Part shown: piece by piece, positions 1-50,690 of the stretch
Numbering within the stretch: position 1 is the stretch's first letter
How the letters are laid out: every line of letters starts with the position of its first letter
From: Intoshia linei
Taxonomy: Eukaryota > Animalia > Orthonectida
Reading direction: 5' to 3'
Length of the DNA stretch: 50,690 bases
NCBI GenBank assembly: GCA_001642005.1
Contig: LWCA01000119.1
Span: forward strand, 1-50,690
The notes under the pieces: generated by a model
What the model was told of the DNA's origin: nothing
The model's database searches: none
What the model saw: only the letters and a program-made list of their open reading frames with translations
Program-made: the position numbers and the translations under genes

Positions 1-1080
1 GAAGAACAGCATCAAGAGGCATTTGAAAAAATTAAAGGACTTATTACGAAGGCTTTAATTTTAGCCTTTCCTTGTACTGGTATTAAATTTATTCTAGAAT
101 GTGATGCATCCTCTCGGGGTTAAGGTGCTGTTCTATTACAAGATAACTATCCAATTCAATATTCGAGTAGAAAATTTAGTGATACAGAAATGTGATAATT
201 ACTGTATGTAATTGTAATATGTAATGTAATTAAATAATTAATGAGTTGTGGCAATTTGATATAGCGGGGCCTTTTCCAGAAAGTTGCGATGGAAATAAGT
301 ATGTGTTGGTTATGGTTGATTTACATACTAAATAGGCAGAGATGTATCCATTAGGTGATATATCAGCAGAAACGATTGCTCGTGTGATATATGATGAGTT
401 GGTTTCTCGATTTGGGATACCAGAGCGTATTCATACGGATCGAGGAACTCAGTTCGAGTATGAATTATTAAAACGTTTGTATAGCAGAATGGGGGTGATT
501 AAAACAGAAACAAGAGCCTATCACCATTAAGGTGTAGGTAGATTTGAAAGGTTGATTCGGGTGTTTAAAAATATGTTGAGGGGTAAATTGGTAGATAAAA
601 TTAATAGAAATTAAGATAGGAATATTCCGGAAATCTATTTGAGTATGAGGAATACTATGACCCAAAATTCAGGTAGAAGTCCAGCACAGTTATTGTATGG
701 TAGAAATCTGAGATTTCCGTTATATGGGAAAGGTACGAGTTGGGTGGCTAAAAATATTAAGCCTGGTTGGAATAAAAGATGTGTTGATGGAACCACGAGG
801 AATTATGAGAAAACAGTTCCTAAAAGTAGTACATTCTATAGTAATTATAAAAAATTTTAATCCAGAGCTAGTAAGTTGGAAAAAACAAATAAAATTTGGA
901 AACGGGATACGGACAGGCATGAGTTTATGGAAAATATTGATATGACTGAAGAACCATTGCAAATTGATCAGTATTATGTGGTAAGAGGCGACAATATCAG
1001 AACAGTGGAAAATAGCCAGGAATTGGGTACAGTTCAGAGGGTGTGCAAATGACCTAATTATTTAAAAAATTATGAGTTGA
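1..1080 (+). mobile_element. Decayed Ty3/Gypsy LTR-retrotransposon pol fragment (RT connection/RNase H start, deletion, integrase core)
   Basis: Frame 1 from base 1 reads EEQHQEAFEKIKGLITKALILAFP..FILECDASSRG*GAVLLQ (RNase H 'DAS' motif). From ~245 it reads LWQFDIAGPFP..KYVLVMVD..FGIPERIHTDRGTQF..YHH*GVGRFERL..GRSPAQLLYGRNLR (rve integrase core). Several in-frame stops are present. Confidence 0.9.
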
Positions 1081-2278
1081 ATATGTCTAAAATAAATGTG
1101 TTGGCAATTAGGAAATGTAAGAATGACAGAGGGGAAAATAATTATGATTATACAAACAAGAGATAGTGGTTAATTACAGATAAGTTGTGTAAAAATTTAA
1201 GAAATATAATACTAAACCGAATGAAACATTTATATGGAATTTAAAGTTGTATGATAATTTGGATGTAGACATGCAGTATGATATCCATTTGATTTAAAAC
1301 AGTATCGTATTTATTATCAAGATTATATGCTATATTCCAGGCATTCTCAACACTTTTTCGCTGTGGACCCTAAGATGATAATACAAAAAACCTGCGGACC
1401 CCCAAAAAAATTAATAATAATGACAATTTTTAATGAATCATTACATTTGGGTGAAACGAATGATGATCAAAAGACATGGAGTACTCTATTTTTGCGAGAT
1501 GATAAACTTGATGAATTATTAATATTAACCTTTAATCCGTTAATGTTCCCAAAATGCAACATGTTGTTCAGGTATTGTTTACGATAGATTATTAATTGTT
1601 TACTACATATATTATCAGATCAATAAAAAGTCTATATTATCTATCTTCCCTGTGAACAATTTATATTTTATATTCCTTGGTTGATGTTTCATAGAATTAT
1701 GAATATTGACTGATTTTTTGTCATATTTTCAATTTGAAATTTTAATTGAAATTTTTACAATTTTAAAGCTTTTTTTATGACTAGAAACTTGGCTCGGTCA
1801 TAAATTTTAATAAAATAATTAATTTAATGTAAATAAAAACGCTGCTCCTAAAATAGAACAATGGAGGTTTCCCAGTAAGTTTTTACACTTGTAAGTAATT
1901 TAATTTAATACCAAAGAATTTACTTTTACATGGTTTTCACGTTTTATATTAGTATTTCTGAGCCTTTATGTTTTAAAAACGACTTTATGTTACTGAAAAT
2001 GTCTAAAATATGTAATAAATGTATATAATTTTCATATACTCCGTTGAGAATGGCTGCTATATTCGATTTTAGGAGGTTATTATCGGAGTTTGGATCAATA
2101 TTACCCCATCTTTCTATTTTTCTTAAATTTTTCTATTCAAATATTGTAACACTTGTATCATATCTTCCCGAAAAAAATATTTTTATCAAAAAGTTACATT
2201 TTTGACTATGCCCACTTTTTTGATGTCAAAGTTAATTTTTTGTGGCTGTAGTTTCAATGAGTATCGTAGCTTTGCGGA

Positions 2279-2688
2279 TGGATTGGTGGAAAGGTTGTGC
2301 ACCCCTGAGTTAGATACTTCACTGTAAATGATTATTTATTTTATTTTATTTATTCTAGAAATACGAACAAGTTTAAAGAAGAAACCAGGTAACATAATAT
2401 TTTTAAATAAAATTAATATCCAAATATAAAGAAATGTCTATAAAATATCATCATTAGATGATGTTTATTTCATTGTAAATTTCTGGATTGGTGGAAAGGC
2501 TGTGCACCCCTGCGTTAGATACTTCACTGTAAATTATTATTTATTTAATTTTATTTATTTTAGAAATACGAACAAGTTTAAAGAAGAAACGAGGTAACAT
2601 AATATTTTTAAATAAAAATAATATCCAAATATAAAGAAATTTCTATAAAATATACTCATTAGATGATGTTCATTCCATCGTAAATTTC
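2279..2688 (+). repeat. Tandem duplication of a ~205-bp unit (2 copies)
   Basis: tggattggtggaaagg.tgtgcacccctg.gttagatacttcactgtaaat...gtaaatttc begins at 2279 and again at 2484, with high identity. Confidence 0.9.
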
Positions 2689-2989
2689 ATTTATAATGAT
2701 TATAAAACAGTGTTTTTATCCGGGGTTGCGCGAATTTTAAAAAATAAAACTGTTAATGCTTTTTTAATATTATTTATGTCACTTGATATGATGTTTGGAA
2801 TATATAGGAAATTTTTAGGTTACGAAAATGTTCTGTTCATAAGGGGTCGCGAATACAAAAAAATTGAAAACCACTCTATAAAGTATGCTTGAAAGGTAAC
2901 TAGTATTTGAAATGAATTTAATTTGTTTCATTCTTGTAAATAAAATTTTTGACCAATTAGAAATAGAATATTGTATTTAAATTAAAGTC

Positions 2990-5900
2990 TAAATCTATAT
3001 CTAAGTGCTTGACATATTTCAGGTGAATTTACCTATATTGCAAAGGATTGTAATAAATATTAAAATGATAATAACAAAGTTGTATATTTTTAGTAGTCGT
3101 TGTAATTTTTATTTAAATTTTATTTAAAATGTTGTGAAAATTTAAAAATTGCGTAGCAATGAAAAAAATTCCGAAGGAATGAATTATATAGATTTTCACA
3201 CATATTTATTTATTGGAAATGTTCAATGCACATTTTTTTTAAATTGTAGAATCAATATTTACATTTTCAATTTTTATTTTAATCGAAATATTTGAAAAAT
3301 ATTGGTTGAATATATTAAAAGTATTTTTCACCCGGGAATGCGTAGATTTCTCGGGTTGAAATTTTGTTTATTATGAAATTAAATAATTATTTAAAATGTT
3401 TTATTAATTAAATTTAATTATAATTAACGGTCCGACAATTAAAAAAAAAAGATTATTCTGTTGTATATATTTGCATTCATACAAATTTATGCAATTTTGG
3501 TGTCTAAGGGTTAAAAAAATAATTGATACATTTGAGTCATTCAAGGTCAAAAACCCAATTATTCCAGATGATATAAATACCAGAAATTTCAACTATATAA
3601 ATCTACGCATTCCCGGTGGAAAATAACTTAATATATTGGAACTAATATTTTTCAAATGTTTGGATTAATTATGTAAATCAATGTAAAATTAAAACATTGT
3701 ACTTTATGACAATTTTAATCTTTTACTAAATAGATACTACAAAATATGACGAGATAATGGAAAAATTTCAGAAAATAGCTCCACGAGGTAATTTAATTTG
3801 GTAACCTAAACTAAACAATTTTTATTTATTTTGATATTTAATATAATTAGTGCCACGTTATATCTTAAAATTATAACAAATACACGTCAACTACGGGACT
3901 AAAAATGTTGCCATATTTTTTATTATTATTATCATAAAATTGAATGTCTATTTTTGTGTGATTGTTACCGTATATTTAAAAATTAACTGTCGTAGAATTT
4001 AAAAAAACACAATTTCAAATAAACTTTTTCGAAGGGGATGTTTACATCTATTTTTTAGTTTCACAATTTGAGTTATTCAGGGTTAAAAACCCAATTTGCT
4101 TTTTTGTTTAAAAATAAAATCAGCCCTACAATTACAAAAAACATGTGTTCTGGGACGCGCTTTAAATTCAATAACATTGTCGTAAATCTCAACCTAAGAA
4201 ATGTACAATTACAAGTTCAAAACCATAAATTACCTTTTGAAAATGAAAAATGTTATAAAACATCAATTGTGGGATAACACTAGTCAACAAAAATCGATAT
4301 TAAAATCTTTTTATTTCATATCATTATACATATGTGTAGTTTTTTCTTGGCATCATTATGTATATTATTATTTTATTGGTGTACGTCAGGTACCCGAGAT
4401 ACGGTGTAGCAAAAATAAGGTAATATAATGTATAAATGGATATATTAGCTTTGTTTTTTTACTTTTTGTTTAGCTATGACTGTCATATTGTTAAATATAT
4501 AATTTAAATGTTATCTAAAAAATAAAAAAAATTTTTAAACAGTTACCTGCAGTACAGACCTGAAATAAAATAAATTTGTTTAAATCAAAATCTTTCTTCA
4601 CGAATCCTATCTTGTATGAAAGAGAATTTAAAAGTACGATATAATTTATTTCACCGAAATGGTTTATGTTTACATCAATTAAAAACAACCCAAGTTCAAA
4701 AACCCAACTTCCCCTATTGTTTAAAAAATAATAAAACATACGTTCTGCGACGCATTTTAAAATCATTAACGTTGTCGTAAATCTCAGCCTTCGAAACGCA
4801 TACTTTCATGGTCAAAAATCCAAATTACTCTTTGTTTTAAAAATGAAAATGTCATAAAATTTTATAAAACAAATTGTCAGGTTGAATATTTACATTTTCA
4901 ATTTTTATTTTAATCGAAATATTTGAAAAATATTGGTTGAATATATTAAAAGTATTTTTCACCGGGATTGCGTAGATTTCTCGGGTTGAACTTTTGTATT
5001 TATATCAACTGGAATAAGCTCTATCAGAATAATCTTTTTTTTTTAATTTTCGCACCGTTAATTATTTCACATTTTTTATTTTAATAAAATATTTTGTAAA
5101 AAAAATATATGAATACCAAAATGCTTTTTTGACCCTGAAATCGTCACTTATTCGGATTGAAATTTTTTGTGTGTTAACAGGATACAAATGTACCACCTGT
5201 AATTTTTTTAATTCTAGGACTGTTTTCATAAAAAAAAAGTAATTTGTGGTTTTGGCCCTGAAGATATAATTTTTTTAAATTTAAAGTTATGATAATGTTT
5301 ATGATTTTAAAATCCGTATCAGCGTATATATTTTTTTAAATTCTCGAACTCGTTTGATTTTCAAAAAAAAGACAATTGGGATATATATTTTTTTAAATTC
5401 TCCAACTCGTTTGATTTTCAAAAAGAGGGACAATTTATTAGATTCTCCAACTCGTTTGATTTTCAAAAAAAATGAAAATTGGGGTTTTGGACCCATAAGA
5501 TGTGAGTTTGGTAGGTTGAAATTTATCATATTATCATCCGGAAAAAACTGTAATTGAAATGTGGACTTTATAAAATTCTAAGACTGGTAGTTATTTCAAT
5601 AAATTGGAACACTCATACAACTTTATAATAAAAAGTAAGGATAGTGATTGTCGCATTTCAAAACGGTTATTAAAATGTCTGTTTATTTATTTATTTGTTT
5701 TAATATATTTAAGAAAGTATGAGAATTCATGTTTTAAAAACTCTAAAGTTTTATTTATATTAAAATTTTTCAAGAGTGTTGTTTTATCGCAAATTTAATT
5801 TTCAGAAATTGAGTCCTTCAAGGATAAAAAACCCAATGGTCCTTTTTTTGAATTCAACCCCATTCATACAATTAAAATCTTACAATTTTCAAAAAATTTC

Positions 5901-6145
5901 AAATGCATTAATATTATGATAATTTTTATTTTCAAAATCTTATATCTTTACGGACAAAACCCCAAATTACCTTTTTTTGTAAAAATGAAAAAATTCGTAG
6001 AATTTTATACAAAAAAATTATGAGATAGTTTTAAATTCATAAGCATTATCATATTGGCAACATCAAAACAGATAATTTTCACTATGTTGATTTAAGATTT
6101 AATTTTTTGGAGATAAAATTAGAAGTCCTCCTCGGCAGAGCTAGC
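2990..6145. mobile_element. Cluster of fragments of a Helitron-like non-autonomous repeat family (both orientations)
   Basis: Blocks such as cccgggaatgcgtagatttctcgggttgaa, aaacgcataccttcatggtcaaaa and gtgttaacaggatacaa recur at ~9.8-10.1k, 12.7-14.2k, 21.4-22.1k, 41.4-42.2k and 49.7-50.4k. One copy ends ..ctcggcagagCTAG at ~6144. Boundaries are approximate. Confidence 0.6.
5335..5470. repeat. Three short tandem copies of aattctccaactcgtttgattttcaaaaa inside the repeat element
   Basis: The motif is seen at ~5339, ~5396 and ~5442. The homologous elements at ~13970 and ~49880 have a single copy. Confidence 0.75.
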
Positions 6146-6746
6146 TCCTGTTTTTACGTTGTACAAACCAGTCAAGTTTGTTATTTTGTATTGTATTTTA
6201 ATTGACTGCACCGCAATTCTTAAATTTAGTTAGTCATTGGAAATAAATCAATTTAGTCAAAAACTTATAACTGCGATCTTAAAACATGTTTTAAAATAAA
6301 TTGTTTTATTCGAGTGTATTTAAAAATGTATTACCATAATTGTTGTATACCGAGAGGCTCTTTAATAATAACCAATTTCACTGTTATGTACTTGGTATTT
6401 GGCAATCAGTTGTATGTAATTGTACTCTTTTTTTCAATTAAACGATAACACAAATAAATTCAATTTGATATACAGAGTAAATGATAAGGATATGTAAGTA
6501 AAAAATTACGTTTTATTAACCAACTAGGTTGACTGTTATGTACTTCAATTATAATTGAAGTACACAAGTACAAATTTGATTATGTATATTATTATACTAT
6601 ACATAATTTTTTTAAATTTTTGGATCGCGAAAATTTTTTATGTTTATAAGGGATCGCGAACACAAAAAGGTTGAAAACCACTGATGTATAGTATGTATTG
6701 CATACATTCGAAAAATTTAATTTGTAAATATTTTACATAAACGAAA

Positions 6747-8762
6747 CTATGGTTTGTAGTCTGGAGGTGGGTCGTATCGAGCCATATCTAATGGAGGAGG
6801 TGGAGCTATTTCGGCATTGGGTTTGTCTAAATTAACAATATAAACAAGCACAATAAGTGTAATAACTTTATTTGAAACAAACTAAAAATTGTGCAGATTT
6901 TGTAGCTGTAGTTCTTAATATGACTACCCAGATAAGAAAATTGTTGGTCCTTAACAAATTTTTGGTTTTAAAAAAATGACTGTAATTTAAAGTTTACTAG
7001 TTGAAGTAAAATGTGCATTACTAGAAGTAAAAACCTTAAGGGCAGTTCGAACCGTAGTCCACTAAATAAAATTATCTCAAAATTTTTTTGTGAAAAATTG
7101 AGATTAATCAAGCATATTCTGCAGTCCATATTTATAATTTCCAATTTTATCAATTCGTTTCCCACCTTAGGTGATTTCACATTTTATGCGATTTAAAAAA
7201 TTTACAATAAATGAATTTAATCATTTCCTTAACGGTTTGGTAGAATCTGTATTAAGTACTTGAAGTTAAGAAAATGATTGAATCAACTTTACTTTATTAT
7301 CAGGGTGGTCAAAAGCGCGGCCGCGAAATTGTTTACAATTGTTAATAATATATTTTGTAAAACAGGTAAATAATAAAAAATTTTAATAAATATTTGTGAT
7401 ATGTAAATAATCAGTTCAAGGGAGAAAAATGCTTTTTAAATTGGAGTAAGAGAAAAAAACTAAAAAAGGAAGGAATGATGAAATAATTGTGTAAAATTTT
7501 TTTAATGTTGCGACCAATTTGTAAAATGTATTCTGGCCCTCACTCGCCATGTTTGGACCACCCTGTTATAAATGATTGATGTCATAAATTACCTGTATCT
7601 TTAAAATTTGAAGAGTCCTGTAAAGCTAGAGAAGTATTAATATTTGATAGGGCTAGATTAACATTGTCAGGTGTAGTATGTGTAATTCTAGTATTTTTTA
7701 TTTTTCTTTTTTCAGTGCATTTGAGACGACGAATAATATATATACAGAATGAAATTAAAACTGTTGTTACAATAATAGCTGCCATAATTATAATTGCTCT
7801 AATCATGTATTCATCGTACCATTTTTTTCCTATTGATAAAAAAATTTAATGGGAATTAAAAAGTTCACCTTGTAATGGTGAATTACCTACAACTGGTTCG
7901 TAGTAACAAAAACACATGGTTAATAAAGTGGCTCGTATAGACTGAGTGTACGGAATGGTTCTGACGTAGGGTTTGAGTTCTCCAGAAAAAGAATTGAGAT
8001 TAAAGAGTTTAGCAGTGGCCCATGTAATATACTCTTCATGTACTTTAGTATATTTTATGGATTGGCACGCATTTCCAGTCCTAACCAGATAAAAAGGAAA
8101 CGAAATTGGTAAAATCATAGAACTGGTAGTGCCATCTTTTCTACAGCAAAAATTGTACACTGTATTTAAGCCATATTTACCATCCGGTAATACACCTAAT
8201 TGCAATTATATGTTTACAATGACTTGAAACCTTCAGCTGTTTGTTGATTACTATAAAGAGCAGCAGCGTCATCCCAGCGAATAGAACTGTCTAAAAATCC
8301 AATAGGACATTTTCCAGTGTACCTGAAGATACAATAGGAACCTAAAGAAGTTAGGTAAAATAAAAACTAATACAATGTAGTACCGAAAGGCCAGGTTTTG
8401 AAATTGGAAACGGGTTTATATTGAATTTTTGAACAGAATTTTAAATAGATGCTATTACTAGTCAGCGCACCGCCAAAATGATTCGGAGTAGTCCATTTAT
8501 TTTCGGGGTTAGTAATTTGCTTCCGTTGACCTAAAAGCATGATTAACAGCCAATAAAGCACATACCAGTGCGCCAAATGAAATTAGAATTGTTCGGACAT
8601 CCTGAAGCAGTCATCAATAAAGTATAATTACCGTCAGGCCATTCAGAGTCTAGATTTAATATAATCTTTATTTTAAATAAGAGCATTACCTTGTACATTT
8701 TCTCCAGAGCCAAATATTTTCATAGAAAACAAAAGGCATAAGATTAATGACGGTGACGTCAT
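6747..8762 (-). CDS. Type-I membrane protein: signal peptide, ApeC (apextrin C-terminal) domain, TM helix, cytoplasmic PPxY tail (~352 aa, 7 exons)
   Basis: Exons 8762-8690, 8649-8566, 8530-8384, 8341-8231, 8195-7869, 7829-7593, 6826-6747; all GT-AG and in frame. Translation: MTSPSLILCLLFSMKIFGSG..WPDGNYTLLMTASGCP..FCSK..WPFGSYCIF..CPIGF..IRWDD..GVLPDG..FCCRKDG..LP..PFYL..CQ..CYYEP (ApeC Cys/Trp pattern), then TM AIIIMAAIIVTTVLISFCIYII-RRLK, then tail ..PPPPLDMARYDPPPDYKP*. Confidence 0.85.
7301..7565. mobile_element. hAT-type MITE in the last intron of the ApeC gene
   Basis: Terminal inverted repeats cagggtggtc(c)aaa...tttggaccaccctg. Confidence 0.7.
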
Positions 8763-10836
8763 AAATAAAGAAATTTTCTAAAAGAAAAAGTTTTGCAAAG
8801 CAATCATGTAAACACAGATGGAAATATGCGTTGGTAATGGACAAAATTAAACTCAATAAAATATTGAATTCTACTTAGTCTATGTAACTATGTACTTATC
8901 ACTATAACGTAAAATGGAGAATTATGGGAACATTACGAGTTTCCTTTCAACGATAATGTTTATTTTAAACTTTCTCACGAAGTTTATTTAGATTTTACAG
9001 TTACGTGCATGCTTTATTGTTTTTATATATTTTTATAAGATTTCATTGTTTATGGTCTGTTATTAATAATTATAATTACAGTGCTGAGACTGACTTTTAA
9101 TTGTTTACTTGTATGATACTAAATGTATCTTATTACTTGTTTGCAAACTCGATTGTATATCTAAGATTTTGTGTCAATAATTATATAATTTCCGTTATAA
9201 ACATTAGTTTTCATTAGAATGTAATAATTATAATGTAAATTAAGGACCTGTCTAAATGATATTTTTGGTAGTATTAAAATATTTTTAAAATGTGTGACTA
9301 AGATAAAATTCAAACTGTTTGAATTACAAAAATGTAGAGGAATGTGCGTTTAAATGAAATGTAAACTTAAGTTTCAATCAAAAAATGAATATTTGCATAG
9401 TTTACGAATTTAAGGGACCGGTTAGTGCTTTTTGGAATCCTTGATCATGGTAGGTTCGTCTCTGACTACTAAACCCATAAAAGTGGACAATAGGGTATTA
9501 CAATAGGTGTGAATTTTAGTATTTTTTATGAAAATTTTATAGTCCAGGAACTGATAAAGTCGCGTATGACAGTTTGATTGTTACACGGAAAAAAATTAAT
9601 TTTGGAAAATAAGTGGTCTTGTGTTGATCGTCATGTTTGGTTAATCACTTTGTATGTTTAAAATTCAATTCTACCTCATTTATTATTATTTTTAGTGAAA
9701 ATTTTTATAAAATTGCCAGCTTTACTGTTATGTACTTTGTACAAACAACATTCTAGTTCTGCCAAGGGAGAACTTTTTTAATTCTACCAAAAAAATAAAT
9801 TCAATAATAATTAACGGAATCAGTTTATACTGGGTAATTTGTTGTTTTGACCATGAAGGTATGCGTTTCTGATGCTGAGATTAACGACAATGTTAATGAT
9901 TTTAAAACGCGTCCCAGAATGTATATTTTATTAAAATTTGGTGTTAATTTATTTTTTTAACAAAAGGGAAAATTGGGTTGTTGACGCTGAAGGACTCAAA
10001 TTCCGAAACTGAAAAATATATATAAACACGGTCTGGAAAAAACTGTTTAAAATTGAAATTTCGTTTTTTAAATTCTACGACTGTCAATTTTATAAATAAA
10101 AGGTAACAGACACAAAAACTGAGATTTTAAATTTTATATATGTAAACTTTACATTGTAAAGGATAAGAACTTTAAACATCGATAAAATACAAAGTAAATG
10201 AAGTAAAATTGAATTTAAAGATACAAAGTAAAGAACCAAACATGGTGATCAACTCAATAACACTCAAATCATATATAGAACATACCATGGTAACATTCCA
10301 TAAAATGAAGTTATATTTTAATTTTTGTTTGGGATTTTTAAAATGGAAAGCGCCTCCGCAAATTTTGATATAATTTAATTGTATTTTTTTTTATTGTCAT
10401 TTTTGATTAATTAATCAACTTTTTCCGAGCCTGGACTTAATTTTAAAAATTTTATCACACCCTAGTGGACAAGATTTAAATTTTTAACATAATTCATAAG
10501 TAAATGTATAATTAATTTGAAGAATATGTTTTTAAGTTTTTAAATTGAATAATAATAGTAAAAAATCGCTAATTTGTATTATTCCATAAACGGAAATAAA
10601 AATAATTCCAGATAACGTTCAAGTAAGTAATAAACTGAAGACGGAGGATTGATCAAAAAGATAAAATTTGTGAAAATGTGTTGAAAAAATTGCATAATGA
10701 ACTACAAAATGACAATACCTCAGTAACTTGCAGTAAATAAATAATATAAAGTTTAATTTATTTTTTATCAGACTTGAGAAGATAAATTAACAAAATTGGT
10801 AAATTATATATAAATTTAAAATGTATTTTAAGTTAA

Positions 10837-12366
10837 ATGAGTGAAAATTATGATTTGAATTCAATAGCAAGTAAGGTGACTGAAACGTTTACAAACACAA
10901 CAAAAAATGTGACTGAACATAAGGTAGATTTAGTTTCTCAACTATTTGCTTTCTCTGGCATAATATCATTGTCCCTCTTAACAATTTATGTGGGATCCAC
11001 TTTGTCTGCTATATATAGACGAAGTTTAATGAAAAGTAACTTTAAGGTAAACTTTTTAAATTTTAGTTTTAAATTTTAAATTTATTTTTAATTATAGGAT
11101 AAACAATATGACATTATAACCCGAAAAGATGCAGCATTGTTTCCTTTTATAGCGAGCTTTGTATTAGTGTCATTCTACGTTGTGTTCAAGGTTGAATATT
11201 ATTTTTTAATTTTAATTTTCATGTTAGTTTATGAATAAAGATGACGTGTCCAAGTTAATTCGATTGTATTTTGGTATATTTGGAATTTACAGCATTACAA
11301 AAGTTATAACGTAAGTATTTCACATTATACATGTATTTTTATTATTGATTAGACCACTTTTTGAAAAATTATTGTTTTTTATCAACGTTCGCAAATTTAA
11401 TTTATGTTTGACTGAATTTAAAGATAAGGAAAATAAAAAGAATTACTTTTCTCACGATTTCAATACTCATTTCATTATAACTGTCATATTTTCGATTGTT
11501 AACAGTGCAATTTACATATTTTATACGGTAAATAATTTATTTTATTTTTAAATTTTATTTAGAATTGGATTTCAAATAATATCTTTGCTGTTTGTTTTTG
11601 TATTAATGCTTTAGAATTCTTGTTTATCAATAAATTCCTCAATGGTGTATTGTTAATGTCGGGATTGTTTTTTTATGATATATACTGGGTAATTTGTATT
11701 CGAAATTTATTGTTTACTTTTGTATTTACTATTTAGGTGTTTTATACAGAAGTTATGGTCGTTGTCGGCAAATCTCTTCAAGTACCAATCAAAAGTATTG
11801 TACTATTTTCATTTTAATAATTTTCATATAGTTATGATTCCTCAGAATATTAACTTTTCTGGTAACGTAACGGGAGAATTAAAGCATTCCATGCTTGGAT
11901 TAGGAGATATTGTTATTCCTGGACTCATGATTGCTTTTTTGTGTCGTTTTGATTCTCAGTATTTCTTTGTATTCAGAGATAATTAAGCCCATTTAGTCAC
12001 AACAGAAAATATAGACCTTACTTTTTAATTTCATTTTTAACCTATTTTTTGGGTCTGGTTGCTGCATTTTTAGCTATGGTCATGTACAAGCATGCACAGG
12101 TTGGTTTATTAACATAATTGTTAACATTTTGTTTAGCCAGCGTTGTTATATCTTGTACCATGTGGACTTTTAACTCCACTTTTCACTGCTTTGGCTAGAG
12201 GCGAACTTAAACAGCTTTTAGAGTAATACTTTTCATTTTATTTTATTTAGTTTTTAGTTATGTTGATAAACCAAATGATATGGGAAATAATTCAAATGAT
12301 GATTCCAACGAACATGATAAAGTACGCAATGATGCCATACTCGGCAAATCTGAAAAGGTTGAATAA
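10837..12366 (+). CDS. HM13: Signal peptide peptidase (peptidase A22B, GxGD intramembrane aspartyl protease), ~10 exons
   Basis: The spliced translation contains IYVGS, ITRKDAALFPFIASFVLVSFY, NWISNN, GLFFYDIYW (YD, ~11674), TEVMVVV, SMLGLGDIVIPG (GLGD, ~11897), RFD and KHAQ|PALLYLVP (PAL). Short GT-AG introns; stop at 12364-12366. Confidence 0.93.
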
Positions 12367-13385
12367 AAATATTGTTCCACTATTACAAATTATCTAAATG
12401 TTATGTTTAAATTACAATTTAAATTATTTATCTCAATATTTTTCATAATCAATATTATCTCAAATTCTCTTGGCACGCAAAAATGCTTGTTTTCATAATA
12501 TACACAATTATCATTATGACAAGTTTCCGTGTTATAACTACCTAGCCTTTTTTACCACAATAAACAACATTCCTAGTCGAACGTTTTATATTTTCCAACA
12601 CTTTACACTCACAAAACTTGACATGTAAATAACACTTCAGTAAAATTACCAATAAATAGTATAAAATCTAGTTAATTTTTACTGATAATAAAATTGAATG
12701 TCTGTTACTGTATATTTAAAAAGGAACAGTAGTATAATTTAAAAAAACCTAATTTCTAATACAGTTTTTCCTAGAACGTGTTTATATCTATTTTTCGAAT
12801 TTGAGTCCTTATGCGTCAAAAACCAAATTTTCTCTTTTGCTTATAAAATAAATCAACATCAAAATTTAATAAAACATAAATTCTAGGACTCAATGTAAAA
12901 TCATTAACATTGTCGTAAATATTATCCTTAGAAACGCACACCTTCATGGTCAAAACCACAAATTCCACTTTTTTTAAAAATGAAACATGTCACAAAAATT
13001 TTATAAAACAAATTCTGGGATATTTTTCAAAATCATCAGCATTATCTTAATTGGCAACCTCAAAAAAATGCATTTTCATGATGACAACCAAAAGATTAAA
13101 AATGAAAATGGTTCTAGAATTTTAAAAAAAATTACAGTTGATACAGCTATATCCAGTTAACACACACAAAAAATTTCAATCTGACAAAGTGACGTCTTCA
13201 CGATCAAAAAAACACTTTAGTATTTATTTTTTTTTATTTAGAAACTATTTTATTATAACAACAAATTTTAAATAATCTATTCACTTTGATGCTGAATTAA
13301 TTACATCTGCATGTGGCTATCTGTATTAAATTAACAACTATTGTATGCATTACATTTGTTCCGTTATTAACATTAACGTAAAATA

Positions 13386-14175
13386 ATAGCTCTGCCGAGG
13401 GCGAACTTATCTAATTTTAACATTAAAAATTTAAATTTAATCTAATATGCTTCATTACCAATTTAATAAATAATTAATGGAAGCAGTAGTTTAAAAACAT
13501 ATTTCGGATAAATTTTACCAACATTGCAAAGCATTGTAATAAATACAAAAATGATAATAACAAAGTTGTAATTTTAGTTGCCGTAATTTAAAAATAAATT
13601 TCGTTAAATTTTTTGAAAATAAGTATTTGAGAATGAAAAATTGTGTAGAAAGAAATGAAAAAAAATACGAAGGAATAAATTATATAGATTTTCATCCATA
13701 TTTCTTTATTCAAAATCTGTAGACGTTCAATGCACTTTTTTTAAAATTGTAGGATCAATATTTACATTTTTATTTTACATTTTATGTTAATCGAAGTATT
13801 TGGAAAATATTGGTTGATAATATATTAAAAATTATTTTTCACTGGGAATGCGTAGATTTCTAGGGTTAAAATTTTCGGATTTTGGCCCTTAAGATATATT
13901 AATTTAAAAATGAAATTTATGATAATATTTATGATTTTAAAATGTGTATCAGAGAGTAAATATTTTTAAATTCTGGAAATCGTTTGATTATTAAAAAAAA
14001 GGATAATTGGGGTTTTTTACCCGTAAAATGTGAGTTTCGGAGGTTTAAACTTATCTTACTTTCGCCCGGAAAAAACCGTAATAGAAATGTGTACTTAATA
14101 AAATTCTAAGACTCGTAGTTATTGAAATAAACGATAACACACACAGACAAATAAAGCATTTTATATAAATAAGGA
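13386..14175 (-). mobile_element. Near-complete copy of the Helitron-like non-autonomous element
   Basis: The 5' end reads A|TCcttatttatataaa..gtctgtgtgtgttatcgtt. The 3' end reads GC-rich gccctcggcagagCTAT|T (CTAG in the copies at ~6144 and ~9753). No TSD or TIR, consistent with rolling-circle elements. Confidence 0.6.
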
Positions 14176-15106
14176 TTAAAGTAAATTTAACTTTAAATCA
14201 AATTTGAAAATCTATAGTTACAAAAATTTTTGAATACAGTAAACTCTGTATAAGTTTTCAATGTTTTCATAGTTTAGTAAATTTTTTGCAGTAAACTAAT
14301 GTTCGACTCTATAACAGTGAATCACTGTCAGTGATTCTTAAGCGGTTATCGGTGTGCTGCGAAAAAATAACTTCATTTTATAAAATTTTAAAATTAGTGA
14401 CACTAATTTAATGTTCAACTTTTACATTGATAACAATTTGATGTAAATTTTGGGGTTTACTATTTAATATAATTTATATACCAGTAATGGCAACCAACTA
14501 AAACTAAGTGTGTTAAATTTAATACCATTTTCAGAAATTTTTTTCTAGTGTGTTTTTATTAAAACAATAATAAAGGTACCACGTTTTCAGAACAAATAAT
14601 ACATTCAGCCTTTTCATTTTTATTAATCACTGCATATTAAGGTGTCTCATGGGTATTTAGAAAAAATATCATTTATAATATCATATCAATAAAATTTTAT
14701 ATAAGAATTGATACAACAATAATAATAAGAACAATTGGTAACTCTTTCAAACAAATTAAAAAAACTAAAAAAATAATTAATTTAATTTCAGAGATTGAAA
14801 TGTAAAATGAAAAAAAATATTTAAAAAGCGTTTCCCATCACACTGAATTATGTTGAAAAAACCTACCGTATTAATTTAAAACAGTCAAGCTCATAAATAA
14901 CAATCTCCATTTAAACGTGTCACGTCATCACACGACATTACGTATATTTTTAAATTATATACATCAATTTTTTATTCAGAAGCGAAATACATATATGTTG
15001 ATGAAAAGTGATTAAAAATGTAATATTATGTGTATTAGTAATATTAAAAACTACAACATTTACAAATCAGTGAGTATAAATAAGATTAAAATAAGGTTAA
15101 ATATAT

Positions 15107-15466
15107 CTAGATAAACTCTGTCAACTCTGAAAAATCTTCATAATCAGCATTAACGTTTCTTTTGTGAGGAATTGTTCGAAATCTATAACTCCTTTTCCCA
15201 TTAGCTAAAATGTAATGTAATTTGAAATGAAATATATACCTGAAAGACAAAAGTGTACTCTCCAAATTCCTTGACATTTTTCTAATCGGTTCTTTAAAAA
15301 TTTAATAAAATAATAAATTACGATTCAAATATGAATCCATATCAGAATCACGTATAATAACTCCTAAAAAAGTTTTAATATACAATTAAAAAGTACATTA
15401 AAGTATATTACCTTTTATTGCTCGTTCAAAGAAAAAAACAAAAAGAAAAATTAAAAGAACGTTCAT
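15107..15466 (-). CDS. Excitatory peptide (EP/GGNG; CCHamide-related) neuropeptide precursor, 78 aa, 4 exons
   Basis: Exons 15466-15412, 15363-15322, 15281-15240, 15204-15107 (GT-AG introns of 48, 40, 35 nt) give MNVLLIFLFVFFFERAIKG-VIIRDSDMDSYLNQ-KCQGIWRVHFCLSAN-GKR-SYRFRTIPH-KR-NVNADYEDFSELTEFI*. It has a hydrophobic signal, a KC-x-G-x-W-x-x-H-x-C-xxx-N-G-KR motif matching annelid/mollusc EP (KCSGxWAIHACxGGN-amide), an amidation Gly and a dibasic site. Confidence 0.85.
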
Positions 15467-15837
15467 GTGCATTGATTTAAAAAATTATAGTTATTTAAGC
15501 AAAAAATAAGAGATTTAATCTATATAAATTATTTGTTTATCAATCAATAACAAATTTATATGAAATTATACTAAACGAATACATGTGTGGTTTATTTTAA
15601 TCAATATTTAAATTATCAGTTTTAATTGAATTTGTCTTAAATGAAACCTAAAAGTACATTTATAAATAATAATAATAATATATTAGCAATTTATTATCTA
15701 TAAATATTCGTAATGCTAATAAACAAAATAACAAATATTAATATTTTTTAATTAAACTTTTAATATGACATTACAGTGTAAAGATTGCACTGTAATTGTT
15801 ATTTTATGTAACTTGGATAATTAAAATAATTTATAAA

Positions 15838-16455
15838 ATGACTGACAATGAAATATTGAATACATATTATTCCATTTTGGTTAAAACAGGATTAAAAAAT
15901 GGTTTACATCCAGAAAATACTGCATTATATTACAAATTATTTAAAGAAATTGTGAAATTTATCGACAGTCGAGATTTAAATGAAAGTTTGAGTAATTTAA
16001 TTAATATATTAAATCATCCTCAAGATGTGACACTTGCTTTATTTGATATTTGTCAAAAATTTACCAAATTTGAAATGGATTGTGTTATTAATACTATTAA
16101 TAATCAAGTTTTAAAAAATTATAAACTTTTGAAACGAGTCATTCATATCAGTAAAAACCATCAAATAAGTCAGAATAAGGTTTCCCAAAGTATTGAGGTT
16201 AATGTACCCACTTCATATGATGAAATATTTGTTAATCCTATAAATGTGAGCCATTTTGAGCATAATGTTATTAAACAAAATCGAATTGATAAAATAAAAA
16301 TGAAATACTACAAGATTAAAGAAGATGTGTCAAACAAATTTTCTATTGAATTTTCAAAACTTAAAAGTGATTTTGGAAATCATTTGGAGATTAACAAATT
16401 TTATCCTCAAAACATGTACAATATAAAGGTAAATTTAATAGTAGTGATTGTGTAA
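15838..16455 (+). CDS. Uncharacterised ~206-aa protein, possibly flagellar C1a-32 (CLAMP)/C8orf74-like
   Basis: Long open frame in AT-rich DNA, with ATG at 15838. The pattern YY..LV..G...E....Y.L....L....F...E...VI....N.VLKNYKLLKRV resembles the C1a-32 domain from memory; not verified. There may be a further short exon to ~16510. Confidence 0.55.
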   Translation: MTDNEILNTYYSILVKTGLKNGLHPENTALYYKLFKEIVKFIDSRDLNESLSNLINILNHPQDVTLALFDICQKFTKFEMDCVINTINNQVLKNYKLLKRVIHISKNHQISQNKVSQSIEVNVPTSYDEIFVNPINVSHFEHNVIKQNRIDKIKMKYYKIKEDVSNKFSIEFSKLKSDFGNHLEINKFYPQNMYNIKVNLIVVIV

Positions 16456-17513
16456 GATAAAAAACGGTAAAGTATTGATATTTCCCGAGATTTCCCCTCC
16501 ACTCCTCTAAATTATAAATAACATTTTGTAATATTACATTATGATAACTATAATTAATATTGCGGACTTTTCAAAAGTCTATTTTGAAATATCAGATGAA
16601 TCAATCAGATAAACTTCTGGGAACTAAGGTTGTCGACACCTTAATAGTTAAATTTAGTAAAAATGATATGTGCATTGCACATTTTTAAGTACCTGTGTAA
16701 CTCTTTATAACCACCATTAAGAAGTAAAGTACAGTGCTTTTCTTAACCATTTTAGTCATGAAATGGAAAATATTTTTTTATTCATCATTTTTTGCATATT
16801 AGCAAATTATTACATTTTTAATTACCCGGAGTCACAATCACTATTTAATAATAATGTAATAATTACTATATTACATTTTAAATGTAAAATTTAGACTGTC
16901 AAAATTGTTTTAAGTGAATATATACAAGAAATGTTTAATAAAATGGCCGATTTAATTGTGAATAAATATATGAATATTTCGGAAAATAATATTAACCAAA
17001 TGTTAGAAATTGAAAATGTTAATGATGAGTGATGTAAATTAAATTACTTTCATTTATTTTTATAATTTTGATATTTGAGATGTTTTTACCCTGAGGTAAT
17101 GATTTAAGTCAATTTTACTTGGCTAAACAAATTAATGAAAAAAATAATTTTACAAGTTACGAAATCTTTCTTTTCGAATTAAAAATGACATCATATAGAA
17201 ATTATGCAAGCTTATTTAGTTACACTTGTACTTGTTTAGTAGTTACTACCCTAAGGGTTAGATTTTGGAGTTTTTATGATTTTTATTTGAAATACTGAAA
17301 AACCCGATTTCAATAAAAAAATCTTAAAAAGTCTACTTTATGATATGATTGTACATAGTTTTTTATTGTTATACCCCACATGAAATATATACATTAGACA
17401 CTACAACGGTTAAAGTCGTGGTAATGTTAAAAATAACCGTTACGCAAGCAGAATAAGGATGGAAAATATATTTTTTTGATAATAACGGACAGTATGGAGT
17501 CCATAATATGGAT

Positions 17514-18816
17514 CAGTGTTTCCCAATCTTTATTACTGCATTACCCATATTATAGTACTTATTTTGATATCACCCACAATATTATTTTGATAGCATATTC
17601 TATGGTTAGGTGTTTAGAATAAAAGTCATATAAATTTTTTATTAATGTATTTTTTAATTAAAATTTTTAAAAAACTAATTTTGAAAATACAGGCTAATTC
17701 TTATTTATTGGAATTTTTCTAAAGTACAAAAACTATGAGTTATACTAATACTTTTTCGGTTTAAATTAAAGTCTTTAGATACGTAAAAAATTATATTTTT
17801 TTCTTGATTAATGATGATAATAATGGTTGATTATTAATTATATTAAATAAAATAACCTGAAAATAAGATAAAGTGAAATGAAATGAAAATCAAAATAATT
17901 TCAATTTTTAATTGTTTGAATGCAGTGGTTCTCAGTTCAAATTGTGTATGGACCCCATTTTAAAATATTTATTTTTTTGCACCAAGATAAACCTGAAATA
18001 TTAAACATTGATGAAAAAATTAAAGATTTTTCATCGTGGGATTTAGTAAAATCGTGTTTTTCTAAAAAATATTGAAAAAGACTATTTTTTTAATAGAGAG
18101 TTGGTAAAATTTCATTTTTATTTTGGGTTTTGGATTAGGAAATTGTTGCTTATAAGATTTAGTAAAATCGAAATTTTCAAAATAATATTGAAAAAAGAAG
18201 AATTATTCCCTTAAACGTGATTAATTAATTTTGGAGTTTTATTTTGGGTTGGAATAACAGGTTTTTCACATAAAATTTTAAATCGTGTTTTTAAAAAAAA
18301 TATTGAAAAAATGGTATTTTTCCTTTAAGGGATGGTAAAATTAGATTTTTTATTTAGTGGATTTTATTATAATGTTTCGTGAAATCGAATTTTTTAAAAA
18401 AATATTGGTAAGTCAATTTTCCCAGAGCTTGAAATGTTATTTTTGATTAAATTTTATTAAAGTTTGGATAAAATTTGTGATAAAAGGATAAAAGTGGGAT
18501 TTTTGAAATAATAATGTAACAGTTATCTAAGATTTTGGATAATTAACATCTAGAAAATCTGTAATAAATATTAAAAATTTACGTATAAAAATAAATAAAA
18601 ATTGATCAAAATTTTTATATTTTTTATTTGAATCTCACAGGCCCAGGCATATAATTTTGGACACCAATCGAAAACCACTGTTCCGTTAATTCCGATAACG
18701 AGAATGTTTTCTTAAAAAAATTCCTCGTTATTTTTTTAGAACAAATTTCACTATTACGTATTAAAAATATTAAATTACCCACTCGTGGGTAAATACCGAC
18801 AGATTGGAAATCACTG
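17514..18816. mobile_element. hAT-type MITE containing a nested MITE (17923-18680)
   Basis: TIRs cagtgttttcccaatct/agattggaaatcactg; 8-bp TSD atatggat/gtatggat. The inner element runs cagtggttctc..gaaaaccactg and carries degenerate ~29-bp repeats. Confidence 0.8.
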
Positions 18817-19764
18817 GTATGGATCGACTGAATTAAAAATTTTTAAATTCATAATAAACGTAACCCTTACTATTTACTTATTTTTGTATTGATACTAATT
18901 GTACAATGTAGAATGTACATTGTTGCTGTGTATATGTAATGGTTAATATATCAAAATTGGTGAAAATACTGGAAACGATATACTAATGGTAATCAAAAAA
19001 ATTAAGAATTGAAAAATATAGACCATGAAGAAATGTAATATAAATTACATGGACCAAAAAAATTATTTTTAAATGCATTGAATAACAGGTATGTCACATT
19101 TAATATGTTACATCCCAAAAAAAAATTTACCAATCTTCCAGGTATTTTTTATATAACTTTGTTCCTATGTATAATTTTGGCGACGTATGCTAAAATTTTT
19201 TAAAATGGATCAACGCGCTTTAAAGATTTCCTCGCTACTCAAGCCAACACTGTTTAGTTATAAATACAACTAATTTCTTTCTTTTTTTGATTTTTTCTGT
19301 TTTAACAAGTATACAATGTAAATTTAAATTTATATTTTTCAAGTGTCAAAAACTCAAGCTTGTATTTATTAACATTGCAAAGAGAAACACTTTTTTCAAA
19401 TTGATATAAACGTTTGATGGTTTAAAAATTAAAGTTTAATAGTTTTATATTTTAATTACAATTTATATCAATCGGACCTCAAATCAATAAAGTCCTGAAT
19501 TATTGATCGTGGTATTCGTTTCTAAATTTATAGAAAATAAATGTTTTCAAAAATGTATATAAAATAAAAATATTTAAAAATTTTTAAAAATGTATCTCTA
19601 ACCCAGTTATGCTTAATCAGTGCGCCATGAGTAAAGTTCAAGTTTACTGCAAAGAAATCTGATTTTATTTTATAAATTTTTAAAAATTAGTGTCAAACTT
19701 TTACATTGACAATTCTTTGATTAACTATTTAATATAATATAATATTAAATACGGGTGTCTACTT

Positions 19765-20150
19765 AAACCCATCAATTTTTACTTAAATTCAATCATTTTT
19801 ACTAAAATTCCAATTTTAAGCAACCTTAAGGGAAAAATTCATATTCACAAACCCTTATGTGAAAAACCCACTTTTACCAACTATTTAGGAATAATAAAAT
19901 GCAGTTAAGATTTAAACCTTTTACGGTTGGTAAAACAGGATTATTCGTTTTAGAGTTTGTAAAAGTGGATTAATCCCTTAAGGGTTGATAAAACGGGAAT
20001 TTTCACTTAAGTGTTGGTAAATCTGATTTTTTCATTTTAGGATTGGTAAAATTGGATTTTTCCATAAAAAGTTGGTAAAAGTGGGTTTTTATCTTAAGGG
20101 TATATGAAAATGAATTTTTCCCTTAGGGGTTTGTAAAAGTGGATTTTTAT
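19765..20150. repeat. Degenerate 29-bp minisatellite (gttggtaaaa.tggatttttcccttaagg): ~8 forward copies plus several inverted copies
   Basis: Units start at ~19926, 19955, 19984, 20013, 20042, 20071, 20100 and 20129. Reverse-complement units lie at 19765-19880. The same unit is present at ~18030-18440 and ~38905-39060. Confidence 0.8.
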
Positions 20151-20389
20151 TGCATTTTATTTGCAAGGCAAATAGGTTATCATTGTTTTTCTAATCTCTG
20201 TGCCACTCAAGGCTATTAAAAACGGTTAAGGAAATAATTTTTCAATTTTTCAAAATTCCAAAATTAACAAAAGTAATGTAATAACTTCGGCATCTATTTG
20301 AAGTATTAAAAACGTGATATTTATAATTATAAACAATCAATTGAAACCCTTAACTTTAATTTTACACAACGTTAGTTATCAATAATATG

Positions 20390-23300
20390 TCAATATACTA
20401 TCACTAGGTTGTCAACCTTTAGTGTCTATAATATTTTATGGTAGTGTATAATTAAAGATTGTTTACATTGCACACATGTAAAACTTTTAATTTTTAAAAT
20501 TACATAGGTAGAGTTTTCTATAGTTGAGTTTAAACTTTTTTTAGGTAAATTCAGTAAATTGGTCAAATCTGACAGTATTAGTACATCTATTGTACTTTTA
20601 TCGTTATTGCGGATTCTGGTTAAGGTTGACGTAAATAATGAACAATCACAATGAGCTACCTGTCCACCTATTTGAAAAAAACAAATTTAAAATTTGTTAA
20701 AAGATTTAAATTTAAAGTACATTCTTTATTGTATTTGTATTACCTTTTTTATTATATAGTGATTTTTTGAAATAGTTAAGAAGTAAATAAAACATGTAAG
20801 ATTCAAACGAAGACCAGAATATGGTGTAATTTTTATCGTCTACAATTCTATCAACAATACATTTTTTCCTTTTTATATAATCGCATATATTTATGGCAGT
20901 CTAAATTACTTTCTAGTTTTTTAATATTTATATATATTTCCACTTACATCAGTTGTTTGTTTGGTATAAAATGGCTTACTGTAAACTTTTTCTTTTCTGC
21001 AAATTTTCAAAGCTTTTTTTATGGATTTTGTTATTAAAAGATAAAAGCTAAATTATCAATATTTTAAAAGTTTTTTTTAAAAGTTTATTAATAATAATAC
21101 TTTTAATACCTTTTAATATTGTCAGCCAGTAGTCTTTTAAATAATTCGCTTTCTTCATATACGTGTGTTAAAACTTTACTTATAATTATATTATTTTCAC
21201 TAAAATTCTATCACATTTTTTAATATATTTACATCTTATAATATATATATCTAAGATTTTAATACATACTTAATCTCAGATATTTCCTTTCTGTAAAAGC
21301 TAGAATGAAAAATATTGATAGCTTCCTGAAGATGAGACATTATGTTACCAAAATATTGATGTCTTTCAATTGAATATTCAATGGATTCTATTGAAATAAA
21401 ATATATATCCTTTACTTACTTATATTCTATGTAAAATTAAATGTCTGTGTGTGTTACCGTTTATTTAAAAAATAACTGTAATAGAATTTAAACAAACCCA
21501 ATTTTTAATGCAGTTTTTCGAAAGTGATGTTTTACATTATTTAATTAATAGTAAATTAATCAATAATAAAAAGTAGGTACTATTTTAAACGCAAATAAAC
21601 GCTTTTCTTAGCAAAATATTTTTTCAAATTACTATCTTTACTTATATAAAGTAAAATGATTAAAAATGTGTCTCTTTATTTGTTCCAGTTTATTTAAGAG
21701 TAAGGGTAAGATAGTTAACAACTTAAGTAAGGGGGTCGAGTTTTACAAATTCCAAATTTTTATAACAGTTTTTTTAAAGTGATGTTTTATTGGAAATTTG
21801 TATTTCAGAAATTAAGTTCTTCAAGGTTAAAACCCCAATTGTCCTTTGTTTTTAAATTCAAACCCGTCCTAGAATTATAAAGATTACATATTCTAATGAA
21901 AAGTTTTAAATTCATCAATATTATGATAATTTTCAATTTCAAATATATAATATTATAAAATATGGTCAAAAAATTTCCTAAAAACCCTCTTTAAATTTTG
22001 GTACAAAAAAAATCTGTAAGCTATAATTAAAACTATAATAGGAATGTGGAATTTTTAAAACTCTAAAACTCTTAGTAATTGAAACAAACGATAACAGACA
22101 AAAAAAAGTTAATATAAGTTAAAAATATTGCTAACTTAGAATTAATAAAAACCTGAAGTTGGTAATTGTTTACTAGAATATCGGAGCAAATAAATGAGAT
22201 AATAATTGTAAATCATATGTGCCATGTTTTGATAAAGATATGTTACATTTGCTATTATTAATTCCTTTTCAGATACCTAATTTGGAAGAATATAATAGTG
22301 AACTTCTACAATATACAATGTACATTACAATGCATATTATTTATGTCATAATTACATTGATACATCTGAAAATATTGTTGATTAGACTGGAAAAAATTTC
22401 ATAAAACAAAGAAAATCCATTTCCATTGTCCAAATCTGTATTTGCGTCAGTAGAATCTTTATTTGATTCAACATCGCTACTGGAATTTGATATGTTAAGT
22501 TCTTTACTAAATGATTTTCCAAATGATATTAAACTTTGAGATTTGTGTATTTTATTCAATTTGACTGGAGTTGAATCAAAAAATTGATAATTCAGTTTTT
22601 TTGCCTTTTTTTTCAAACTGCCGAGTCCTCTCATCATTTGTCTATTGGTACTTTTTCTAATAAATTAATTAACTAACAAATAAAAAAATAAATGCAAGTA
22701 AATAAAAATAAATTATATTTTCGTGGTACCCAAATATTATATAGATAAAAAGTATGTACAATGTACATTGCACACCGGGCCCATACGGACGACCCTTGAC
22801 CTAAGAAACTTTTATAGTAATATAGCTAGGCCACTGTAACTATAATTATAGTTTAATAGATTTTTAAATTTTTAACAATAACTTTTTAGTGTCTATTTGA
22901 ATTTTATCTATATCTAATGCACTATTATTTTCAACGTTTGTCTTTGTTTTATGATATGGTAATTTTTCCACTAGTTTTGTCATCAATTTCTGTTGTTCTT
23001 TTATTTCGAAACTAAACAATTATTAATATTTAAGATTAGTGTTTACAGAAGTGATTATCAAACTTTTTTACCACAGCGCGCACTTGGCATTAATAAAAAA
23101 TTTTGTCACATTACAAATTTTTTTAAGCATTAACATTATTTGTAAATAAATTTTATGCACCCACTATGCGAAATATTATAATATATATAAATAAGATTTG
23201 AAGGTGCAGTTGTCTACCTAAAAACAATTTAACAACCTAATTCACAAAAAAGTATGTACAGTTTTACTACATGTATATTCACTAATAACATTGTTCAGTG

Positions 23301-26300
23301 TTTCGATGATTAAATATATTATAATTTATAAAATATAATTGATAAATAAATACTTTATATATCGAGAACGATATTTTCGAAACGTTTCCAAATTTGAAGC
23401 GTGAACATAAGGCCACGTCATTTTACCTATAATTGAGTTTTCTATTTCGTATGATCTAAACATTACCATTAACAGAAAATAATACTCTTTATGTTACAAT
23501 ATTGTAACAATTTTACATGACTAATTTTATATTTTGTTTGCTATATGGTATTATATCAAATCGGAATGTGGGCAAAAAAATCATTTGATAAAATTAAAAT
23601 TTAGTTAATATTAAATACGTTATATAATTTTTAAGTACAGACACCTCAATGTAACGTACATATAATTTTTTATGTTATAACAAATTCCGCTATACAGTGT
23701 TTTATTGTTAAAAACTTACAAGAAAATTTTGTTCAAAAAAAAATTTTAGTTCAACTATACCTAATAAAAAATATCTGTCAAAATCAAAAGCACTATACAT
23801 TGTAAAAGTAAAGGTAGAACATAAAAACCATCAAACCATCACAGTTTTGTCAAAGAAATGAAATTGAAACTTTAATTTAAAAATTGTTATTTTTAAATGT
23901 TAATTTTTTACCCTAAAACAGGGATGCCTAATTTATCGATCGCAAATAGTTTTCTAGTCGATTGCAAAATTAAATTATTAGAATTAATTTTTATTGTATT
24001 AATATTTGTTATTAAAATGATCTATATTTTAATATTGTTAAAATTTTTACACATTTGAATAAATGTGATGTGACTTGTTTAAATCTTTATCTAATAAATA
24101 AACTATTAGATAGTCCATATTTGTTAGACTATGTTTTGACAATTATTTTCAAATATACAGCGAAGTGCTTCAAATCATTCCGAATTTTAATTTTTTTGTT
24201 TTTTACGATCACACTAAACATTTAGTTAAGCATTTTTATGGTATTTTTCCTATTAGAAACATTATTCTAGTCAATGTATTAGTCGATCGCCACTCATTGA
24301 AAAATTTTAAAGCTGATCGCATCAAAAAAAGCTTGAGCACCCCTAAAATAACAAACAAATATATAATACATAACATTAAAATAATTACTTTTTAATCAAA
24401 TACGACAATTCTTCGCAAAATGAACTGGTTTTACCTAATGAATTTCGTACAAATGGCTAAAAATGTTTAGTTAAATTAAATGTACATTGTACATTTTACA
24501 TTTTACAATTAAAGCCAAACCTACCATCCTCGAAGCCACATAAAATCAAAATTAGACCCTAACCATTTTTATCAAGCTGTGAATAATGTCATATAGCCCA
24601 TATCCATCTCTATAATGCAATGATTCTTAAAATTTTTTACTACACAATGCGAACTTAGCATTAATTAAAAATTTTGGTGGGAACCATGTAATAGACAAAA
24701 ATCAATATATTAAAAGTTTATATTACTACTATACATATAATAATAAATATTCTAGTCAGGAATGGAAACTAATATCTTAAAGCAGTGGTTTCCAAATTTT
24801 TATTGTTGCAACCCCTATAAAATTGTAATAAAAATTTTGATGCATTATTATCAAAAATAAAACATAAAAACTTAACTTCTCTCGATCTAGCGGTTGGGAA
24901 CCACTGGCTTATAGTCAGCGACAATTAATAATAACATACTTAAATTTAAATAATCTATTTTAAAATAATTATTTAATGTTTGAAATTTTAACTTAATGAG
25001 TTTTGGTATTTTTATTAATTTCAGGTCGTATTAGACAAAGAAATTATCATTTCTTCTTCTACATATTTAATTTTTTGTCTTTTTTAATATGTTTAATATC
25101 AATAAGGGTAGAAAATCCTTGATTTAAAATTTATTTTAGATGTCTCAGTGCACACTAGTGCGCGTTGGCGTACTTATTGATAATCATTGCTATAATGCCG
25201 TGTACGGGATTGGCTTGTCGGTTTACATTTTACACACAAAATAAATTTAGTTATGATATTCAAAAATATAATTTTTTGAAATGCTTAATTTTGAAAAATA
25301 AACCCCCATTTGACAAAAATTTCGTCGAGGTCGCCGAAAAGTCTCATGATACTGTAGGTTCTGATTTGTCTGCAAGTATATGTTACCGCCCTTATAAGTG
25401 TCAATAATTATGAACAATTGAGTCAAATATAACTTCATTTTACATTCCCCAAAAAATGAAACAATACTTTGATTTATATATAATTCTTCAAATTAATTAA
25501 TAATCTAAAAGGACGGTAACGTCAATCACAATGCAAATGTACATTATCAAAAATTGATTATTTTTTTAATCAATAATAATTTAAATTAAATTTACTTCAA
25601 TGTGATTATGATAGTAATATTTTACAAATCTTTTGATAACAGTTTGCTTTTCGAAAAATACTAAAATTAACCTATTTAATTATAAGATGAAAATTTCCTA
25701 AATTTCTTTATTATATGAACACTTTTCATATAATTGACGGGCAACAAAAGGGTAATCTCGAGATTCTCAACTTACAAATTGTTTCAATATTGTTCTATAT
25801 CTTTGTTGAGGAATAATACAAAAATTTATAATTTGGATAATGAGTAGTTTAGAAAAAAAAATTTCGTAGTGAACTTTTTCATAAAGACTCAATTATTGCA
25901 AATTAACTACAATAATTATAAAAAAAAAAATTATCATTAACGGGACTAATATAGGTAATTTTATAAATTAAATTTAAAATTTTTATTTAATTCTTAAGCC
26001 GGGCACCCAATAAAATTATTTAATGATGCACAAAAATGCCATTAAATTTTGGAAAATATTGATGCATAAAGTAAATAACGATTACGGTTCGGTGAACACG
26101 TTTTAAAATATTACTTTTGGAAATTTGATCTATATCTTTATGTAAAATGATTCTTAGTGCTTCAAATTTGTCTACCACAGATTCAACATACTAATTTATG
26201 TAAATTTATGCAATATATGTATTATATTAATAATTTCTAAAATTTACCACACACAAATTGGAAATGTACACATCGATATACCCTATCGCATTAGACTAAA

Positions 26301-27409
26301 TTTTAAAACTTTTAAAAAATTTTAACAAATTTAATTACATCAGTTTTATATATAATGGAATCAAGCATTTTCATTTCATTGATATTTCCTTTATGTGATG
26401 CAAATTTAAATTTCTCTGTTAAAATGAAAATTAATTCCTCGCTTTTTTCTATAAACAAAATTATAAAATATAGAATTGATAAATACAATGCATATGGTTG
26501 AAAATAAAAAAATAACACCAATTTAATATTTACAAACAGGTAATTTGGAAAGATTACGTTATGAAAATGTATTAACAAAACTTAGCGCATTTTTTATTTT
26601 TGATTGTCACAGGTAATTTAATGTAAATTGATTAATTTTCAAGATAAATTGATTTAGTGGAAAGGTATTGTTTTTATTATAATAATTATTATTTACTATT
26701 CAATCTTTTTTTTATAACACAATTTGACTCTAATTTTGGTATAAAATTGGAAATATGATTTAGTGTAATAATTTCTTTATTGTTCTTTACAATCTAAAAA
26801 ATTTTTAAATTTATCATTTAAATCCATACATTTTTGGGGGAAATTATAGGATCTATAAATATTTGATTTTCAACAGTATACATTTTAAAAAGATGCATAG
26901 TAGATTTCAATTCCTTCATTCGCCTTAGCCCAGATTTTTGATTGAATATTTTTTCGTGGTTTTCTATTAAACGTTGTTTTATATACGAGATAAATTTATG
27001 CAAATTCGATGCATCTTCTTCCAATTCCTTAAAGTTACTTTTCAATATGAAAAATTATTAATACCTTTAAAGTGGATTCAATCTGCATAAACATAGTTTT
27101 GTATTTTTCATCAATAGGTTCAATTGTTGTTTTTGCTCTCTTTATTTTTGAAATTTTTCTGTGCACAGAATTCAATTTTCCGTACATGACTGAAAACATG
27201 ATTGAATTTGAATAATCAGAAGAATTATTGGTTAAAACTAGACGCAAGTTTGAACTATTTACAAAATCTTTAGTAATCTTGTTTATAAAGGTGACAACAT
27301 TAAAATTTGGCTAAATATGAAATACAAAAATTAATATCATACAACACACCTGGAAGAGTGCCATAAGTGCTTCCTTGATTTTTTGATTACCGTCACCACT
27401 AAAATTCAT
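20390..27409 (-). CDS. EXOC5: Divergent exocyst complex component 5 (Sec10), multi-exon
   Basis: ATG at 27409. Exons align collinearly with recalled EXOC5 segments: FKFASHKGNINEMKML..IGYIDVYI (cf. FTSAQRRGEISRMRE..HCVDVYI); QISKIFFEKQTVIKRF; FRKYRSRYINFEI; RCINVSEKELIIANV..LPTSD; TAINICDYIKRK..VDDKNYTIF (cf. ACVKVCAYVRKQ..MDGKNVDT); GGQVAHCD..LSDLTNLL (cf. GGMLAICD..LHALCNLL). Some exon borders and the 3' end are tentative. Confidence 0.75.
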
Positions 27410-27501
27410 ATTTTATTTTAGATTTGTACTTTTAGATATTTACACAAATGAAAAACATAAAATGAAGATAAATTGTATTTACACATATTCTAATACATGT
27501 T

Positions 27502-30500
27502 TTAAAGTTTTAAATTTTTTTTATTGTGACTCTTTTTGAATTTTGGTTTTTGCTTTAAATTAAATTTACACTCCCATTGCTTAATATTTTTAGAATATAA
27601 TTCGATATTTAATCTTTTCCATATAAATCGTCCATATTTATCATTGGATATTTTTGAAGCTCGTTTAGATAATTTATTGGCTATTGATTTAAAAGTTTCA
27701 TATGTACAATCTTCAAATAATTTATCCATTATACGACTGCCACAAGGGCTTGTTGAAAGTTGAACAGATAATGTCTACATTTAATTTAATAATAAAAAAT
27801 ATTTGGAAACAAACCATTAATTTTTCATGAATACTCAATAAAATTTCCTTATTTGACGATTTCAATAAAACGTCAATTACTCTACTAGCCAAACCATTGT
27901 TGCACCATTTAACAAATAAATCGTTGCGTTCATTTATCAAAACGAGTGAAATTTTTTCACATTCTAGGTTTATTAAATTTTGTAAAATTATAGACCCATA
28001 ATAAGTTGCTTGTCGATTTTCCAGTATATCAGACTTGAAATTTTCTTTCAATTGATTTGGTCGTTTCATAGACAAAATATAATACAATAAATCCGAATTT
28101 ACTTCTTTACATTCGAATTCGTCCATTATTTTCTAAATTTTTTAAATATAACAAATCATAGTTTCTTTCGAACAAGTGTACTAGTATATACAGCATTATT
28201 AACTATACATTTACTATTTCTGTGGATTTCTTTGATTATAACAGTACATTTCAGTGACTGATGCCTTACCGGTGATTCTGTATATCGAAAATTTAACACG
28301 TAATTTAACTTTTAAGTCTAAATCATAAACCAGAGATCGGCAACCAGTGGCCCGCGGACCAAAAGTGGCAAACAGAATAATTTTGGTGACCCTTTGAGTA
28401 AATATGTAAATTATTTATTCTTCAACTTTTAAACACCGTCTAAAAAATTGGCTCATTATAATCATTTTAATACTGAATTTTCAAATCTTCCGGGATTTTA
28501 TTTTGTTAAATATACTAGAACCGTTTCTCTTTAATTAACATTGAAATATATAGTGATTAAATTTTCAAAAACAGGGTCCACGGAATTTTTTGATATAAAT
28601 AAGTGGCCCACCAGATGCAAAAGCTTACCCGGTCATAAATGAGCGCATATTAACATAATAAAAAGTTATACATTAAAACAGGGTAGTTCAAATACATGAA
28701 GAGTGAGGGTCAAAAAACAAATTTTACAAATTTCGCGGGTCCAACAATAAAAAATATAGTCCAAAAAGTTACAATTATTATTGTAAAAAACAAAAAGTAA
28801 GAAGATGAGAAAATTGGTACAGAAACACCTAATTATTTCTAAAAAATTTAAATTAATGCTAAGTAATGTGGTAATTATGGCATTTCTGTAAATCAATGCT
28901 TTAAAAAATATATTATTATACAATTTCGAGGGCCACGTTTTATACCACCCTGCATTAAAATCACCTCGGATCTTTTATGATTCACTAGACTATTTTATCT
29001 GAATTTTTAATTTCGATTACAATAGTAAATCTCAATGATTCATTACCATCACTAATCAAGGGTTAACCTGTATTTTTATAGATAACCTGAATAAATAAAT
29101 TAGTTAAATCCAATTCTTTTAAATCAAACAATTTTTGAGACATTGTAGATAAAAGTACAAAATTTTTATTGTCTAAAATAACTGAAATTTCAATTAATTT
29201 TAAAATTCTTTTAGTCTAAATTTTTAAATAATTTTTGATTAATTTGCAAAAATAACTTGTTTGGCATTTGCATATAAAATAAATCCCTTCAAAATATTAT
29301 GCATCAATTTATCCGATTGAAATACTTCAATTTCGTGTTTTATATAACTTTTATAAAACTTTGATTTCATTTTGTCAGTCATAATTTTGAACAAATTTTC
29401 AATTAAAATGGAACCAACTCGATCTGACATAATTTTTGAAAAACTAATTAATATTTTAAAAATTTGTAATAATATTTTTCAAATTTTAAGATAATACCCA
29501 ATTTTTCCAGATGAAATTGATTCTATAAAAGATTTCAACAATGTTATATTATTTTGAGTTTTAAACGAATTTGATAATAGAACGGTTTGAATTACTGGGT
29601 TGGCTACAGGGTTTATACAAAGTTCTAAAAAATGATAAATACACTATGAATATAATAGTACCGTCAATATTGGGTAAATTAAAGAGTCGAGCCGTAAACA
29701 CGTTTATTATCGATTCACTTTCCGAACTACATAAATTTGATGTTTTTTTTGTGGTTACATCTAGTCTTTTAAATGTATTCAAATTAATAATAAATTATAT
29801 ATTTAATTAGTACAATTGTAATTACTCTTTTTATATTTAATGGTATCTTTTCCGTGTAATAAATCTCGATTATAGTTAGAATTTGTTAAAATTTCGATAA
29901 ATGCACGAATAACGTGACTCATATAACAATGTAATACATTTTCTTCAATATCTTGCATAAAACTGGTGAATATTGTAATTATTAGATTTGTCAGTTCACT
30001 ATCGGCTAAACTAAACGTATAAAAAACAATCCAAGATTTTAATAATTAAAATTTAACATGAAAGGTGAAAAATATAACATAAATCTATTAAAACAAAAAA
30101 GTGTATTTTATGGGTTTCGATCATTTGGTCAATTTTCAAACAATTCCATGAGTATATATTTATCGCGTATTAACAATCACGGAATTGAGACTATCGAACT
30201 GAAAATGGGCGAATAACCCCATAAAATAAATTGCAATATAAACTACATGTATCATTGTCATCCATAGTTGTAACAACTCTTTTTATTAATGTTTGAGCAA
30301 CATGACTAGAGAACCTATGAGAAGAAAAGGATATCCAATCTTCTTTTACACAATTAATTAAGGAAATTACATGTTTTCTTGAAAAGTTGTAACAATTTAT
30401 AAAATTTTCAACAATTCTACTTATTGCTTGACTTTTACATATTAATAATAATTCTGTCGATAATTGTTCCGTTACATTATCAACAAATAAAGCCTCCAAC

Positions 30501-30580
30501 TCTTCTGATTCAATCTTTTCTTTTATTTGATGGTAGTAAGAAATTGTATTTTCAGGTAATTTATCACGTTGTTCCTTCAT
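27502..30580 (-). CDS. NOP9: Nucleolar protein 9 (PUF-like repeat rRNA-processing factor), multi-exon
   Basis: Starts MKEQRDKLPENTISYY..LFVDNV..SQAISRIVE. Repeated PUF-like motifs follow: HRFSSHVAQT, CYMSHVIR, DRVGSILIE, YYGSIILQ, NGLASRVID, NPCGSRIMD, DKYGRFIWKRLNIELY, then a basic C-terminus. Confidence 0.88.
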
Positions 30581-31153
30581 TTTCAAAATATAGTTATAAT
30601 TATTCGAAAATAAAAATGCTGCTATAGATATTTGAGCGATAAATAAACTATTCATTATTCAATGAGGTATCTCATCCTATCGCGAAATTAAAATCTCTCT
30701 TGTACAGTACAGTAGTAAAGCTCGTAAAAAAGTTTATTAATTAAAAAAATAATATAAACATACATACATATTTATGTTATTATTCTATATGCCCTAAAAT
30801 TTTTCAAAATAAATTAACAAATGTTTTTATGCTTTGCCTGTTTTCAAATTTGTATATGGTGAACTATTGAATAAAATGTATTGAGTTACATAGGAATCGT
30901 GTAATTATATGACGAACTAGATAATTTGTGAAATCACACTTGGAACAGAGTAGTTCGTTAAGTCTTAATTTATTTTTTTAAATAACTAATTCAAAAAAAA
31001 TAAATACAACGTAAACGCTTTTTTTATAAAAAATTGTGCCAATACCATTTGTTATGAAAATATCCGATTTACAGAGATTACTGTGCTATACTTAGTAGAG
31101 GGTTGACTGTATATGAAAAAATATGAACTTATTAACAAAATGATAGCCTAGTT

Positions 31154-32005
31154 CAGAGACCGCCAACCAGTGTCCCACAGAATAATTTTGATAGCCCTTT
31201 GGGTAAATATGTAAATTGTTTATTTTTCAACTTTTAAATACTTTTTTAATCATTTTCTACTATAATTGACTCATTATAATCATTTTAATCAAAGCCGTAT
31301 TAAGCCACTTCGTGGCTCTGGGCTAAGCAAAAAACTATTTCGAGCGAAGCGATAAAAAAAATTTAGGGACCCTTTTTAGAAGACAGGGCATACTGTTGGT
31401 TGGAGACATAGAGTATTATATCATTAAGTATTAATACAGTATTATGTAAAAGCATTAAAAGATATTATGTAGGTTTCTAGTAACTTTTATTTCTTTTACA
31501 TAACTTACTTACTAACTTGTTAATAAATAAACAAAGTTTACTTTTTTATTTGAAAATATGAACCATGCAGTCACAAAAAATTCTTGAAAATTCTTAATAA
31601 ATGTTGTTTTTTCACTTTTTTCTGAGAGAAATCAGATATGATATTATCAAAACTGATATCATTCAAAATATCATTCTCATTTGATTATTTAATTGACATT
31701 TTATTTATTAATATTATCATTTGAAACAGTTTTTATGTCAATATTATATGATGAACATTGTAGAATATATTTTAAATTAAATAATTTAACCAGAACTTTG
31801 ATTTTTTAAACTATTTTCTTTCTAGCTATTTGAATTCCCACACTTCAAAACTTATATAAACAATACAAATGTGAAGTTTTTTTTAATAAATTGGGGCCTC
31901 TTTTTCAAATAGAAATGTATCATATATAAATTTTCAAAGACAAGCTTGTATAATTTTTTGATATAAAAAAGTGGCCAACGAGTTGCAAAAGATTGCCGAT
32001 CCCTG
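31154..32005. mobile_element. MITE with a nested decayed copy of the hAT element seen at 34989
   Basis: Outer ends cagagaccgccaacc..gattgccgatccctg (family also at 28331 and 36163). The inner part, from ~31290 (aagccgtattaagccacttcgtggc), matches 34989-35600. Confidence 0.7.
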
Positions 32006-34069
32006 TCCCAGTTGATACTGTATTAACCCTTACTAGAGGATGCTAGTATTCTATATATGATCAAAATATTTCAATTATTAAATGCTAAATAATTATTATT
32101 TAATTTTTTAATTATAATTATTTGGTATAAATAATCAAATTTGAAAAATAAAAATTTCAAATGCTATAAACTTTTTAAAGTGAACAGATTAAATTTGGCT
32201 TTAATGTTTAGTTAAAAATAAGCAATAAAATATATTTAATTTATGACACTCAATTTCTGCAATGAAATAAAAATTGACAATGTTTACATTGCAATTAATT
32301 TGGTACCAATCGTGTTTTATAACAATCAAAATTTCACATGTCACTTTTTGTAAATAACTCAATAGTTCATTATTTAAGTTTGTACCGAATCCATGTCCAA
32401 CTCAAATACGGGGCGGGTCGCATCGTTTTAGTATTTTGAAAAATTTTTAAGCGGGCCGCATCATAAAAATTTTCCGATCATCATCTCTATAAATAATTAT
32501 ACATTATGTAGTACATGGGTTCTTAACCTGTGGCTGCCAAATTAGTTTTAAATGTTGTTTAGATATTTTAATATATAAATATTAACATACAAAAAACTAA
32601 ACAAAATATAACTATATATTTGTTATGGATTCACTAAAATAAATGATATTAACCCATATACTCCCAGACAAATTTTTCCAATTTTTTGGCTGCTATTTTT
32701 CCAAAAATTTGGGAAGTTAATACATACTTGCCTATTTCTTACCATATATAATTTTAGGTAATTACCAATTGTAGTTATTGAGTTATTTCACATTCCATAT
32801 GTTCACATTGGGAGAATAAGGCAAATAAAAGCGTGTATATATAAAACCGCATCGTAATATACCTAATTATTTCATCAAATTGTAGCCAATACATGAATTC
32901 ATCATATGGTGTTCATTAAATTCGGTTATCACAACTTTAATATAAAAAAATATGAAAAATTTTTTCAAATGTAAGTTTATCAAATTTTTGGGGTGCCAAA
33001 TAGAAAAAGGTTAAGAACTTATGATTCATAATACATTGTAGTATGAATCAAAATCATTATGTAATACACAATGTGTATTAGAAAGTTACGTCAATTTTAA
33101 GATTTTGTTCATATTTTATAGGCCGCCCCCTGACGTGACAAATGTGTCTTTAAAATATTTTAATTTGTGTATTAACATTGTGAAAAATTAAAAAAAAAAT
33201 TCTAGGAGCCATCGTTTACGTTTTATGTATATGTTACAGGCAGTTTGAAAATCCAAGCAATTTGAAAATTTGAATTATTAGTCACATTGCTATTTAGATT
33301 AATTATTAGATTAACTTAATTAATTAGAGTAAAATAACAGATTAAAAAATTAGAGATTAAAAATACACAAAATTAAATATAAATATACAATTGAATTGGA
33401 TAAAAAAATATTCTCTGGTGTGAACACCATGGAATATTTTGAATTTTTTTGTAAAATGGTTTGTCGTTAAAAAATTAATCTTAATATTTCAGTTTTAACT
33501 AAGGTCTGTAGTCTAAATAACTAAGTTAAACTAAGCTTTAGTTACTAAAGCTGACTCTAAATCTCACTCTCCAAATCTTAAATTAAGAAAATAATGAATG
33601 CGTTTAACCGATTTTATTAAATTGAGCTTTAGTTACCAAAGTTTGCTCTATAGACAATTTATCTTCACAAATATAATTTTCATATTGTCTGTAACATATA
33701 TAATGATCATTTATCATTAATCTATGTATTATTTTTGATGCTAGTAACATCAGTTAAAGTTAAATTACACGGTCCAACATTGCAAAAAGAAACTTAATGT
33801 AACTTGTATTAAAATAATCAACTAATTTTTGTGATTCTAAGGATATACATATTTTTATCATTGAAGATCTAAAGCCTGTGATATTTTAATTAGTAATTTT
33901 ACTATTCTATTAAATTTTTACCCACAAAAAAACATAGTGACATGTTTTACATGTAAATAAAGTTTTTATTACATCTTTTAATTAATTAAAGCGATAAGTG
34001 AACTTGATAATTGCATTCTGACGAAACATTTAAATAAGATTTAAACAAGATTTATACCAAAAATTATAA

Positions 34070-34650
34070 TGGATGGACTGATTCGACCGATTACAATAAA
34101 TTCTGTTTCATGTGTGGAATATATCTAACTAGGTCTAGTAAATTAATCTGTATTACAAAATGCATCAGTTTGACATTTAGTATTTTATATGAAAAGCTGG
34201 TTTAAAAACCAAATATGAACTAAAAAATTTAGTTTTTTCTACGGATCATTGAAATCGTGGAGATGTATTTTTAAAATTTTATGAAAAAAACTGATGCTGT
34301 TTATTCTATTAATATTGTGGGTATCATGAAAAAATTATTAATTCATCACAAAAATAAATATTTACCCTTAATCCTGAACAAAAAGATGTATTTAATGCAT
34401 TGGAAAATATTATTACATTTTATTTGAAAAAATGATGATTTGATAAAATACCAGGAAAAAAACTGTTTTTACAGATAAAAATGCATCATCTGTAATGTCA
34501 TTTGCATTTCTTTGCGTCAAATTGCGGTATATGGTCGGACGAAAAATGTTGAAAATTCCATAAAACTAAATGATGGATGAAAGGAGCTTTGGAAGATGTC
34601 GATAATTTAATATAATGTGTTATTTTGTTTGGTGGAGTTGTATAAAAAAT
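34070..34650 (+). pseudogene. Heavily decayed DNA transposase remnant (Chapaev3/CMC-like)
   Basis: Fragments read FCFMC, TLNPEQKDVFNALENII and KMH..HLHFFASNCGIWSDE..ENFH. These resemble the recalled 'LKIHFLHSHLDFFPENLGAVSDEHGERFHQD' transposase motif. Many stops and frameshifts. Confidence 0.45.
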
Positions 34651-34988
34651 AGATTTTAAATTTATCTAATTGTTACTTATTTTTATTAACATGTAAATAT
34701 TTTTAATTAACATGTAAATATTTTTAATTGATACATGCTTAATATAAATACATGTAATAATAACTGTAAGCATAGAAGATATAATATATGGAATTTATGT
34801 TTATCATTTGCATCATTGATAGTTAACAAGATTGATCTATGTGTAACCCGGAAAACATGATTGTACGTGTAATGTTAGTTAATCCAGAAAATTTTTATTT
34901 CATTTAGTTTGTCGATGTTGCGCCAATTCTAGAGATAATTAATTAAGGTAATTAAATAAATAATGAAATTTTTTTATACCGGTGTATA

Positions 34989-35697
34989 CAGAGCCGTCTT
35001 AAGCCACTTCGTGGCCCTGAGCTAAGGAAAGGGCCGGAGGCCCTTTAAAATTTTAAGCGAAGCGATAAAAAAAATTTAGGTCCCCTGTTTAGAAAACGGG
35101 ACCATTTCAAAATATCATTCTCAATTGACATTAAGGAGAGCGCATTCAAACGAGGTTGAGCTAAGCAATTTCGAAGTTCATTCTTAATTATTTTTAGTTT
35201 AGAAAAAGTTCTTTCACCTTTGCAATTTGCAACCATCATTGAAAGAAACATTCTCATGCAGATTTCAATATTAAAAAATAGTGATTCTAATTTATCACCT
35301 TTTATAATTATATACATAACAAAAATGTTATTGCTTGTTTTTCCCAATCAAAATAATGTTTAAATTGTTGACATTTTATTACTAAATCATTTTTTTCCAA
35401 ATCTTTGCTATAAGCTGCTGTAAGATTATCACATGAAGTATTCAACTCATCATTCGACATCACATTTAACATTTCACAGAACTTTGATTCTTTAAACTAT
35501 ATTTTTTTTAGCCATTTGAATTCCCACACTTCAAAACTTATAAACTGTTTCTTAAGATATAAATGTGAAGTATTTTTTAATAAATGTGGTGGCCTCTTTT
35601 TAAGATATAAATTTTAAGTACTTTTATTAATTTGGGGCCTTTTTAATGAGTGGCCCTGGGCTACAGCCCATATTTCCCATGCCTTAAAACGGCTCTG
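34989..35697 (-). mobile_element. Internally deleted hAT transposon retaining the C-terminal dimerisation domain
   Basis: TIRs cagagccgt.ttaag/cttaaaacggctctg; perfect 8-bp TSD ggtgtata (34981-34988, 35698-35705). ORF 35045-35347 has NCKGERTFSKLKIIKNELRNCLAQPRLNALSLMSIE (hATC). Confidence 0.92.
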
Positions 35698-37102
35698 GGT
35701 GTATAGGTATATGTTTACCCATCAATTTTATCATTTGTAAAAAACAATATTGATTGTAAATTAAATTTACCCTCAATTAAAACGAATCTCGATCTTCAAA
35801 TCAATATATTTTTTAAAGAGATGCATACTACGAGTAGTTCTCTTACATATAACGAAAGTTTCACTGAGTTTCTCTAAAATTTGTTGTACAGTGTCATCGG
35901 ACTTAACATATTTCGATAATTCGTTAATCAAAAGAGAACTTAGCGAAAATGTCGATTTTGATGCAGTTGAACAACTCAACATTGAAAAATTTAGTAGGAT
36001 GAAAACTCGAAAAAAAATATAAATTATTATAGACAGAAATATTTTTATGTTAATTATGTTAATAAACATAATATAAAAATTTAAATTTAAATACATTATA
36101 TACATTTGGCCTCTAATAATTATTTCGCCGCATTGGCTGAAAATCCAAGATCCACCATTGATCAGGGGTCGTCAACCAGTGGCCCACAGAATAAATTTTT
36201 TTATTTGAGTCAACTGGAATATAAGTTATCAAATTAATCATTTTTTTAATTATATAATTTAAAATTGTCCTTTTATGTTTTCTGGTCCTTAGTGCTTGCT
36301 CTCGAAAATTTTCGAGAAATTTAAATATTCTTAAATGTAAAATTATATTCGAAAATTCGAAATTCAAAAATTTCAAAAATGTAGTTTGTTATATGAATAC
36401 CAAATTTGGCCTGCAATTGAATTTTATCCGGTACGCGAATTACAAATTTATTACAAAATACACCGGTTATATGATATTACCGTAGATAGTATCTACATCA
36501 GGGTCGTCAATTTCTATTTTGTCTGGATCTACTGTTAGCTCTCTGTTGTTATAAAACAACAGCCAGTGTATTATATTTTACTGTACTTGGTATATTTCTA
36601 AATAATAATTTAACGACACAATAGATTGAAAAATAAAAATGAAAAACAATTGACAAGTTAAAAAAAATATAAAATTAATTTGCAGTTATATTTGGCTTGA
36701 AAATTGTTTATTAAACTGATCGAATATGCCACCCATATAAATAAGGCGGAGCAATAAACAAAAGAAAAATATCCAGACACAATAGCAAATTAAAATCGTG
36801 ATGTTGTTTGGTAATGATTGGCCAACAAAAAAAATTCTTTGAAATTGAATATACAGAAATAATTATGAAACATGCATTTAACTGCATAATAAAAAGAAAA
36901 CGTTTCAAATTGTGTATATTAAATGATACCAAATAAATCATAAAAATTACGTGCCTAATCACGTCTCGTTTACAAAAATTGGATTTGAGTGATTGAATAA
37001 TTTGAATATTTATATCTAAAAACTTGTAAATTGAATTTACATTAAAGGTAGTTTACTTGTTTTATTTGATAAACATGTAAAATTAGAATTGATTTACATG
37101 AA

Positions 37103-40100
37103 ATGTCAGATAAATTTACTCGTTTGAATATTTTTAATTCAACAAGTGTGTTTGACAATGGGAATACTGGTGATTATGAAACCAAATGTCAAAATTTGAA
37201 TGAAGAATCGGATATAAAATACGAACTGAATTCAACTCAAAAACAAAATCGTTGTAGTAAAATCCTCAATTCTATTGAATTAAAATCCTTGCAATTTGTA
37301 CCGAATAAAAAAAAGAAGTATTTTAAAATTTTTAATTTTATTAATTTTTCATCTCTATTGAAATTTTATATTAAATATGTAAAGTTTCATTTACCGTGAA
37401 ATTTAAATTTATGTGTGTAAATTATGCCTATCCAACTTGATAAAGTTGACAAACAAGGCGCAAGTAGATAAAAATTGATACCAGGTAATGAGAATCTAAA
37501 TTTCGAAATTTAAATTGAATTTATTAACATAATGTAAATTATCTTTAAATATTATTTTTGAATGATTTAACTGAATGACATGTTAAATTTTTATGACATG
37601 CAAGATCATAAAACTAGTTTTCACAAAGGTACTTATTAAATTTTAATTGATTAAATTTTTAGAATTTAAAATGACATGCTTTTCAAATTAAATTAAATCA
37701 TGACTAGAGTTTATGTAAACAAAAAATTAGTTCAAATCATAAATTTTGCACCAGCATCATCGACTATTCTAGTATTTGATTGTTTACTGTACTCTGTTAT
37801 ATAATTACGTGTGATTTTTTAATCTAAAAATTTAAGTTGTGTCTTAAATTTAAATTTTAAATTTACAATTTTATCAATGTAATTTACAATCTATAATAAA
37901 TTTTATTTCTTTTACAATCCTATTTATGGTTTAATTTTTGTATAAATTTAGGCAGTCTAATGATAGATTCAAAAATCAAGCGAAACATCGCCGTGAAAAG
38001 GAGAATATCGAGTACAATTTATTATCCAAGTTAATTCCATTGCCGTCCGCTATTACTAATCAATTAGACAAAGCTTCCATTATTAGACTTTCAACCTGTT
38101 TTCTTAAATTGAGAATGCTTTTTAATCATTCCGGTATTTTTTCCTTTTTTATATTTTATATTTTATCGTACATTACGATTCATAATCATTGCAAGTGTAA
38201 TCAATAAATTAAAACCATAAACCATGAAATATAATGATAATTTTTACATTCTATTAATTTATAACGGCAATTAGCTTTAAATTAATTATTTATTGTTTAA
38301 AGTAGTCCACTTCCGATCATTAATCCGACTTTGTTTACGTCTATTTATAAAATTAAATTTTAATTAAAATTAATCCAGTAATCGCATATTGTTGTCAGCA
38401 TTCAAGAATATTATATTATAGTTGACTTCTATTGTATCAGTTCCGGATTTCGGATTATAGATTCTAGATTCAGTATTTGACATTAATAAGATTAATCTTT
38501 TTAAAAGTCAAACTTTTAGGAAAATTTAAGAGTTTAATCTACATTCTTGTATGTAGTGTACGCTCCGTAATACTAGTCAGCATTTAGTTTCTGGTCCACG
38601 TAAGATATGGAAGATGTCAAGTCTGATGCAATTGATTTTTATTGCGTTTTTTGTTAATAAGGGTTAAAGTGTCATATGGATTTATTCAAAATGTATGTTT
38701 TACCAAATGCTAAATCAAATTTTACAATAGGTATTTGTAATGCGTATATACAATTTAGCACAAAGGCATTAAGTCTAATAGTAACTACGAATATCATTTT
38801 TTTCAATGTTTACAGCAGAGATGGGAAACTACGTCCTTATTGACGATTTGGTGCGGCCTTCTGAACAATTTGAATTATTTTAATTTATTATATGTTATTA
38901 ATTTTTGGTAAAATGGGATTTTTCAGAAAAAAGGTATTAGTAAAAGCGGTTCTTTTCGTTTGATTGTTAAAAGCGGATTGGTAAAATTAAGTTTTTTCTT
39001 TTATGATCAGATATAGGGAATTTTTTTATTTAAGGTTTGGTAAAATTTTGATTTTTTCTCATAGACTTTACTAAATTGAATAAAATATACTAAAAATGTA
39101 TCATTTACCCAATCATCTAAAATTTTTGTATTCACCCCTTAGAGTGACCAGTCACCCCATGAGAAGCACTGCTGTATTTGATAAATTTTTATTTAGAAAG
39201 CTGCGGTTTTATTAAATTTTTTTGGGACATTAGTGCGGTCTTCGAACAGTAAATGCTTCCCACTTCTGGTTTATAGTGTAGTTAAGTTTTCAATTTTACC
39301 AGTTCAGTATTTGGACTTCAAATTAAAAAAATGGATGAACAATGTTCATTGAACATGGTAGAGAGCCTGATTATTCTTCACGGCTCATGGTTTGGAAACC
39401 ACTACTCCAGAGGTCCGCACTTTTTTCATGGTGGACCCGTAATAAATTCTAAAATTTATCGCGAATCAATAAAGTGAAATTACTAGGCAAAATTAAAATA
39501 AAATTGCTAATAAATTGACCTTTAATTAGTAAAAATTTTTTCGGTATTTTGGAAACGATGCTCTACTCTATTAAAATCTATAAAAATGTATATATTGTAC
39601 AATGTACATATATTACGCATATCCATTACATATACCCTTATGAGGGTATAAAAATGAATTTAGTTTGGGCCGCGAAGAAATACATTTTAAATTTCGTACT
39701 TTTGGTGCCAAACATGAACCCAAACACTTCTCGATGGTAGAGAACTTAAATCGAAATACTATGATACCTAAGAGAATATACATCAAAATAAAAAAATTAA
39801 AATTATCAAAAAGTTATCTCTGATCTGGTTCTCATAAACTTACTGTAAAATAGATTAAGATTCAAATTATAGACGAAAATGGGTAACTAAACCATTATCG
39901 GTATTTTGATTTAACTTGAATTCAATCAAGTAAAAATCAAACCTTAATGTTCCGCCAGTATATCAAAAAATTCAAAGCTTAAATTTTTAATGCAATTCAT
40001 GTAAATTTATACACTCATAAATCACATTTAATTTATTAATTTTATTTATAATCAAAATTAAATAATATTATCTAATGACAATTTTCTTATAATGTCATCG

Positions 40101-43100
40101 TTTGATTTTTTTGATCTTTGTACAATTAAAATTTCAATTCACACTGATAATTGATTTTAAAAATATTTGAAACTTGGAAAATTAATTATAATTGAATTTA
40201 ATCAATACTTTTAGAAAAACCTACCACATCCTCGATATATGAAAATCATATTTTACAAGTAAAATAAATTTTATAAATTTAAATTTTAATTAGCATTTAA
40301 ATGGATTTCTCATAATCATGGATAAGGTCGGAAAAATACAATACATTTCGGAATCTGCTTCCACTCATTTGGGTCTTTCTCAGGTAAATGTAATTAATTT
40401 ATTTAATTGGTTATAATTTACAACTACATGGTGTATTTCAAGAAATTTGTTTAAGTTTGTTCGGTCTTTTTATGATGTAAAAATATCGCTAATTTATATT
40501 ATGATTTAATATTAATGTGTCTACTCTAAAATATATTAGAAACTTGATATATGACGTATTTACTAATATGTAAATATGCTTTTTGTAATTATATTAATTG
40601 TTTTAATTATAATTATAATTAACCATTTTTTAAAAATAAAATTTTTATACATGTATGCTTTTTATATATTTGACATTTCCCATTAAATTAATGATAATTA
40701 ATGATTCATACAATCTAAAATTTGTTTACTACGGTTAACATAACGGAAATTAAAATTAATCTCTTTGATTCAAGTGTTAATATTACTTGGATTATTTAAT
40801 TATATATTAATCTTATTTTGATAATATTATTATATTATGCCATTTTTGATTCTTCACAACCCTGAGTAAACTGATGATATTTTGGTATTTTTTCAAATTA
40901 TAGAGATATTGTAATACAACACTAATAATATTCTTCAAACGAGTTTCGTACACCACCCGTGAATTTTAGAAACGTATTATAATCCCTTAGAAAGATGAAT
41001 GAATTTTATATATCTTTAATAACCCCTAATAAAAATATATAACTCATTTTTATAGTCGCACTATTGCTTCATTGTTAATAATTAATTAACTGGAACAAGG
41101 TTTTCCAACGCAAACCATGTATTCCCTAAATTATAATGTCATGAAGGAATCTTTTTATTAATTAACATTATAACTTCTGAAATGTATCATCATACCTGAC
41201 AGTATGAAAAATTTAAATAAATTTTAAAATTAGAAATCAGCGGGGATAGTGTACAAATGTTTACTTTTTAAATTAAAATTTATTTGTTTACATTTTTAAT
41301 CAATTTTTAAATGTGATGTTAAATTTTTTAACGGTTTTTTATAAAATTTTTCACGTGAAATTGCAATAAAATATGATTTTAATTATTTAAACTTTACCAA
41401 TTTTAACATACAATCCTTTACTTATATTAAATTGAATGTCTGTGTGTGTAACCATTTATTGAAAAAATTGACAGTCGTAGGATTGGAAAAAATTCAATTT
41501 CTAATACAGTTTTTCCCAAAGCGTTTTTATATCTATTTTTCAGTTTCCGAATTTGACCCCATTTTCAAAAACACAATTTTCTGTTTTTTTTTAAAAAAAA
41601 TCAGCCCAAAAATTTAATAAAACATACATTCTGGGACGCATTTTAAAATCATTTAAATTGTCGTTCATCTCAGCCTCAGAAACGCATACCTTTATGCAGT
41701 AGCGAATCTAGATGGGATGCAGGGCGATCGTCCCTACTGGCTGAAAATCGTAGATCGGCCACTGCCTTCATGGTCAAAACCACAAATTACCCTTTGTTTT
41801 AAAAATGAAACATGTCATAAAATTTTATAAAACAAATTCTGCGATAATTTTTAAAATCATAGGTGTTATTATAAATGGCAACCTCAAAAAAGACCATTTT
41901 CACGATCAAAACCCCATGTTACCCTTATTTTAAAATAAAAACAGCCCTAGAATTATAAAAAAATTACGAATGATAGTTGTATCCTGTTAACACACAAAAA
42001 ATTTTAATCTCAATAAGTTATTTCTTCACTGTCAAAAAAACACTTTAGTGTTAATTTTTTATTTATTTCGAAACTATTTTATGAAAACAAAAAATTTGAG
42101 ATAATTACCGGTGGTACAATTAAAAAAAGATTTTTCTGATACAGCTTATTCCAGTTGATATAAATACAAAATTTCAACCCCATAAATCTATGCATACCCG
42201 GTGAAAAATAATTTTTCGTCAAATCTGCGCTCTTCAAATTTGGTAGTGCAGGACAGGTCTGGCCGGCAATATGACCGGGCTTATGATCATGAGGGCCTAC
42301 TTTTTAAATTTATTAATGAGTAATGTAGAAAAATATCTTAAGTACACCAAAATTGTCGTATGGTAAAATGTTCTATTAACAACAGTTCAATTAGTAATTT
42401 TTAGATAATTAACGATTGATTAAAGCAGTATTTCCCAACCTTTTTTACTACATTACATTTATTATAGTACTTATTTTCATATTAACCAGTATATTGTTTT
42501 ACTGCATTTTGGATGGTTAGGTTTTTAGAATAAGCCATATAATTTTTTTAATAGTAAATTTAATTAAAATTTTTTAAAAAACTAATTTTACAAAATAGTA
42601 AAAGAAAGGGTAAATTGTGTTTTTGAACCTGAAGGACTCAATGGGAAAAATTATATTTCATACGTTACTGTCCATGCGACACAAAAAAAAAATAAAAAAA
42701 TTCTTATTTTTTTAAAACAAATTTCGCGATTACCCATGAAAAATATCAAATTACTCACTTGTGGGTAGTGATTGTGATTTCCCGGGAAAAAAATTTTTTT
42801 TTATTCATATATATTATATAATATAGAAGCATTAAAAATTTTAGAGACCTTAAATAATTTTAGAAACAAAAAGAAATTTAATTAATTAACGCGAATCTAT
42901 ATTAAAATTTACAAATTTAATTAGGAAAAAATTTATTTATTTTAGACTGTTGAAAAAGTGTTTCAAAACACACATAATATTAATAGATTCGTCATAATTT
43001 AAGCATTACACTGGCACCATCTGTGGAAACGCATAATACATCCGTTAAAATATTCAAATTATATTCTAATAGTTTTTGAGTCCAAAGTTTAAATTAATCT

Positions 43101-46100
43101 GTCAGCAGGACAACTTCCCTGAACTCTTATTAAACCTAAGTTGACATTATAGTTGTTTTCATAGAGGTGCACATTAACGTATTTTCGATTCCTAAAACTA
43201 GTCTATTTATCAAGGGATATACTAAAACGTTTACCATCTTAAACTGAAATTTCCATTTTCTCAATTAACATTGATACTATTGATTTGAAATATGTATTTA
43301 ACATATGTAATATGTGACTAGGTTGTTTCGGCAAACCATAGGATAATTTTTTAAATGCCTCTCTTATAAATTCACTTTTAGTTATTGCCGCCATTGAAAA
43401 TTCATCATTACACACTAACTCAGCTACCAATTCCTCCCTGGTAGAAGACTCTTAGAAACAAAAAGAACAATAAAATTTGAATTGAAAGTTCTACCAATTT
43501 GAAATTTAAAATATGAAATGTAAATGTTAATTTTATTGGTATTTATCATTGGAAATTATTTTTTTACATAATTCACTATTATTTTCCAAATGTTTGTAAA
43601 AATCAATAAACTCTCTTTACAATTGTTCTATTTCGGAATTGAAGATTTAGCAAAATTAATTAACAGACGTAAAATGTGTTTATTTTAGAATGAACAATGT
43701 TCATTTTACTTACAATAGTTACAAGTATATTACATCTCCCGCCTTTTGCTAAATTTTTCACATTGCCTCGCCAAATGGTATATAAAACCGTATCGATGAC
43801 ACCTGCTACGCCTATCTTTAATATCGCAATATCTTGATATATGTCCAAAATCACCACATATAAAGAATTTGAATCGATTCTCCCGCATTGTAGATAATTG
43901 TCGATCTTCATCTTGATCTATACGCCTCGCCGACATTAATCTATCCGCCAATTTTATCTTTTTCGAATTTGAAGCCAAAATTTGATTATGTCAATATGTA
44001 AACGTAGCATACGTAGTCGTCGTCGTCTATGTTCAATTTACCAACACTATACCCATGATGAATTTGATATAATAATTCCTTTTGTATGGATTTTGGTACA
44101 ATAAATAACAATTTACCTTCTCGCCTATATGTCAACATGCTATTATGCGACAAGCCTCGTTCGTAACGTCCAATATTGATTATTGATTAGTTGACTACGT
44201 CTATTGCCTTTTAACCAATTAATTATTTGTTGTCCATCCGAATCTTTTGATTGTGCATCTTGAATTTTTAATTCATCTCTCGCCATTATAATAATCTGAA
44301 TGTTTTCTCTTGAAAGAACGTCCGCCGAACCATTCAAGCGTCCAGGACGATATTTTATTTCATAATCGTATGATTCCAATATTTGAATCCAACGCCATTT
44401 TATTTCCGACAATTTTGCCGACTGTCGAAACGCCACTAGTGGGTTAAGATCTGTCACAACTGTACATTTGCGGCCGTATAAATATTTGTGAAATTTTTTA
44501 ACCGCCCATACTACTGCTAATAATTCACGATCCACTACACCATAATTTTTCTGCGCATTATTAAAACTTTTATTAGCATGCATAACCACCCTTTCGCCTT
44601 GAAACAATGTAGCCCCCATGCCTGAATTTGAGGCATCTGTTTCCAAAATAAATGGCACATCCCAATCTACATGATCAATAAATGTATACTTAAACATTAC
44701 CTCCTTTAATTGACCCATCGCCTTGTCACATTCAACTGTCCAATTAAAACATCGCCCTTTCCTCGTTAACTTATTCAATGGAGCACATAAATCTGAGAAA
44801 TGGGGCAAAAATCGCCTATAGTAACTACAGAAACTAATAAAAGATATTACGTTTTCAACAGTTGTAGGTTTTGGCCATTCCTCAACTTTTTTTAATTTTT
44901 CCGGATCTGTTCTTACGTTATTTGTATTAATTACGTGACCTAATTACGTCAATTTTTTAGCGCCAACATAAAATTTCGCCGAGTTCACCGTTAAGCCAAA
45001 TTTTCGTAATCTAGACAATACATTTCTCAAGTGCCCTACATGTTCCGCCATAGTTCCTGAAATTACAATATCGTCCAAATACGCGACTAATATGATGATA
45101 TGAACAATGTTCATTTTACTTACAATAATTACAAGTATATTACAACAATTATAATTATTTTGGCATAATTAAAAAATAATTAATTTTATATTAATTAATA
45201 TATTGGAAGTGATCTAAATTAAACGATATAAAGTGTGTTTTTATAAAATATAAAATATAAATTTATTAAAACTTCACTTATTTAAGAAAGTGAAAAATTA
45301 CAAGTAAAATATTGACTAAAATTATCTATGGTATTTATGAGTACTTATTTAGTTATACTTAGTATTTATTTACTTATACTTATTTTAAATATCAAAAATA
45401 AGTACTTTTGTTAAAATTAATACTTATGGACACACTATTTTAAGCCAAAAATATTTTTTGCAATCATAGATATGTAATTTTGGCTTTACATTTAACTCCA
45501 AATAAACTAAAATTGAAGTAATCGAACATGACTAAATCGAGATATCACTGTAATAACAAACATAAATTAAATACAGGTATGTCTCATTTTTTTTTGGGAA
45601 ATCGTATAAATCCCGGGAATTTTGTTCCGGTTTTTTTTCCGGCACAATCACTACTCGTGGGTAAATACCCACAGGTTGGGAATCACTGGATTAAAGTTTA
45701 ATAAGCAATATATAGAGGTCCAATTTTAAAAAATGTTTTATAGGGGCCTATATTTCCATCTGACAACCTACTGCGGGCTCTCCACGGTTTGATGCGGTAT
45801 AATAATACATTTTAAAATATTTTATTCAAAAAATTTTTCAAAAGGTGGTAATGAAGGAAAGGTTGAAGACGATTGTTATAATCTAAAAATGAGACGTAAT
45901 AAAATGATTTTACTATTTTCGAATACTTATCAGTTTTCACACCATAAAAATTAATTTTATGGAATGCAAAGGTGCACGTTTTTAATTTAATCTATTATAT
46001 TAGACATTCTCAACCCTTTTTCTTGATAGACCCTACGATTGTATTGAAAAAACCTGTGGATTCCCCATAATAAAATACACCATTACATCTATTTCTTATA

Positions 46101-48113
46101 TAAAATTTAATATGTGACACACATTGTGTGTTTTAATATAATATATAACCAATATTATAATATTCTATCTTAAATAGTTAATATAAAAATAAAAACAATT
46201 CACTTCAATTTAGTCTTTGTTAATTAAAATTTATTATAATAAAATGTGAAAATAATTTAGTTTTTGTTGGAAAATGTATATTAAATTAGAAATAATTACT
46301 AGAATTAAGGAAATATAATTTTTCACTTTATTTTATTCTGTAAATAATGTATCTATAAAATTTTGCATGAATCCCAAAAAACTTATGTGGATCCATTGAG
46401 AATTGTTGTGTTATATAATATTTTTTGAATATTTTTCATGTTAAAAAAAGCAAATTATCTTGTCTGTTTTTTCTGATTACAGTGAAAACTCCTTATAAGC
46501 ACACTTTATATAATCACATCTATATAAAGTTTTATTTTGTTATTTTTTGTATTATTATTTATTATATATTATATTTATTAAATTTTATTAATGATGGGAT
46601 TATTTATATCGTTATTTTGTAAAGATTGTACGTCGTACAATATAGAATCTATAGTGTATTCTATGAAAATTAATGTTTTCATATTAAATTTTAGGTGGAT
46701 ATGACTGGAAACAGTATTTTTGAATTTCTATGCCCGGATGATCAATATATGATTGTAAACGTTTTAAATCAAACTCCATTTTTATACCCACGTGGAATAA
46801 ACGATCAGACAATCCTACCGGATGAAATGAAAATCCAAATAGATTCCAGAAAAAGATCTCTGTACAAAACTGAAAAAAAGCCATTCAACTTATGTTCGAG
46901 TATTTACAAAAAGCAAATATTTGTGAGACTTCGATGTGTTTTAGCAAAAAGAAATGCTTCAATTACTGTCGGTGGTTATAAGGTTTATTTTCCATAAAAT
47001 TGGTGTATGTAAATTTGATAGGTGATTAGAATGTTAATATCGACAGTTATATCCGAAGAATCTGAAAATTTTGTAATTTTTGCCCAATCAATACCACAAA
47101 CAATATCAACTGAAATTACTGTTAAAAGTCACATGTTTGTTGTTAGATTGGATAACGTTTTTAACATTACATTTGCAGATAGCAAGTTTGATTATTGTAT
47201 ACAAAATTATATCATTTCTAGTTTAGTAAAAATGACTGGCTACGATCAACGTGAATTGATGCACAAATCATTGTACGATGTTTGTCATATTTGTGATGTT
47301 GAAATTTTAAGAGAAGCCCACGAAATTTGTATTTAATTTATTACTAAAAATAATTTTATTTTAGTGATTCAGACAGGGCAAACTGTTTCACGTTATTACC
47401 GTTTCATTAATAAACGAGGTGGATATATTTGGGTAATGAGTTTAATATCTTTAATGGTAAATATTCGTGCCAATACCACACAACTCTATGTTTGTTTAAA
47501 TTACATTTTGAGTGAAGTCGAATCACCAAATGTAAAATTCAATATTCTCAAAAAAAAGAAAGAAATACCGGATATTTTTACCATATCTCACAAAAAATAT
47601 AAATATAGAAATGAAGAATATTCACCAATTTGTCTAGATAAATATTCTGGTTTCAATAAACCATTACAAAATTCTCATTTTCCAAATTATCAAAATTCTC
47701 AGAATAACATGTATAAAGAATTTTATCAAATGCCACTGAATCATTACACGCATTACCCATTAATTGGTTTAGATTATTTACAACAAAATAATTTAGACAG
47801 GGCTACACATTCTTCAGATACCATTGATACATATATCCCTGCAGATGTTTCCATTCAAAATACTTATTTTTTTAATCAAAATGTAAACAATTCATGCAAA
47901 TACCTTAAAAACGAACAAGAATCCTTTCACAATTGTTGTTGTCAATATACAAAACAAAAGAATCACATTCCCGACGCTATTCATTATGACACCAAAACTA
48001 TTTTATCTTATCCAAATTCAAACTGCAATATTAAACATTCTTATATGAATTCATCAGTGAAAAGTAAAAATTTACCGTCCATATACGGAACTTCCAACGT
48101 CTCAATAAATTGA
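37103..48113 (+). CDS. sim: Single-minded bHLH-PAS transcription factor, 8 exons
   Basis: Exons ~37103-37317, 37952-38133, 40215-40258, 40294-40383, 46695-46982, 47022-47185, 47222-47328, 47365-48113. bHLH: [30 protein letters not shown]: [35 protein letters not shown]-diagnostic [22 protein letters not shown]: [16 protein letters not shown]. The first exon is less certain. Confidence 0.93.
38816..39268. mobile_element. hAT-type MITE in a sim intron
   Basis: TIRs cagagatgggaa/ttcccacttctg; TSD gtttacag/gtttatag; internal 29-bp-type repeats. Confidence 0.8.
41414..42215 (+). mobile_element. Helitron-like repeat copy in sim intron 4
   Basis: Starts A|TCctttacttatattaaattgaatgtctgtgtgtgt; internal blocks are shared with the copies at 12.7k, 21.4k and 49.7k. 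Confidence 0.65.
41697..41764. mobile_element. 68-bp micro-MITE inserted in the Helitron-like copy
   Basis: TIRs cagtagcgaatcta/tagatcggccactg; 8-bp TSD cctttatg/ccttcatg. The empty site aaacgcacaccttcatggtcaaaacc is seen in a paralogous copy at ~12935. Confidence 0.85.
42766..45653 (-). mobile_element. Decayed hAT transposon with transposase remnant (~42985-43440)
   Basis: TIRs tagtgattgtg/cacaatcacta; TSD cttgtggg/ctcgtggg. The remnant reads [57 protein letters not shown]. Confidence 0.88.
43624..45144 (-). mobile_element. Internally deleted Ty3/Gypsy LTR retrotransposon
   Basis: 5-bp TSD acaat (43619-43623, 45145-45149). The 3' LTR is 43624-43734 (TG..CA, 111 bp), preceded by PPT aaaaggcgggaga. 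A 45-bp 5' LTR stub lies at 45100-45144. RT reads [20 protein letters not shown]; RNase H reads [21 protein letters not shown]. Confidence 0.93.
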
Positions 48114-48186
48114 TTTATTATGTACATTTTTATAAAATTAATATAATTATCAGTCATTTTTAAATGCACCATTTTTATCTTAATGT

Positions 48187-49560
<1,374 letters not shown>

Positions 49561-49693
49561 TTATATTTGATATGATTATTCTGTTGTATAACGGAATTAT
49601 CATATAAGGGATTCTTAACGGTGGGAGAATCGTCCCAAAAAAGCAATTTTGCTATTCTATTTTAGAAAATAGATTATTTCTAAAAATATTTAA

Positions 49694-50390
49694 TCCTTAC
49701 TCATATAAAATGGTTTGTTTGTCCGTGTGTTATCGTTTATTTCAATAACTAAGAATCTTATAATTTTATAAAGTCCATATTTCTATTACAGTTTTTTTCG
49801 GGGTGAAAGTAAGATACATTTCAACCTCATAAATTCACATCTTACCTGTCAAAACCCAATTTCCCTTTTTTTGAAAATCAAACGATTTCGAGAATTTAAA
49901 AAAATACACTTTAATACAGGTTTTAAAATCATAAATTTAAATTAAAAAAAAATACCTTCAGGGCCAAAACCACGAGTTATCTTTTTTTTTTAAATGAAAA
50001 ACCCTAGAATTTAAAAAAAATTACAGGTGGTACAGTTGTATCCTGTTAACACAAAAATTTTCAATCTGAATAAGTGACGCCTTCACGGTCAAAATAGCAC
50101 TTTAGTATTCATATATTTTTTCCCGAAATATTTTATTAACAAATATGTAAAACAAAAAATGTGAAATAATTAACGGTCCGAAAGTTAAAAAAAAAGAAGA
50201 TTATTCTGATAGAGCTTATTCCAGTTGTTATAAATACAAAATTTCAAACCCAGAAATCTACGCATTGCCGGTGAAAAATAATTTTTAATATTTTATCAAC
50301 CAATATTTTTCAAATATTTCGATTAACATTATTGAAAAATATAAATATATAAAATTTGAAAATGTAAATATTGATCTTACAATTACAAAA
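49694..50390 (+). mobile_element. Helitron-like repeat copy upstream of the visible cholinesterase exons (probably intronic)
   Basis: Starts A|TCcttactcatataaa..gtccgtgtgttatcgtt; reverse-complement match to 4880-5600 and 13740-14175. Confidence 0.7.
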
Positions 50391-50690
50391 AAATGTCATT
50401 AGTAGCAGAATTATCACTGGAAATAGATTTGACTAGTTAACAAATAATGATAACTGATAAAACTTTTCCATATAATCTAAATACAGTAGAAGATGAATAT
50501 AATTTACTTCATGTCTAGAACCTTCGTTGAAGGGGAGGAGTAACGATAGATCAACTTTACAGTAACTATCGTTAAACTTAATTCACTCTAGAATGAATAT
50601 CTTATGTTAATTCATTTTCTACATGAAATATAATGATTGATATATAAGTTTCTAGTAGTACACTATTGAAGTTACTGCTAGTACTTAATA

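Follow-up and report, generated by a model that had tools for sequence, protein, structure and literature searches.

The minus strand of the window, by which we mean the whole stretch of 50,690 nucleotides analysed, very probably carries a single-copy EP/GGNG precursor gene of the orthonectid Intoshia linei, orthologous to the arthropod CCHamides, whose product would be processed to an Asn-amide neuropeptide. This gene is already known. We compared the translation of each exon with the sequence printed in Additional file 1 of a survey of EP/CCHamide precursors that included Intoshia linei, BioProject PRJNA316116 (Thiel et al. 2019, Front Zool 16:28; PMC6617912), and found the precursor to be identical, residue for residue, to GenBank OAF70707.1, as printed there under Ilin.OAF70707.1. 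The gene is annotated and has been assigned to its family in print since 2019, and the claim of an initial annotation that it was hidden and probably unannotated does not stand. With the gene model in GenBank and the family assignment published, the locus carries little weight as a discovery.

Thiel et al. treated the Intoshia sequence as the EP ortholog of orthonectids and included it in their EP/CCHamide alignment (Fig. 1b; Additional file 1); their main text names Intoshia in the Methods only and does not discuss the sequence further (PMC6617912). The membership in the EP/GGNG/CCHamide family that had been proposed from the DNA agrees with this independent published assignment of the identical protein.

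Gene structure and coding signal

The gene model, which is based on the genome annotation and on family resemblance, consists of four micro-exons on the minus strand (15466-15412, 15363-15322, 15281-15240 and 15204-15107; 55, 42, 42 and 98 nt). The product has 78 aa when read from the ATG at 15466 and 80 aa when read from an in-frame ATG at 15472, two codons further 5', which gives the N-terminus MHMNVLL… and is the start of the published model. The features of the locus are as follows.

15521..15526, minus strand: TATATA, a TATA-like element 54 nt 5' of the ATG at 15472 (consensus match only, in AT-rich DNA)
15412..15472, minus strand: coding exon 1, MHMNVLLIFLFVFFFERAIK plus the first base of the Gly codon; the predicted signal peptide lies within it
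15364..15411, minus strand: intron 1, 48 nt, GTAATA..TTTTAG, phase 1, GC 0.15
15322..15363, minus strand: coding exon 2, 42 nt, (G)VIIRDSDMDSYLN(Q), an acidic N-terminal extension without a dibasic site
15282..15321, minus strand: intron 2, 40 nt, GTAATT..GATTAG, phase 1, with a second AG upstream at 15293-15292
15240..15281, minus strand: coding exon 3, 42 nt, (Q)KCQGIWRVHFCLS(A), carrying the Cys-x8-Cys ring
15247..15276, minus strand: ring motif C-Q-G-I-W-R-V-H-F-C, the sole genome match to C-x-G-x-W-x2-H-x-C
15205..15239, minus strand: intron 3, 35 nt, GTATAT..TTTTAG, phase 1, GC 0.17
15107..15204, minus strand: coding exon 4, 98 nt, (A)NGKRSYRFRTIPHKRNVNADYEDFSELTEFI, then the stop TAG at 15109-15107
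15191..15202, minus strand: N-G-K-R, the predicted amidated Asn, the Gly amide donor and the Lys-Arg dibasic cleavage site (convention of the Fig. 1 legend, PMC6617912)
14971..14976, minus strand: AATAAA, a possible polyadenylation signal 131 nt 3' of the stop (consensus match only)

Translated one by one, exons 1 to 4 give MNVLLIFLFVFFFERAIK, VIIRDSDMDSYLN, KCQGIWRVHFCLS and NGKRSYRFRTIPHKRNVNADYEDFSELTEFI, the last followed by the stop. Joined, they read MNVLL…ERAIK-G-VIIRDSDMDSYLN-Q-KCQGIWRVHFCLS-A-NGKRSYRFRTIPHKR…TEFI and the stop, all three junctions being in phase 1 and yielding the split codons G, Q and A. Both the exon translations and the GT-AG introns bear out the 78-aa prepropeptide and the 55/42/42/98-nt exons proposed from the letters. 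The model behind OAF70707.1 starts at the ATG at 15472 and has splice junctions and an acceptor choice identical to ours (PMC6617912). Intron lengths of 35-48 nt fit the species, since Intoshia introns have a median of 57 bp and most are longer than 30 bp (PMC6543705).

The choice of acceptor matters at intron 2, which has two AGs at its end, separated by 10 nt. The frame is preserved with the downstream AG alone, at 15283-15282; an exon spliced to the upstream AG, at 15293-15292, would be 10 nt longer and out of frame, reaching a stop at the exon 3/4 junction. The second AG is thus needed, as had been argued for position 15282. By the usual acceptor rule the upstream AG would be preferred, yet it destroys the frame, and this speaks against the gene model.

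We consider it most improbable that gene prediction in AT-rich DNA produced the model by chance, with the locus being non-coding or encoding nothing but an unspliced 56-aa ORF (15277-15107). In the 41.6-Mb genome (41,603,068 bases in 3,520 contigs), this locus is the one place where the ring motif C-x-G-x-W-x2-H-x-C is found, but the motif taken alone is at chance level, because a reversed-pattern control also has one genome match and composition predicts 0.27 occurrences per genome. A chance origin would also sit with the outcome of the exon-by-exon family scan, in which exons 1 and 4 match no Pfam family; the scan covered these two exons, since exons 2 and 3, with 13 whole codons each, are below its minimum of 20 residues. 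Moreover, the mechanical 56-aa ORF at 15107-15277 (minus strand; MSRNLESTLLSF…), which is the only trace of the gene in the list of open reading frames, runs through intron 3 into exon 4. This ORF, however, has no signal peptide and loses the ring. The Lys before the ring and the N-G-K-R after it are correctly placed, with a joint probability of ~4e-7 that multiplies the expectation for the motif, and they come with a hydrophobic N-terminus of 12 residues, three in-phase GT-AG introns and identities (WRVH, KCQG and GKRS) to brachiopod and nemertean EPs. The GC content is 0.26-0.33 in the exons, 0.15-0.17 in the introns and 0.18-0.22 in the flanks, and this roughly twofold contrast between exons and introns is what real exons are expected to show in such AT-rich DNA. 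Taken together, the ring, its flanking residues, the hydrophobic N-terminus and the three GT-AG introns in phase go far beyond what chance would give. The locus overlaps with no Rfam family and with no repeat or hairpin that is meaningful.

Several other features lie in the window. A 219-aa open frame without a Pfam match (15796-16455, plus strand) lies ~320 nt from the EP gene, on its upstream side and divergently oriented. On the minus strand, an open frame at 7846-8205 matches the apextrin C-terminal domain (ApeC, E 3e-19) and is part of an ApeC gene at 6747-8762, and two open frames within 27722-30655 match the C-terminal and N-terminal parts of the profile of a NOP9-like PUF repeat domain; these two are probably exons of one NOP9-type gene. 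A retroelement relic with reverse transcriptase RNase H-like domains (E 1.5e-28) occupies 44143-44808 (minus strand). Within 46695-49273 there are open frames with weak PAS-domain matches (47022-48113, plus strand), and a frame with a carboxylesterase fold (E 2.5e-18) is found at 48473-49273 on the minus strand.

The peptide within the EP/CCHamide family

Members of the EP/CCHamide family share two Cys, an amidated C-terminus and a single peptide placed right behind the signal peptide, and further traits are a ring that holds an aromatic residue and, in many members, a His, and a stretch with GG or G/A that links the second Cys to the amidated residue (PMC6617912). In the Intoshia precursor an uncharged hydrophobic run, VLLIFLFVFFF, follows MHMN, and a signal peptide is predicted: Thiel et al., using SignalP 4.1 and Signal-3L, marked its cut after …ERAIKG and marked the amidation site as well (PMC6617912). 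Exon 3 (KCQGIWRVHFCLS) carries two Cys with eight residues between them, as in annelids, molluscs, nemerteans and Lingula. Within this ring, Trp stands at position 4 and His at position 7, which are their positions in annelid, mollusc and nemertean EPs. Exon 4 begins with (A)N-G-K-R-S, and the GKRS, a predicted amidation site, is common to almost all members. The peptide is present in a single copy, the ring motif being found once in the genome. All the elements that the initial annotation had listed, namely the C-x8-C ring with its G, W and H, the N-G-K-R end and the replacement of GGN by SAN, are present in the exon translations.

Two features of the peptide count against reading the locus as an EP gene. 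Firstly, the peptide does not lie directly behind the signal peptide, as 14 residues without a dibasic site precede the K-C. Direct placement is typical and not strict, because exceptions are named in the tardigrade Milnesium and the leech Hirudo nipponia (PMC6617912). Secondly, the tail, C-L-S-A-N, has an Ala but no Gly on the way from the second Cys to the residue to be amidated; every other sequence in Additional file 1 has a Gly at this place. The Intoshia sequence was still counted as an EP ortholog by the authors (PMC6617912).

Like the trochozoan EP/GGNG precursors, that of Intoshia is short and carries the peptide once, towards the N-terminus, with a Lys before the first Cys, a C-x8-C ring with Gly 2, Trp 4 and His 7, and an Asn followed by G-K-R-S. 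It differs in the 14-residue acidic extension VIIRDSDMDSYLNQ that runs from the predicted signal cut to the K-C, and in L-S-A-N, with no Gly after the ring, where the others have (A/W/G)-(G/A)-G-N. In the ring, R-V stands at positions 5-6 and F at position 8, in place of A-I and A, and with 80 aa the precursor is the shortest of the published set. The extension, the tail and the shortness can all be seen in the sequence as published.

Comparison with Additional file 1 put a brachiopod and a nemertean nearest. The Lingula (brachiopod) peptide, NKCKGPWRVHGCFGGN-amide, is identical to that of Intoshia at 9 of 16 positions, WRVH included, and Tubulanus (nemertean), with GKCQGEWFRHSCLAGN and GKCQGEWFRHSCLAGNS-amide, has KCQG and CL-x-x-N in common with it; for Platynereis, KCSGQWAIHACAGGN-amide, identity is 7 of 15. 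The peptide had also been put forward as a taxonomic marker. It does point to trochozoan affinity in general, but not to annelid affinity specifically, since the same ring type is found in molluscs, nemerteans and brachiopods.

The ecdysozoan CCHamides, such as Drosophila CCHa1 (SCLEYGHSCWGAH-amide) and CCHa2 (GCQAYGHVCYGGH-amide), form an orthologous family by receptor phylogeny (PMC6617912). Like the Intoshia peptide, they follow the signal peptide as one copy and have two Cys that enclose an aromatic residue and a His, and their end is amidated, as is predicted for Intoshia. Their ring, however, is C-x6-C with an [FY]-G-H core, and they end in His-, Leu-, Met- or Phe-amide, whereas the Intoshia peptide has an eight-residue ring and a predicted Asn-amide. 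Deuterostome GRP, neuromedin B (NMB) and endothelin are related through their receptors, a relationship drawn from receptor orthology only (PMC6617912). As is predicted for Intoshia, GRP and NMB precursors carry a single N-terminal amidated peptide and the endothelins are disulfide-bridged, but in sequence these deuterostome peptides have no similarity to the Intoshia peptide.

Processing and the search for a receptor

By analogy with the family, the hydrophobic N-terminus would direct the precursor into the secretory pathway, where the signal peptide would be cut after …ERAIKG and the two cysteines would pair to close an eight-residue disulfide ring. Cleavage after G-K-R by a subtilisin-like proprotein convertase may follow, with a carboxypeptidase removing the K and R and an amidating enzyme consuming the Gly to leave a C-terminal Asn-amide. 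We expect the 29-mer VIIRDSDMDSYLNQKCQGIWRVHFCLSAN-amide, or else a shorter peptide ending in the same KC…SAN-amide core, to be released and to signal as a neuropeptide through a rhodopsin-type GPCR.

Thiel et al. predicted the 29-mer in full as the product, and they noted that the Lys preceding the first Cys was not seen to be cleaved in mass spectrometry of other spiralians (PMC6617912). The 14 acidic residues before the peptide had been described as a spacer; their number and their lack of a dibasic site are as described, but their standing as a separate piece conflicts with the predicted 29-mer. Removal of this stretch, and a second peptide, SYRFRTIPH, would be conjecture, because there is no dibasic site and no cleavage at the Lys was seen by mass spectrometry in spiralians. 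Release of SYRFRTIPH as a second peptide is possible but unsupported.

Candidates for all of these enzymes are encoded in the Intoshia genome. The P_proprotein domain of subtilisin-like proprotein convertases is found at three loci and M14 carboxypeptidase at several, while copper monooxygenase is found at two, C1376 and C3181. The gene on C3181 (~4650-7600, plus strand) is divergent: two collinear exons match Cu2_monoox_C positions 86-122 and 122-142 (E 2.8e-4 and 4.4e-4), and the next exon resembles an NHL six-bladed propeller (protein atlas, score 0.90; all of the 10 best matches are NHL). The segments of this gene are the following.

L067:3673-3831: C3181 gene, first segment
L067:4489-4770: C3181 gene, second segment
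L067:4866-5003: C3181 gene, third segment

Because Cu2_monoox_C followed by NHL is the order of PHM-PAL, this gene is a candidate for a bifunctional PHM-PAL amidating enzyme, which we take as a lead and not as proof. The other gene, on C1376 (~7600-12500, plus strand; L062), is a better-conserved copper monooxygenase with both PF01082 and PF03712. It is probably not the amidating enzyme, its only solved-structure match being a weak one to dopamine beta-hydroxylase (E 0.058). A DOMON domain had no match anywhere in the genome, in a search that returned no match of any kind.

In other trochozoans the EP receptor is an ortholog of the CCHamide, bombesin and endothelin receptors (PMC6617912). The rhodopsin-type GPCR family PF00001 has 59 matches in the Intoshia genome, which fall into ~42 loci and about ten sequence clusters; the published count is about 32 rhodopsin-family GPCR genes, with specificity unassigned (PMC6543705). 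Our receptor searches were forward and motif-based. No EP/CCHamide/bombesin-type receptor was recognisable among the ~42 loci, and this, too, counts against the reading as an EP gene. It is a weak negative, because Intoshia proteins are very divergent and three clusters are unclassified.

When nine GPCR representatives were compared with solved structures, the best matches were to galanin, KiSS-1/galanin, bradykinin B1, PrRP/NPY, opioid or TRH/GPR139 receptors, or to nothing. A bombesin or endothelin receptor was the best match for none of the nine, three of the runs having used thresholds that were too strict and left their clusters unclassified. Cluster B, with five paralogs the best-conserved peptide-receptor family, is galanin-like, its best match being a galanin receptor at 86.9 bits against 68.8 bits for the neuromedin-B receptor. 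A word-index protein search with a cluster-B receptor returned two Intoshia proteins only. One GPCR gene, on another contig of the assembly than the EP gene, is 100% identical to the NCBI protein 'G-protein coupled receptor, partial [Intoshia linei]'. An exhaustive search with the best cluster-B receptor returned 10,552 relatives; the sole informative name among the best ten was 'galanin receptor type 1-like', and none of the best 150 of the 10,552 carried an EP-receptor signature. Cluster C, looked up in the protein atlas, fell among generic, chemosensory or GPR139-like clusters.

The trimmed receptor alignment of Thiel et al. (PMC6617912) provided five short motifs as signatures of the EP/CCHamide/bombesin/endothelin clade. 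No Intoshia GPCR locus had more than one of the five, and the TM7 signature N-S-C-x-N-P-x-A/T-L-Y had no genome match at one mismatch or fewer. A search for the motif NPxALY found nothing. Thiel et al. scanned Intoshia data, yet none of the sequences in their receptor files comes from this species (PMC6617912).

The five paralogous peptide-type GPCRs, on C1106, C754, C2422, C2646 and C3209 (L004, L005, L012, L032 and L022), are 36-77% identical. They form the largest well-conserved peptide-receptor group found, with galanin receptors as the nearest named relatives, and in the GPCR on C1106 the DRY motif reads DKL.

These results bear on an alternative in which a genuine, secreted precursor yields an orphan ligand, or one put to a new use, after this reduced parasite lost the canonical EP receptor; the peptide would either use another GPCR or be itself on the way to loss. 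Such a history would account for the degenerate C-terminus (SAN) and for the unprocessed N-terminal extension. The receptor data lean the same way: none of the nine cluster representatives has a bombesin or endothelin receptor as its best match, the best-conserved peptide-receptor family, with its five paralogs, is galanin-like, the clade signatures fail to accumulate at any GPCR locus while that of TM7 is absent genome-wide, and Intoshia has no entry in the published receptor files (PMC6617912). We nevertheless regard this alternative as unlikely. Protein evolution in Intoshia is very fast, and for several GPCR clusters there was no match to work with. In the precursor itself the open frame, the predicted signal peptide, both Cys, the W, H and N and the G-K-R are all intact, which argues for ongoing selection.

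Implications

On the preferred reading, that of an EP/GGNG precursor gene, the locus illustrates that the raw sequence alone sufficed to arrive at the correct micro-exon neuropeptide gene, including the right acceptor AG of two. It is improbable that an intact though atypical EP ligand has been kept while its canonical receptor was lost or changed beyond recognition, with signalling passing through a different GPCR, for example one of the five expanded galanin-like receptors. If true, this would represent a re-pairing of ligand and receptor during extreme genome reduction.
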